A DNA stretch of 64,000 nucleotides, from NCBI GenBank assembly GCA_963805975.1, contig CAWDVR010000002.1:800001-864000 (forward strand). The letters run 5' to 3'. Below, in pieces: positions 1 through 64,000 of the stretch. Below the pieces are notes generated by a model that saw nothing but the letters and a program-made list of their open reading frames with translations, searched no databases and was not told the DNA's origin. The position numbers and the translations under genes were made by a program. The number at the start of each line of letters is the position of its first letter. Positions within the stretch are counted from its first letter, which is position 1. This DNA is from an uncultured Acidobacteriota bacterium (GTDB lineage: Bacteria > Acidobacteriota > Thermoanaerobaculia > Multivoradales > SZUA-115).

Positions 1-953
1 TCGACCGTGATCGCCCGCGTGTCCCCGGCCGCTTCGTGGTCACCGGCTCGGCGAACCTCCTGCTCATGCAACGGATCTCCGAGACCCTGGCCGGCCGGGC
101 AACCTACGTCACCCTGTGGCCGCTCTCGCGGCGGGAAAAGCTGGGGTTGGGGCGGGCCGGTCTCTGGGACGAGCTCTTTTCGACGCCGCCCCGTCAGTGG
201 TACGACCTTCTTCGGCAGCAGCCGCCTCGGTCGGTAAGCTGGGAGGCCGAGGTCCGAGTCGGGGGCTACCCGACGCCCGCGGCGGAGCTCAGGTCAGACG
301 CAGATCGAGCGATCTGGTTCGATGGCTACTTGCGGACCTACCTCGAGCGCGACCTCCAAGACCTCGCCGCGATCGACAACCTGCTGGACTTCCGGCGCCT
401 GATGCGTGCGACTTGCCTGCGGCTCGGCAACCTCGTCAACCAGGCCGAGCTGGGGCGGGACACGGGCATTCCTCGTCCCACCGTTCATCGCTACCTGAAC
501 CTCCTCGAGACATCCTTTCAACTGGTGCGCTTGGAGCCCTATGCGGTCAACCGGACCAAGCGACTCATCAAGGCTCCCAAGCTCTACTGGAGCGACCCTG
601 GCCTGGCCCTCTACCTGAGCGGCCTCGAGCAGCCAACGGGTTTTCACCTGGAGAACCTCGTGCTCGTGGATCTCCTCGTCTGGCGCGATGCACAGGTGCC
701 GCGGCCGGAGGTTCTCTACTGGCGCACGGCCGCCGGGCTCGAGGTCGATTTCGTCATCGAGCACCGCCGCGGGCTTCTACCCATCGAGGTGAAGGCTACG
801 TCCCGACCGGGATCGAAAGATATCCGCGCGCTGCAAGCGTTTCGCGACGAGTACCCTGACCTCTTCCTCGGCGGCCTGCTGCTCCACGATGGCGAGGAGA
901 CGCAGTGGCTCTCGGACTCCATCCTCGCGGTCCCCTGGCATCGGGTCGTCTGA
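1..953 (+). CDS. AAA_14 + DUF4143 ATP-binding protein (5' truncated by window)
   Basis: Frame open from nt 3. Motifs FVVTGSAN, ETLAGR, GGYP, YLERDL, KRLIKAPKLYWSDPGL and C-terminal EVDFV..LLPIEVK nuclease-like motif. Confidence 0.85.
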   Translation, partial: DRDRPRVPGRFVVTGSANLLLMQRISETLAGRATYVTLWPLSRREKLGLGRAGLWDELFSTPPRQWYDLLRQQPPRSVSWEAEVRVGGYPTPAAELRSDADRAIWFDGYLRTYLERDLQDLAAIDNLLDFRRLMRATCLRLGNLVNQAELGRDTGIPRPTVHRYLNLLETSFQLVRLEPYAVNRTKRLIKAPKLYWSDPGLALYLSGLEQPTGFHLENLVLVDLLVWRDAQVPRPEVLYWRTAAGLEVDFVIEHRRGLLPIEVKATSRPGSKDIRALQAFRDEYPDLFLGGLLLHDGEETQWLSDSILAVPWHRVV

Positions 954-982
954 GGAAAAGTGGCCGGTAGGGGCCGCAGCCG

Positions 983-2008
983 CTATGCCGGCCGCACGGC
1001 ACCGGCGGCGATCGAGGCCACGACCTGGTCGGTGAACTCGGAGGTCGAGGCCGTGCCCCCCAGGTCGCGGGTATAGACCTGCCGCGTGACGATGGTGTCG
1101 TAGAGGCCGCCGCGCACGCGCTCCGCGATCTCGTTCAGGCCCAGGTGGCGGAGCATGAGGATCGCCGAGCGCACGAGGGCGAGCGGGTTCGCGAGATTCT
1201 TGCCGGCGATGTCGGGGGCGCTGCCATGGACGGCCTCGAACACGGCGACGGTGAGGCCGAGGTTGGCGCCCGGCACCACGCCGAGGCCGCCCACCAGCCC
1301 GGCCGCGAGGTCCGAGACGATGTCGCCATAGAGGTTCTCGAGCACCAGCACGTCGTACTCCTCGGGCCGCACCACGAGCTGCATGCAGAGGTTGTCGATG
1401 ATCTTGTCGTCGAAACGGATCTCCGGGTACTCCTTCGCAACTGTGCGGCAGCAGTCGAGAAAGAGCCCGTCCGACTTCTTCATGATGTTGGCCTTGTGCA
1501 CGGCCGTGACGCGCTGGCGGCCGTGGAGGCGCGCGTAGTCGAAGGCGAAGCGGGCGATGCGCGTGGAAGCCACGGCGGTGATGATCTTCAGGCTCTCGAC
1601 CACCCCCGGCACCACCTCGTGCTCGAGCCCGCGGTAGAGGCCCTCGGTGTTCTCGCGCACGATGATCAGGTCGACGCCGGGGAACTTGGTCGGCAGGCCG
1701 GGCAAGGTGCGCGCCGGCCGCAGGTTGGCGTAGAGGTCGAGCTCCTGGCGGAGCTGGACGTTGATCGAGGAGAAGCCCTTGCCCACCGGCGTCGTCACCG
1801 GGCCCTTGAGCGCCACCTTGTTGCGGCGGATGGACTCGAGCACCTCTGCCGGCAGCGGCACGCCGTGCTTCTCCACCGCCTCGGCGCCGGCCACGTGACG
1901 CTCCCATTCGAAGTCCGCGCCCGCGGCGGCGAGGATCTCGAGCGTCGCATCCGCCACCTCCGGGCCGATGCCGTCGCCGGCGAGAAGGGTGATGGTGGGC
2001 TTGCTCAT
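983..2008 (-). CDS. idh: Isocitrate dehydrogenase (NAD-dependent; isocitrate/isopropylmalate dehydrogenase family)
   Basis: MSKPTITLLAGDGIGPEV, IVRENTEGLY, VHKANIMKKSDGLF, NLYGDIVSDLAAGLVGGLG, FEAVHGSAPDIAGKNLANP. True start is the ATG at 2008 inside the long 983..3934 ORF. Confidence 0.9.
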   Translation of the reverse strand: MSKPTITLLAGDGIGPEVADATLEILAAAGADFEWERHVAGAEAVEKHGVPLPAEVLESIRRNKVALKGPVTTPVGKGFSSINVQLRQELDLYANLRPARTLPGLPTKFPGVDLIIVRENTEGLYRGLEHEVVPGVVESLKIITAVASTRIARFAFDYARLHGRQRVTAVHKANIMKKSDGLFLDCCRTVAKEYPEIRFDDKIIDNLCMQLVVRPEEYDVLVLENLYGDIVSDLAAGLVGGLGVVPGANLGLTVAVFEAVHGSAPDIAGKNLANPLALVRSAILMLRHLGLNEIAERVRGGLYDTIVTRQVYTRDLGGTASTSEFTDQVVASIAAGAVRPA

Positions 2009-2194
2009 GGCGGGCGGGAAGGTATCACAGCGGGAGCATTCCCAGCCCCGAGACGAGCGGCCGATTTCCACCGCCTGCATTCTCGCGCCTGAGACCCCAA
2101 ACCAACGAAAAGGCCCGCAAACACGAGGGTTTCCGCGTGGTCTCGCCCTTGCTCTCCACGACCGACAGACCATCGATCGAAAGGAGCCTCGGGT

Positions 2195-3961
2195 ATGGAG
2201 CAAGGGAAGAATAGAAAAGTATGCCCTCGCTGGCGGGCTGCCGCGCTCGCGGGAGTGCTGGCTGCCACGGGGACTACCGCCGCAGTCGCGGCCCCTCACC
2301 ATTCGACGTTCGTGGATCAGTCCGTGCTGTCGGTGATGGAGCCGGGCAAGGCCTACCGCGTGCGGGTGCGGCTCAAGAACACGGGGACGAACACCTGGAG
2401 CGCGGCGCAGAGCTACCGCCTCGGCTCGCAGAACCCGCAGGACAACATGACCTGGGGCCTCAACCGCGTCAACCTGCCGGCAGGGCTGAGCGTCCCGCCC
2501 AACGCCATCCACGAGTTCGTCTTCGACGTCCAGGCGCCCTCGGCCGCCGCCACCTACAACCAGCGCTGGCGGATGGTGCGCGAGGGGGTCGAGTGGTTCG
2601 GCGACTTCACGCCGAACGTGGCGGTGCGCGTCAACTCGAACCTGGGCTGGAAGGGCACGCACCTCTCTCGCATGTGCCGGGTGTGGGCGCTCGGCAACCT
2701 CGGCGCTCGCCAGACCGTGCCGGGCGTGAGCTATCTGGACCTCGCGGACCGCGTGGCGCAGGCTGGCTGCCGCCTGCTCAACTGGGGAGGCTCGGGCTGG
2801 GACAAGGCCACCGACGGGCACGCCTTCGCGGCGACCGATCCCTACTGGGACCGTGCCGAGGCGTTCATCCACCGCACCAAGACGGGCAACCCCGAGGCAC
2901 GCTTCATCTACACGCTGGCCGAGGTCATGCACCCGAGCAAGGTGGCAACGGTGCAGGAAGGGCTCCCGGTGTGGACGGACATCGCGCCCCTCGAGTGCCT
3001 GCGCGACTCCCCGGCCCTCAAGCGCTACATGTTCCGCTGGTTCTTCAAGGAAAACGACGACGTGGTGTGTACCCCTGCCGGCCAGCCGGTGCCGGCCGGG
3101 GGCTGCCGCTGCTCCACGCACCCGACCTGCCCGTCGAACCATTTCTGCCCTGCCACCACGACCAACCCGGAGTGGGTGAACCACATCCCAGACGTGCGGC
3201 AGGAAGCGACGAAGGTCTGGTGGGCGAAGCTCGCGAGCCACGCCTGCAGCAGCGGTTTCGAGGACATCAACTTCAGCCTGGCTTTCCGCTCGGCCAGCCT
3301 CGACTGGCCCGCCTATGGGAACCTCCAGGAGATCATGAACCGGGTGCGAGCGGTCGCCTGCGGTGCGGACACCAGCTTCGGGGTGGAGGACCTGCGTCGC
3401 GCGCCGGAGGGCGCGCCACCGCTGGCCAGCATCGGCGAGCGCTTCCTCAAGCGGATCGACAAGATCCAGAAGCTCTCGCCTGGCGAAACCTACAACAGCC
3501 GCGGCTGCTTCCAATTCGACAACGACCCCGGCCAGCCAGGGGACCTCTGCATCCCACGCGAGCGGTTCGAGACGCCGGGTTATCCCGCGAGCTACGGCTC
3601 GCCGTATGTGGAGCTCGACGGGGACTCTCGCTGGCGGTTCTTCACCGCGTCCTACGAGGCGCGCCGGCGGTTCCTGCTCCACAGCCTGCGCTCGGCGCGG
3701 GCGACCTACGGCAACGGCGTGCCGACCTTCTTCGAGGTGCCGATGGTCCTGCCGGTGCCGGCGGCGTCGTTCACCGAACAGTTGGGGCCCTTCGGCGATC
3801 CCATCGGTTGGAGCCTGACCTGGGACGACCTCGAGGACTCGGCCGGGCCGCTCCCGGTATGCTCGACACCCGCCTGGCCGGGCGGAGCGCCCTTCCCGGT
3901 TCACGGCGTCGCCGATCTCTGGTCGTGCGGCCACGGGGACCTGTTCCCCGCGAGCTGGTGA
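2195..3961 (+). CDS. Secreted protein with N-terminal NBR1-Ig-like domain and unknown Cys-rich C-terminal region
   Basis: SD AAAGGAG upstream; signal peptide; 'VRLKNTGTNTW...YRLGSQNPQDN..WG..RV...WRMVREGVEWFG' matches the NBR1-Ig-like pattern. Confidence 0.75.
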   Translation: MEQGKNRKVCPRWRAAALAGVLAATGTTAAVAAPHHSTFVDQSVLSVMEPGKAYRVRVRLKNTGTNTWSAAQSYRLGSQNPQDNMTWGLNRVNLPAGLSVPPNAIHEFVFDVQAPSAAATYNQRWRMVREGVEWFGDFTPNVAVRVNSNLGWKGTHLSRMCRVWALGNLGARQTVPGVSYLDLADRVAQAGCRLLNWGGSGWDKATDGHAFAATDPYWDRAEAFIHRTKTGNPEARFIYTLAEVMHPSKVATVQEGLPVWTDIAPLECLRDSPALKRYMFRWFFKENDDVVCTPAGQPVPAGGCRCSTHPTCPSNHFCPATTTNPEWVNHIPDVRQEATKVWWAKLASHACSSGFEDINFSLAFRSASLDWPAYGNLQEIMNRVRAVACGADTSFGVEDLRRAPEGAPPLASIGERFLKRIDKIQKLSPGETYNSRGCFQFDNDPGQPGDLCIPRERFETPGYPASYGSPYVELDGDSRWRFFTASYEARRRFLLHSLRSARATYGNGVPTFFEVPMVLPVPAASFTEQLGPFGDPIGWSLTWDDLEDSAGPLPVCSTPAWPGGAPFPVHGVADLWSCGHGDLFPASW

Positions 3962-4049
3962 TCTTCCGCTGAATAGAAGAAGCTCGACGGCAGCCGGACG
4001 GTGCCACCAGGCCCGCCCGGCTGCTTCGGCTCCCCGCCCCTCTCCCCGC

Positions 4050-7000
4050 CTAGCGGCCCAGCTCTTCGAGCCGGGCCACCACGTCGCGATAGTTGGTGTT
4101 GACGCCGTAGATGTCGACGAAGGTCTTGTAGGCGCTGTCGCGCTCGCCGGTCAGCAGGTAGGCGCTGCCGAGCTCGTAGAGCAGGCCGAGCGACTCGTTC
4201 TCGGAGAGCGCGGGGTTGTCGAGACCGCGCTTGTACCACTTGACGGCGAGCTCCGGCAGGCCCTTGTCGATGAAGCACATGCCGAGCATGGAGCAGCAGT
4301 CCACCAGCCGGTCGGGATGCTTGGCGGAGAGCTGGAACTCGCCGATCGCCTCGTCGAGCAGACCCATCTCGCGGTAGGCGATGCCGAGGTTGAAGTGGGT
4401 CTCGTAGTCCTCGGGGGAGAGGTGCTCGGCCACGCCGCGCTTGAAGCCTTCGACGATCTCCTCGAGCGACTGCTCGTGCGGTTGGGCGAAGAGGCTCTCG
4501 CCGTGGATCGCCTCCTCCTTCCGGAGCTCTTCTTCGAGCTCGGCCGCGAGGTTGAAGAAGCCCTCCTCGGCCTCGAAGATCTTCTGGTCGGCCGCCGGGC
4601 CGGCGGCGGCCTGCGCCGAGGCCTCGTCGAGCCAGGACAGGTCGGCCTCGTCGAGCGCCGGCGCCACGGGCTCGGCGGCGAAGATCTCGATCCCGTCGAG
4701 GTCGTCGGCGGTGGCGGCGAAATCCTCGGGCAGCTCGGGTGGGGCCGGCGGAGCCTCCGCCGCGGGCTCGGGCGCCAGAGACGGCGGTGCGAAGAGCGGC
4801 GCAGGCGCGGGCGGTGGGACTGGAGCCGGCGTCCCGGGAGCGGGCGCTCCCGAAGCCAGGCCCTCGGCCTCGATGTCGGCGCCGATGCTCTTGAGGTCGA
4901 AGAGGTCGCCAGCCTCTGCGGCGGCCACCGGAGCCGGCGGCGGGGGCGGCGCCGAGACCGGCTTCGCCGGGCGGGCGGCAGCAGGCCGGCCCCGGACGCT
5001 GCCGGCGATCTGGGCCAGGGTGGCGTCCAGGTCCTGGATCGGCGCCTTCTTCTTGGGTGCCGGGGCCGACGCCGGGGCTTCGACCGGCAGCGGCGGCGCC
5101 GGAGCCGCCACCTCGGCAGCCGGAGGCGCGGGGGGCTCCGAAGCCTTCTCGAAAGGAACCTCTTCGAACAGCTCCAGCGGCGGGAGCTGCTCTTCGGCCT
5201 CGGCCGCGAACGGGGGCAGCGATCCCTCGAAAGAGCTCCACGGCTCGCCGGCGAGCGCCGGGGCGTCGAACCCGTCGAAGCTGAGGTCGATCTCCGCCGG
5301 CTCCGGCTCGAGGGCAGGAAGCGGCGCGTGCTCGACGGCCGCCGGGGCCTCGTCGTGCGGCTCGGGCAGCGCCGCCGCTTCCACCACCAGGGGCTCTTCC
5401 GATACCGGGGGTTCTGCCGGCCGAGGTCTGACCTCGGGCTCGGCCACGGCGGCGCCCGGTGCGGCGGTCACGCGGCGCTCGCCCTCGATACGGAAGCCGG
5501 CCGCGAGCAGGCGCTCGCGGACTTCCTGCCACGGCTCCGGATTGCCCATCTCGGCCGCGATGGCGCCCATCTCGTTGGCGAGCATCACCACCCGCTCGTG
5601 GCGGCCCATCTCGAGATAGAGGCCGATCTGTACCGCGTAGGCCCCCAAGTGGTTGGGGTTGATCCGGAACACCTCTTCGAGGCGCTCCAGGGCCTTGTCC
5701 CGCATGCCGTACTTGGCGAGCACCTCGGCCTCGGTCAGGAGGTCGTCCTCGTGCGCGTGACGCCGCGGCTCGAGCTCGGCCGCCGTCCGTTCGAGGAGGT
5801 CGATGTCGAGATCGGGCACGGCCTCCGCACGGTCGCGCTCGTCGGCGAAGTCGAACTCGGGCTGCACTTCCCACGGCTGAGGCTCGACCGCGGGCGCCTC
5901 GCTGGCCGGCGCTTCGATGACCACGGCCGGCGGCGGCGGGGCCGCTGTCCGGCCGGCGGCCGAAGGTTCGAAGGGCGGCACCTCTGCCGGCGGCCGGGGC
6001 GGCTTCTCGAGCATGTCCGGCGGCGGTGCGACCTGGCTCGCCGGTGTCGCGTCGTCGTCGAGGTCGAAAACGAAGACCTCGTCGAGGTCGAGGTCGAACT
6101 CCACCGGAGGCGGCGCTCGCACCGGTTCCGGCGGAGCGGCACCGGCCGCGGTGTCCTCCTCGAGCAGCATCTCGACCGGGCTGTCCTCCGGAGGCCGCTC
6201 TTGCCGGGGGTGGGGCTGGGATTCCTCGGCCAGCCGGCCGCCGTGATCGTCGACAAAAGCCGGCGGCTCGGGCCGCGGTGGAGGCGCCGGTCGGGAGACG
6301 GCGGCGGGCGGTGGCGGAGCCGGCTCGACCTTGGACCGCGGGTGGACGAGGGGCAGCTCTCGCGCCACCGGCTTCTCCGGCACCGGCGGAGCGCTCGGCG
6401 CCAGACCGTGGCCGAGGTCGCCAAGGCGCTGCTCGATCCCCGGGTTGCGCTTGGTCACGGCGGCAAGCAGCCGCGCCGCCGCGCCGTCCTGCCCGGCCGC
6501 GCGCAGGCTCTGGATCGCATCCCGCAGCAGCTCGTGGTTCTCGGGGTCGATGTCGAGAGCCTTTTCCCAAACCCGGGTGGCACCCTCCCACTGGCCGCTC
6601 GCGACGAGCTGCCCGGCGATGGTGCGGTACTCGCCGATCGCCTCGGCGATCGCCCCCTGCTGCTCCAGGAGGTCGGCCAGCCTGGCGCGGTGCGAGGGGT
6701 TCCCCGGCTCGAGCTGCACCATCCGCCGGCAGATGGCGGTCGCCGCCGGGGCGTCGTTGTGCTTCTGGAAGTAGTCGGCCAGCACCTGGTACTGGGTGCG
6801 CGCCTCGTTGACCAGGCCCTGGCGGTGGTAGAGCTCGGCCAGGCGCTCGTAGATGTCGAGCCGCGTGGGGTCGAGCTTGATGATCTTCTTGTAGATGGCG
6901 ATCGCTTTGACGAAGAAGCCGTCGTCCGTGTAGTGCTCGGCGATGCGGACGAAGAGCGTGATCGCCTCGCCGTGGCGCTCCAGGCGGGCGTAGAGGTCGC

Positions 7001-7136
7001 CCACGCGGTTGAGCGTGTTGGTGTCGCGCGGGTTGTCCGCCAGCACCTTGCGGTACTCGCGGATCGCCGCCTCCACCTTGCCGCGGGCGACGAGGCGCTC
7101 GGCCTGCTGGATGACCTTCTCGCGGGTGGCGGCCAA
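4050..7136 (-). CDS. Large tetratricopeptide repeat protein with Pro/Glu-rich linkers (SgmX-like architecture)
   Basis: N-terminal TPRs (NTLNRVGDLYARL, FVKAIAIYKKIIKLDP), central TPR, C-terminal TPRs (DYETHFNLGIAYREMGLLDEAIGEFQ). TTG start. Confidence 0.8.
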   Translation of the reverse strand: MAATREKVIQQAERLVARGKVEAAIREYRKVLADNPRDTNTLNRVGDLYARLERHGEAITLFVRIAEHYTDDGFFVKAIAIYKKIIKLDPTRLDIYERLAELYHRQGLVNEARTQYQVLADYFQKHNDAPAATAICRRMVQLEPGNPSHRARLADLLEQQGAIAEAIGEYRTIAGQLVASGQWEGATRVWEKALDIDPENHELLRDAIQSLRAAGQDGAAARLLAAVTKRNPGIEQRLGDLGHGLAPSAPPVPEKPVARELPLVHPRSKVEPAPPPPAAVSRPAPPPRPEPPAFVDDHGGRLAEESQPHPRQERPPEDSPVEMLLEEDTAAGAAPPEPVRAPPPVEFDLDLDEVFVFDLDDDATPASQVAPPPDMLEKPPRPPAEVPPFEPSAAGRTAAPPPPAVVIEAPASEAPAVEPQPWEVQPEFDFADERDRAEAVPDLDIDLLERTAAELEPRRHAHEDDLLTEAEVLAKYGMRDKALERLEEVFRINPNHLGAYAVQIGLYLEMGRHERVVMLANEMGAIAAEMGNPEPWQEVRERLLAAGFRIEGERRVTAAPGAAVAEPEVRPRPAEPPVSEEPLVVEAAALPEPHDEAPAAVEHAPLPALEPEPAEIDLSFDGFDAPALAGEPWSSFEGSLPPFAAEAEEQLPPLELFEEVPFEKASEPPAPPAAEVAAPAPPLPVEAPASAPAPKKKAPIQDLDATLAQIAGSVRGRPAAARPAKPVSAPPPPPAPVAAAEAGDLFDLKSIGADIEAEGLASGAPAPGTPAPVPPPAPAPLFAPPSLAPEPAAEAPPAPPELPEDFAATADDLDGIEIFAAEPVAPALDEADLSWLDEASAQAAAGPAADQKIFEAEEGFFNLAAELEEELRKEEAIHGESLFAQPHEQSLEEIVEGFKRGVAEHLSPEDYETHFNLGIAYREMGLLDEAIGEFQLSAKHPDRLVDCCSMLGMCFIDKGLPELAVKWYKRGLDNPALSENESLGLLYELGSAYLLTGERDSAYKTFVDIYGVNTNYRDVVARLEELGR

Positions 7137-7147
7137 TGTGCGGGCCC

Positions 7148-7792
7148 TCAGCAGACCGCGGCGCGCGGCAGAACCGAGCGGAAGGTGAGGCGGTGGAGCG
7201 GGCAGGGGCCGTGGGTGACGAGCGCCGACAGGTGCTCGGGCGCGCCGTAGCCCTTGTGCGACGCGAAACCGTAGTGCGGGAAGTCGCGGCCGAAGCCGAC
7301 CATCAGCCGGTCGCGCGCCACCTTGGCGACGATCGAGGCCGAGGCCACGGCGTAGGAGACGGCGTCGCCGCGGATCAAGGGCAGGTAGGGAACGCCGAGA
7401 CCGGGCAGCGGGACGGCGTCGATCACCACGCAGTCCGGCGCCGGATCGAGGCCGGCGAGGGCCCGGCGCATGGCCAGGCGGGTCGCTTCGAGGATGTTGA
7501 CGCGATCGATGTCACCCGCGTCGACGGCGGCCACCGAGACCGCCAGCGCGCTCGCCCGGATCTGGTAGGCCAGGCGTTCGCGCTCCGCGGGATCGAGGTT
7601 CTTGCTGTCGTCGACGCCGGGCACCAGGCGCTCCGGGTCCGGGATCACGGCTGCCGCCACCACCGGGCCGGCCAGCGCCCCTCGCCCGACCTCGTCCACT
7701 CCGGCGATGCGCAGATAGCCGCACTGCTGGAGCAGGCCTTCGAGGCCTCGCATCAGGCGCAGTCGGTAGGCTTCGGCGAACAGCTCCAGCAC
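7148..7792 (-). CDS. rnhB: Ribonuclease HII
   Basis: IAGVDEVGRGALAGPVVAAAV, DDSK, ASASIVAKVARD, HKGYG; follows rplS. Confidence 0.95.
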   Translation of the reverse strand: MLELFAEAYRLRLMRGLEGLLQQCGYLRIAGVDEVGRGALAGPVVAAAVIPDPERLVPGVDDSKNLDPAERERLAYQIRASALAVSVAAVDAGDIDRVNILEATRLAMRRALAGLDPAPDCVVIDAVPLPGLGVPYLPLIRGDAVSYAVASASIVAKVARDRLMVGFGRDFPHYGFASHKGYGAPEHLSALVTHGPCPLHRLTFRSVLPRAAVC

Positions 7793-7903
7793 GGTACTGA
7801 CGTGCTCCTCGGTTGCTCTACGGTCCCTCGTTCGCCTCGGATCGGCCGGCGCAGAGCTTTCTGCAACCGGCGGGTCTGGTTGCGCACTGTGCCCGGGCGG
7901 TCC

Positions 7904-8281
7904 TCAGCCGCCGCCCGCCGCGCTCTCGCTGGGGCGCTCGTCGCGCCGCTCTTCGATGCGGGCTGCACGGCCCCGCAGATCGCGCAGGTAGTAGAGCTTG
8001 GCGCGCCGCACCTTGCCGCGGCGGACGAGCTCGATCTTGTCGAGCACCGGCGAGTGCAGAGGAAAGATCCGCTCGACGCCGACGCCGCCCGAGATCTTGC
8101 GCACGGTGAAGGTCTCGCGGACGCCGCCGCCCCGGCGGGCGATGATCACGCCCTGGAAGATCTGGATCCGCTCTTTACTACCTTCGACTACCCGCACGTG
8201 TACCTTGACGGTATCGCCGGGACGAAACTCTGGGATGCCGCCGCGCAGATACGCGGCCTCGACCTGCTGCAACTGGTTCAT
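7904..8281 (-). CDS. rplS: 50S ribosomal protein L19
   Basis: [60 protein letters not shown]. Confidence 0.98.
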
Positions 8282-8329
8282 CGTGACCTTCCCTTGAAAG
8301 AAAGAAACCCGAAAAGGAGACGCTCCGCA

Positions 8330-9079
8330 TCATTCCGCATCCGAGCCGGGGATTGCAAGTGTCGTCCGTGATTCACTTTGCGGCCGGTCGGCAGGGGCGA
8401 GGCGGGCCGGCGCCAGGAGGTCCGGGCGCTTGCGGCGCGTCGCCTCCAGGGCCTTCTCCCGCCGCCAGCGCTCGATGGCCGCGTGGTCGCCCGAGAGCAG
8501 CACCGCCGGCACCGGAAGACCCTCGACCTGCGGTGGCCGGGTGTAGTGGGGATGGTCCAGCAGGCCGCCGCGGAAGCTGTCGCGCTCGACCGAGCCGGCG
8601 AGCCCCACCACCCCGGGCACCTGGCGCGACACCGCCTCGATCAGCACCATGGCCGGCAGCTCCCCTCCCGACAGCACGTAGTCGCCAATCGAAACCTCCT
8701 CGTCCACCACCGTCTCGAGCACCCGCTCGTCCAGCCCTTCGTACCTGCCGCAGAGCAGCAGGAGCTCGCCCCTACCGCCCAGCTCGCGCACCTTGGCCTC
8801 GTCCAGCCGCCCCCCCTGGGGCGAGAGCAGAACCCGCCACGGCGCGCTCTCGCCACCCACCTCCCGCACCGCCCTGATCCACGGCGGCGCCGTCATCACC
8901 ATGCCGCCACCGCCGCCGTAGGGCTCGTCGTCGACGCTCCTGTGGCGGTCCTCGGTGAAGCCCCGCAAATCGTGGACCGCCACCTCGAGCAGGCCCTTCT
9001 CGATCGCCCGCCCCACCAGGCTGGTCCCGAGGAAGGTCGAGAACAGCTCGGGGAAGATGGTTATGACCTGGATGCGCAT
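8330..9079 (-). CDS. trmD: tRNA (guanine-N1)-methyltransferase
   Basis: VDDEPYGGGGGMV, LCGRYEGLDER, SIGDYVLSGGELPA, PHYTRP, LLSGDH. Confidence 0.97.
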   Translation of the reverse strand: MRIQVITIFPELFSTFLGTSLVGRAIEKGLLEVAVHDLRGFTEDRHRSVDDEPYGGGGGMVMTAPPWIRAVREVGGESAPWRVLLSPQGGRLDEAKVRELGGRGELLLLCGRYEGLDERVLETVVDEEVSIGDYVLSGGELPAMVLIEAVSRQVPGVVGLAGSVERDSFRGGLLDHPHYTRPPQVEGLPVPAVLLSGDHAAIERWRREKALEATRRKRPDLLAPARLAPADRPQSESRTTLAIPGSDAE

Positions 9080-9618
9080 GCTTCGACGAGGCCGGGAGGC
9101 AGATCGAGCTCGATCGACCTCGCCTCGACATCGATCGAGCGGATGAAGCGCTCGACGAACGGCACCAGCACTTCACCCGCCGGCCCCGAGACCACCAGCA
9201 TCTGCCCGCCGCCCTCCTCCACCAAGTCCGTCACCTCGCCCAGCACGCCGGCCTCACGGTCGTGGCAGCGGCAGCCGACGAGCTGGAACTGGTAGAAGGC
9301 GCCCGCAGGGGGCGGCGGCACCTCGTGCGGCTCGACCTCCAGGGTCGAGCCCCGCAGCGCCTCGGCCGCGTTGCGGTCCGCGACGCCCTCGAAGGTGACG
9401 AGGGAGAAGCCCTTGTGCGGCCGGGCCGCCGCCACCGTGAGAGCGCGCCGGCCACCGCGCCGGTCCACTGCCGTGAACTCGCGGCCCTCCGCCAACCGCC
9501 CGGGCACATCGGACAGCAGCTCCACCGCCACCTCGCCGCGAATGCCATGGGCGTGGTGGACGACGCCGACCACCACGGTCTCGGCCGGCTGGCTAGTCGT
9601 CGAGGATCTCGAGACCAT
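9061..9618 (-). CDS. rimM: 16S rRNA processing protein RimM
   Basis: VGVVHHAHGIRGEV, DRNAAEALRG, VLVPFV; position between khpA and trmD. Start codon uncertain. Confidence 0.9.
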   Translation of the reverse strand: MVSRSSTTSQPAETVVVGVVHHAHGIRGEVAVELLSDVPGRLAEGREFTAVDRRGGRRALTVAAARPHKGFSLVTFEGVADRNAAEALRGSTLEVEPHEVPPPPAGAFYQFQLVGCRCHDREAGVLGEVTDLVEEGGGQMLVVSGPAGEVLVPFVERFIRSIDVEARSIELDLPPGLVEACASRS

Positions 9619-9856
9619 ACTGCGCGCTCTCGGCGTCCCCACGGCAATCGAGCAGCGTGCGCAGCGCGCGGGCCGTCCGGCCGCGGCGGCCGATCACCTG
9701 GCCCATGTCCTCGGGGGCCGCCGTCACCTCGAAGACTGTGGCGCGGCGCATCGGCACCGCCACCACCGACAGCTCCTGCGGCTGGTCGACGATCTGCCTC
9801 AGCAGGCTTTCGAGGTCCGCGCGGACCGCTTCGGGGTCGGATCTGGGCTCGGACAT
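9593..9856 (-). CDS. khpA: KH-domain RNA-binding protein
   Basis: EDMGQVIGRRGRTARALRTLL; conserved position after rpsP. Confidence 0.9.
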   Translation of the reverse strand: MSEPRSDPEAVRADLESLLRQIVDQPQELSVVAVPMRRATVFEVTAAPEDMGQVIGRRGRTARALRTLLDCRGDAESAQYGLEILDD

Positions 9857-9878
9857 GGGAGTGGATCAGGAGCCCGGC

Positions 9879-10109
9879 TCAGGCGCGGCCAGCGAGGCTC
9901 TTGACCGTCTCGGAGACCTGGGCGCCCTTGCTCACCCAGTAGTCGTAGCGCTCGCGGTCGAGCTTGACCTCGGCCGGCTTGCGCTCGGGATCGTAGTGGC
10001 CGATCTGCTCGACGGCCGCGGCCCTGGGGGTGCGGCGGCTGTCAGAGACCACCACCCGGTAGAAGGCGCGGTTGGTGGTGCCGGTGCGCCGCAGTCGAAT
10101 CGTCAACAT
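9879..10109 (-). CDS. rpsP: 30S ribosomal protein S16
   Basis: MLTIRLRRTG...FYRVVVSDSR...EQIGHYDP...YWVSKGAQVSETV. Confidence 0.97.
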   Translation of the reverse strand: MLTIRLRRTGTTNRAFYRVVVSDSRRTPRAAAVEQIGHYDPERKPAEVKLDRERYDYWVSKGAQVSETVKSLAGRA

Positions 10110-10255
10110 GGCTTTGGAAGGACCTCCGGGGGTTGTTTCGACGCACGGCGAGCGTTCCGCCCAGCCGCGCGAAGCGTCGGATGCTACCAGGAAGCCGGAC
10201 CAGGCGCCAGTCCCGGGCGGGCTCGGCGGCCCGGAGAGCATGTTACGCTGTCGCC

Positions 10256-12148
10256 ATGACCAAACGTCTCACGACTCCCATGGTTCGCGACCGGCGCGGA
10301 GCGCCGCTCCGGCCGGCGACCTGGGACGAGGCGTTGGATCGAGCCGCCGCCGGCCTCTCCTCCGTGGTGGAGGCCCGCGGCCCGCGCGCTTTCGGGCTCT
10401 TCAGCTGCTCGAAGGCGACGAACGAGATGAACTACGCGGCGGGCAAGTTCGCGCGCGCGGTCATCGGCTCGAACAACGTCGACAGCTGCAACCGCACCTG
10501 ACACGCCCCGAGCGTCGCCGGTCTGGCGACTGTGTTCGGAGCGGGTGGCGGCACGAGCTCCTACCAGGAGATCGAAGAGACGAGTTGTATCTTGCTGTGG
10601 GGCTCGAACGCGCGGGAGACGCACCCGATCTTCTTCCACCATCTGCTGAAGGGCATGAGAAACGGCGCCCGCCTCTACACGATCGACCCGCGCCGCACCT
10701 CCTCGGCCGCCTGGGCCGACCTGTGGGCCGGGCTCGAGGTGGGCACGGACATCGCGCTCGCCCACACCATGGCGCGGGAGATCATCGCCGCCGGGCTCGT
10801 CAACCAGGAGTTCGTCGAGCACGCGACCAGCGGCTTCGAGGCCTATCGTGAGTCAGTCGAGCCCTGGACTCTGGAGCGCGGCGCGGCCGAGACCGGCGTG
10901 CCGGCGGCGGTGATCCGCGAGATCGCCCACGCCTACGCCCAGGCGCCCCGCGCCATGATCTGCTGGACGCTCGGCATCACCGAGCACCACAACGCGGTCG
11001 ACAACGTGGTGTCGCTCATCAACCTCTCGCTGCTCACCGGCCACGTCGGCCGCTACGGCTCGGGGCTCAACCCGCTCCGGGGCCAGAACAACGTCCAGGG
11101 CGGCGGCGACATGGGGGCGCTCCCCGACCGCCTGCCCGGCTTCCAGCACCTGGAGAACGCGCCGCTGCGCGAGAAGTTCGAGGCCGCCTGGGGCGCCAGG
11201 ATCCCGCCGCAGGGCGGCTGGCACCTCTCGGGGATGTTCGACGCCATGGAACGCGGCGAGCTCACCGCCCTCTACGTGATCGGCGAGAACCCGTTGCGCT
11301 CCGAGGCGGACCAGCACCGGGCGAGGAAGCTGCTCGAGGGCCTCGAGTGCCTGATCGTGCAGGACGTGGTCGAGACCGCCACCTCCGAGATTGCGGACGT
11401 GGTGCTGCCGGCGGCGGCGGGCTGGTGCGAGTCCGAAGGTACTGTCACCTCGAGCGAGCGGCGGGTGCAGCGGGTGCGTCGCGCCCTGCCGCCGCCGGCC
11501 GGCGCCCGCGACGACCTCGAGATCATCTTCGGCCTGGCCAACCGCCTGGGCAAGAGCTGGGGCGAGCCCGACCCCGAGGCGCTCTGGAACGAGCTGCGGA
11601 CCGTCTCCCCCATGCACGCCGGCATGAGCTATGCGCGGCTCGAGGCCGAGGGCGGCATCCAGTGGCCCTGCTACGACGACCACCACCCGGGCGAGCTCTT
11701 CCTGCACAGCCGGCTCTGGGAGCGGCCGGTGAAAGGGCCGCGGGCGCCCTTCAGCGTGGTCGAGCACGACCTGCCGGTCGACCGCCTGGACGACGATTTC
11801 CCGATGCGCCTCACCACCGGCCGCCGGCTCGAGGAGTACAACACCGGCGTGCAGACGGCGGGCTACAGCTCGCCGGTGCGCCGCGGCGAGACCCTGGACC
11901 TCTCCCCCGAGGATGCCGTGCGGCTGGGTTTCGCCGAGGGCGAGAGGGCGCGTGTCTCGTCGCGCCGCGGCAGTGTCGAGGCGCCGGTGCACATCGACCC
12001 CGCCCTGCGGCCGGGGCTGTCGTTCATGACCTTCCACTTCCCCGAGGAAGTGCCCACCAACCTCCTCACCATCGATGCCACGGACCCGCGCTCCGGCACG
12101 GCGGAGTTCAAGGCGACGGCGGTCCGCATCGAGCGCCCAGAGGCCTGA
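10256..12148 (+). CDS. fdhF: Selenocysteine-containing formate dehydrogenase catalytic (Mo/W-bisPGD) subunit, lacking the N-terminal 4Fe-4S domain
   Basis: ORFs 10133..10501 and 10532..12148 are one frame joined by TGA at 10499-10501, giving NNVDSCNRT-U-HAPSVAGL (E. coli FdhF: CARV-U-HGPSVAGL). Also LRGQNNVQG and a C-terminal molybdopterin-dinucleotide binding domain. Confidence 0.9.
10502..10531 (+). promoter_or_regulatory. Bacterial SECIS element
   Basis: Stem GTCGCC (10514-10519) / GGCGAC (10525-10530) with loop GGTCT, starting 12 nt after the UGA; same position and GGUCU apex as the E. coli fdhF SECIS. Confidence 0.85.
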
Positions 12149-12151
12149 GCC

Positions 12152-14080
12152 TTGGACATCCGGGTCACCGGCGCCGAGCCGAGCGCGGAGGAGCGGGCGG
12201 CGGTCGATCGACTGCTCGGGCCGGCGCCTTCGAGCTGGGAGGGCGGGGAGCGGGGCCGGGGTGAGGACGCGCGGTCCGCTCGCGCCGGCTTCCACGAGTC
12301 CCGCGAGCGGCGGGACCTGCTGCTGCCGGCGCTCCACGCCGTGCAGGACCGCGTGGGCTGGATCAGCGAGGGCGCGCTCAACTACATTTGCCTGCGGCTG
12401 ATCGTGCCGCCCGCCGAGGCCTGGGGCGTGGTGAGCTTCTACCACCTGTTCGCGACCGAGCCCCGGCCGCCGCTGGTGGTCCACGTCTGTGACGACCTCG
12501 CCTGCCGGCTCCACGGCGCGGAGCGGCTGTGCACAGCTCTCGAGCACTCGGCAGGGCCGGAGCGAGCGCCGCTCGCCGGCGGCCGCACCACCTGGCAGCG
12601 CAGCCCCTGCCTCGGCCAGTGCGAGCGCGCCCCGGCGGTGCTGGTCCAGACCGCCGGCGAGGCGCCGCACGCCGAGGTGCTGGCCCCGGTGGCGGAGGCG
12701 GACGTGCTCGGTGCTCTCGGCCTCGCCCTGGACCGAGTGCAAGTACCTGCCGCCGGAAATGACCTGGAGGCAGTGCCGGATCGCCTCGCCGCAGCGCGCG
12801 TGTCCACACCCCAGGCGGGAAGCGACGGCCTGCGGCTCCTCGCCCGGGTCGGCGTGGTCGACCCCGAGAGCCTCGAGGCCTACCGCGCGAGCGGCGGCTA
12901 TCAGGCCCTCGCCCGCGCCCTGGAGCTGGGACCCGCGGGCGTGACCGGAGAGGTGCTGGCCTCGAAGCTCCTGGGCCGCGGCGGCGCCGCCTTCCCCACC
13001 GGCCGCAAGTGGCAGGCGGTGGCCGCGGCCCCGGCCCTGCCGCGCTACCTGGTGTGCAATGCCGACGAGTCCGAGCCCGGCACGTTCAAGGACCGGGTAT
13101 TGCTCGAGGAAGACCCCTTCGCGGTCGTCGAGTCGATGACGATCGCGGCTTTCGCCTGCGGCTGCGAGCGCGGCTTCGTCTACCTGCGCGGCGAGTACCC
13201 TCTCGCCCACCGGCGCTTGGATAACGCCATCGCCGCGGCACGGCAGGCCGGTCTCCTGGGCGACGACGTGGCCGGTTCGAGCTTCCGCTTCGATCTCGAG
13301 ATCCGCCGCGGCGCTGGCGCCTACATCTGCGGCGAGGAGACGGCGCTCTTCAACTCGATCGAGGGCAAGCGCGGCGAGCCGCGCTCGAAGCCGCCGTTCC
13401 CCAGCGAGTTCGGCCTGTTCGGCAAGCCGACGGTGGTCAACAACGTCGAGACCCTGGCCAACGTGCCCTGGGTCCTGCGCGAAGGCGGCGCGGCCTTCGC
13501 CGCGCTCGGCAGCGGCGGCTCGACCGGCAGCAAGCTGTTCTGCGTCTCCGGCCACGTCACCCGGCCGGGTCTCTACGAGGTGCCGTTCGGCACCACGCTG
13601 GGAGAGCTGCTGGAGCTGGCGGGCGGGGTCGCCGGGGGGCGAAGCCTCGCGGCCATCCTCTTGGGCGGGGCCGCGGGCGCCTTCGTGGGGCCGGAGGCTC
13701 TCGCCACCCCTCTCACCTTCGAAGGCACCCGCGCCGCGGGCGCCACGCTCGGCTCGGGCGTGGTGCTGGTCTACGACGAGACCGCCGACTTGGGCGACGC
13801 CCTGCTGCGCGTCGCGAGCTTCTTCCGGCACGAGTCCTGCGGCCAGTGCGTGCCCTGCCGGGTGGGCACCGTGCGCCAGGAAGAGCTGCTCCAGCGCTTG
13901 CGCCGAGCCCGGCCCCTGGGCTCGCGGGCCGAGGAGCTGGCGCTCTTTGCCGAGCTCTCGCAGGCGATGCGCGACGCCTCGATCTGCGGCCTCGGCCAAA
14001 CCGCCTCCTCCGCCATCGAGTCCGCCCTCGCCCGCTTCGATCCCTTCCCTGCCGCCCCTCCCTTTGGAGCGCAGCCGTGA
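12152..14080 (+). CDS. NuoE-NuoF fusion diaphorase subunit (NAD-binding, FMN, 2Fe-2S, 4Fe-4S) of the FDH complex
   Basis: NuoE CDDLAC...CLGQC; NuoF GRGGAAFPTGRKW, NADESEPGTFKDR, GAGAYICGEETAL, ESCGQCVPCRVG, ICGLG. Confidence 0.92.
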   Translation: MDIRVTGAEPSAEERAAVDRLLGPAPSSWEGGERGRGEDARSARAGFHESRERRDLLLPALHAVQDRVGWISEGALNYICLRLIVPPAEAWGVVSFYHLFATEPRPPLVVHVCDDLACRLHGAERLCTALEHSAGPERAPLAGGRTTWQRSPCLGQCERAPAVLVQTAGEAPHAEVLAPVAEADVLGALGLALDRVQVPAAGNDLEAVPDRLAAARVSTPQAGSDGLRLLARVGVVDPESLEAYRASGGYQALARALELGPAGVTGEVLASKLLGRGGAAFPTGRKWQAVAAAPALPRYLVCNADESEPGTFKDRVLLEEDPFAVVESMTIAAFACGCERGFVYLRGEYPLAHRRLDNAIAAARQAGLLGDDVAGSSFRFDLEIRRGAGAYICGEETALFNSIEGKRGEPRSKPPFPSEFGLFGKPTVVNNVETLANVPWVLREGGAAFAALGSGGSTGSKLFCVSGHVTRPGLYEVPFGTTLGELLELAGGVAGGRSLAAILLGGAAGAFVGPEALATPLTFEGTRAAGATLGSGVVLVYDETADLGDALLRVASFFRHESCGQCVPCRVGTVRQEELLQRLRRARPLGSRAEELALFAELSQAMRDASICGLGQTASSAIESALARFDPFPAAPPFGAQP

Positions 14081-14985
14081 GCACCGACCCGATCTGGTTC
14101 AACCCGGCCCCGCCGCCGTCTCGCGTGCCGGCGGCGCCGCCCCGCGCGCCACGACCGCAGGTGGAGCTCTCGATCGACGGCCAGGCGGTCACCGTGGAGC
14201 AGGGCGCGACCGTGCTCGAGGCCTGCCGGAAAGCCGGCGTCGAGGTGCCGACCCTCTGCTACCTGGAGACGCTCACGCCGGTCAACGCCTGCCGCCTCTG
14301 CGTGGTGGAGCAGGAAGGCGCGAGGGTGCTGGTGCCGGCCTGCTCGCGCAAGGCCGAGCCGGGGATGAAGATCCACACCAACTCGGAGCGCGTGCGGCTG
14401 TCGCGCAAGCTGGTGCTGGAGCTCCTGGGCTCGTCAGTCGATCTCTCGACCGCTCCCGGCCTGGCCGAGACCATGGCCGAGTATGGCGCCCGCCCGGAGC
14501 GCTTCGGCACCGGTGCCACCGTGGCGCAGCCGCCCAAGATCGACAACGACCTCTACGTGCGTGACTACGGCAAGTGCGTGCTTTGCTACAAGTGCGTGGA
14601 GGCCTGCGGCTACGACGCCCAGAACACCTTCGCCATCGCCGTGGCCGGCCGCGGCTTCGACGCCCACATCTCGACCGAGTGGGACGTGCCGCTGCCCACC
14701 TCGGCCTGCGTCTACTGCGGCAACTGCATCGCCGTCTGCCCCACCGGGGCGCTGATGGCGAGCCCCGAGTTCGAGCTGCGCCGCGAAGGAAAATGGGACG
14801 AGTCCCGCCAGACGAAGACCGACACCATCTGCGGCTACTGCGGCGTGGGCTGCACCCTCACCCTGCACGTCCAGGACGAGCGCATCGTCAAGGCCACCTC
14901 GCCCTTCGAGAACTCCGTGACGCAGGGCAATCTTTGCGTCAAGGGCAGGTTCGGGTTCGAGTTCGTGCAGAAAGGGCGGGGCTAG
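14077..14985 (+). CDS. Fe-S subunit (2Fe-2S + 2x4Fe-4S + Molybdop_Fe4S4), equivalent to the detached FDH alpha N-terminus
   Basis: GTG start overlaps the upstream stop (GTGA). PTLC..ACRLC..PAC; CVLCYKCVEAC; CVYCGNCIAVCP; C-terminal TICGYCGVGC...NLCVKGRFG. Confidence 0.9.
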   Translation: MSTDPIWFNPAPPPSRVPAAPPRAPRPQVELSIDGQAVTVEQGATVLEACRKAGVEVPTLCYLETLTPVNACRLCVVEQEGARVLVPACSRKAEPGMKIHTNSERVRLSRKLVLELLGSSVDLSTAPGLAETMAEYGARPERFGTGATVAQPPKIDNDLYVRDYGKCVLCYKCVEACGYDAQNTFAIAVAGRGFDAHISTEWDVPLPTSACVYCGNCIAVCPTGALMASPEFELRREGKWDESRQTKTDTICGYCGVGCTLTLHVQDERIVKATSPFENSVTQGNLCVKGRFGFEFVQKGRG

Positions 14986-16308
14986 CTAGCCGCCCAGCGC
15001 CCGCTTCAGCCAGCTTCCCTTGACGCCCTTGAGCATCTTGCGCATGCCCTTGTACTGCTTCAGGAGCTTGTTGATGTCCTGGACGGTGGTGCCGGAGCCC
15101 TGGGCGATGCGCCGCTTGCGGCTGCCGTCCAAGAGCTGAGGCAGGCGGCGCTCGCGGGCGGTCATCGAGTTGACGATCGCCTCGACGCGCTGCAACTGGC
15201 TCTCGTCCACGTTGGCGGCGTCGAGCCCCTTGAGCGGCCCCACCTTGGGCATCAGCTCCATCACCTGGCCCAAGGGCCCCATCTTCCGCAACTGGCGGAG
15301 CTGATCGCGCAGGTCCTCGAGCGTGAACTCGCGGGAGATCAGGCGCTTGGCCAGGCGCTCGGTCTCGCCCGAGTCGAGCCCCTTTTCGGCCTTCTCGATC
15401 AGCGACAGCACGTCGCCCATGCCGAGCATGCGCGAGGCGATGCGGTCCGGGTGGTAGAGCTCCAGGTCGTCGGCCTTCTCGCCCATGCCGACGTAGCGGA
15501 TCGGCACCTGGGCAACAGTACGGATCGAGAGCGCCGCTCCGCCGCGGCTGTCGCCGTCGAGCTTGGTCAGGATGACGCCGGTGAGCGGGAGCTGCTCGGC
15601 GAACTCCTGGGCGCTCTTGACCGCGTCCTGGCCGGTCATGGCGTCGGCCACGAAGAGGGTCTCGGAGGGCTTGATGAGCTCGGCCAGCGCGCGGATCTCC
15701 TGCATCAGCGCCGCGTCCACGTGCAGGCGGCCGGCGGTGTCGACGATCACTACGTCGTGGCCGCGGTCCTTCGCCTCGCGGATGGCACGGGGAGCGAGCT
15801 CGAGCACCGTCTCGCCCGGCTGCGGTGTCGCCACCGCCACTCCCACCCCGGCCCCCACCTGCCGGAGCTGCTCGACGGCCGCGGCGCGCTGCAGGTCGCC
15901 GGCCACCAGCAACGGGTGGCGGCCGCGGGCCTTGAGCTGCTTGGCGAGCTTGCCGGCGGTGGTGGTCTTGCCCGAGCCCTGGAGGCCGCAGAGCATGACC
16001 ACCGTGGGACGGCCGTCGAGCTTGAGCTCGGCCCCGGCACCGGGGCCGCCCAGGAGCTCGATCAGCTCGTCGCGGACGATCTTGATCACCTGCTGGGCGC
16101 CCGACAGGCTGGCCAGCACCTCCTGGCCCTCGGCCCGCTCGCGCACGCGGTCGATGAACGGCTTGACCACACGCACGTGGACGTCCGCCTCGAGGAGCGC
16201 CAGGCGCACCTGGCGCAGCGCCCCGGCCAGCACGTCGGCGGAGATGCGGCCCTCACCCCGAAGCTGGTGAAAGACCTCTTGCAGCTTGCCCTGGAGACCG
16301 TCGAACAT
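14986..16308 (-). CDS. ffh: Signal recognition particle protein
   Basis: GLQGSGKTTT, DTAGRLH, DAMTGQDA, TKLDGDSRGGAALS, RMLGMGD; M domain with SRKRRIAQGSG. Confidence 0.97.
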   Translation of the reverse strand: MFDGLQGKLQEVFHQLRGEGRISADVLAGALRQVRLALLEADVHVRVVKPFIDRVRERAEGQEVLASLSGAQQVIKIVRDELIELLGGPGAGAELKLDGRPTVVMLCGLQGSGKTTTAGKLAKQLKARGRHPLLVAGDLQRAAAVEQLRQVGAGVGVAVATPQPGETVLELAPRAIREAKDRGHDVVIVDTAGRLHVDAALMQEIRALAELIKPSETLFVADAMTGQDAVKSAQEFAEQLPLTGVILTKLDGDSRGGAALSIRTVAQVPIRYVGMGEKADDLELYHPDRIASRMLGMGDVLSLIEKAEKGLDSGETERLAKRLISREFTLEDLRDQLRQLRKMGPLGQVMELMPKVGPLKGLDAANVDESQLQRVEAIVNSMTARERRLPQLLDGSRKRRIAQGSGTTVQDINKLLKQYKGMRKMLKGVKGSWLKRALGG

Positions 16309-16401
16309 GGATTGCACCTCGTGGCGCCACCCTGACGATCGGGCGGCGGGAGGCGGATGCTACCACCGGCGGAAGGGGCCGGCGCTGCTAGAATTCCCGA
16401 C

Positions 16402-16672
16402 ATGAGCGACCCGACCTCGACCGCGTCGAAACGAGCGCGCGGCAACGCGGAAAGGCTGGCCGATACGGGTCTACCGGCTTGGTGGCGAGCCTTCCGCCGA
16501 CCTCAGTGCCACGACCACTGCCACCGACCGGTTGTCCATGATGTGGCCTCTGGCACTGGATGCCTGGACCCTTGCCGGTCGCACGATCCCCGACTACCCG
16601 CGGCACCAGACGCCCTGCTTTCTTCGGCGCCCGCTCGCGGGCTCGGCGCACGCCGTTGGAGCCCGCGACTGA
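16402..16672 (+). pseudogene. Small hypothetical protein (frameshifted near the 5' end) coupled to the nucleotidyltransferase
   Basis: Not in the ORF track. The +1 frame reads ERAATRKGWPIRVYRLGGEPSADLSATTTATDRLSMMWPLALDAWTLAGRTIPDYPRHQTP...* and its TGA overlaps the next CTG start. ATG 16402 is out of frame by one base. Confidence 0.55.
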
Positions 16673-17421
16673 ACGACGACTTCCAGGATTTGCTCGCTGC
16701 GCTGCAGGCGACCGAATCGCGATTCCTGATCGTCGGGGCTCACGCTCTCGCGGTCCATGGCGTCCCTCGCGCGACAGGCGATCTCGACGTCTGGGTGCGC
16801 CCTGACTCCGAGAACGCGGCTCGCGTGCTCCGCGCGCTGATCGAGTTCGGGGCGCCGATCGAGTCATTGAAGGTGACGATCGGCGATCTCTCCTCACCAG
16901 GGATGGTGTTGCAGATCGGGCTGCCTCCTCGGCGTATCGACATCTTGACCGAGATCAGCGGTGTCGACTTCGACGAAGCCTGGGCTTCACGCACCGTGGC
17001 TACGGTGGGCGCGCTTCAGATCTCTTTCCTGGGCCGAGAGGCGTTCCTGCGAAACAAGCGAGCCAGCGGGCGTCCGAAGGATTTGCTGGACATCTCCCTA
17101 CTCGACGCCGAGACTCGACGACGAGAGCAGCGACTGACTGCACGAGCGGCTGCGGTGGTCGTGATCCCGGCTGAAAGGCCGGAACGCCGTGCGACAGGCG
17201 TCCCGGCAGGTGCAGGCGAGTCAGCTTACGGCGTAACCTCGATCAGGCGGTCGGTGTTGTACTCGGTGACGAAGATCGAGCCGGACACCGGGTCGAGGAG
17301 CATGCTGGTCGGGCCTTCGAGGTCGTCGACCAGCACGGTCGGCGGGCCGGCGGGCGTGGCGAAGTGCAGGATGCGGCCGTGGCCGCCGCCCAGCAGGTTG
17401 GACGAGTGCTCGAGCACGTAG
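16669..17421 (+). CDS. Nucleotidyltransferase family protein (MNT-like)
   Basis: LNDDFQDLL...FLIVGAHALAVHGVPRATGDLDVWV (G..D-x-D motif)...NKRASGRPKDLLDI. The family-like part ends near 17110; the tail overlapping the next gene may be an indel artefact. Confidence 0.75.
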   Translation: MNDDFQDLLAALQATESRFLIVGAHALAVHGVPRATGDLDVWVRPDSENAARVLRALIEFGAPIESLKVTIGDLSSPGMVLQIGLPPRRIDILTEISGVDFDEAWASRTVATVGALQISFLGREAFLRNKRASGRPKDLLDISLLDAETRRREQRLTARAAAVVVIPAERPERRATGVPAGAGESAYGVTSIRRSVLYSVTKIEPDTGSRSMLVGPSRSSTSTVGGPAGVAKCRMRPWPPPSRLDECSST

Positions 17422-18528
17422 TAGCTGCTGCCGTCCACCTGCACGTCGATGACACAGGACAGACCGGTGATCAGCGGCGTGCTGGTGCCGTCGGTGCTGT
17501 TGTAGGAGTGGATCTCCGAGCGGCCGGGCACGAACGGCGAGCCGGTGAAGAGTGTCACCAGCAGGCCGCCGCCGGCGCCGTGGCGCACCCGGTTCGAGAC
17601 CACCTCGACGGTGGGCCGGCCGGAGCCCGGGAAGTTCGGGTTGGGGAGCTCGGCGAAGATCGTCTTGCTGACCAGCTTGCCGCTGGCGAACGGAGCGCTC
17701 CGGATGCGGTTGGAGCCGGCGTCGGCGATCCAGAGCGTGGTCCGATCCGCCAGGCGGTCGCCCAGGGGGCTGTCGAGGTTGTTCCAGGCGAAGCGCTCGG
17801 CGGAGGCGAGGACCGCCGCCTCGCTGGCACCGTGGTCCAGCTCGTCGAGGTAACGCTGGGCATTGAGGTCACGCAGGTCCCGCACCGTGAGCCCGCCGGT
17901 CAGCGCCAGGCCGAACGGGTTCGCCTTGCGGACGACGGTGCGCGGGTCCTGGATCAGGTCGCGGACGTCGGCCACCAGGCGCACGGTGGCGTGCTCGCCG
18001 GAGGCGTTGCTGAGCTCCACGTTGTAGCCGTCCGCGAGCTGGCCGTGCTGCGCCACGGTGAGCGCCAGCCCCTCGACGACGGCGTCGAGCGGGCGGTCGA
18101 AGGTGGCGACCACCACCGAGCTCATGATCGGCGAGGAGGGCCCGATCGGGTTCGGCGCGTCCTGGCCGGCGGCGGCGCCGCGCTTCACCACGTCACCCTC
18201 GCCGATGAGGATGATCAGCGTACGACCCTTGAGGATGACGTCGTGCGGGCCCGAGGGAGCGCCGGTCGCGGGGATGCCGGCAGGCAGGCCGGAGAGCAGC
18301 GAGCGGACGACACCGGACGAGCGGGCGACCAGCGAGATACGCCCGACGTTGGTGCCGAAGCCGGACTCGGCGACCACCAGGTTGCCGGCGTCCGAGAAGA
18401 CCACGGAGGTCGGCGAGACCACGGGCGCGAGAACATCGTGCTGGGCGCTGGCGATCGGAGCGGCCGACGACAGCCGCTACGAGCGCAGCTCCGAAGATCA
18501 GAAAACGACAGAATCGTGCTGCAGACAT
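17226..18528 (-). CDS. ScyD/ScyE-family beta-propeller secreted protein (frameshift near 18475)
   Basis: Signal peptide MSAARFCRFLIFGAALVAA lies in a different frame from the body. Body has LVVAESG, ANPFGL, IADAGSN, EVVSNRV..LLVTLFTGSPF, IDV..DG..YVLE. Confidence 0.7.
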
Positions 18529-18640
18529 GGAAAACCCTCCTTGCGATTTAATGGTGACGGTCCTCTAGTGCCCGGAGGCGTGGCAAAGGGGACAGCTCGC
18601 GCAAAGAGGTTCGTTCAGGCCGGAGGGCAGCCCCTTCGCC

Positions 18641-19705
18641 TCATGGGCACGTCGCCAGCGCCCCGGTGTCGGTGATGGTCACCGCAGTGCGGCCGAGGGG
18701 GTTGTGGTAGCTCGCCTGCTGGCCGGTCGAGAGGTCGGTGACGGTCAGGTCGTACTCCACGTTGGTGGTGCCGGCGGCGAACACCCAGTAGCGGCCATTG
18801 ACCGCGCAGCCGTCGAGCACCTTCACCTGCAGCTCCCAGTTGCTGTCGCGGAAGAACCACAGGAGTCCGGCGTCGGCGGTGCGGGCCTCCGTGGCGCGGG
18901 CCGCGCCGACGAGGCCGGAGGGCGCGCGCCAGGTGGCCTCGACGGCGAAGCGGCCCTCCCGCAGGCAGAGGCGGGTGTCGCTCGGCTGGCAGCCGCCGGC
19001 CGTGTGGTAGGTCTGTGAGAGCAGAAATGCGAAGCCTTCCTCGAACGTGCCCGGCGGCCAGCCGCTGTGGCCCTGGCCGGGTGCGATCTCGCTCTCGACC
19101 GCCACACCGAGCCGCTGGAGCTGGTCGCGGATGGCGGCGAAGCTCTGGCCGGTGTAGTTGGGGTCCTGGTTGCCGTAGTAGAGGCGGATGGGCGCCGTGT
19201 AGTCCGCGTCCTCCACCCCGAGCACCGTACGGTAAGGCGCACCCAGGGAGAAAACCCCTGCAAAGCGCAGCCTGGTGCCGTAGGCGAGCACGAAGGCATA
19301 GGCGCCGCCCGAGGAATGGCCGGCGATCGACACCCGCCGGGGGTCGACCGTGATCTCGGCCCGCAACTGGCGCAGGCTGTCCTCGATCGTCGCCTGGTCG
19401 TCACCGATGCCGAAGCCGAGGTTGGAGACCGACTTGGGCAGGACCAGCGCGCAGCCGAGGGCGTCGGCCACGGGCTCGAGAAGGTCCTGCCAGTGCTCGG
19501 GAAAGGCCCCGGAGCCGTGCAGGAAGACGACGACCGGCGCCGGCTGGCCCTGGTCCAGCGCCGCCGGCAGGTAGCGGAGGGCGTACTCGCCCGTGGCCTC
19601 GATCTCGTAGCGCCGCCAGCCCGGGTCGGCCGCCCAGGCCGAGCCGGCGAGGAGAACAGGCAGCGCCAGGAGGGCTGCGCGAACGATCCGATGCCGGTTT
19701 CCCAT
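18641..19705 (-). CDS. Secreted alpha/beta-hydrolase (esterase/PHB-depolymerase-like) with Cys-flanked C-terminal domain
   Basis: Signal peptide; VVFLHGSG; GHSSGG nucleophile elbow; D and H residues for a triad; C-terminal CQPSDTRLCL..GRF..WFF..NWE..VKVLDGC..NG.YWVF..T.V.Y...CP. Confidence 0.8.
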   Translation of the reverse strand: MGNRHRIVRAALLALPVLLAGSAWAADPGWRRYEIEATGEYALRYLPAALDQGQPAPVVVFLHGSGAFPEHWQDLLEPVADALGCALVLPKSVSNLGFGIGDDQATIEDSLRQLRAEITVDPRRVSIAGHSSGGAYAFVLAYGTRLRFAGVFSLGAPYRTVLGVEDADYTAPIRLYYGNQDPNYTGQSFAAIRDQLQRLGVAVESEIAPGQGHSGWPPGTFEEGFAFLLSQTYHTAGGCQPSDTRLCLREGRFAVEATWRAPSGLVGAARATEARTADAGLLWFFRDSNWELQVKVLDGCAVNGRYWVFAAGTTNVEYDLTVTDLSTGQQASYHNPLGRTAVTITDTGALATCP

Positions 19706-19779
19706 GCCGTGCCAGCCTAGCAGGCCCGTGCCGCCCGCGGCAGCCCCGGTGGCTCCGCGGTTTACAATCCCGTCCGCCC

Positions 19780-21129
19780 ATGGACGACGCGACCCTCGAC
19801 TCGCTCTTTGCCGCCCTGGCGGCCACGCCGGGGAACCTCGAGCTGCGGCGCGTGCTGGCCCGTGCCCTGGCCGCGCGGGAGGAGCCGGCGCGGGCTCTCG
19901 AGCTGCTGACCGGCGACGATCCGCAGGCCCTGACCGCCGACGACCGCCTCCTCGCCGCCGACCTCGCGCTGGCGGCCGGCGACCCCGAGCGTGCCCTGGA
20001 GCATGCCGCGGGCAGCTCGCCCGAGGCGCTGATCCGGCAGGCGCGGGCGCTCGCCGCCCTCGGGCGCCAGCCGCAGGGCCGTGCGGCCTACGACCAGGCC
20101 GTGGCCGCCAACCCGGCGCTCGAAAGCCTGGATCTGAAGCAGCGTCTCGGCGCCACGGTGCGCACCTTCCCCAGGGTCGCGGAGCGCGGGCGCCCGCGCC
20201 TGGCCGTGATCTCGAACGACGACACGGACGCGAGCGAGGTCAAGCGCCTGCTGGTCCCCGAGGTGGAGCGCGTCTCCTTCGCCGACGTCGGCGGCCTCGA
20301 CGAGATCAAGAAGCAAATCCACAAGCGCATCATCCTGCCGTTCCAGAAGCCCTCTCTCTTCGCGCGCTTCAAGCGGCGGGCAGGCGGCGGCATCCTGCTC
20401 TACGGGCCGCCGGGCTGCGGCAAGACCCTCCTCGCCCGCGCCACGGCCGGCGAGTGCGGCGCCGCCTTCTTCAGCGTGGCGATCAACGACATCCTCGACA
20501 TGTACATCGGCGAGTCGGAACGGAAGCTCCATGCTCTCTTCGAGCAGGCGCGGGAGAAGGCGCCCTCGGTGCTCTTCTTCGACGAGCTCGAGGCGCTGGG
20601 CGGCCGGCGCGAGCACACCCGCGAGTCCACCTCCTCGAAGCTCGTCAGCCAGTTCCTGACCGAGATGGACGGCTTCGCCCAGGGCAACCACGGCGTGCTG
20701 ATCCTGGCTGCCACCAACGTGCCGTGGGCCATCGACCCGGCCTTCCGCCGGCCGGGGCGCTTCGACCGCGTGCTCTTCGTGCCGCCGCCCGACCGGCCGG
20801 CGCGCGCCGCCATCCTCGAGCTGCTCCTCGCCGGGCGGCCCACCGCCGGCGCGCTCGACACCGGGAGCCTCGCCGCGGCGACCCCCGGTTTCTCCGGTGC
20901 CGACCTGGGCAACCTGGTCGAGACGGCGAGCGACGAGGCGATCGAGGCCAGCCTCGAGCGCGGCAGCGAGGTGCCGATCGGCCCCGAGCACCTGAAGGCG
21001 GCGCGCGCCGAGGTCAAGCCGACCACTCTCGAATGGCTGACCACGGCGCGCAACTACGCCCGCTACGCCAACGAGGGCGGCCAGTACGACGAGGTGCTGG
21101 AGTTCCTGAAGACCCACGGGAAGAGCTGA
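19780..21129 (+). CDS. AAA+ ATPase with N-terminal TPR-like helices
   Basis: FADVGGL, GPPGCGKT, FFDELE, AATNVPW, SRH FRRPGRFD, GFSGADL. Confidence 0.9.
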   Translation: MDDATLDSLFAALAATPGNLELRRVLARALAAREEPARALELLTGDDPQALTADDRLLAADLALAAGDPERALEHAAGSSPEALIRQARALAALGRQPQGRAAYDQAVAANPALESLDLKQRLGATVRTFPRVAERGRPRLAVISNDDTDASEVKRLLVPEVERVSFADVGGLDEIKKQIHKRIILPFQKPSLFARFKRRAGGGILLYGPPGCGKTLLARATAGECGAAFFSVAINDILDMYIGESERKLHALFEQAREKAPSVLFFDELEALGGRREHTRESTSSKLVSQFLTEMDGFAQGNHGVLILAATNVPWAIDPAFRRPGRFDRVLFVPPPDRPARAAILELLLAGRPTAGALDTGSLAAATPGFSGADLGNLVETASDEAIEASLERGSEVPIGPEHLKAARAEVKPTTLEWLTTARNYARYANEGGQYDEVLEFLKTHGKS

Positions 21130-21605
21130 TGACGGCGGCGGGCTACCACATCGAGGACGAGCCGCGGCCCGGCCCCTGGCAGCACCTCGCGATGCAGCCG
21201 TTCTGGCCGCTCCTGGCGATGATGCTCGCCGGCTCGTGGCTCGGCCTGCCGTGGTTCGTGGTCAACGGCTTCGTGGTGGGGAGCCCCACCCGCTGGCGGG
21301 AGGCGGCGCTCGCCGGGGCCGGCCTCGCCGGCAGCGTGGCGCTGGTCGTGCTGCTCTCGGTGCTGGTCCAGACGGCGGCGCTCTCCGCCACCACGCTGCC
21401 TTACGCCGCGGTGGGAATCACCGTGTGGAAGCTCGCCGTGGGCTACGTCCTCTTCCTCTGGCAGCAGCGGAGCATCCACCTCTACGAGTACTTCGGTGGC
21501 ACCCTTGCCAACGGGCTGCCGGTTCTGCTCCTGGCCAGCATCGCCGGCGGTCGGCTGCTGTCCAAGGCCGTGACCCACCCTCTCTGGCGGATCGTCCTCT
21601 CGTGA
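21129..21605 (+). CDS. Hypothetical membrane protein (about 4-5 TM)
   Basis: ATG overlaps the upstream TGA (TGATG); MTAAGYHIEDEPRPGPWQHLAMQPFWPLLAMMLAG...; hydrophobic. Confidence 0.75.
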   Translation: MTAAGYHIEDEPRPGPWQHLAMQPFWPLLAMMLAGSWLGLPWFVVNGFVVGSPTRWREAALAGAGLAGSVALVVLLSVLVQTAALSATTLPYAAVGITVWKLAVGYVLFLWQQRSIHLYEYFGGTLANGLPVLLLASIAGGRLLSKAVTHPLWRIVLS

Positions 21606-21618
21606 GCGCCCACCGGCA

Positions 21619-22551
21619 ATGAACGGACGGGGTCTCGACCTCGAGCTGGCGCGCGCCCGCGAACAGATGCGCCAGGGCCAAGCGGACGCCGCGATCGAGT
21701 CGCTGCGCAAGGTGCTCTCCGCCGAGCCCGAGCACGCCGCGGCGCACGCGCTCCTCTCCTCGTGCCTGCTCGCCGACAAGCGGCTCCACGCCGCCCTCCA
21801 CGAGGCGCGCGCCGCCCTGCGGCTCGATCCGGTCCTGCCGGAGGCGCGCCTCGCCCTGGCGGCGAGCCTGCTCGCGAAGCGCGACCTGAAAGGCGCCGCC
21901 GCGGAGCTCGAGGAGCTGCGGCGGATCGCTCCGGCGAGCGACGCGCCCTACCGGATGCTCGCCGAGATCGAGAAGCTCAAGGCCAACCGCGCCGAGGTGA
22001 GACGGCTCCTCGAGCAGGCCCTGGCGCTCGACCCCGAAGATCCCGAGACCCTGGTCGAGCTGGGCGAGTGGCACCTCGAGCGCGGCGACGACGCCACGGC
22101 CCGCGCTCTGGCCCGCGAGGCGCTCTCGATCGTGCCCACCCTGCCCTCCGCGCTGGTGCTGATGGGACATTGCCTGCTGCGCCACGGCGAGGTCGAAGAA
22201 GCCCGCCAGCACGCCGTGTGGGCGCTCGCCCAGCGGCCCGACGACACCGCGGCGCTGGCGCTCCTCGCCGCCATCAAGGCGCGCGGCAACTGGTTCCTGG
22301 GCCTCTGGTGGCGATGGAGCGTGTGGATGGGAGACCTGGGCGACGGCCGCGCGCTCCTGGTGCTGTTCGGGGCTTATATTCTCTACCGCTTCGGCGTGGT
22401 GGCGCTGACGCAGAGCGAGGCGAAGGGACCCGCGGCGATCCTGCAGATCGCCTGGCTCTCCTTCTGCGTCTACACCTGGGTGGGGCCGGGCCTCTTTCGG
22501 CGTGCGCTCCGGAAAGATCTCGAGACGGTCGTGCTCAAGAAAGGTTTCTGA
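21619..22551 (+). CDS. TPR protein with C-terminal transmembrane helices
   Basis: Repeated ALxLDP TPR motifs; Trp-rich amphipathic segment and two TM helices at the C-terminus. Confidence 0.8.
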   Translation: MNGRGLDLELARAREQMRQGQADAAIESLRKVLSAEPEHAAAHALLSSCLLADKRLHAALHEARAALRLDPVLPEARLALAASLLAKRDLKGAAAELEELRRIAPASDAPYRMLAEIEKLKANRAEVRRLLEQALALDPEDPETLVELGEWHLERGDDATARALAREALSIVPTLPSALVLMGHCLLRHGEVEEARQHAVWALAQRPDDTAALALLAAIKARGNWFLGLWWRWSVWMGDLGDGRALLVLFGAYILYRFGVVALTQSEAKGPAAILQIAWLSFCVYTWVGPGLFRRALRKDLETVVLKKGF

Positions 22552-22559
22552 CTCCAACC

Positions 22560-24002
22560 ATGGAACGCCGCGCCAAGATCGTCGCCACCCTGGGGCCCGC
22601 GAGCTCCGAGCCCGCCATGGTCCGGCGCCTGCTCACCGCGGGGGTGGACGTGGTGCGGCTCAACCTCTCGCACGGCGACCAGGAGTCCCACCGCCGGCTG
22701 CTCGCCACGGTACGCGCCGAAGCCGCCGCGCTCGGCCGGCACGTGCCGGTGCTCGCCGACCTCATGGGGCCCCGCTACCGCCTGGGCACCATCGCCGGCG
22801 GGCCACGCCTGCTGAAGCGTGGCGAGCGCGTGACGCTCGGCGCCGGGCCCGGGAGCTTCGACCTGCCGGTGGACGACCGCCAGCTCGTGGCGCACCTGCG
22901 GGCCGGGGAAACGGTGCTGATCGACAACGGCCTGGTCGAGCTCGCGGTGGAGGCCAAGCGCGCCGGGAGGGTGACGGCGCGGGTCACGACGCCCGGCCTG
23001 GTCTCGACCCGCAAAGGCATCAACCTGCCGGACACCGAGCTGCCGTTCGTGATCTCGAAGAAGGACCGCTCGGACCTCGCCTTCGCGGTACGCGAGGGCG
23101 TGGACTACGTGGCCGCGAGCTACGTGGCCGGTGCCGCCGACTTGAAGGCCCTGCGCCGCGCGGCCGCGCGCTTCGGCGAGCCGCCGCCGCTGGTGGCCAA
23201 GCTCGAGCGCAAGGCGGCCATCGAACGGCTGGACGAGATCCTCGCCGAGACCGACGCGGTGATGGTGGCGCGCGGCGACCTGGGGGTCGAGGTGCCGCTC
23301 GACCAGGTGCCGGTGCTGCAGAAGCGCATCGTCGCCGCCAGCCGCCGGACGGGCCTGCCGGTGATCGTGGCCACGCAGATGCTCGAGTCGATGATGGAGC
23401 GCCCGCGCCCGACCCGCGCCGAGGCCACCGACGTGGCCAACGCCGTGCTCGAGGGCGCGGACGCGGTGATGCTCTCCGGCGAGACCGCGGCCGGCCGCTA
23501 CCCCGTCGAGGCGGTGAAGATGATGGCGCGCATCATCGAGCGCGCCGAGGCCTACCGCCGCGAGTTTCCGGAACGGATCACCCTGCGTCACGCCGCGGCC
23601 CCGACCCGTGGCGGTGCTCCCGACCCCCGGCAGGAGGCCGCCCGCGTGGTGTGTGCCACCGCGGCCCAGGCCGCGGACGAGCTGGGGGTCGCCTTCATCG
23701 TCGCCTTCAGCCAGGGAGGCTTCACCGCGCGCTCGATCGCCCGCTACCGGCCGACCGCACCGATCCGCGTCTTCACCACCGACGCCGCCGTGGCCCGCCA
23801 GGTGCAGCTCCTGTGGGGCATCCGGCCGCTGCTCATCGAGCGCGACGTGGACCACCTGGACGAGGTGGTCGAGGTGGTCGACCGCCAGTTGCGCCAGGCG
23901 CGGCTGGTCCGGGGCGGCGACTCGATCGTGCTCCTGATGGGTGACCCGATCCGCGAGCGCCCGCTCACCAACCTCATGCGCGTGCACCGCTTCGCCCCAT
24001 GA
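22560..24002 (+). CDS. pyk: Pyruvate kinase
   Basis: AKIVATLGPAS, RLNLSHG, VMVARGDLGVE, ATQMLESM, PTRAEATDVANAV, MLSGETA. Confidence 0.97.
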   Translation: MERRAKIVATLGPASSEPAMVRRLLTAGVDVVRLNLSHGDQESHRRLLATVRAEAAALGRHVPVLADLMGPRYRLGTIAGGPRLLKRGERVTLGAGPGSFDLPVDDRQLVAHLRAGETVLIDNGLVELAVEAKRAGRVTARVTTPGLVSTRKGINLPDTELPFVISKKDRSDLAFAVREGVDYVAASYVAGAADLKALRRAAARFGEPPPLVAKLERKAAIERLDEILAETDAVMVARGDLGVEVPLDQVPVLQKRIVAASRRTGLPVIVATQMLESMMERPRPTRAEATDVANAVLEGADAVMLSGETAAGRYPVEAVKMMARIIERAEAYRREFPERITLRHAAAPTRGGAPDPRQEAARVVCATAAQAADELGVAFIVAFSQGGFTARSIARYRPTAPIRVFTTDAAVARQVQLLWGIRPLLIERDVDHLDEVVEVVDRQLRQARLVRGGDSIVLLMGDPIRERPLTNLMRVHRFAP

Positions 24003-24712
24003 TCCCGCTGCGCGACCTCAACCGCAGCCGGACCTTCCCATGGGTGACGGTGGGGCTGATCGCCGTCAACGCCCTGCTCTTCCTCTACGAGCTGTCGCTC
24101 GGCGACCGGCTCGAGGGCTTCCTCTTCCAGGCGGCGTTCGTGCCCGCCAAGGCCTTCGCCTCCGGGCCCGGTGCCGGCCTCGACTTCGGCCTGGCGAGCG
24201 GCCTGCTGTCGATGTTCCTCCATGGCGGCTGGATGCACTTCCTCGGCAACATGCTCTTCCTGTGGATCTTCGGCGACAACGTGGAGGACCTGCTGGGCCG
24301 CTTCCGCTACCTGGTCTTCTACCTGCTCTGCGGCTACGCGGCGACCTTCGCCCACGCCTTCGCGAGCCCCGGCTCCACGGTGCCGGCGATCGGCGCCTCG
24401 GGCGCCATCGCAGGGGTGCTCGGCGCCTACCTGGTGCTCTTCCCCGGCGCCCGCGTCGTCACCCTGATCTTCCTCGGCTTCTTCAGCCAACTGGTGGAGC
24501 TTCCGGCGCTCCTCTACCTGGGCATCTGGTTCGTGATCCAGTTCTTCTCCGGCGTGGCCTCGGTCTCCTCGGACACCACGGCGGCCCAGGGCGGCGTCGC
24601 GTGGTTCGCGCACATCGGCGGCTTCGTGGCCGGGCCGATCCTGTACTTCCTCCTGGGCGGGCGCCGGCCGCCCCGCGACGCCTACCCGCCCCGGCGCTCG
24701 CCCTACTCCTGA
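23999..24712 (+). CDS. Rhomboid family intramembrane serine protease
   Basis: MIPLRD, SMFLHGGWMHFLGNMLFLWIFGDNVED, GASGA, AHIGGF. Confidence 0.95.
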   Translation: MIPLRDLNRSRTFPWVTVGLIAVNALLFLYELSLGDRLEGFLFQAAFVPAKAFASGPGAGLDFGLASGLLSMFLHGGWMHFLGNMLFLWIFGDNVEDLLGRFRYLVFYLLCGYAATFAHAFASPGSTVPAIGASGAIAGVLGAYLVLFPGARVVTLIFLGFFSQLVELPALLYLGIWFVIQFFSGVASVSSDTTAAQGGVAWFAHIGGFVAGPILYFLLGGRRPPRDAYPPRRSPYS

Positions 24713-26208
24713 TGCGGGGGCCCTGGCAGAGCTGGCGAGCCGCCGCCTTCGTTGTCCTGGGGCTCGGTGCGCTGGCCGCGCTCGACGGTTTCTGGATCGA
24801 GCCGCGGCTGCTTCTGCTCCGCGACGAGGTGGAGCTCGGGCTCGAGCACCCACCGTTTCGCATCCTCCACCTGAGCGACCTGCACGTGGGGCGCGAGACG
24901 CAGATCGAGCGCCGCCTGCTCGCCGCCGCCGCCGCCGAGCGCCCGGATTTGATTGCCATCACCGGCGACATGGTGGCCGACACTCACGACCTGCCCAGGC
25001 TCGCGGAGCACACGGTGGCCGCCGCCCGCGTGCTGGCCGAGCTGCGGGCCGTGGCCCCGGTGGTGGCGGTGCAGGGGCACAGCGAGTACTACGGGCCGGT
25101 GGTGGCGACCCTCGGGCGCTCGGGGCTCGCCTGGCTCTCGAACGAAGGCCGGCGCGCCGGCAGCGGCGCCGGTTTTCTGCTCCTGGGGCTCAACCAGCAG
25201 GTGGGCAGGGAGTCGACGAACCCCGGCTCCGAGCCGCCCTACAAGCCGCTCACCGTGGGCGGCGAGGCCGCCTTCGGCCGCGACGAGGAGGGCTGGGAGA
25301 ACGCCTACGACCACTACGACCCGGCGCCCGCGAGCCTGGTGGCGGACGGGGGGCCGCTCTCCTGGACCTCGTACACGCTGGACTGCGAGATCCGGCTGGG
25401 GGACGCCGAGGCGGAGGCCGGGGTCGCGGTGCTCAGCCGCTACGTGCTGGGGGAGGACCGGTTGCTCCAGATCCGCCGGCCCTCGCCCGAGGGCGGTCCG
25501 CCCACCACTTTCAGCCTGGTGCCCCACGGCACGGCGCTCACCGACGGTCAGACGGACACCGGCGTCGCCCCCGAGCCCGGACGCTGGTACCGGCTGAAGG
25601 TGGCGACCGAGGTGGAGACGGCCGAGAGCCGGGTGCGATTCAAGGCCTGGCCGGCGGACGAGGCCGAGCCCAAGGACTGGCAGGCGTGGGCCACCGACGC
25701 CTCTCCCGAGCGGCTCACCGCCGGCACCGTGGGCCTCTGGGCCCGGCAGGGGACCGCCGCCTTCCGCAACCTCATCGTGACCGCCGCGGACGGCACGGTG
25801 CTGCTCACCGAGTCGCTGACCGGCGGCACCCTCCCGGCCGGCTTTCGTGAGGGCGCCCGCGCCACGCGACTCGAGCTCGCCCTCGCCCGCTCGCCCAGGC
25901 CGCCGCCCGGCACGCCGGTCATCGTCCTCGCCCACACCCCCGGCCCGGTGCTCGAGGCCGCCCGCCTGGGTCTCGACGCCGTGCTCGCCGGCCACACCCA
26001 CGGCGGCCAGGTGCGCCTGCCCGGCCTGGCCCTCCTCACCCGCTCCACCATGGGCCTGCACTATGACCTGGGAGTCTTCGACTTCGCGGCGCCGAACCCA
26101 CGAGGCTGGACTCGTCTCTATTTGAATCCCGGCGTCGGCACCTCGAAGCTCGCAGTGCGCTTCTTCTGCCCGCCGCGGTACGCGGTGGTGGAGGTGGGGA
26201 GTCGCTGA
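24712..26208 (+). CDS. Metallophosphoesterase with inserted beta-sandwich domain
   Basis: N-terminal TM; LSDLH, TGD, QGHSE, LAHTP, AGHTHGGQ; insert of about 200 aa with Trp-rich strands (GRWYRLKV, GTVGLW, AAFRNL). Confidence 0.8.
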   Translation: MRGPWQSWRAAAFVVLGLGALAALDGFWIEPRLLLLRDEVELGLEHPPFRILHLSDLHVGRETQIERRLLAAAAAERPDLIAITGDMVADTHDLPRLAEHTVAAARVLAELRAVAPVVAVQGHSEYYGPVVATLGRSGLAWLSNEGRRAGSGAGFLLLGLNQQVGRESTNPGSEPPYKPLTVGGEAAFGRDEEGWENAYDHYDPAPASLVADGGPLSWTSYTLDCEIRLGDAEAEAGVAVLSRYVLGEDRLLQIRRPSPEGGPPTTFSLVPHGTALTDGQTDTGVAPEPGRWYRLKVATEVETAESRVRFKAWPADEAEPKDWQAWATDASPERLTAGTVGLWARQGTAAFRNLIVTAADGTVLLTESLTGGTLPAGFREGARATRLELALARSPRPPPGTPVIVLAHTPGPVLEAARLGLDAVLAGHTHGGQVRLPGLALLTRSTMGLHYDLGVFDFAAPNPRGWTRLYLNPGVGTSKLAVRFFCPPRYAVVEVGSR

Positions 26209-26265
26209 GCCGCGGTCTTGTGCACGGCTGGCCGCAGCCCTACGACGAAGGCAGCCAGCCCCGTC

Positions 26266-26535
26266 TCAGCCGCGGGTCCGGAACACCACCACGACCTCTT
26301 CGCCGCCCTCGGAATGGCGGCTGACGTCGCAGATCACGAACTGCTCCCGCAGCGAGCGCTCGCGGGCTGCCGGGGTCAGCCGCGGGTCGTCCGCGAACTG
26401 GATCTCCGTGACTCTCGTCTGCCCCCCGGAGAGCGGCACGATCTCGACGTGGATATGGGCCGGCAGCGTGCTCGCCGGGTAGCCGCCGGGCCGGATCGTC
26501 TTCACCTCGAAGCGCCCTCGCTCATCGGTGAGCTC
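26266..26535 (-). pseudogene. Intradiol ring-cleavage dioxygenase C-terminal fragment
   Basis: TDERGRFEVKTIRPGGYP....PAHIH....EIQFADDPRL; no N-terminal half or clear start between it and the MMPL stop. Confidence 0.6.
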
Positions 26536-26549
26536 AGCCGAGGATGCGG

Positions 26550-29123
26550 TCAACCGGCGGCAGGCGTGTGCCTCTTCACCCGGAGCGCCAGGTAAGCCGG
26601 CAACAGGGCCACCGCCACGATCAGCGTGGAGATGGCGCCGATCGTCGCCACGTAGCCCGTGCTGCGCAGGCCGGGGTAGTGCGAGACGGCGAGCGAGCCG
26701 AAACCGGCAATGGTGGTGAGCGCCGCCACCACCACGGCGTTGCCGGTCTCCGCGAGGCCGGCGGCGATGTCGCCGCCCTCGCTCTTGAGCTCGTTGTAGC
26801 GGTGCATCATGTGCAGGCCGTAGTCGACGCCGATCCCCAGGATCATGGTGGTGACGAAGACGTTCATGAAGTTCATCTGCAGCCCGAAGAGCACCATCCC
26901 GCCCAGCATCCACAGCACGCCCACCGCCAGCGGCACCTGGCAGAAGAGGGCCAGGCGCACGTCGCGGAAGTCCGCCCAGGAGAGCAGGAAGACCAGGAGG
27001 GTCCCCAGCAGCATGCCGATCCAGGCATCGCGCCGCACCCGGTCGCGCATGATCTGGCTCACCACGTTGGCGCCGGTGAGGATCGCGTCCGGGCCGACCT
27101 CGGCGGCCAGGGCATGGGCCTCGGGCGGCGCCTGGCGGCGCCAGCGCTCGCCCGGCTGGTAGAGCTTCACCACGCTCTGCCACTGGCCGTTCTTCTGGCG
27201 CAGCAGGCGGCCGACGAGCTGGCCGGCCTGGCCCTCGAGTCCGAGGTCCCCGAGGTGGATCGGCTGGCTCGGCGACAGCGACTTCGTCAGCAGATCGAGA
27301 CCATGCGCGAACGGCTCGGGCCGCAGGCCCTCGGCGGCGAGCGCGGTCTCGAAGTCGGTGCGGATCCGGGCCGGGTCCAGGCTTCCGTCCTGGCGGCCCG
27401 CCGTGAGCCAGGTGAGGGCCTGCTGCTGCTTGCTGGGCGCGGGCACGAGGGTGGTCAGGCTCGAGACGCCGGTGAGCACGCCGTCGGCCACCAGCTTCTT
27501 GGCCTTCGCCGTCGCGAGCTCCGTGCGCTCGAGGAGCGCGTCGAGGTCCGGCCCGGAGAACAGCAGCATCATGTAGTCGAACTCCGACTTGAAGTGCGCC
27601 TGCACCTCCTCCTCGACCTCGACCCCCTGGTTGCCCGCCGGCCGCATCTGACGCCAACTGTCCTGGAACTTGAGATTGAGAGCGAGCACGCCCGAGGCCA
27701 GGGTGATCACCGCGCCGGCGGCGAGCACGGCGCGCGGGTAGCGGAAGCAGAAGCGGATCAGCCGGCCGACGCCGAAGCTGTGCAGGTAGAGCTTGGGCTG
27801 CGTCAGCCGTTTCGAGTGGCGGGCCTCGCTCCAGCCCAGCATGGCCGGCAGCAGCACCAGCACCGCGGCGAGGCAGAACAGGATGCCGGTGCCGGTCAGG
27901 ATGCCCATCTGCCGCAGGCCGGTGAAGTCGGTGAAGGTGAAGGCGTAGAACGACGCCGCGGTGGTCAGCGCCCCGACCACGATGCCGCGCGCGCAGTAGG
28001 TCATCACCACGTCGAGCGCCTGGTCGAAGGTGCGCCCGCGGTTGCGCTCCTCGACGAAACGGCCGTAGGCCACGACCACGAAGTCCACCCCGAGCCCGGC
28101 CAGGAGCGCGGCCGTGCCGCTGGTGGCCGAGGAGAGGACGCCGAACACCAGCGAGGAGAAAGCGAAGGTCAGCGCCAGGCCCACGGTCAGGGGCAGGAAG
28201 GCGTAGATCATCGTCCCCAGGCGCCGGAAGGCGATCACGAAGACCACCAGCACCAGCGCCATCGAGGTGTAGCCGTTGAGCTGCATGTCCTCTTTGATCA
28301 GGCGCTCGTCGAACATCGCGGAGACGTGCGGCCCGCCGACCTTGACCAGCGGCGCCTCTTCGCGGCCGCCCATCGTCGGCCATTCGGCGGTGGTGGCGGT
28401 GATCGCCGCCTGCACCTTGGCGTAGAGCGCCTGGTCGAAGGCGATGTTCTGCGGCGGCTGGCGCGGCTTGGCGAGGACGAGCAGCAGGCGCTGGTCCTGC
28501 GACAGGTAGTAGCCGCTCATCCAGTCGACCGACATCGAGCCCTGGCCGCTCTCGATGCGGCCGATGAACATCTCGGCCAGCCCGGCCGGATCGAGCCGGA
28601 TCAGGTCGCGGAGGACGATCGACTGGGGCGTCGAGATCAACCGCCGGAGCTCGGCGGCACGACGGGAGAGGCCCTCGGTCGAGAGCTTCTTCGCCACCGC
28701 CGTGCGGTCCTCGTCGGAGACGAAGAGCATGGCCTGCGGCAGGAAACCCTCGATCAGCTTCTCGGGATCGTCGATCCGGTGCTCGACGGCCTCGATCTCG
28801 GGAATCTCGGCCAGCCGGGGAGCGAGCGCGTCGGCGAAGGCCTCGTAGGGATCGACCGCCGTGCCCTCGGGGATCGCCACCGTGATCAGCAGGTAGTCGA
28901 AGGTGCCGAAATCGGCCAGCGTCGAGATGTAGGCATTGAGCGCCGGGTCGTTCTTCGGCAGCAGGTTCAGGACGTCGGTGTCGAAGCGCAGGCGCGAGAT
29001 CAGCACGCCCGAGATCGCCAGCAGCACGGCCGTGACCAGGAAGACCTGGTAGTAGTGGCGCTGGGCGTAGCGCGCCAGACGCTGCATCAGGCCCCTTTCG
29101 GGGGCGGTGGGCGGCTCGTGCAA
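26550..29123 (-). CDS. MMPL/RND family lipid exporter
   Basis: Two repeats of TM + large periplasmic loop + 5 TM; GLGVDF and GIGVDY motifs; ALTTIAGFGSL. Confidence 0.9.
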   Translation of the reverse strand: MHEPPTAPERGLMQRLARYAQRHYYQVFLVTAVLLAISGVLISRLRFDTDVLNLLPKNDPALNAYISTLADFGTFDYLLITVAIPEGTAVDPYEAFADALAPRLAEIPEIEAVEHRIDDPEKLIEGFLPQAMLFVSDEDRTAVAKKLSTEGLSRRAAELRRLISTPQSIVLRDLIRLDPAGLAEMFIGRIESGQGSMSVDWMSGYYLSQDQRLLLVLAKPRQPPQNIAFDQALYAKVQAAITATTAEWPTMGGREEAPLVKVGGPHVSAMFDERLIKEDMQLNGYTSMALVLVVFVIAFRRLGTMIYAFLPLTVGLALTFAFSSLVFGVLSSATSGTAALLAGLGVDFVVVAYGRFVEERNRGRTFDQALDVVMTYCARGIVVGALTTAASFYAFTFTDFTGLRQMGILTGTGILFCLAAVLVLLPAMLGWSEARHSKRLTQPKLYLHSFGVGRLIRFCFRYPRAVLAAGAVITLASGVLALNLKFQDSWRQMRPAGNQGVEVEEEVQAHFKSEFDYMMLLFSGPDLDALLERTELATAKAKKLVADGVLTGVSSLTTLVPAPSKQQQALTWLTAGRQDGSLDPARIRTDFETALAAEGLRPEPFAHGLDLLTKSLSPSQPIHLGDLGLEGQAGQLVGRLLRQKNGQWQSVVKLYQPGERWRRQAPPEAHALAAEVGPDAILTGANVVSQIMRDRVRRDAWIGMLLGTLLVFLLSWADFRDVRLALFCQVPLAVGVLWMLGGMVLFGLQMNFMNVFVTTMILGIGVDYGLHMMHRYNELKSEGGDIAAGLAETGNAVVVAALTTIAGFGSLAVSHYPGLRSTGYVATIGAISTLIVAVALLPAYLALRVKRHTPAAG

Positions 29124-29147
29124 GGTGAGGGCTCTCCGGTTGGGCGG

Positions 29148-29807
29148 CTAGACCTTGCCACGGGCGGCGGCCGGGGCCTCGCTCCGGGCCGGGCTCTCGC
29201 CGTCGGGGGTCGCATGGCGCTCCGGCTCCCCGCCGAAGCGATGCTCGCCGTAGAGGATCAGGCGGCCGAAGCGGATGAAGTAATGGACGCCCGAGTACAT
29301 CGAGATGGCGAGCGCAACCCACAGGAAAACGGGCGCCACCCACACCGCCGGCGGCGCCAGGTCACGCAGCTCGAGCAGCTTGTCGTGAATGATGAGGAGC
29401 GAGATGGCGATCACGTGGACCACGGTCTTGACCTTGCCCCAGAAGCCGGCGGCGATGATGATGCCCTCGCTCGCCGCGAAGCTGCGCAGCGCCGAGACCG
29501 CGAACTCGCGGGCGATGATGGCGACCACCATCCAGGCCGGCGCGGTCGCCGGGTTGAGCTCTACCAGAGAGATGAAGGCGGCCGCCATCAGGATCTTGTC
29601 CGCCGCCGGATCGAGGAGCTTGCCGAGGCGGGTCTCCTGCTGGCGCCGGCGGGCGAGGAAGCCGTCGAGGAAGTCGGTGAGCGAGGCGACGAGGAAGAGA
29701 CCGAGCCCCCACCACTCCTTGTTCTCGAACTTGGTCAAGAGGACCACGACCAGGATCGGCACCAGGACGATGCGGCCGAGAGACAGGAGGTTGGGCAGGT
29801 TGAGCAT
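29148..29807 (-). CDS. pgsA: CDP-diacylglycerol--glycerol-3-phosphate 3-phosphatidyltransferase
   Basis: NLPNLLS..RI, TDFLDGFLARR....RLGKLLDPAADK, RE, GKVKT. Confidence 0.9.
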   Translation of the reverse strand: MLNLPNLLSLGRIVLVPILVVVLLTKFENKEWWGLGLFLVASLTDFLDGFLARRRQQETRLGKLLDPAADKILMAAAFISLVELNPATAPAWMVVAIIAREFAVSALRSFAASEGIIIAAGFWGKVKTVVHVIAISLLIIHDKLLELRDLAPPAVWVAPVFLWVALAISMYSGVHYFIRFGRLILYGEHRFGGEPERHATPDGESPARSEAPAAARGKV

Positions 29808-29875
29808 GCGCTTTGGGCGGCATCATCGCCTGGTGGCAACGATACCCCACCCCGCGAGCACCGGGATCGTCGACG

Positions 29876-30529
29876 TTATTGCCGCCGCGGCGGATCGGTG
29901 GTGATGAGCAGGCGGCCCGAAGCGTCGCGGACCAGGAACGGGATACGGCCCTTCTGGCTCTGGGCCAGGGTCGCCGCCGGCACCGGCATCTCGCGCCCGT
30001 GGAAGAGCTGGAGCACGCGGCGCACGTAGTCGCGGGTCTCGGGGTAGGGCGGGATGCCGCCGTAGCGCTCCACCGCGCCGGGCCCGGCGTTGTAGGCGGC
30101 GAGGGCGATCTCCACGCGGTCCTGGAAGCGGTTCAGCAGCCACCGCAGGTAGGAGGTGCCGCCGCGCACGTTCTGCTCCGGGTCGTAGGGGTCGTCCACC
30201 GCCATGTCCTGGGCGGTGGCGGCGGTGAGCTGCATCAGGCCCATGGCCCCCTTGTTCGACCGCGCCTGCGGGTTGTAGCCGGACTCGACCTGGATCACCG
30301 CCCGCACCAGCTTGGGCTCCAGGCGCTGCTCCTGGCAGTGGCGCTCGATCACCGTCCCCAGGTTCTCGCCGGGCACCGGCGCGAGCTGGACCGAGTGGCG
30401 CCGGGCGCGGTGCTCGGCACCCTCGTTGGTGATCACCTTGAGCCCGTCCGGCCGCGTCTCGACGCGCACGCCAGCGGCAGCCGGCAGAGCCAGCACCGAG
30501 GCACAGAGGAGGAACAGGCCGCGCTTCAT
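29876..30529 (-). CDS. Soluble lytic transglycosylase (SLT domain)
   Basis: Signal peptide; VIQVESG, GAMGLMQL, ALAAYNAG, IPPYPETRDYV. Confidence 0.92.
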   Translation of the reverse strand: MKRGLFLLCASVLALPAAAGVRVETRPDGLKVITNEGAEHRARRHSVQLAPVPGENLGTVIERHCQEQRLEPKLVRAVIQVESGYNPQARSNKGAMGLMQLTAATAQDMAVDDPYDPEQNVRGGTSYLRWLLNRFQDRVEIALAAYNAGPGAVERYGGIPPYPETRDYVRRVLQLFHGREMPVPAATLAQSQKGRIPFLVRDASGRLLITTDPPRRQ

Positions 30530-30622
30530 CAACCGTTCTTGGTCAAAACCCGATAAGGGAGAAGCATCTTACACCCGCCCGGGGGCCGGGGGAAGGGCGA
30601 GCCGCCGGCTTGGGAGCCGCGC

Positions 30623-33274
<2,652 letters not shown>

Positions 33275-33407
33275 AGATGGTCTCAGAACGTGCCTCTAGA
33301 GCGGACTGTGGAGCGAGCAGGCCGGGCAGTCCGGCCGGAGCAGCAGAGGATAGCAAGGCCGGGGCGACAAAGGCGTCGGTCAAAGGCTCAGCCGGGCGGG
33401 GCCGCTT

Positions 33408-34538
33408 TCACTCCCGCCACTCCACCGCCGGCTCTTCCTCGAGCCGCACGCTCCAGACGGCACGATACAGGGCCGCCGGGGTCAGAGCGACGACGATTTC
33501 CTGGCGGACTTCGTCAGCGGCGGGCAGGCCGGCCGGCGTGGCCCAGGAGCGGCGAGGGGCGAGGAGGGCCGAGAGGGCGACGGGCTGCTCCGCGGCTTGC
33601 CGGCGCAGCTCGATGAAGACCAGGGCCGGGCTCGGCGCGACCCAGCGGTCCGCCAGCCGCCGGAAAGCCGCCCACAAGCCCATCTCCGGCACCTCGAGAC
33701 GGCCATCGCCGAGATCGGCGAAACCCTCGACCTCGGTGGGCGCGGAGGGCAGGGCGACCTCGAGGCGGGCCGGGAAGGGGTCGAGCACCAGCCGCGAAAG
33801 CTCGTCGATCGACATCTCCTCACCGCTCGGCACCTGGAGCACGTCCCACACCTGGAGCATGGCGTCTCCCAGCCGGTCGAGCTCCTCCTCTTCGGTGGCG
33901 TTGAGGGCCGGCAGGCTCCGCTTCTCCTCTTCGCTCAGCAGATCCTCGTAGATCTTCCCGAGGCAGGCGCGGTCGCGCTCGGGATGCTCGTCGAGGTAGG
34001 CGTAGAGGGCCGCGGCCTCGCGCAGGTAGACGGCGAGGCTCTCCGACCACCGGCCCAACGCCTCGTCCACCAGCCGCCGCTCGCGCCGCCCCGCACGGCT
34101 GGAGGAGCCGGGCGCGAGGGTTAGCTCCGCCAGGCCCTGCTCGGCGTCGATGCGGTAGCTGGCGGAAACGTCGGTGGAGCCGAAAAACCTCTGGAGGGCC
34201 TCCGGCTCGGTCACCATCGCCGCCCGGCGCACCGAACGGAGCCCGCCGAGGCGCTTCTCCCACCCGAAGCGCTCGGCCGCCGGCTGGAACGCGGCGAAGC
34301 GGGCAGACCAGGGGTCCGTGCCCTCGAGGAGAGCCCCTTCGGCCTCCGAGAGCCGCCGCTTCACCACCGCGTTGGTCTCGGCCTCGACCGCGGCGAGCTC
34401 CACCTCCGCCGTGAGGCGGAGGAAGCCGTTGGGTGCGAAGTCCAGGTAGAGGGTCTCGCGGATCGCCGGCTCGAAGCAGGAGGCGAGGAGCAGGGCCGAG
34501 GCGAGCGGGAGGAGGGCGCGGCGAGCGGATGTCAGCAT
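33408..34538 (-). CDS. Hypothetical lipoprotein
   Basis: MLTSARRALLPLASALLLASC lipobox; no recognised domain. Confidence 0.7.
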   Translation of the reverse strand: MLTSARRALLPLASALLLASCFEPAIRETLYLDFAPNGFLRLTAEVELAAVEAETNAVVKRRLSEAEGALLEGTDPWSARFAAFQPAAERFGWEKRLGGLRSVRRAAMVTEPEALQRFFGSTDVSASYRIDAEQGLAELTLAPGSSSRAGRRERRLVDEALGRWSESLAVYLREAAALYAYLDEHPERDRACLGKIYEDLLSEEEKRSLPALNATEEEELDRLGDAMLQVWDVLQVPSGEEMSIDELSRLVLDPFPARLEVALPSAPTEVEGFADLGDGRLEVPEMGLWAAFRRLADRWVAPSPALVFIELRRQAAEQPVALSALLAPRRSWATPAGLPAADEVRQEIVVALTPAALYRAVWSVRLEEEPAVEWRE

Positions 34539-34595
34539 TCTCGGATGATACGGCTGGCGGGCGGGCGCCGCGCCAGCCGTGGCCAACCGCTCAGC

Positions 34596-34913
34596 TCACT
34601 GCATCGCGCCGCAGTAACCACCGTCGTCCAGGGAGCCCCAACAGGCGTCACAACCGTCGAAACAGCAGCCAAGGTCACCGTCGTAGTAGTAGCAAACGCA
34701 CACGTTGCAGTTGCACCCGCCATAGCAGCCACCGGCTGACTGCGTCGCGAAGTTGAACTGCTGCTGCGCGCCAGGAGCGCTGGCGCTCCTGCCCGCACGC
34801 GACATGCTGATCTTCCCCGCCTGGCTCGCGGCATCGACGGCCGCCACGCCCAGGAACACCGCCAATACGAACGCCGACACCACTACCAACCAAGCCCGAT
34901 TACGACGCATCAT
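34596..34913 (-). CDS. Small secreted cysteine-rich protein (10 Cys)
   Basis: SD AAAAGGAG 6 nt upstream of ATG; signal peptide; core CYGGCNCNVCVCYYYDGDLGCCFDGCDACWGSLDDGGYC. Confidence 0.75.
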   Translation of the reverse strand: MMRRNRAWLVVVSAFVLAVFLGVAAVDAASQAGKISMSRAGRSASAPGAQQQFNFATQSAGGCYGGCNCNVCVCYYYDGDLGCCFDGCDACWGSLDDGGYCGAMQ

Positions 34914-34955
34914 TTCGGACTCCTTTTCTGCCTTAACAGGCATTAGGTTGGCAGG

Positions 34956-34984
34956 AGCATAGCTCTATTATCCTTGAAGCTCAA
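34956..34984 (-). promoter_or_regulatory. Putative sigma70 promoter of the Cys-rich protein gene
   Basis: TTGAGC-N17-TATGCT on the minus strand in an AT-rich gap. Confidence 0.5.
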
Positions 34985-34987
34985 TAG

Positions 34988-36421
34988 TCAAGGGTCGGCT
35001 CGTGGTGCCGAAACTCGGGCCAGGTCACCGCGGATGTCCCGCGCCAGCCGCTCGGCGGCGGGAGGATCTTCGTTGGCCAGCACGATCACGGTCCAGCCGG
35101 ACTTCCAGTCGCTTTCCAGCGCGGCGTTGAGGCCAGGCGCTCCCCCGGCAACACCGAGCCCGCCGCGGGTACGAAACGGCTCCACCACGCCCAGCTTCCC
35201 GGCCTCGAGCGCACGGGCGAGGCGCCGCAGGTCCTGCGCCGTGGAGTAGCCGCCGCCGGCCGAGGAGCCGCGGCCGGGCAGCGACAGCGCGTTGTCGCGG
35301 CGTGGGGCACGAGGCTCCTCCGGGCGTCTTTCGTTCAGGCGCTCGTCGAGCCGGGTGTAGCCGCGGGCTCGGTTCGGGACCACCTCGTCGGAGGCGAAGT
35401 GGCCGGTGCCGGTCATCCCGGCCGGCCGGTAGATGTGCTCTCGGACGTAGTCGAAGTAGCTCTGGCCGGAAAGCCGCTCGATCACGAGCCCCAGCACCAC
35501 GAACCCGGCGTTCGAGTAGCGGCGGTCGCTCCCCGGCTCGAAAGCCAGCGGCTGGTCGGCGAAGAGCTTCAGGTAGTCGGAGAGCTGGCGGATCTGGTGG
35601 CGGGGAGTGGCGTCGAAGCGGGGGCCGAAGAAGTCCCCCATGCCGGAGGTGTGGTCGAGCAGCCGCGCGATCGTCACCCGTCGCGCCACCTCCGGGTTGG
35701 GGTAGTCCGGCCAGTGGTGGGAGAGCGCGTCGTCGAGCGACAGCTTGCCCGCGGCGGCGAGCTGGCGGATCGCGATCTCGGTGAGCAGCTTGTTGATCGA
35801 GCCCAGGTTGAACCGGGTGTCGACGCGGTTGGGCACCTCGAGCGCACGGTCCGCGAAGCCCACCGCCTTCTCCACGAGAACCGTGTCGCCCTCTGCCACC
35901 AGCACCACGCCCGAGAACAGGTCGTCTTTGGCCAGCGCATCGACCCGGGCGCGGATGGCCGCGAGCGCCTGCTCGCGGGTCAGCGGTTCGGTCGCAACCA
36001 CCTCCGGCGGAGACTGGTCCGCCTCGACCCGTGTTCCCAGCACCCCGAAGGGAGGGTTCGGTTCGAGGTCGAGGTCGAACGTCATCCACAGCGGCTCGTC
36101 TTGCGACTGGAGGACCACCCGCGCCCCGCGCTCACCCAGCGGCTCGACTCTCACCAGGCTCGCCTTGCCCAGGTCGGAAGCGATGCGCGCGAAAGTCTTC
36201 GCTCGCTCTGCTGCCGGCCTCTCGGCCAGCGCCGAGGCGGCGTAGTGCTCGGTGAAGAACCGCTCTGCGGTAGCCGGCTGCACCCCGGCCACGAAGAGGT
36301 CCGCGAGAGCCCGGCCGTGCCGCAGGGCCGCCTCGGAAGCGGTTCCGGCCGCACCGCTCGCCGTGGCGAGGCCGGCCATCGCCAGCACGGCGAGCATCAA
36401 GATCCTGCGTTTGATCAGCAC
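34988..36421 (-). CDS. Serine hydrolase (beta-lactamase/PBP family)
   Basis: Signal peptide; GSINK (SxxK), LLDHTSG, YSNAG, SAGGGYST. Start uncertain (GTG 36421 or ATG 36397). Confidence 0.88.
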   Translation of the reverse strand: MLIKRRILMLAVLAMAGLATASGAAGTASEAALRHGRALADLFVAGVQPATAERFFTEHYAASALAERPAAERAKTFARIASDLGKASLVRVEPLGERGARVVLQSQDEPLWMTFDLDLEPNPPFGVLGTRVEADQSPPEVVATEPLTREQALAAIRARVDALAKDDLFSGVVLVAEGDTVLVEKAVGFADRALEVPNRVDTRFNLGSINKLLTEIAIRQLAAAGKLSLDDALSHHWPDYPNPEVARRVTIARLLDHTSGMGDFFGPRFDATPRHQIRQLSDYLKLFADQPLAFEPGSDRRYSNAGFVVLGLVIERLSGQSYFDYVREHIYRPAGMTGTGHFASDEVVPNRARGYTRLDERLNERRPEEPRAPRRDNALSLPGRGSSAGGGYSTAQDLRRLARALEAGKLGVVEPFRTRGGLGVAGGAPGLNAALESDWKSGWTVIVLANEDPPAAERLARDIRGDLARVSAPRADP

Positions 36422-36596
36422 TTTGTTTGCCTTTCCCCGGCTCCCGTGGGTGGGGCCGGATCGCGGAGGCGGGTTAGCAAGGTAGCTGCCAAGGTTGGCG
36501 AGCCTCGGCAACACGTTGGCCACGCCAACGGCCGGGCATGACTCTCCTCAATTCGGGAGGCGGTTCCTCAAAGAAGGAGCCTGCGCTCCTCGTCCG

Positions 36597-36614
36597 CTGT
36601 CGCACCTCCGTCAC
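36597..36614 (+). promoter_or_regulatory. PHO box upstream of porin
   Basis: CTGTCGC-N4-CCGTCAC direct repeat with 11-bp period. Confidence 0.6.
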
Positions 36615-36733
36615 AGGTCTGCCGCGTAGACGCGGCCGGGCCAGCCTAGCCTCTGCCCGATCCCGCTGCTCCTTCGAGCGGCAGTCAACGCCGTTCAATT
36701 TCGGAACCCGCGATCCAAATAGAGGAGATCTGT

Positions 36734-38119
36734 ATGCGCAAACCAGCAGTGTTCGTCACCTGTCTTCGGGTCGCCATCTTCTGCGCCCTGGCCCTGGCGC
36801 TCGCCGCCTCGCCGGCCGCCCGGGCGCAGGTGGCCGGGCTCTATTACCAGGAGGTCGAAAAGGAAGGCCGCATCTACGTCTTCAACACTCCCGAGCGCTA
36901 CAAGAGCTGGAGCGACTCGGGCGAGCTGGGCACGGCCATCACCCTGGTCGGCCGCGGCGCCAAGGGCGAGACCGTGGTGGCGGAGAACGAGACCGCCGCC
37001 GACCTCTACCTCTTCAAGCACAACCTGCCCGGCTACGAGCGGCCGACCCCCAAGGCGGAGGCGCCCTTCGACAGCCGGGTCTTCTACCGGGACGGCCGCA
37101 CCAACATCGTGATGAAGGCCGGCACCGTGCAGATCAGCAACCGCGTACAGGCCCGCTTCACCCAGACCGACCCCGAGGTCGGCGACGAGGTGGGCTCGTT
37201 CCGCATCCGTCGCATGAAGACGACCATCGAGGGCAACGCCTACAACAACCTGTGGCGCTTCAAGCTGCAGGCCAACTGGGTGGGCGGCGACGTGGTGACC
37301 AACGTCACCCAGGCCGCCAACGGCGCCGTGGCCCAGTCGCGCAGCCGCGGCCCGATCCTCGAGGACGCCGAGCTCCAGTATGCGAAGAACCCGCTCGCCA
37401 CCCTCTGGGTCGGCCAGGGCAAGTCGTTCTTCGGCCGCCAGGAGCTCACCTCCTCGGGCCGCCAGCAGTTCGTGGACCGCTCGATCGCCTCCGACCGCTT
37501 CGCCGGCCTGCGCCAGATCGGCGTCGGCCTCCTCGGCTCCAACCAGGGCAAGACCTTCGAGTACAACCTGGGCATCTACAACGGCAACGGCATCAACACC
37601 ACGGCCAACGACAACGACGACTACCTCTATGCGGGCCGCCTGCTGTGGACGCCCTTCGGTGAGTACCGGCTCGAGGAGTCTTCCCTCGACTACCCGACCT
37701 CCCCCAAGCTCGCCCTGGGCGCCGGCATCTACCAGAACACCACCGGCACCGGTGCCTCGGAGACCGACGTCGATCGCATCGGCGCCGAGGTCGCCTTCAA
37801 GTACCTGGGCTTCAATGCCAACGGCGAGTACTTCACCGAGACCTCGCAGCGCCTGAACGCGGCCGAGGTGGACACCGACGGCTACTACCTCCAGCTCGGC
37901 TACCTCTTCCCCAACAAGAAGTTCGAGCTGGCCGGCCGGCTCTCCGAGATCGCGCCCGACACCGCCTCGCCCCAGGATCGCACCGAGACCGGCGTCGCGC
38001 TCTCCTGGTATTTCGACCGGCACAATCACAAGCTCCAGGGTGACTATCGTCAGGTCGAGGACGACGCCACCGGCCGCACGGACAACGAGATCCGCCTGCA
38101 GCTCCAGTTGATCTTCTAG
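36734..38119 (+). CDS. Phosphate-selective porin (OprO/OprP-like)
   Basis: SD AGAGGAG; signal peptide; SFRIRR, GQGK..FGRQELTSSG..QFVDRS, amphipathic beta strands, C-terminal Phe; upstream PHO box. Confidence 0.8.
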   Translation: MRKPAVFVTCLRVAIFCALALALAASPAARAQVAGLYYQEVEKEGRIYVFNTPERYKSWSDSGELGTAITLVGRGAKGETVVAENETAADLYLFKHNLPGYERPTPKAEAPFDSRVFYRDGRTNIVMKAGTVQISNRVQARFTQTDPEVGDEVGSFRIRRMKTTIEGNAYNNLWRFKLQANWVGGDVVTNVTQAANGAVAQSRSRGPILEDAELQYAKNPLATLWVGQGKSFFGRQELTSSGRQQFVDRSIASDRFAGLRQIGVGLLGSNQGKTFEYNLGIYNGNGINTTANDNDDYLYAGRLLWTPFGEYRLEESSLDYPTSPKLALGAGIYQNTTGTGASETDVDRIGAEVAFKYLGFNANGEYFTETSQRLNAAEVDTDGYYLQLGYLFPNKKFELAGRLSEIAPDTASPQDRTETGVALSWYFDRHNHKLQGDYRQVEDDATGRTDNEIRLQLQLIF

Positions 38120-38153
38120 CGCCGATTCCCTCTCTCCAGAAGGATCCATGCGA

Positions 38154-38179
38154 GGCCCCCGGCGACGGGGGCCGTTTTT
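38154..38179 (+). terminator. Rho-independent terminator after porin
   Basis: GGCCCCCG-GCGA-CGGGGGCC followed by GTTTTT. Confidence 0.8.
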
Positions 38180-38255
38180 CGTTGACACTGGGCCAGGCCA
38201 TAGCACTGCGTACACTGGGCGAGTCACCGACACCGCCCTGCTACCATCGCCGGGA

Positions 38256-39170
38256 ATGGGCAATCTCCTTCTGCTCGCAGTCTGCCTGGTCGCGGGAGTC
38301 TGCCTGCACGCGCTCCGCGTCGTGCCCGCCGACGGTCACCGGCCGCTCAACCAGTACGTGATCTACGTCGCGCTGCCGGCGCTGGTGCTGCAGCACGTGC
38401 ATGCGCTCGAGGTCGACCGCAGCCTGCTCCTCCCGGCGCTGATGCCGTGGCTGGTGTTCGCCGCCGGGACGGCGCTCTTCCTGCTGCTGCTGCGCGCCGG
38501 CGCGATCTCGCGGCCGACGGCCGGGGCGCTAATCCTGACCTCGGCACTCGGCAACACCTCCTTCGTCGGCCTGCCGATGATCGAAGCGTTCTACGGCAAG
38601 GATCTGTTGGGCGTGGGGGTGATCGCGGACCAGCTCGGCACCTTCATGTGCCTCAACGTGCCGGGCATCCTCCTCGCGGCGCGCCTCGCCGCACGGAGCG
38701 AAGAGGAGGCGCGTGCCGGTGCGATCGCCAGGAAGATCCTGCTCTTTCCACCGTTCCTGGCCCTGCTGGCCGCGCTCGCCCTCCGACCCGTGGACTACCC
38801 GCCCTGGGCGGGCTCCCTCCTTGGCCGGCTCGGAGACTCGCTGACCCCGGTGGCGCTCGTCTCGGTGGGCTTGCAGCTCCACCTGGGCGAGCTGCGGAGG
38901 CGGTGGCGAGACCTCTCGCTCGGCTTGGGCTACAAGCTCGCCGTGGCGCCGGCCCTGGCGCTGCTGGTCTTCGGGCTGCTCCTCGGCGCCCGCGGCCCCG
39001 TGTTCCAGGTCACGGTCTTCGAGGCCGCCATGGCGCCCATGCTCACCGGCTCGATCGTGGCCCAGGAGCACGACCTCGACCCGCCGCTCGCCGCTTTGAT
39101 GGTGGGCGTCGGCGTGCCGATCTCGTTCCTCACGCTCTGGGGCTGGGCAAAGCTCCTCGAGAGCTTCTGA
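38256..39170 (+). CDS. AEC (auxin efflux carrier) family transporter
   Basis: YVALPAL, GNTSFVGLP, P.AL.SVG, EAAMAP; about 10 TM. Confidence 0.9.
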   Translation: MGNLLLLAVCLVAGVCLHALRVVPADGHRPLNQYVIYVALPALVLQHVHALEVDRSLLLPALMPWLVFAAGTALFLLLLRAGAISRPTAGALILTSALGNTSFVGLPMIEAFYGKDLLGVGVIADQLGTFMCLNVPGILLAARLAARSEEEARAGAIARKILLFPPFLALLAALALRPVDYPPWAGSLLGRLGDSLTPVALVSVGLQLHLGELRRRWRDLSLGLGYKLAVAPALALLVFGLLLGARGPVFQVTVFEAAMAPMLTGSIVAQEHDLDPPLAALMVGVGVPISFLTLWGWAKLLESF

Positions 39171-39182
39171 GGCGGTGCTCTC

Positions 39183-40518
39183 CTACCCCACCGCCCCCTC
39201 CTGGCCGCGGGTCTCGACGCGGCGCAGGTAGGCCAGGAGCTCGGTGAGCATGGCGGCGGAGACAGCTTCGCGCCGCGCCGCCTCCTGAAAGAGGAGCAGT
39301 GCGGCGGTGGCCTCGCGGTGAACGTCCTGCGCCATGAAGATGGGCACCATCTCCTCGGCGAGCCGCTTCACTTCGGCGGTGCGGTCCTGGTGAACGTAGA
39401 GGAGAGCAAGGTCGAGGCCGGCTAGCGGCTGCGTCGAGCCCAACCCTTCGCGCAGGAAGCCTTGCCGAACCTGGGGAAGAGACTTCGGCCGTCGCCCGTC
39501 GCCGAGTTCCGTATGCGACCTTTGCCCAGCAGCCACTGGCGGCGGAGCTGGGTCCAGAGGTCGGCGAACCGGTGTAGAGGGAGCCGTTGCGCTCGAGACG
39601 TTCGCCAGCCTCCAGTAGCCGTCCCGATTCGGCCAAGTACATGGTGAGGTTGTGCTGCGCACAGAGATGGAGCTTGGGATTGACGCCTGGGTCGATGTGA
39701 GACAGCGCTGCCTCGACGGACGGGATCGCGCGAGCAGTCTCGCCGGCGTTGTACAAGACCCTGGCTCTTCTCGATCGAGCACCTTCGCGAGGCGCAGAGT
39801 GGAGCCGGATCCTCTCGTAGATGCCCTTCGCCATGTCGAGGTAGCCCTCGGCATCTACGAAGCGACGCTGGTCCACTCGCAGCGCGACCCGAACAATGTC
39901 CAGCAGCTCACCTTCGACCAGCGGGTCGGCATTACCTTCGCCGTCGAAGATCTCCAAGGCAAAGGCGAGCAGCGAATCCGCACGCTTCAGGTCTCCCGTG
40001 GCTCGGAGCGCATTGGCGCGATGGCCATGGGCCCGCGCCAGGCAGGTCATGGCCCAGGCGCGGCCGAACTCGGAGTGCGAGATGCGGAGCGCCACCTCGA
40101 AGGCGCACTCGGCGAGCTCGTAGGCCTCGAAAGGGTCTGCCGTGACCTTCCGGGCGCACTCGGTGAGGAAGAGGTCCACCAAGGCCGGGGTGCGGAAGCG
40201 GGTGAGAGCGCGGGTGATCTTGGGCCGGCGCTTCTCGGGCGGGAGCTTCATCAGCTCCTGGAGCTCGGCCGCGGCCTCCGCCTCGATCTCGCCCAGGCGC
40301 TCCACCCGGCGGCCGGCGAGCATGAGGGCGTGGTGGACGAGGCCGGTGGACGAGGAGGGTCCGCGGTACCTTCCTCCGACCCCGGCCGAGAGCTCGGCAC
40401 GGCACGCGTCACAGATCTGCAGATGGTGCTCGATCAGGTCTTCGAGGACGGCCCTGGGCGGGTTCTGGCCGCCGAGCAACGCCAGGTACTCCTGGTAGCC
40501 GAGGTGCGAGCGTGCCAT
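39183..40518 (-). CDS. HxxxCxxC zinc finger + TPR protein (several frameshifts between about 39420 and 39810)
   Basis: SD GGGAGG. N-terminal HLQICDAC; TPR helices (ANALRATGDLKRA, HNLTMYLAESGRLLEA). Continuation pieces sit in other frames: STLRLAKVL, RFADLWTQLRRQWLLGK, LDLALLY...EMVPIF..QDVHREATAALLLF. Confidence 0.75.
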
Positions 40519-40605
40519 GGACCTCCCCTGAGACCCGAGCCGAGTTGAGCGGAATCGCCACTTGTGTAGTTCGCGAGAGCCTATTCGCGAGCCGCTGCAA
40601 GATCA

Positions 40606-40639
40606 AGAGGCCGGCACCAAAGTACCGGCGCCGGCCTCT
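40606..40639 (-). terminator. Hairpin between the peptide gene and the TPR gene
   Basis: AGAGGCCGGCGCC-N8-GGTGCCGGCCTCT followed by TGATCTT on the minus strand. Confidence 0.55.
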
Positions 40640-40706
40640 CCACCGCGCAGAAGACATCCGTTCCAGGAATCAAGTTTCGGCCGATCTTCCCCGGCCATTG
40701 GCTCAC

Positions 40707-41030
40707 TCAGCCGTGCGGGTCCATCTCACAGCCTTCGTTGAGCCTGTCACCGGGAGGCGTAGCCGCGCGGCCGTTGGGGTCCATCTCCGGCCCGAAAGTG
40801 AGGAAGTCACCGGGAGGCGTCGCCGCGCTGCCGTTGGGGTCCATGTCCGGCCCATTCTTCGTGGCTGCGGGGAGCAGGCGCGCCTGAACCCACTGCACGA
40901 GATCTCCCAGCAGGCCGGAGATCACTCCTTCCGCGCCGATCCCCATCCCTCGTGGTGCCGCCAGGGCCGGGGAAGCCCCGGCAAGGAGAAGACCTCCGGC
41001 GAGAGCTACGCAAACCATAATGCGACGCAT
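40707..41030 (-). CDS. Secreted repeat-peptide precursor (3x G-x-[DE]-M-D-P-[NH]-G)
   Basis: SD AAAGGAG before ATG 41030; signal peptide ending ALA-A; repeats GPDMDPNG, GPEMDPNG, GCEMDPHG*. Confidence 0.8.
   Translation of the reverse strand: MRRIMVCVALAGGLLLAGASPALAAPRGMGIGAEGVISGLLGDLVQWVQARLLPAATKNGPDMDPNGSAATPPGDFLTFGPEMDPNGRAATPPGDRLNEGCEMDPHG
40710..40853. repeat. 60-bp tandem repeat (about 2.5 copies) inside the precursor gene
   Basis: The lines at 40741 and 40801 align (gtcaccgggaggcgt.gccgcgc.gccgttggggtccat.tccggccc); partial third copy at 40710-40733. Confidence 0.9.
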
Positions 41031-41252
41031 GGCACGCTCCTTTTTTTCGAGGCCGGCCCGCCGAACGGCACCATGCCGGTCGCGACCGCAACCTCTTTGA
41101 CGCAAAGATTGCCGTGCGCAGAGTGTAACCTTCAGACGTAACTTCATTCCTCCAACGGCGTCATAGGCCCGGAAATGTACTTTCTCCAGGGCTGAAGTTG
41201 CTGCCACGGGAGGGCGGGTTCCGCGAGGACGAAAAACTTGGAGTGGCCCGCT

Positions 41253-43722
41253 CTACTCGACTTCGAAGAGCCGCGCCAGGAGGAGCCGCAGGGGGAAGCG
41301 GCCGAGCGAGCCGGCGGCGACCGAGACCTCGTCGAAGCTCTCGACCGGGTCCGCCTCGATCCCTTCGCCCCAGATCGCGACCGGCACCGGGTCGGCCGCG
41401 TGCTGGCCACCTTCGGAGAGCGTGGCGTGGTCGGAGGCCACCGCCACGCGCAGCGGGCCCTTGACGTGGGCGAGCAGCCAGCCGAGGCTTTTGTCCAGTC
41501 TTTCCAGGAACTTGACCTTGAGGTCCGGCCGCTGGTCGTGGGCCGCGATGTCCGCCCCCTTGACGTGGAGCACCACCAGCTCGTGGCTCGCCAGGGCCTT
41601 GGCCGCGAGGCGGAACTTGCCCGGCAGATCGGTGTCGAGGTTGGCGGTCATGTCCGGCGCCGTCATCGCCTCGCCGCCCAGCCAGGAGGAGAGGCCCAGG
41701 AACGTCCGATCGCCGGAGACGGTGGCATGGCGCAGCGGCCGCCCGGCCACCTCCACGGCGGGCAGCGTGCGCACCAGCCCGGCGCCGCGGGTCACCACGG
41801 CGTTGGCCACCGGCCGGCCGGCGGCACGGCGCTTCTTGTTCACCGGGTGGCGGGTGAGGACCCGGCGGGCCTCTTTCTCGAACAGCGCCACCAGGCGGGC
41901 GGTGCGCACCGCGGCGGCATCCCCGGGGTCGGTGGGCCGGGGTGCGAGGGGCGGCCCCGGGGGCGCGCCGTCGCCCGGGTCGCTGCCGAGGATGGCGGGC
42001 GAGAGGCCGGCACCCTGGAAGACGATCGCCAGGCGGTGCTCGGTGGTGGGCTTGACGCGCACGGTGACCCCCTTGGCCTCGCTGCCGGGGAGCTTCAGGA
42101 GGTCGAGGGCGGCGGCGAGCCTGGCGGCCTCCGAGCGGATGCGGCCCGCGCGGCGGTCGGCGAGGCTGCCGTCGCGCGCCAGGGTCGCGAGGTTGCCGCG
42201 CAGGGCGACGTCGCCGGGCTGGAGGTCGATCCCGGTCGCCAGGGCCTCGACCGGGCCGCGCTGCATGGCGGCGGGCGACTGGCCGAAGAGCGCCAGGCTG
42301 CCGGAGGCGGTGTCGGGCACCACGCCGGGGGCCACGGGGTCGGCGAGGCCGGTCTTGCCCTCGCGCGCCAGGCGGTCGAGGTGGGGCAGGCGGGCGGCCT
42401 CGAGCGGCGTGCGCCCGCCGAGCGCCCGCGTCGGGTGGTCGGCCACGCCGTCGATCACCAGCAGCAGGGTGGGCACCCGGCGGGCGCTCCCTTCCTCCGC
42501 GCGGCCGAGCCAGGGCAGCTTCTCCTCGAGCAGGCCGGTCACCAGCCGCAGGGCGCGCGGCAGGGCCGTCTCGCCGTCCGAGGTGTCGAAGAGCGGCATG
42601 TCGTGGGCCTCGGACTGCTCGATCAACTGCGACTGCAGGAGGCGGATAGCGGTGAAGTTCTCGATGTAGCGCCCGGCCGCCCGCGGGGTGGAGCGCGAGC
42701 GGGCTAGGAAGCGCGCGCGGTGGGTCTCCTCGGAGAGCGTGGTCAGGGTGAGCAGCACCTGGTGGACGGCGCCCTCGAGGTCCCGGAACGGCACCAGCCC
42801 CGGCATCAGGTGGACGCCCTCGACCACCACGCTCATGTTCTCGACGATGGCGCGCTCGACCACCGCCCGCACCCCCACGCAGACCCGTGTCGCCTGCTCG
42901 AGAAAAGCCGGTGCGAGGCGGGAAGGGCCGCCGCGCTCGGCCTCCTCGGCGTCCTGGTTGGCGATCAGCTCGAAGCTCGAGGCGTGGAGCGCCGGCAGGA
43001 TGGCGGGCGCGAACAGCATGCGCATCACTTGGCGGATGGTGTCCGTGGCGGTGATGCGGTAGATGCGCAGCAGGGGCGCGATCGACAGCGCCAGGGTCGA
43101 CTTGCCGGTGCCGGTGGCGCCGCCCAGGTAGAGCACCAGGGGCCGCGGCAGGCGGTGGATGCGCCGCACCAGGCGGTAGCGCGCCGCGGCGCCGGCGCCC
43201 TCGTGGCGCTCGACGATCTCGCCCACCCGCCGCGCCACCTCGTCGCTTCGCGAGCCGCTGCACTCCCTCGCGCAGCAACTGACCCTGGAGCTCGCCCACC
43301 AGCCGGTAGGCGCGGTCGAGCTCGACGCCGGCGGCGTGGAGGCTCCGCGCCAGGAGGCCGCGCGAGAAGGGCTGCGGCTCGCCGTGGTAGACGACCTCGA
43401 TCTGCGGCGGCTGCGGCCAGGCGGCGGGCGACAGGCTCGCCAGGCGCTCGGCGCCGACCAGGTTCAGGAGCTGCTCTTCGATCAGATCCTTGAGCTCGGC
43501 GGTCGAGATCGCCCGGCGCTTTCCCAGCTTGCCGCGCACCGCGCGTGCCGTCGCGTAGGCGTCCTCGAAGGGCAGGCCGCGCTGCACCAGGTCGTGCGCC
43601 ACCATGCCGCGCAGAAAGGGGTGGGGATTGCCGGCGCTGTCGCGCACCACGACGCCGCCGCGCCGCACCGCTTCCTCCGCCTTCTTCGCGCCCTCGGCGT
43701 CTCCTTTGCCTTTTTTCGCCAT
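41253..43722 (-). CDS. Fusion: 2x ATP-cone-like + 2-phosphoglycerate kinase + archaeal-type cofactor-independent phosphoglycerate mutase (ApgM); one frameshift near 43247
   Basis: PFLRG and PFSRGLLARSL ATP-cone motifs; GGATGTGKSTLA, TDTIRQVMR, VVEGVHL.P (2-PGK); IDGVAD, TPLEAA, RGPVEA, LRGN, DRRAGRI, HVKGADIAAHD, ASDHAT, HAADPVP (ApgM). Removing one base at 43247-43248 joins the frames (QRLA-SDEVARR). Confidence 0.8.
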
Positions 43723-43768
43723 GCCGCGATGCTACCCGAACCGCCGCGGCCGCCCGCGGCACGCCGGG

Positions 43769-43808
43769 TCGTCGCACGGCTGTCACAGCGCCGTCAGACG
43801 GCCGTCCG
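43769..43808 (+). promoter_or_regulatory. PHO box array between the 2-PGK/ApgM gene and phoU
   Basis: TCGTCGC (43769), CTGTCAC (43780), CCGTCAG (43791), CCGTCCG (43802), exact 11-bp period. Confidence 0.7.
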
Positions 43809-43917
43809 CCGCCCTGACCGTGCCTGTGGCACACTTCGTGGCCGTGGGCTGGCGCCCGCAGGGAGACGACTGCCGGCCAGAGAACGCCAGGCCAGGAAAC
43901 CTCAGGAAAATCAAGAC

Positions 43918-44607
43918 ATGGAAAGACACCGGGACCAGGAGCTCGCCCAGATCCGCCAGCGGCTGCTCGAGATGGCAGGCATCGTGGAGGAGATGATCGG
44001 CACCTCCATGCGCTCGCTCACCGAGCGCGACGACCCGCTCGCCGAGCGCACCATCGAACGCGACCGCGAGGTGGACCGGCTGGAAAAGCTGATCGACGAG
44101 GGCTGCCTCTCGATCCTCGCGACGCAGCAGCCGATGGCCGTCGACCTGCGCTTCCTGGTGGCGGTGATGAAGATCGTCAACGATCTCGAGCGCATGGGCG
44201 ACTCGGCCAAGAACATCGCCGAGGCGGCGCTGGTGATCAACCGGGAGCCGCCGCTCAAGCCCTACATCGACCTGCCGCACATGGCCCACCTGGCGCGCGC
44301 CATGGTGCACGACAGCCTCGACTCGTTCGTGCAGAAGAACGCGGCCCTGGCGCGCGACGTGTGGCAGCGCGACGACGCCATCGACGCCCTCTACCAGCAG
44401 CTCTTCCGTGAGCTGCTGACCTACATGATCGAGGACCCGAAGAAGGCCGGCCGCTCCCTCCACCTGCTGCTCGTCGCCCTCTACCTCGAGCGCATCGCCG
44501 ACCACGCCACCAACGTCTGCGAGGACGTCATCTACTACGTCGAGGGCGAGGACATCCGCCACGAGGCGACCCGCTACCGCGACGCGGTGGCCGAGAAGAC
44601 GAACTGA
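43918..44607 (+). CDS. phoU: Phosphate signalling complex protein PhoU
   Basis: QQPMAVDLRF, DLERMGD, DDAIDALY, LERIADHATNVCEDVIY.VEG. Confidence 0.96.
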   Translation: MERHRDQELAQIRQRLLEMAGIVEEMIGTSMRSLTERDDPLAERTIERDREVDRLEKLIDEGCLSILATQQPMAVDLRFLVAVMKIVNDLERMGDSAKNIAEAALVINREPPLKPYIDLPHMAHLARAMVHDSLDSFVQKNAALARDVWQRDDAIDALYQQLFRELLTYMIEDPKKAGRSLHLLLVALYLERIADHATNVCEDVIYYVEGEDIRHEATRYRDAVAEKTN

Positions 44608-44623
44608 GGCCCGGCCTGCCGGA

Positions 44624-44762
44624 TGGATTCCCGCTTCCGCGGGAATGACGGAGGGAGCCGGGTCGCCACGACCCCGAGTTGTCATTCCCGCGCCAGAAGG
44701 AATAGCGGAGGGAGCCGGGCCGCTGCGATCTGGGTTGTCATTCCCTCGCAAGCGGGAATCCA
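44624..44762. repeat. REP-like palindromic cluster (GTCATTCCC-N-GGGAATCCA type)
   Basis: Inverted copy 44624-44649, degenerate copy from 44681, direct copy 44737-44762; linker CGGAGGGAGCCGGG occurs twice. Confidence 0.8.
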
Positions 44763-44807
44763 TCTCCTCTCCTCGCCGTCGCGCCGAGCGGGCTATCCTT
44801 CGCCTGC

Positions 44808-46613
44808 ATGGCTCTCGCTCCCCAGTGGCTCCTGATCGCCCTCCTGGTCGTCGCCGTCCTGCTCCTGGTCTCGAGCCGCGTGCGGCCGGACCTCGTCGCT
44901 TTCCTGGTGCTCGCCCTCCTGCCGCTGACCGGCGCGGTCAGCTTCCCCGAGGCGCTCTCGGGGTTCTCGCGCTCGGTCGTCATCACCATCATCGGCCTCT
45001 TCATCTTGAGCCAGGCGCTCGAGGACACGGGCGTGGTGCAGTGGATCGCGGACCGCCTGCGGGCGCTCGGCGGCGGCTCGGAGGCGCGGCTGGTGCTGCT
45101 CTTCATGGCGGTAGCGGCGGGGCTCTCTCTGCTGATGAACAACCTAGCGGTGACCGCAGTGCTGCTGCCCGCCGCCGTGCAGGTGGGCCGCGAGTCGCGC
45201 GTGGCGCCGTCGAAGCTCCTGCTGCCGCTCTCCTTCGGGACCCTCCTGGGCGGCATGGCCACCTACTTCACCACCGCCAACATCCTGCTCTCCGGCCTCT
45301 TGACCGAGCGCGGCGAGCGCGACCTCCACATGCTGGACTTCCTGCCCACCGGCGGCCTGATCGCCGTGGCCGGCATCCTGTTCATGACCTGGGTCGGGCG
45401 GCGTGCCCTGCCGCGCCGCGAGTCGGCGGCGCGCGAGGCGAGCCCGTATCTGCTGTCGCGGAGCCTCTACGAGAGCTACCGGCTGGGCGAGCAGCTCTGG
45501 GAGGTGCGGGTGCCGGGCGCCAGCCGGCTCGCCGGCTCGACACTCGCCGAGAGCCGGCTGGGCGAGCGGTTGGGGATCACGGTGCTCGCGGTGTGGCGCG
45601 GGCACCGCGCGATCTTCACGCCCCCGCCCGCGCAGCCGATCGAGACCGGGGACATCCTGCTGGTCCTGGGCTCGCGCGAACGGGTGGCGGAGATGGCGGC
45701 GCTCGGCCTCGAGCCCGGCCGCGACCCAGCCACGGGCGCCGGCACGCGGGAAAACATGGTGGACCTGACCGAGGTCCTGATCCCGCCGCGTTCGAGCGCC
45801 GTGGGCAAGACCCTGACCGAGCTCGACTTCCGGAACCGGCACGACCTGACGGCCGTGGCGCTCTGGCGCCAAGGCGCGAGCCACGGCACGGACGTGGGAC
45901 GGCTGCGCCTCGAGGTGGGCGACGCCCTGCTGATGGTGGGCGCGCCGGAACGCATCCGGGAGCTCGAGCGGGAGACCGACTTTCTCGTCCTCCAGAGCAG
46001 CCATGCCGCCCGCCCGAGCCTGCCCCACAAGGCGTCGCTGGCGCTGGGCATCACCGCCGCGGTGCTCGCGGCCTCGATCTTCCAGCTCCTGCCGACCGCC
46101 GCGGCGATGATGCTCGGCGTGGTGGCGCTCGCCTTCACCGGCTGCATCCACCTGGACGCCGCCTACCGCTCGATCGACTGGCGGGTGGTCTTCCTGGTGG
46201 CCGGCATGCTGCCGCTGTCGCTCGCCATGACCAACAGCGGGCTCGCCCTCCGCATCGGTAACGCGCTGGTCTCGCTGCTCGCGCCGCACGGGGCGCTGGC
46301 CCTGGTCGCCGGCCTCTGCCTCCTGGCCGTGCTCCTCACCCAGGTGGTCGGCGGGCAGATCGCGGCCCTCCTGGTGGGGCCGGTCGCGGTGGGCGCCGCG
46401 CTGGCAGAGGGCATCGACCCCAGGGCCACCGCCGTGGCGGTGGCCATCGCCTGCTCCATGGCCTTCCTCACCCCGGTCTCGCACCCCACCAACGTGCTGG
46501 TGATGGGCGCCGGCGGCTATGTGCCGCGCGACTTCTGGAAGGCCGGCCTCGGCATGACGCTGGTCTCCTTCGCGGCGCTCCTCCTCGGGCTCAAGCTCTT
46601 CTGGGGCCTGTGA
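44808..46613 (+). CDS. SLC13 family permease with two TrkA-C domains
   Basis: MNN, PSKLLLPLSF, two central TrkA-C repeats, FLTPVSHPTNVLVMGAGGY..RDF. Confidence 0.9.
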   Translation: MALAPQWLLIALLVVAVLLLVSSRVRPDLVAFLVLALLPLTGAVSFPEALSGFSRSVVITIIGLFILSQALEDTGVVQWIADRLRALGGGSEARLVLLFMAVAAGLSLLMNNLAVTAVLLPAAVQVGRESRVAPSKLLLPLSFGTLLGGMATYFTTANILLSGLLTERGERDLHMLDFLPTGGLIAVAGILFMTWVGRRALPRRESAAREASPYLLSRSLYESYRLGEQLWEVRVPGASRLAGSTLAESRLGERLGITVLAVWRGHRAIFTPPPAQPIETGDILLVLGSRERVAEMAALGLEPGRDPATGAGTRENMVDLTEVLIPPRSSAVGKTLTELDFRNRHDLTAVALWRQGASHGTDVGRLRLEVGDALLMVGAPERIRELERETDFLVLQSSHAARPSLPHKASLALGITAAVLAASIFQLLPTAAAMMLGVVALAFTGCIHLDAAYRSIDWRVVFLVAGMLPLSLAMTNSGLALRIGNALVSLLAPHGALALVAGLCLLAVLLTQVVGGQIAALLVGPVAVGAALAEGIDPRATAVAVAIACSMAFLTPVSHPTNVLVMGAGGYVPRDFWKAGLGMTLVSFAALLLGLKLFWGL

Positions 46614-46634
46614 GGGGACGCCGTCAAGCCGCAG

Positions 46635-47252
46635 CTACGGCGAGCCGAACCGGAAGCCGAAGGTGACGCTCGCCTCGTAGTCCGTCGCCTCGTAGGACAC
46701 CTCGAAGTCGTCCGCTTCCTCCTCGTCGCCGAAGTAGCGGCGCGCCCGGACCTCCGGGCGGATATAGAACCGCTCGCCCGCGTCCCACTGGTAGCCAACG
46801 CCCAGGTGCGCGGTCAAGAGATCCTCGGTGTCGGAGATGCTCGCGGAGACGTCGAGGAAGGTGAACTCCAGGTCGGCGTCGATCCGCGCCCAGCCGGGGC
46901 CGCCGAAGACCACGAGCCCGCTGCCGGTCGGGTACCACTGGAACGAGAGATCGAGCGTGGTCAGGTCGGCCTCGAAGTCGATGTCGATGGGGAACTCCGG
47001 GTCTTCGTCGATGTCGATCGGGAAGGCGTCCGCGAGGTCGACCCGCCCCACACTGGCCTCGAAACCGAAGTTGGGGTTGAACCGGTAGCCGCCCCGGATG
47101 CCGAAGACCTCGGTGCGGTCCGCGTCACTGTCGTCCGGCTCGTAGATACCGCCGAAGACCCCCAGGCTCCCCTGGGCCAGGGCCGGCGGCGCCCCGGCGA
47201 TGAGGGCCAGAGCGACGAGGGCCCCCACCCAGACACAATGCTTGCTTCTCAT
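46635..47252 (-). CDS. Outer-membrane beta-barrel protein (8-stranded OmpA/OmpW-like)
   Basis: SD GGAGG; signal peptide; alternating beta strands; terminal FGFRF; acidic loops. Confidence 0.8.
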   Translation of the reverse strand: MRSKHCVWVGALVALALIAGAPPALAQGSLGVFGGIYEPDDSDADRTEVFGIRGGYRFNPNFGFEASVGRVDLADAFPIDIDEDPEFPIDIDFEADLTTLDLSFQWYPTGSGLVVFGGPGWARIDADLEFTFLDVSASISDTEDLLTAHLGVGYQWDAGERFYIRPEVRARRYFGDEEEADDFEVSYEATDYEASVTFGFRFGSP

Positions 47253-47389
47253 GGCATTCCTCCCGTTGGAAAGCTTCTCTTACGTATACGCGTTTTATGT
47301 ACCCGAGGTTACGCTCCCCGATGGGCTCGTCCCACAGGCTACAGGGAAATGCGCTGGAGAGAGGCCAGGTCCGTCAGTGAATCGGCGGC

Positions 47390-49440
47390 TCAGGGGGCGT
47401 CGCGGTGCCGAAGCAGGCGCGCCAGCAGCACGAGGAGCGCCGCCACGGCCGCGACGAGAATTCCCCAGAAGAGCAGGCGGTCGCGGCGGGATGGGTCGGT
47501 GCCCGTCAACTCCTCGGGGCCGGGCGCGATCTCGTGCGCCGCGGCGCCCACCAGCCGGGGAGCGAGGAGCGCCAGGTCGTAGCGGGGTGCCGCGAGGCCC
47601 GGCTGCCCGTAGAAGAGCTTCACCTCGCCCTGGCCGACGAAGAAGCGCATCCGCCAGGCCGGCAGCAGGAGCTGCGGCGCCGCGAGCGGCAGCGGGCTGT
47701 TGTCGCCGTCGTCGATCAAAAGCACCAGCGTGTCGCCGGCGAGCGGCGGCAGCTCGAGCGTCAGGGCCGGGGCCGGCGTCTCCGGATCGGCGTGCCGCCA
47801 GGTCCCGCTCGCGATCCGTAGCGGGCCGCGTTCCGCCCGCCCCTCCCCCACCCGCGCGCTCTCCACCTCGACCCGGCGCTCGAAGACCCGCGCCCGCGTG
47901 GTGAGGACCAGCCGTGAACCCGGCAGCCCGGCGTACGGCAGAGCCAGCCGGTAGCCGGACACGCGGCCCCGCTCGCCGGTCTCGTCGGCAAGGCTTTCGA
48001 GCTCGAGGTCGAGCACCAGCGGCTCGTCGCGCTTCTCGAGCAGGTAGGGCACCTGCCGGCCCTGGGTATCGCCGAGCCGCACGTCGGCCAGCCCGGGGCT
48101 GTGGGCGAGCACCGCGGCGTCGAGCGCCAGGGCGTTCAAGCCCGGCTTCGTGCCCGGTACGGCGCGGCGGTAGCGGAAGCCGGCGGTCGCGAGCGGCGCA
48201 CCGGAAAGCTCCACCGGGGCCGCCGTGGGCGCGGCCGCCGAGGATGGGGCCTCCTCGACCGGCTTCCACCGGGCCTGCCGCGCGGAGACGGGCGAGACCC
48301 GGCCGCGCAGGGCCTCGAGGTCGTAGCGCGGCGCCCGCGCCTCCGGCCTGCCGAAGCGCGCGGTGAGCGGCGCGCCGTCCTGGCTCTCGAGGTAGATCCA
48401 GGGCAGAGGCGCAAAGGCTCCGGAGACGGCCACCAGCTCGAGCGGCGGGTTGTCGCCGTCGTCCACCACCAGCTCCAGCTCGGCTCCCTCCGGCGGCAGG
48501 ATGGGGATGGCGAGCGCCTCCGCCGCCAGCCCGCCCCGCGCCACCCGCCGCAGAACGGCGGTGCCGAGGGGAACGGGCAGCACCCTGGCGCCGGAAGAGG
48601 ATGCAGTGGCGGGCGGGCCGGAGAGCCGCGCCTCCGTGACCCGCGCCTCGCGCAGCAGGTAATCGCCCGCCACCTCCAGCTCGATCGCGACCAGCGGCAG
48701 GTGCGAGCCGGGCGGCCGCAGGCGGAAGCGGCTCTTGCCCGGCTCGCTCGCGCGGCGCTCGAAGGCGAGGTCGATGCGCTCCGCTGCCGGCGCCGGAGCG
48801 CTGCGAGCTGGCGCGCCTCGGCCCGCGCCGGCATGGGCAGCCGGCCGCTCGCCCGATCGTCCCATTCGAGCCGCAGGTAGCGGTAGTCGCCGGCCGCGAA
48901 GCCCACGACCGTGCGGCGCAGGCGCTCCTCGGGCAGATCGAAGAGCGTGCCCTCCGGCGCGAGGAGCGTCCAGCGCTCCCGGTCGCCGCTGCCTTCGAGG
49001 CGGAAGCGCTTGAGAAACGGCGCCGGCAGCCCGGAGATCTCCAGCCGATCGACGAGGAGTGGCGCTCCGAGGTCGACCTCGAAACCGCTCCTGTCCTTGG
49101 TGGCGGCGACCGCCAGCAGGCGCCCGGCGACCCGGCGGGGGCTGGCGCTCTCGGGCGCCACCAGCAGGTAGGGCACCTCGCGCCCCTGAGCGTCGAAGAG
49201 ACGCAGATCCTCCAGGCCGCGCTCGAAGCGCCAGCCCACGCCATCTTCCGCCCGCTGATAGATCAGCGGCTTGGCGCCCGAAAGGAGCGGCGCATCCACC
49301 GCCACCCACGCCGGCCCGGGGCCTTGCGGCACCAGCCGGCGCTCGAAGCGCGCCTCCGCCTCCTGGGCAGCCGCGGTAGCCGTGCTCGCGAAGGCCGCCA
49401 GGAGCCCGGCGGCGAGCAGAGCCCGTCTCGCCGCCTTCAC
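47390..49440 (-). CDS. DUF3999-like exported protein with C-terminal TM (frameshift near 48803)
   Basis: GTG 49440 with signal peptide; DLRLFDAQGREVPY; internal duplication (DDGDNPPL..APRYDL twice); C-terminal anchor. The frames switch at RQLA/SAPAPAAERID. Confidence 0.7.
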
Positions 49441-52400
49441 TGCTCTCCCTCGCGCGGCGCCAGCACGAAGCGCTGCAGCAAGAGAGCCACCAGCGCCAGG
49501 CAGACGGCCAGACCCACGAAAGAGGCCACGCGGTAGAGCCCGCCCAACTGCGAGAGGTCGTAGAGGAACGCCTTGAGCACCGTGGCCGAGAGCAGCACGA
49601 TGGCGCACACCCGCACCACCTTGTGCCCGAGGTAGAGGCCGGCCGCCAGCAGGCCCATGGCGAACACCCCCCAGCCGATGGTGTAGGCGAGGTCCTCGGC
49701 GAGGCTGCTCTCCCCCGAGAGGAAGCCGAACGTCAGGGTGGTGCCGGTCGAGAAGAAGTCGGCGATCTCGATGTTGAGCAGCAGGAAGAGGAGCACCGTG
49801 CCGGCGCCGGCGAAGAGCGGCCTGGCACGCAGGCCCTCGAACAGGCGGTCGTCCTTGCCGGAGAGCAGCCACACCGCGAGGAACAGCGACGCGACGGCCG
49901 CCAGGTAGGTGTAGAGATACCAGTTCCAGATCGGCACGTCGCTCCGCGGGTGGTAGGTGAGCACCGCGGGGTTCGCCGCCAGGCGGAGGAAGACCGCGGC
50001 GAAGAGGCCCACCGCCCAGGCCAGGAGCCCGCGGTGCGCCAGGCGGCGGTAGGCCCAGACGAGCGCGGCGCCGAGGAGCGCCCAGCCGACCGTGATCCAC
50101 TCCTTCTCGAGCTGCAGCGGGATCGCCACCGTGACCAGCGCCAGCACCGCGCCCACCACCATCGCCAGCCGGCCGGTGTCGCGCTCGGCTGCGGGCTCGG
50201 TCGCCAGCAGCCGCCAGAGCATCACGGCGAGCACCGCCGCGAGCGTCACCGGCAGGAGTCCGATGACCCCCTCCGCACCGCCGCGCACCATGGCGTGGTG
50301 GCCGAAGAAGAACGCCGGCGCGGTGGCCAGGATCGCCGCCAGGTAGGGCGCGCGCGCGGCCAGCGCCCGCCGGCCGAGCACCAGCGGGTAGGCGGCGAAG
50401 GGCAGGTAGAGGAGCCCCGCGAGGAGAAGCTCCTCCGACCAGCGCTCGGCGGCGAAGTGGCGGAGCTGCCAGACGGCGACGGCGAGCGCGGACGGCACCA
50501 CCGCGACGACGGCCAGGACGTGACGGCCGCTCGCCGCCGCGAGCACCAGCCAGAGGAGAACCAGGGCGAGGTGCAGGCCGGCGACGGTAGCGAGGCCCGG
50601 GTAGCCGGGCAGCACGGTGGCGAGCATCACGACCGCCTGCGCCCCGAGCAACCCGAGGGCGGCGGCGAGCTCGAACGACGGGATCGGTTCCCCGCCCGGC
50701 CGCCGGCGGCGCGCCGCGAACCAAGCGCCCACCCCGAGGGCGGCGAGGAGCACGGCGAAGGTGGCGGCGGTTGCCGGCCACGGTGCCTGGCGGGCGGTTC
50801 CTGCCCAGACCAGGAGGAAGAGCTCGGAGGCGACGAGCCCGCCAGCCAGGAGCAAGCCGTCCGCACCGGCGAGCGCCGCGGCGGCGAAGGCCAGCGCCAG
50901 CACGCCGAGCACCGCGAGGAGCGGCCAGGGCTCCGCGGCGATCTCCGGCCGCACGGCGGCATAGAGCATCAGGAGCGGTGCCGAAAGAGCGAGATAGGCG
51001 CTCCCTCGGAAGCCGCTGCCTTCCTCTCCCAGCCGGCGCACGACGAGCGGGATGGCGAGGTAGAAGAGAGCGAACACGGCGAGCACCGCGAGCGCCTCGA
51101 GGATGCGCTCCGGCGCCAGTCGCTTCGCGGTCCAAACCCACTCGCCGACCACCGCCAGCGAGGCCGCGACGAAGAAGGTCTCGGGCAGACGGCGGCGCAC
51201 GGCCACGAAAGCAGCCAGCGCGAGAAGCGGTAGGAGAGCGCCGAAGAGCAGCCAGGGTCGTACGGTGGCTGGCTCGAGCGCCGCCAGCACCGGGAAGGCG
51301 AAGAACAGCAGGGCTCCGGCGTAGGTGCCGCGGCGCGCGTCCGCGTAGAAGCGCGGCCGGCCGAGCCGCTCCGCGCCGAACGGTGCCGCGAGCAGGAAGG
51401 CGATGAAGGCGGCCGCCAGGCCCAGCACCGCCGGCCAGGCCGCGGGGCTGTAGGAGCCGCGGAACCAGAGCGCGAAGACGAGAACCGCCGTGCCGCCGCC
51501 GGCCAGGTGCAGCCACGTGGGGCCACGCCACACCGCGATCGCCGAGAGCCCCAGCACCAGGAGTCCCAGGAAGCCGAAGAGCAGCAGGAAGCGGTCGGCG
51601 TAGGCGGGCACGGTCGCGAGATACACGGCGAAGGCCAGGGGCAGGCTCGCCGCCCAGGCCGCGGTCGCCGTGAAGGCCCGCTCGGGCTCCCCCTCGCCGC
51701 TCGGGCGGCGGGTGAGCAGCACGGCCGCGAAGAGCGCCGGGAAAAGCAGGAAGATGCCGAGCCCCAGGGGCATGCGGGGCGAGTCCAGGAACTTCACCAC
51801 CCACTGCCACTGGTAGAGCGTGGTGGCGGCGAGCGACAGGGCGGCGAGGAGCGGCCAGCGCTTCTTGACCGCCACCCACGCGAGGCCCAGGTTGAGCAGC
51901 ACCAGGTAGCCGAAGAGCGGCACCGTGCGGTCCTCCGGGCCGGAGAGCAGCATCGGCGTGGCGAAGCCGCCCACCAGGCCCAGGAGCGCGATGAACACCG
52001 AGTCCCGGCGGATCGAGAGCAGCACCGCCACCGCCGTCACCAGCCCCATCAGCAGGAACGTCGCGAGGAGCGGCAGCAGGCCCCAGAGCACGTGCGCGGC
52101 AAAGAACGTGGCGAAGAGGATGGCGATGCCGGCGGCATCGAGCGCGTTGGCGGTCACCCGGTAGCGGCGCGCCGCCCTGAGCTCGCAGCCCACCAGCAGG
52201 CCGATGCCGGCGAGCAGGCCGAGCGCCATGCGCACCGGCGGGCTCAGCCAGCCCTGGTCCACCGAGTAGCGCAGGAAGAAGACCGCCGCGACGACCAGCG
52301 CCACGCCGGCGATCCAGGAGAAGAGCTTGACGCCGATCAACCGCTCCCAGTCGAAAGCAGCCTTGGGCTCCGAAGGCGGAGCGGAGAAGGTCGGTATGGG

Positions 52401-52874
52401 CGGGCCAGGCCGCTCCGCGACGGGACGCGGAAGCTCTGGCGTGGGCCGCGGAGGCGCAGCCGCGGCCTCTGGGGCGGCACCGCCCGGCTCAGGAGTCGCG
52501 AGCGGCGCGGCGGGAGCGGCTCCGAGTGGCGGCGGCACGAGCGCTGCCGGAGCGAGCGGTGGTGGAGCTACCGGGGCAGTGGCTCGCTTCGGAGCCTCCT
52601 CCGGCGCGGGAGCGGCCCGCCGCACAGGCTCGGGCGCCGGGGCCGCGGTGCTGTCGGGGGCGCCGGCCGTCGCCTTGGCCAACGTCCCCCGGAGCGCCGC
52701 GATCTCCCGTTCCAGGCCGGCGAGGCGCTGCGAAAGGTCCGCCGCGCCGGCCTGCTCCTCGAGCTCCCGGACCCGACGCCGCAGGCCCCAGGCGAGCGTC
52801 ACCGACACGAACGGCGCCAGCAGCAGGGCCAGCCCCAGCAGCACGCCCAGGGCACCCAGGCATTCGAGGTTCAT
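49437..52874 (-). CDS. DUF2339 family membrane protein
   Basis: DWERLIGVKLFSWIAG, GLVGGFATP, YDLSQLGGLYRVASFVGL; more than 25 TM; coupled to the DUF3999-like gene. Confidence 0.85.
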   Translation of the reverse strand: MNLECLGALGVLLGLALLLAPFVSVTLAWGLRRRVRELEEQAGAADLSQRLAGLEREIAALRGTLAKATAGAPDSTAAPAPEPVRRAAPAPEEAPKRATAPVAPPPLAPAALVPPPLGAAPAAPLATPEPGGAAPEAAAAPPRPTPELPRPVAERPGPPIPTFSAPPSEPKAAFDWERLIGVKLFSWIAGVALVVAAVFFLRYSVDQGWLSPPVRMALGLLAGIGLLVGCELRAARRYRVTANALDAAGIAILFATFFAAHVLWGLLPLLATFLLMGLVTAVAVLLSIRRDSVFIALLGLVGGFATPMLLSGPEDRTVPLFGYLVLLNLGLAWVAVKKRWPLLAALSLAATTLYQWQWVVKFLDSPRMPLGLGIFLLFPALFAAVLLTRRPSGEGEPERAFTATAAWAASLPLAFAVYLATVPAYADRFLLLFGFLGLLVLGLSAIAVWRGPTWLHLAGGGTAVLVFALWFRGSYSPAAWPAVLGLAAAFIAFLLAAPFGAERLGRPRFYADARRGTYAGALLFFAFPVLAALEPATVRPWLLFGALLPLLALAAFVAVRRRLPETFFVAASLAVVGEWVWTAKRLAPERILEALAVLAVFALFYLAIPLVVRRLGEEGSGFRGSAYLALSAPLLMLYAAVRPEIAAEPWPLLAVLGVLALAFAAAALAGADGLLLAGGLVASELFLLVWAGTARQAPWPATAATFAVLLAALGVGAWFAARRRRPGGEPIPSFELAAALGLLGAQAVVMLATVLPGYPGLATVAGLHLALVLLWLVLAAASGRHVLAVVAVVPSALAVAVWQLRHFAAERWSEELLLAGLLYLPFAAYPLVLGRRALAARAPYLAAILATAPAFFFGHHAMVRGGAEGVIGLLPVTLAAVLAVMLWRLLATEPAAERDTGRLAMVVGAVLALVTVAIPLQLEKEWITVGWALLGAALVWAYRRLAHRGLLAWAVGLFAAVFLRLAANPAVLTYHPRSDVPIWNWYLYTYLAAVASLFLAVWLLSGKDDRLFEGLRARPLFAGAGTVLLFLLLNIEIADFFSTGTTLTFGFLSGESSLAEDLAYTIGWGVFAMGLLAAGLYLGHKVVRVCAIVLLSATVLKAFLYDLSQLGGLYRVASFVGLAVCLALVALLLQRFVLAPREGEQ

Positions 52875-53037
52875 CTCCCCTCCTCAGGCGCCACTCTCGG
52901 CTCAGCTCTGTTCGGTCCGTGTGGCCGGCAGTCTGACACAGGACGGGATCGGTCGCGGCTGGCGATGGGGGCCTGTCAGGGCTTGGATACGCTGCTCTCG
53001 CCGGGGGCTTAGCGCCTAAGGGGGTCGTGTGGCAGCC

Positions 53038-53895
<858 letters not shown>

Positions 53896-53920
53896 TCTTC
53901 CATTCTCCTCAACGGCTCTT

Positions 53921-55609
53921 CTAGACGGCGCTGCCGCGGTACTTCTTGCGCAGGTGGTTGCGGATCGACACCGCCACCAGGTTCATGGCCGTCACCACTC
54001 CGATCAGGAGCAGCGCGGTGGCGAAGACGAGCGGCGTCGTGGCCTCGATGTTCGGGCTCTGGAAGCCGACGTCGTAGATGTGGAAGCCCAGGTGCATGAA
54101 CTTGCGCTCGAGGTGCACGAAAGGGAAGTGGTGGTCGATGGGGAGCGCCGGCGCCAGCTTCACCATGCCGACGATCATCAGCGGCGCCACCTCGCCGGCG
54201 GCGCGGGCCATGGCGAGGATCATGCCGGTGAGGATGCCGGGCGCCGCGGCCGGCACCACCACTTTCCAGGTGGTCTCGAACTTGGTGGCGCCGAGCGCCA
54301 GCGAGCCCTCGCGCACGATGCGGGGCACGGCGGCGAGACCCTCCTCGGTGGCCACGATCACCACCGGCACGGTGAGGAGAGCGAGCGTCAGGCTCGCCCA
54401 CAGGATGCCGCCGGTGCCAAACGTCGGCGTGGGCAGGGCCTCGGGGTAGAACAGGCGGTCGATCGTCCCACCCATCAGGTAGACGAAGAAGCCCAGGCCG
54501 AAGACGCCGAAGACGATCGACGGCACGCCGGCCAGGTTGTTGACCGCGATGCGCACCACCCGCACCAGCGGCCCCTGCTTGGCGTACTCGCGGAGATAGA
54601 GGGCGGCGAGCACGCCGAAGGGCGTGACCACCAGCGACATGATGAGCACCATCATCACCGTGCCGAAGATCGCCGGGAAGATGCCGCCCTCGGTGTTCGA
54701 CTCGCGCGGCCGGTCGGCCACGAACTCCCAGACCCGGCCGAGGTAGAGGCGGAGCGTCGCCCAGGTGCCCATGGTGTTGGGCTGGAGCGCCCGCACCACC
54801 AGGCCCACCGGGATCTCCTTCCGCTGCCCCTCAACGCTCTCGACCACCAGCACCTCGTGGGTGAGCTCCTGGCGGCGGCCGAACAAGCGCTCCTCGAGCG
54901 CCTGGTACTGGGCCTCGCGCTCGGCCAGGCGGCCACGGATCTCCTCGCGCCGCCGCTCGAGCTCGGCCCCTTCGAGCCCCGCGAGGCCGAGGCCCCGCTC
55001 CTCGAGCCGCAGGCCCTCGATCTCACGGTTGACGTCGCCGATCTCGCCGCGCTCCAGCTTCTCGACCTCCTCGCGCAGCGCGATGGCCCGTTCCTGGAGC
55101 GGTTCGAAGGCGCGCCACACCTCGTCGGCGCCGGTGGCGGTGACGGCGTCGCCGGACTTGAGCTCCATCATGCGGCCGTAGAAGTTGCCCCATTCCAGCC
55201 GTTCGAGCATCACGGCCTCGGGCGGGTAGGAGCGCGCGGTGATCGCGGTCTCGTCCACCCACACGAAGTCGGCGCCGGTCAGGTCCCGGTTGCCGACCTT
55301 GAGGCGGATGCGGTAGAGCGGCTGCTCCGGGTCCTTCCATTCGGAGGGCGGACGGAGCTCCCGCAGGTTGATCTCGCCCAGCACCTGCTCGCCGTCCGCC
55401 ACGGTGAGCAGGGCGAGCTTCTTCTGCCAGAAGAAGCCGAGCCCCTTCGAGCCGATCAGCACCAGGAGCCCCAGGATCAGCACCAGGTTGAGCGCCAGTG
55501 CCCCGGCGCAGAGCCAGGTCATCGACAGGCCGAAGGCCTCGCGGCGGTTGCCGGCGGCGGTCCGGCGGGCGGCGGACGGCTTGGCGGAGGGCGGCGGCGT
55601 GGCGGGCAT
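53921..55609 (-). CDS. pstA: Phosphate ABC transporter permease PstA (long form)
   Basis: [47 protein letters not shown]; periplasmic coiled-coil insert. Confidence 0.95.
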
Positions 55610-57864
55610 CAGAGTTGGGAGTAGCGCTGGCGCAGCCGCTGGCGCACCAGCTCGGCCGCGGTGTTGACGATGAAGGTGAGGGCGAAGAGCAGCAGCGCGG
55701 CGAGGAACAGCGTGCGGTAGAGCGTGCCGCCCATCGGCGCCTCGGGGATCTCGACGGCGATGTTGGCCGACAGCGTGCGGAAGCCGTTGAACGGGCTCCA
55801 GTCCATGATCGGCGTGTTGCCGGTCGCCATCAGCACGATCATGGTCTCGCCCACCGCGCGGCCGAAGCCCACCATCACCGCCGAGAAGATCCCCGGGCTC
55901 GCGGTGGGGAGCACCACCCGCGTCACCGTCTGCCAGCGGTTGGCGCCGAGCGCCAGGGACCCGGAGACCAGGTTCTTGGGCACGTTCGAGAAGGCGTCCT
56001 CGGAGATGGCGAAGATGATGGGGATCACCGCGAAACCCATGGCGAGGCCCACCACCACGGCGTTTCTCTGGTCGTAGGCCATGCCGGTGGCCTCGAGCAG
56101 CCAGCGCGGGAAATTGCCGCCGAAGAGCGCCAGCTCGACGGGCACCGAGAGCTCGACCGAGAGCCACAGCCCCAAGGCCACGACGAAGATGAAGATCAGC
56201 GCCTCGACGCCGCTCGGGAAGCGGCCGCGGAAGGCTCTCGGCAGCCGGTGCCAGAGGGCGCCGGCACCGAGGATCAGGAGCGGCAGGAGGACCGCCATCA
56301 CCAGCAGCGCGGGAAAGACCTTCTCGAGCCGCGGCGCGAGCCACAGGCCGGCGAGGAAGCCCAGCACCACGGTGGGGAGCGCCGCCATGATCTCGACCAT
56401 CGGTTTGACGAACCTCTGGTACGAGGGGTGGAGGAACTGCGAGGTGTACATCGCGCCCAGCACGCCGAGCGGGAGGGCCAGGAGCAGCGAGTAGAACGTG
56501 CCCTTGAGCGTGCCGACGAGGAGCGGCGTGAGCGACAGCTTGGGCTCGAAGTCGTCCGTGCCGCCGGTCGACTGCCAGACCTGCTCCGGCTTCGGGTAGC
56601 CCTCGTACCAGACCTTGCCGAAGAGCGTCTTCCAGGTCACCTCGGGGTGCGGGTTGTGGATGGCGAGCACGGCGAGCCTGCCGGGCGCGGCGAGGAAGGC
56701 GCCGTCGGCGCGCGGTGCCAGCACCAGGGCGCGCGCGCCGGCGAGCGGCGAGGGCCCGGTCCACAGCACGCGGCCGGCGGTCGAGTGGTAGAGGCCGAGC
56801 CCGGCGCTCGACGCGGCGAGGAACCCCTTGTTGCGCAGCGATGGCGAGATGGCCGTCACCGCGCCGGGCAGCGGCGGGAAGCTCCGTACGCGGGTCAGCG
56901 CCCAGGAGCCGTTCGCCTGCTCGACCGGGAACCACACCGAGAGGCTGCCGTCCGCCTGGCCGACGACCAGCGACTGCTCGCCGATCAGGAAGGTGAGCGC
57001 GGTGACGGCCGCCCCGCCCGCCGAGACCACCTGCGGCGGCCCCGGCTCGGCGGCGAGGTCCCACCACAGGAGAGCGCCGGTCTCCGTGCCGGCGTAGAGG
57101 TGGCGCAGGTCGCGGTCGAGCAGCAGCACCCGGGGCCGGCTCGGCAGCGGCAGGCTCGACGGCTCAAAGCTCTCGCTGACCTCGCCGGTCAGGAGGTTCT
57201 CCCGCGCCGTGCGCCGCACCAGCGCCAGCGAGCCGTCGGCCAGCACCCCGGCCGCGGCGGCTTCGGCGCCGTCCACCGAGACGGCGAAGGTGAAGGGCTC
57301 GGCTGCCTTGCCGAAAGGATCGAGGGTGAACGTGACGGGCTTGCCGACGCCGGCCTCGATGCGGCGCTGGTCGCCCTCGAAGGAGAGGTCCCACGAGAGC
57401 GGAGCGATGATCGCCCGGCCATCGGTGGTCGCGCCGCCGAGCCAGGAAGCGTCGCCGGCCTGGGCCACGGCCACCAACCGGGCCGGCGGAGCGGTCACGC
57501 CCTCGCCGGCCGGCACCGCCGGCAGCAGCGGATGGCTTGCCACCGGCGCGCCGTTCGTGGCGGAGAGCACCCGGACCTCGCCGTCGAGCGTGAGGCCGGC
57601 GACCAGCGTGCGGTACTCGTCGGTCGCGAGGGTGGCGAGGTCGGTGCCCGAGATCGCCACCTCGCCGGCGATCCCCACGCTCGCCGCCCGGGTCAGCGGC
57701 CAGACCTCGACCAGGATGAAGACCAGGATTCCGAGGATGCTGGCGATGATCCCCAGGCCACCGGCGGTGACGAACCAGCGGGCGAGGCGGTCCGCCCAGA
57801 AGCGGCGGGGCGCCGTGCGGCCGGCGGATCGGCGGGGAGCACCGTGTGATTGCGCGGGGGTCAT
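55609..57864 (-). CDS. pstC: Phosphate ABC transporter permease PstC (long form, beta-propeller-like periplasmic domain)
   Basis: NPHPE, VWYEGY, WQSTGG.DDFEPK, GSLALGANRWQT, GRAVGETMIVLMATGN. Confidence 0.93.
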   Translation of the reverse strand: MTPAQSHGAPRRSAGRTAPRRFWADRLARWFVTAGGLGIIASILGILVFILVEVWPLTRAASVGIAGEVAISGTDLATLATDEYRTLVAGLTLDGEVRVLSATNGAPVASHPLLPAVPAGEGVTAPPARLVAVAQAGDASWLGGATTDGRAIIAPLSWDLSFEGDQRRIEAGVGKPVTFTLDPFGKAAEPFTFAVSVDGAEAAAAGVLADGSLALVRRTARENLLTGEVSESFEPSSLPLPSRPRVLLLDRDLRHLYAGTETGALLWWDLAAEPGPPQVVSAGGAAVTALTFLIGEQSLVVGQADGSLSVWFPVEQANGSWALTRVRSFPPLPGAVTAISPSLRNKGFLAASSAGLGLYHSTAGRVLWTGPSPLAGARALVLAPRADGAFLAAPGRLAVLAIHNPHPEVTWKTLFGKVWYEGYPKPEQVWQSTGGTDDFEPKLSLTPLLVGTLKGTFYSLLLALPLGVLGAMYTSQFLHPSYQRFVKPMVEIMAALPTVVLGFLAGLWLAPRLEKVFPALLVMAVLLPLLILGAGALWHRLPRAFRGRFPSGVEALIFIFVVALGLWLSVELSVPVELALFGGNFPRWLLEATGMAYDQRNAVVVGLAMGFAVIPIIFAISEDAFSNVPKNLVSGSLALGANRWQTVTRVVLPTASPGIFSAVMVGFGRAVGETMIVLMATGNTPIMDWSPFNGFRTLSANIAVEIPEAPMGGTLYRTLFLAALLLFALTFIVNTAAELVRQRLRQRYSQL

Positions 57865-57880
57865 GTCTCGATGCCTGGCC

Positions 57881-57938
57881 TGTCACCCCGAGCGGAGCGG
57901 ATCGCTCCGCCCGGATCCCTCGCTGCGCTCGGGATGAC
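57881..57938. repeat. REP-like inverted pair between pstS and pstC
   Basis: GTCACCCCGAGCGGAGCG...GATCCCTCGCTGCGCTCGGGATGAC (GTCATCCCGAGCGCAGCGAGGGATC type). Confidence 0.75.
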
Positions 57939-57955
57939 GATACCGGGTAGCAGGC

Positions 57956-58927
57956 TCAGTTCAGCTTGGCGAGCTCGCCGTCACAGGCCGGCCCGGTCAG
58001 CGGGAAGTAGCCGTCCTTGACCACCACCTGCTGCCCCTCCTTGCTGCAGATGAACTTCACGAACTCGCGCATCAGCGGGTCGGCGGGCTTGTTGGGCGCC
58101 TTGTTGACGTAGACGTAGAGGAAGCGGGCGAGCGGATAGTTGCCGGCGAGCACTTCGTGCTGGCTCGCCTCGTAGGCCGTGGCGCCGCTCTTGGCGGCGA
58201 GCGGCACGGCGCGCACTCCGGACGTCTTGTAGCCGATGCCGCTGTAGCCGATGCCGTAGATGTCCTCGGTGACGCCCTGCACCACGGACGCCGAGCCGGG
58301 CTGCTCCTTGACGGTGTCCTTGTAGTCGCCGCCGCAGAGCGCCTTTTCCTTGAAGAAGCCGTAGGTGCCGGAGGCCGAGTTGCGGCCGTAGAGGCTGATC
58401 GGCCGCGACGCCCAGCCGGCGTCCTTCAAGGTGGCCGCACCCCAGTTGGCGGCGCCGCTGCCGCCGCAGCGCCGGGTCTTCGAGAAGATGCCGTCCACCT
58501 GCGCCAGCGTGAGCTGCTGCACCGGGTTGTCCTTGTTGACGTAGACCGCCAGCGCGTCGAGCGCGACCTTGACCACGGTCGGCTTGTAGCCGTACTTCTT
58601 CTCGAAGTCGTCGATCTCGTTGGCGCGCATCTCGCGGCTCATGGGGCCGAGCTGCGCGGTGCCGGCGATCAGTGCCGGGGGTGCGGTGGAAGAGCCCTTG
58701 CCCTCGATCTGGATGCGTACGTTGGGGTACTGCTTCTGGAACCCTTCGGCCCACAGCGTCATCAGGTTGTTGAGGGTGTCGGAGCCGATCGAGTTCAAAT
58801 TGCCCGAGATGCCGCTGGTCTTGGCGTAGGGCTTCAACGCCGCGTCGATCTCGATCTGCCCTTCCGCGGCGCCCACCGCCAGGAACAGGCCGCACGCACA
58901 CAGGACCGCCGTCAAGCTATGCCTCAT
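57956..58927 (-). CDS. pstS: Phosphate ABC transporter substrate-binding protein
   Basis: [30 protein letters not shown]. Confidence 0.96.
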
Positions 58928-59059
58928 CGCTGTCTCCTTGTCGTTGATGGAAGCCGAGGAGTGCGGCGCGGCCGGCGCCCTGGTCCCGCGGGGCGAGCGA
59001 TCGAGCCTTTCCTCGCCGCGTACGGTGACAGCGTGGTTTGTCAGCAGACCTACCGGCCT

Positions 59060-59077
59060 GTGACAGCGGCGTGACAG
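59060..59077 (-). promoter_or_regulatory. PHO box upstream of pstS
   Basis: Two perfect CTGTCAC heptamers on the minus strand 11 bp apart; a third out-of-phase copy at 59025-59031. Confidence 0.8.
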
Positions 59078-59090
59078 CGGGCGCCGGGCG

Positions 59091-59555
59091 CTACCCGCGC
59101 AGCCGGTGCCGCACTCGCCCCAGGAAGCGGTTCACGGGGTGGGAGCGCGGCAGGAAGGAGAGCACCGGGCGGCTCCGCAGGCCGAGCTCTTTCAACAGCT
59201 TGCGCAGCCGCTTGTCCTTGGGATCCACGGCCAGCCCTTCGCGCACGGCGCGCACGGCAGCGCCGCGGTTGTCGAACAAGAGGTAGGTGCGGGCCAAGTT
59301 GTAGTAGTTCTCGCCGCGGTAGAACTCGACCTTCACGGCGTGGCGGCAGAGCTCCAGGCCCTCGCGCTTGCGCCCCTCGAAGCGCGCCATGCCGTAGCCG
59401 AAGTAGGAGTAGAAGACCCCCGGCAGCTCCTCGCGGAAGGTGTCGTTCCGGCTCACCTGGGCGAGACCCGCGAGGCCCTGCTGCCATTCGCCGCGGCGGC
59501 AGGCCTCCACTCCACGCTTGACCGTGTCGAGAACCTCCTGCCGGCTGCTCGCCAT
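59091..59555 (-). CDS. Small TPR protein
   Basis: MASSRQEV...YSYFGY...[11 protein letters not shown]...[24 protein letters not shown]. Confidence 0.75.
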
Positions 59556-59651
59556 GAGTCGATAGCCTAATGCACATAGAAACACCGCACAAACGCCGGC
59601 CGGGTGCGGAGCTTTCCGCTCGTGGTACCCTGCCCGAAACGTCTCCACAGC

Positions 59652-61463
59652 ATGGCTGACTCGAACCCTCTGACCACCTCCGTCCCCGTCGGCGCGGACA
59701 AGGTCCAGCAGCTCCTCGAGCTGGGCAGCTCCTTCGCCGACCACGGCCAGTGGCGCGAAGCCGCCGAGATGCTGGTCCTCGCCCTGCGCCTGAAGCCGGA
59801 CTGCGCCGACGCCCGCGAGCAGCTCGCCCGCGTGCGCCGCGCCCAGCGCCAGGGGCAGTTGCCCGCCGAGGGGGCGACGCTGCGCGAAGCCGCCGGGGAG
59901 GAGTTCCGGCGGCGCGCTCTCGACGGTTCCCACTTCCTGGGCCTCGCCCGGCTCTACGAGCAGAAGGGCGAGATCCGCCAGGCGATCGAGTGCCTGGAGA
60001 TCGCCAAGGCCAAGGCGCCTTCCAACCCGGCGCCCCACAAGCTGCACGGCAAGCTGCTGCTGCAGCGCGGAAACGCCCAGGCCGCCGCCCGCGAGCTCGC
60101 CCGCGCCGCGCACCTCGACCCCTTCGACCGCGAGACCGAGGAGACCCTGGGGCTCGCCGAGCACCAGCAACGGCGCTTCGCGCCGGCGGCGGCGGCCACC
60201 GCCCGCGCCTTCCTGCTGGTGGGCGACCTCCAGTCCGTGGACGCCGTCCGGCTGCGGCGCCGGTTGATGACGCTCCGGCGCATCCTCGGCTGGGGAAATC
60301 AGGAGACCTCGCGGCTCTTCGATCAGGCCCGCGAGCACCTGCAGACGGCGCGCGACCGCCTGGAGTGGCGGCGCGAGCGCTTCCCCGAGGAGGAGGGGCT
60401 GCCGCACGGCGGCGCCTGGTTCGGCGCCACGCCGGCCCACGCGCGCCCCGGCCTGATCGCGCTCGCCGCCCGGCTACGCCGGCTGACGGCGCTCGCCAGC
60501 CTCGCCGACGGCGAGCTCTTCCGCTTGACGGCGGCGGTGCAGGAGGAGATGCACGCGGCGGGCAGCCTGGTCTTCGCCCAGCGCGGCGACGGGCGCGATC
60601 TCTACCTGGTCGAGGAAGGCATGATCCGCCTCGAGCGGACCAGCGGCTACGGCACCTTCCCGCTCTCGACCGTCGCCCCCGGCGAGCTGGCGGGAGAAGC
60701 CTCCTCGCTGCTGCGCCAGCCCCGCGGCACGGACGCCGTGGCGCTACGGCCCTCGCGCCTGCTGCGCATCGACTCCGCGACGCTCGAGCGCCTGAGCCGC
60801 GAGAGCCCCGAGCTCTCGCAGCAGCTCCTGTGGTGCTTGTGGCACTCGCTCGCCGGCAAGCTCCGCGCCGCCAACGAGCAACTGCGCGAGATCTTCGCCG
60901 CCTCCGCCATGCCGCACGACGCGCTCGCCGCCCGGCTCCAACCGGCGACCGCCGGCGAGCGCGTCCACCTGGCGTCGCAGGACAAGGTGCGCCTGTTCCG
61001 CGAGCAGGGCCTGTCGCAGCGCGAGCTCGCGACCTTGGCCACCTTCTCGCGCGAGAAGCGCTTCGCCGCCGGCTCCTACCTGTTCCGTGAGGGCGACCCC
61101 GGCGACGAGCTCTACGCCGTGGTCGAAGGCCGGGTGCTGATCAGCAAGTACATCCCCGGGGGCGGCGACGAAGCCCTGGCGATCCTGCGCCGCGGCGAGT
61201 TCTTCGGGGAGATGGCCTTGATCGACGGCCAGCCACGCTCCGCCGACGCCCGCGCCGAAGGCGGCGCCGCCACCGTCCTCGCCCTCGACCAGGCCACGCT
61301 CCGCGACCTCCTGGCCCTGGACCCCGCGGCCTCGGCCGACTTCCTCCGCCTCCTCTGCCGCCTCCTAGCCCGCCGCTTGACCGAGGCGGAGGAGAAAGTG
61401 CTGGGGTGGCGGATGCTGGGGGGCGGGGCAACCGAGCAGGGCGGCGAGGACCAGCCGACCTGA
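59652..61463 (+). CDS. TPR + two cyclic-nucleotide-binding domains
   Basis: N-terminal TPRs; cNMP1 GELAGEASS..QPRGTDA; cNMP2 LFREGDPGDELY..GEFFGEMALIDGQPRSADA. Confidence 0.85.
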   Translation: MADSNPLTTSVPVGADKVQQLLELGSSFADHGQWREAAEMLVLALRLKPDCADAREQLARVRRAQRQGQLPAEGATLREAAGEEFRRRALDGSHFLGLARLYEQKGEIRQAIECLEIAKAKAPSNPAPHKLHGKLLLQRGNAQAAARELARAAHLDPFDRETEETLGLAEHQQRRFAPAAAATARAFLLVGDLQSVDAVRLRRRLMTLRRILGWGNQETSRLFDQAREHLQTARDRLEWRRERFPEEEGLPHGGAWFGATPAHARPGLIALAARLRRLTALASLADGELFRLTAAVQEEMHAAGSLVFAQRGDGRDLYLVEEGMIRLERTSGYGTFPLSTVAPGELAGEASSLLRQPRGTDAVALRPSRLLRIDSATLERLSRESPELSQQLLWCLWHSLAGKLRAANEQLREIFAASAMPHDALAARLQPATAGERVHLASQDKVRLFREQGLSQRELATLATFSREKRFAAGSYLFREGDPGDELYAVVEGRVLISKYIPGGGDEALAILRRGEFFGEMALIDGQPRSADARAEGGAATVLALDQATLRDLLALDPAASADFLRLLCRLLARRLTEAEEKVLGWRMLGGGATEQGGEDQPT

Positions 61464-61468
61464 AGCAC

Positions 61469-62071
61469 CTACAGCAAGCGTTCTGTGAGTAAGTTCAGCA
61501 GCCGATCGAACTCTCGGCATAGTTTGTCGAAGGAGCGTGAGCGACGCGCTTCGTCGAGGTCGAACAGGCCCGCAAGGGCCGCTTGATCCACGGTTTCCGA
61601 GTAGGTCCCGTGCCCTGTCATGTGGTTGGAAAGCCAGTCCTTCGCCCCCCGTACAGACTCTGGGTCCACCGGACGAGTCAGATTCGCGGCGAGGGCCCTC
61701 TGGCCGGCGATCGACTGTGCGGCTGCGAGGAACCAGGCTTCGAACTCACGGTTGGCCAAGACCACTGCACAAGGAACCTCGAGAATCGCCTTCTGCACGC
61801 GATCCACGAGCTGGGGCGCGAGGTGCTTGGGGCAATCATCATCGCTGTCGAACAGCACGAGAACAGCCCCACGGCGGCGCGTTTTGCGCGCCGCAAGCTC
61901 GCAGTAGCGCTCCAGCTCACCGGCCTTGTGCAGCTTGGTTCGGGGGAAACGGATCGGTCGGTGAATTGTCGGGTAGACCAGCCTCTGGCGCGTGAGCGCT
62001 AGCCTCCGTAGGAGGACCGGCAGCGCCTCCACGTCACCATCGCCTTCGACAATGCTCGCCAGCTCGATCAC
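61469..62071 (-). CDS. DUF4276 family (TOPRIM-like) protein
   Basis: IVEGDGD, FDSDDDCP, REFEAWFLA, YSETVDQ, SRSF. Confidence 0.8.
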   Translation of the reverse strand: MIELASIVEGDGDVEALPVLLRRLALTRQRLVYPTIHRPIRFPRTKLHKAGELERYCELAARKTRRRGAVLVLFDSDDDCPKHLAPQLVDRVQKAILEVPCAVVLANREFEAWFLAAAQSIAGQRALAANLTRPVDPESVRGAKDWLSNHMTGHGTYSETVDQAALAGLFDLDEARRSRSFDKLCREFDRLLNLLTERLL

Positions 62072-63291
62072 GGCGGTGGCGCGAATTCCTCAAACAACAT
62101 CTGTTGCACTCTAGAGGGGTCGGCCATCTGCGCCGGGTCAGGCAATAGCTGATTCATCCGCAGGAGCTCCCCAGGTGTGAAGAGCTGATCCTTGAGCACG
62201 GCGCGCCCGGTCTCGTCGATAGGCCCGATCTTGGTGGTTCCATGGTCCGAAACGACCGCGAGGAGGGAATCGGTGTCAATATGGCGATTGTCGAGCAGCT
62301 CGGGGCTATGGCTGGTGACGATCACCTGAGTGGATCGGCTAGCCTCGATCAACGCATCGAGAAGAGTTCCGGCAGCGGCAGGATGGAGCCCAGCTTCTGG
62401 CTCCTCGATTCCCACCAGAGGAATCGAAGCTGCACTATTGGCACCTTGAAAGAGGGCCACCAGCAGGCCCAGAGCGCGGAGAGTACCGTCTGACATGTTG
62501 ACCGCCGTGAATCTCCAGGAGTGCTTGGAGCCGGCGACATCCTGTCGAAATTCCACTGTCTCCTTGTGGCCCAAGGCCCTGGCGTCGACAGCGGTGATTC
62601 CGGGAACCACCACGGACAAGTACTCCTCGACCCTCTGCTTGACCTCAGGCGAGTTTCTGGCCAGCTCCGCCAGCACACTTGCCAGGTTGCTGCCATCGCG
62701 CTTGAGCAGGGTACCCTCATCAGGTTGTTGGAGATCCTTGATGAGATCTGGATTCAAATTGTAGAAGCCCATTCTCGACAACTGATCAAAGAGGGGTCGA
62801 AACTCGGGCAAACCGGCCGCCGCGACCAGGTAGAGGCGGTCCCTGGCAGCCGGAGGTGCAACTGCCATCGACGCGTCAACTACTTCGCCGTGGCGCACAC
62901 GATAGTGAGAGGCGCCCACTAGAGGGTCGTAGATCTCGCAGAACTCCTCTTGAACGACGTAGCCACCGCTCCTGAGGGCGCCGATCTTGTAAGAAAAGAC
63001 TGCGAAGCCATGAGCAGGAAGCTGGACCTCGAGTCGACATCCGAAATGAGTCGGATGTCCACCGGAGCGTCGCCTCACTTCACCGATGCCGCTCCGATCC
63101 TTGAGTGCAAGGTCGAGAGTGGTGCGAAGGCTCTCCGCGACCAGCCGTAGCGCGTCCAGAAAGTTGCTCTTTCCTGCGCCGTTTGGGCCTACCAGAAATG
63201 TGAGCGGACCGAGCCGCACATCGCAAGCCGCGATGCTCCGGTAATTCTCGAGGACGACTCGAGCAAGAAACGCTCGTTTCACGTCTGGCAT
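62068..63291 (-). CDS. AAA_21 / ABC-type ATPase
   Basis: VGPNGAGKSN, MSDGTLR, IEEPEAGLHP, TSHSP; start ATG 63291; stop overlaps the next GTG. Confidence 0.88.
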   Translation of the reverse strand: MPDVKRAFLARVVLENYRSIAACDVRLGPLTFLVGPNGAGKSNFLDALRLVAESLRTTLDLALKDRSGIGEVRRRSGGHPTHFGCRLEVQLPAHGFAVFSYKIGALRSGGYVVQEEFCEIYDPLVGASHYRVRHGEVVDASMAVAPPAARDRLYLVAAAGLPEFRPLFDQLSRMGFYNLNPDLIKDLQQPDEGTLLKRDGSNLASVLAELARNSPEVKQRVEEYLSVVVPGITAVDARALGHKETVEFRQDVAGSKHSWRFTAVNMSDGTLRALGLLVALFQGANSAASIPLVGIEEPEAGLHPAAAGTLLDALIEASRSTQVIVTSHSPELLDNRHIDTDSLLAVVSDHGTTKIGPIDETGRAVLKDQLFTPGELLRMNQLLPDPAQMADPSRVQQMLFEEFAPPP

Positions 63292-63311
63292 TGTTACATA
63301 CCGGCGCCGCC

Positions 63312-64000
63312 CTACCCCACCTTCGGCAGCCCCACCGTGACCTGGATCTTCTCCGGATGGAGGTGGCGGCGGGCGGCGGCTAGGGTGGTGGCGCGGTCGG
63401 GCCGGCGGAGCTCGGCCTCGCGCCAGTCCGGGTCGTCGAGCGGCAGGCCGTAGAACTCGGTCTCGGCCAGGATCTCCGCCCACTGCCGGGCGGTCTCGCG
63501 GCGGAAGGGCTCGCGGCCCAGGAGGTAGGCCCGCGCCTCCTCGAGCTCGTCTTCCCCCGGCCCCTCCTCGAGGAAGCGCACGACCTCCTCGATCACGCCG
63601 CGCTCGGCCTGCGCCACGGTGGCCGGCGAGGTGCCGACGTAGGCGACCAGCCGGCCCGGATCGAGGCCGGCACCGGCCATGGTCTGCGCGTAGGCGGTGT
63701 AGGCCAGGCCCTCGCGCTCGCGGATGCGGGTCGGGATGCGGCCGGTGAGGCCCGAGCCCGCGCCCAGCACCACGGCCGCCAGCTCGAGCGCCGCCGCGTC
63801 CGGGTGCCGGCGCGCCAGGGTGAGGTGGCCGAGGTAGAGGTGGGCCTGGTCCACGCCCTTGAGACCGACCTCGCGCCGTGGCTCGCTGGCCGTGGGAAGC
63901 GAGATCTCGGCCTCCGGCGCGCCGCCGCCGACCGCGGTGCCGAAGAGCTCGGCGGCCCGCGCCGTCACCGCGTCCTCGTCGATCTCCCCCGCCACCGTCA
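63312..64000 (-). CDS. M16 (pitrilysin) family peptidase, C-terminal part (5' truncated by window)
   Basis: QAHLYLG, VLG....GRIPTRIREREGLAY, ELEEARAYL. Confidence 0.85.
   Translation of the reverse strand, partial: TVAGEIDEDAVTARAAELFGTAVGGGAPEAEISLPTASEPRREVGLKGVDQAHLYLGHLTLARRHPDAAALELAAVVLGAGSGLTGRIPTRIREREGLAYTAYAQTMAGAGLDPGRLVAYVGTSPATVAQAERGVIEEVVRFLEEGPGEDELEEARAYLLGREPFRRETARQWAEILAETEFYGLPLDDPDWREAELRRPDRATTLAAARRHLHPEKIQVTVGLPKVG

Follow-up and report, generated by a model that had tools for sequence, protein, structure and literature searches.

A candidate peptide-receptor signalling module with covarying residues in an order of soil Acidobacteriota

The gene pair described here is one copy of a real and apparently undescribed peptide-receptor module that runs through a whole order of Acidobacteriota. 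As far as can be read from comparison of the sequences, three positions of the peptide and its TPR receptor change together and form a residue code, which is new in the present analysis. The pair lies in the window, by which we mean the entire stretch of 64,000 nucleotides that was analysed, taken from the 5.36 Mb genome (~70% GC) of an uncultured bacterium of the class Thermoanaerobaculia. The reading that we favour, and regard as probable, is that an RRNPP-like system operates in a diderm bacterium, in which an exported peptide would signal to an intracellular TPR receptor acting through an anti-sigma domain. The locus comprises the following features.

41037..41041, minus strand: Shine-Dalgarno sequence AGGAG, 6 nt before the ATG of the precursor ORF (sequence).
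40707..41030, minus strand: precursor ORF of 107 aa with signal peptide, Trp-containing spacer and three cores (sequence; relatives P0002-P0004).
40959..41030, minus strand: predicted Sec-type signal peptide, residues 1-24 (basic N-terminus, hydrophobic stretch and A-x-A ending, by eye).
40872..40916, minus strand: Trp-containing spacer, likely an amphipathic helix (a feature common to the precursor family).
40830..40853, minus strand: core 1, G-P-D-M-D-P-N-G (sequence; family logo).
40770..40793, minus strand: core 2, G-P-E-M-D-P-N-G (sequence).
40710..40733, minus strand: core 3, G-C-E-M-D-P-H-G, ending at the stop, an exception under the covariation code (sequence).
40605..40640, minus strand: 16-bp stem-loop between the genes, without U-tract and not called as an intrinsic terminator (fold z -3.84; 0/200 shuffles as stable).
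39183..40518, minus strand: ZAS-TPR receptor gene of ~444 codons, frameshifted in the present assembly (alignment to an intact paralog and six relatives).
40375..40518, minus strand: N-terminal His...HxxxCxxC zinc-binding anti-sigma-like domain (alignment and profile matches).
39775..39815, minus strand: likely compensated pair of single-base indels, which covers or borders specificity position 248 (frameshift-aware alignment, relatives' contigs).
39480..39575, minus strand: two to three single-base indels giving a net frameshift (frameshift-aware alignment, relatives' contigs).

The small ORF had been proposed by an earlier, sequence-only reading of this DNA, and its 107 residues, its Shine-Dalgarno sequence, its three cores and the position of the last core at the stop are all present. 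Relatives P0002-P0004 are 75, 43 and 42% identical to it, respectively. Its N-terminus passes from a basic segment through a hydrophobic stretch (hydropathy 2.6) to an A-L-A ending; here as in the whole family, signal peptides were called by a hydropathy-and-charge heuristic only. The three cores follow each other with a period of exactly 60 nt, and 46 of 60 nt are identical between two repeat units. The spacer had been described as amphipathic, which applies to it only modestly when it is taken by itself (moment of 0.26) and better at the level of the family, in which 102 of 119 spacers exceed their own shuffles in amphipathicity and 110 of 119 contain Trp. No covering family was found in Pfam for the precursors tested, and none scored above the cut-off in NCBIfam.

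The two genes are separated by 188 nt, and the hairpin that had been noted between them is indeed present as the 16-bp stem listed above; neither a sigma-70 promoter nor a minus-strand intrinsic terminator was called by prediction at the locus. The helical protein of ~445 aa expected downstream was recovered with respect to its length, its HxxxCxxC motif and its TPR repeats, but not as a single intact frame, since no one frame spans the whole gene and 3-5 single-base indels occur in total. Full-length alignment to an intact 439-aa paralog runs through two frames, with 48% and 66% identity. Frameshift-aware alignment to six relatives places a net one-base shift, from two to three indels, at ~39480-39575, and the compensated pair at ~39775-39815 was seen in two of these six alignments. 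The breaks are likely an assembly error, because contigs of relatives, each covering part of the locus, differ from the window by single-base indels at 39573 and 39773-39807, and because the gene neighbouring the receptor also switches frame, near 43240. Whether the copy in the window is a decaying pseudogene of the module is a question separate from the mechanism of the family. Decay would be in line with the number of indels, with the missing promoter-like motif upstream of the precursor and with a third core that violates the second residue rule given below, but the indels are clustered, conservation of the reading, at 66% identity with the paralog, persists up to the stop codon, the contigs of relatives show indels of their own at these positions and the frame switch extends to an unrelated neighbour gene. 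We consider such decay unlikely.

The pair in the window, which also holds a porin gene, is one of 14 paralogous loci of the receptor family in this genome, where intact receptor paralogs measure 382-458 aa. By inspection, 13 of the 14 receptors have a small co-oriented ORF with a related core just upstream, four of these ORFs being loose or without a clear signal peptide. The expectation that small signal-peptide ORFs with such a core accompany the TPR family was confirmed by a genome-wide scan blind to the receptor positions, in which 9 of the 10 ORFs with signal peptide and core were found directly upstream of a TPR-family member. The receptor profile gave matches in 18 of 21 related genomes (1-45 matches per genome), and within the order the family occurs in 61/81 genomes. 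Among 200 other genomes sampled from the phylum three matched at E<=1e-40, all of them from the same order, and none from outside it. The Atlas clusters nearest to the receptor are mostly from Acidobacteriota; 6,105 clusters, defined at 50% identity, reach E<=1e-30, a number that is an upper bound and may include other TPR proteins. Phage and plasmid collections gave no tblastn match to the module.

Linkage of the precursor and the TPR gene holds in the genome and across the order, so that the lack of synteny which the sequence-only reading had named as refuting evidence was not observed. It was followed in a discovery set of 137 loci outside the own genome, mainly best-scoring matches and hence leaning to receptors like those of this genome, and in a held-out set of 100 loci from new genomes. 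An ORF with a hydrophobic N-terminus and a core was found within ~1 kb upstream of 83/137 discovery and 58/100 held-out receptors; a few of the 83 calls are doubtful, and any core ORF upstream was counted at 89/137. The same pattern occurred on the opposite strand at 1/137 discovery and none of the 100 held-out loci, and in the discovery set downstream at 2/131 loci and in 3/1778 random windows. About 40% of loci are without a detected precursor; nothing whatever was found at 48/137 and 35/100, some of these precursors being truncated or missed by the pattern. Only two other neighbours recur within ~1.5-1.9 kb of the 137 loci, namely a sigma gene at 32 loci and an XRE-HTH gene at 16. Apart from the antisense frame of the sigma gene no further family was seen there at more than 8 loci, nor was there any recurring RiPP-type modifying enzyme.

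The logo of 106 cores reads [K/E/D]-x-G-x-x-Φ-D-P-[N/D/H/S/I/W/Y]-G, and the first Gly, seven residues ahead of the final one and absent from the search pattern, is present in 96 of them. The core G-x-x-M-D-P-N-G of the sequence-only reading thus recurs, while its exact form has to be amended to G-x-x-Φ-D-P-x-G with a variable x. The family precursors have a median of 97 aa (83/150 with <=100 aa). The last core forms the C-terminal end in only 22/78 precursors, hence C-terminal trimming would usually be needed.

The predicted structure of the paralog at C1:196.7k (pLDDT 87) is a TPR superhelix, and a Pfam TPR_12 match occurs in the family. The best fold matches of this model were LGN/Pins (Z 23.8), RapI (20.8), NprR-NprX (19.6) and RapH (19.4), although a shared TPR fold by itself indicates no function. 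The first helices of TPR pairs line the concave groove. The best-conserved polar residues of the receptors, for example N170, R173, N288, R324 and W327, are mostly placed on these first helices, and RRNPPA peptides sit on the concave TPR surface according to the accessible text of PMC9765709. No NCBIfam family matched the receptors above the cut-off, and Pfam and NCBIfam gave generic TPR matches together with weak zf-HC2 or ChrR matches. Domain searches found neither a catalytic domain nor a CHAT match in the TPR protein. A hydrophobic 19-mer above 1.8 within the first 150 residues was present in only 2/247 receptors (none in 245/247), and the receptor is predicted to be cytoplasmic.

Direct contact of peptide and TPR domain is supported by covariation of their residues. 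In 66 non-redundant cognate pairs the positions of the core were compared with the columns of the receptor by mutual information; receptors >70% identical, two or three mis-called precursors, receptors outside 340-500 aa and three duplicate held-out loci were left out, and for the D/N comparison also precursors mixing D and N cores (1 discovery, 9 held-out, 1 own). A single outlier was obtained, with a z of 11.4 for the x of D-P-x-G and column 248, which lies on helix A3; columns 244, 207 and 211 came next. According to this first rule, K/R stands at 248 in 19/22 D-type and 0/23 N-type precursors of the discovery set. For held-out precursors with pure D or N cores the values were 8/8 with D and 2/28 with N, and when the last core of every held-out precursor including the mixed ones is counted, 8/9 (D) and 6/36 (N). 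Among 75 comparable K/R-variable columns only 248 was significant (p 7e-17; next 0.011). On a tree built without the helices concerned, with FastTree support only, 13.6 of 16 independent pairs change together and none in the opposite direction (p ~1e-4), and sister receptors such as L103/L106, L175/L178 and L024/L026 switch in step with the peptide, L103 having K248 and a D-P-D-G core and L106 having Q248 and D-P-N-G. In the own genome the D-to-K rule holds in 3/4 strict cases, with one further D-type core that is paired with Glu.

Two further rules concern the flanks of the peptide. When the residue before the core Gly is acidic, Asp/Glu at column 215 occurs in 0/28 cases versus 77/97 otherwise, and 9 of 11 independent pairs agree with none opposite (p 0.004). 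A Gly after the core Gly goes along with an aromatic residue at column 291 (8.5/10 independent pairs, p 0.004). Both rules ranked among the top pairs of the discovery set and reached similar scores in the second set, their residue classes having been picked after the tables were seen. Other candidates did not survive the independent-pairs test, namely Φ and H287 (p 0.69), Pro and column 291 (p 0.38), and an acidic residue at x-8 together with K/R at 215. The pair of Ser and 291 gave a marginal p of 0.04, ranging up to 0.29. Read by eye, the receptor in the window has Asp at column 215 and His at 287, in agreement with cores 1 and 2. The second rule is violated by core 3, and column 248 falls within or beside the damaged stretch.

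The columns 248, 215 and 291 are all situated on first (A) helices of TPR pairs. Complementarity of charge and size recurs so often across the tree that linkage alone can hardly account for it; this argues for direct contact, and on the basis of this covariation we regard direct recognition of the peptide by the TPR domain as highly probable. Helices A2/A3 correspond to the one end of the 9-mer as well as to the other, which suggests that the bound peptide may be shaped as a turn. As a side observation, a Cys residue flanks the core on both sides in 15/201 cores, and a turn-shaped peptide would fit such cores closed by a Cys pair.

The mechanism that we propose begins with a precursor that is likely exported via Sec and cut into short G-x-x-Φ-D-P-x-G peptides, where one cut behind the K/E/D that stands two positions ahead of the core Gly, and another behind the final Gly, would release roughly a 9-mer. 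The peptides likely re-enter cells, possibly by an ABC transporter of the Opp/Dpp type; a binding protein of this type and two permeases are present in the genome (operon C1:213-216k). The 9-mer would be bound as a turn in the groove of the neighbouring TPR protein in the cytoplasm. The zinc domain at the N-terminus of this protein is predicted to bind an ECF sigma factor, whose gene lies at another place in the genome, and then to set it free. The released sigma factor could read TGTC-N-GCAC promoters before many precursors, resulting in feedback, and also in front of certain genes that encode exported proteins. Every pair of paralogs would represent a separate channel, and a branch of receptors devoid of the ZAS motif might signal through a double XRE-HTH protein instead.

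The promoter-like motif was obtained unprompted from the regions before the precursors as the bipartite TGTC(C/A)C...GCAC, in which GTC and GCAC are separated by 19 nt. It is present in 54/139 precursor upstream regions as compared to 3-9 in shuffles, and a model trained on the discovery loci found it in 20/65 held-out upstream regions as compared to 1 in reversed orientation and 1-4 at other spacings. Upstream of the precursor in the window no site was scored. Genome-wide, the motif precedes 28/1091 gene starts, against 9-10 at other spacings and 27 when reversed; divergent genes may or may not explain this equal reversed frequency. The motif-bearing genes include a putative MbtH-like gene and putative NRPS-like stretches. 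Signal peptides are encoded by 13/28 of the motif-bearing genes compared with a background of 253/1091 (23%), and this enrichment could also mean that the peptide binds the TPR domain as a self-monitor, an unexported or membrane-held precursor or fragments of the envelope reporting the state of secretion or of the envelope to the anti-sigma domain instead of passing between cells. The residue code speaks to contact and not to the whereabouts of the peptide, the precursor could be anchored in a membrane by its conserved Trp-rich helix, and short precursor forms of 31-45 aa begin at the amphipathic helix and are without a clear signal peptide. However, as many as 45 copies occur in one genome, diverged from each other and with cores that have diversified, and 21/78 precursors have 2-4 tandem cores; both are better in line with private channels, so that we judge monitoring of this kind to be quite unlikely.

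Returning to the favoured signalling between cells, there is indirect support for a sigma factor as its output, from the ZAS profile, the linked ECF family and the motif. The N-terminal His...HxxxCxxC occurs in the receptor of the window and in 87/137 relatives and is absent in 50/137. A profile of 90 N-termini, whose alignment rows had been selected by this motif, found anti-sigma proteins or domains as its five best PDB matches, with RsiW next; E-values include 1.8e-6 for ChrR (2q1z), 1.3e-5 for DdvA (8rlz), 2e-4 for 3hug_B and 0.011 for RsiW. The N-terminal model consists of three helices at residues 8-47 (pLDDT 70, pTM 0.44), and structure searches with the 75-residue model gave no usable match, with nothing at E<=0.001 from Foldseek and a best Z of 4.4 in another search, which is uninformative for so small a helical model. 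The suggested association with ECF sigma genes was found at 30/137 loci, where a gene of one sigma family lies just upstream (full or region-2 only, depending on the locus). As the sequence-only reading had remarked, no sigma gene is adjacent to the locus in the window, and the same applies to the six discovery loci most closely related to it; four full-length sigma factors of the linked family stand apart from any receptor in this genome, at C1:1249.5-1251.4k and C1:1331k.

The same reading had set output through a sigma factor in place of an HTH, and this exclusion does not hold. A double XRE-HTH gene lies near 16/50 ZAS-less but only 2/87 ZAS-bearing receptors, all four double-XRE genes of the present genome flank ZAS-less receptors, and HTH-TPR fusions occur in other members of the receptor family. 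The tree lends no independent support to the association of ZAS-less receptors with the double XRE gene (4 pairs, p 1), hence it is to be taken as the trait of one branch; nevertheless, this branch and the fusions indicate that the sigma factor is not the sole output. One could go further and regard the zinc finger as a structural element or a relic, with peptide signals leaving through partners such as XRE-HTH or small DNA-binding proteins. Besides the fusions, such an assumption could draw on the 50 receptors without the motif, 10 of which still stand behind a sigma gene, on the many adjacent sigma ORFs that are region-2 only, and on Pfam zf-HC2, which matched singly only 20/90 N-termini and not that of the window. 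It appears improbable to us in view of the anti-sigma proteins matched by the N-terminal profile, the scarcity of XRE genes beside ZAS-bearing receptors and the higher frequency of the motif at sigma-linked loci (11/15 versus 19/59). Finally, a leader with repeated cores recalls RiPP precursors, the Cys pairs around some cores would suit them and an immunity protein would co-vary with its peptide too, but a RiPP or antimicrobial peptide with the TPR protein as chaperone, immunity protein or recognition partner is very improbable given recurring neighbours restricted to sigma and XRE-HTH genes and a predicted cytoplasmic partner that bears a regulatory domain and no catalytic one.

To our knowledge, intracellular peptide-receptor signalling has been described for Gram-positive Bacillota. 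If our preferred reading of an exported peptide acting on an anti-sigma receptor is true, such signalling extends on a large scale to an abundant, mostly uncultured diderm soil lineage, and release from an anti-sigma protein under the control of a peptide would be a new output. The residue code makes the module testable without culturing the host, as close sister pairs differ by D/K versus N/Q. A wider picture, which we put forward only tentatively and would not yet bet on, is that one order of soil Acidobacteriota possesses a peptide language of many channels, the orthogonal pairs numbering up to dozens per genome; this language would have arisen independently of RRNPPA by joining ZAS and TPR domains, would have a code readable from sequence, and would employ a shared ECF regulon of exported proteins as well as region-2-only modulators.

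No published description of the module was found in the main texts of the open-access literature. The accessible main texts of PMC7826278 and PMC8999054 mention soluble ZAS anti-sigma factors and no peptide-reading TPR form. With ChrR, RshA and RseA the module shares a predicted cytoplasmic ZAS protein with a C-terminal sensor, ChrR being the best profile match. The signals of these three are oxidative or cytoplasmic and the sensor of ChrR is a cupin, and in the text of PMC8999054 at hand none of the three is described as reading peptides through TPRs. Another relative in architecture is DdvA-DdvS of Myxococcus xanthus, which likewise combines an N-terminal zinc anti-sigma domain with TPRs and has an ECF partner. 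However, DdvA is a membrane-spanning protein whose TPR-CHAT domain in the periplasm comprises ~900 residues, and it comes with no known peptide gene in the accessible part of PMC11506125, whereas the receptor of the module is predicted to be soluble, comprises ~440 aa without CHAT match and is paired with a precursor.

With regard to RRNPP(A), the group of peptide quorum-sensing systems that includes Rap-Phr, NprR-NprX, PlcR-PapR, AimR-AimP, Rgg-SHP and PrgX, the effector of the module is a ZAS-like N-terminal domain and neither an HTH, found as a fusion only in other members of the family, nor the three-helix bundle of Rap. The host belongs to the Acidobacteriota and not to the Bacillota, RRNPPA systems being reported from Firmicutes in the accessible text of PMC9765709, and the precursors are longer, have a Trp-rich spacer and carry the D-P-x-G core. 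RapF matched the receptor at E 3e-8 and ranked below LGN, kinesin light chain and consensus TPRs. Hence, the module is not filed as a member of RRNPP(A), because effector domain and host differ and a RapF match below eukaryotic and consensus TPRs leaves common descent undemonstrated. The organization is nevertheless similar. RRNPP_detector, as described in the available text of PMC10075063, looks for a small signal-peptide propeptide of 10-100 aa (default) adjacent to a TPR protein of 250-500 aa, and the pair in the window agrees with four of its five criteria, the 107-aa precursor exceeding the operational limit of 100 aa by 7. As in RRNPP(A) systems, a predicted Sec signal peptide is encoded next to a receptor of ~444 codons with a tandem TPR superhelix at a distance of 188 nt, the fold resembles those of RapI and NprR and many paralogous pairs coexist, and the tandem cores of module precursors have their counterpart in some Phr, as tandem pheromones are known from Rap-Phr systems according to the accessible portion of PMC11343458.

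The double XRE-HTH genes of the genome carrying the window (G000) all flank receptors of the ZAS-less branch (4 of 4; receptor loci L006, L009, L011 and L012), and near two of these XRE-HTH/ZAS-less loci a second, shortened TPR-like ORF is found (at C3:215.8k and C4:71.4k). The receptor family also includes tandem two-receptor proteins and XRE-HTH-TPR fusions (related proteins P0005, P0006, P0007, P0011 and P0038). Only one receptor paralog of this genome is not accompanied by a precursor:

L008:4096-5388 (-), receptor gene

Its C-terminal part is divergent, possibly due to a frameshift, and a promoter-like motif is located about 370 nt upstream. A TGTC...GCAC site (score 15.1) was also observed in the window at about 18562-18597 (-), upstream of the ORF 17226-18422 (-). 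Regarding assembly quality beside the precursor-receptor pair of the window, one gene deserves mention:

window 41253-43722 (-), kinase-like and phosphoglycerate-mutase fusion gene

The frame switch near 43240 in this gene suggests local assembly indel errors. Elsewhere in the window, a Cys-rich mini-protein (34596-34943, -) begins with a stretch resembling a signal peptide and has no Pfam match.

A group of precursors is only 31-35 aa long:

L002:3969-4064, short precursor
L007:4332-4439, short precursor
L032, L066 and L088, short precursors

They start with an amphipathic helix without a clear signal peptide and may use a different export route, while the pairing of a D-P-D-G core with Lys at receptor column 248 is mostly kept. 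Six receptor loci, L084, L089, L101 and L143 among them, have nearby a member of an unclassified family of small proteins that share a basic motif at the N-terminus; two tested members gave no Pfam match.

Sigma-related ORFs of 86-100 aa comprising region 2 only were found at four places:

L001:4022-4321 (-)
L002:4134-4415 (+)
G000 C4:146.6k
G000 C5:412.4k

Two of them sit between precursor and receptor; they possibly represent decoys or split sigma factors. Finally, complete members of the receptor-linked ECF sigma family occur on contig C1:

G000 C1:1249509-1251389 (-), three tandem ECF sigma genes
G000 C1:1331279-1331953 (-), single ECF sigma gene

Neither an anti-sigma nor a receptor gene adjoins them, and these four stand-alone sigma factors are candidate partners in trans.
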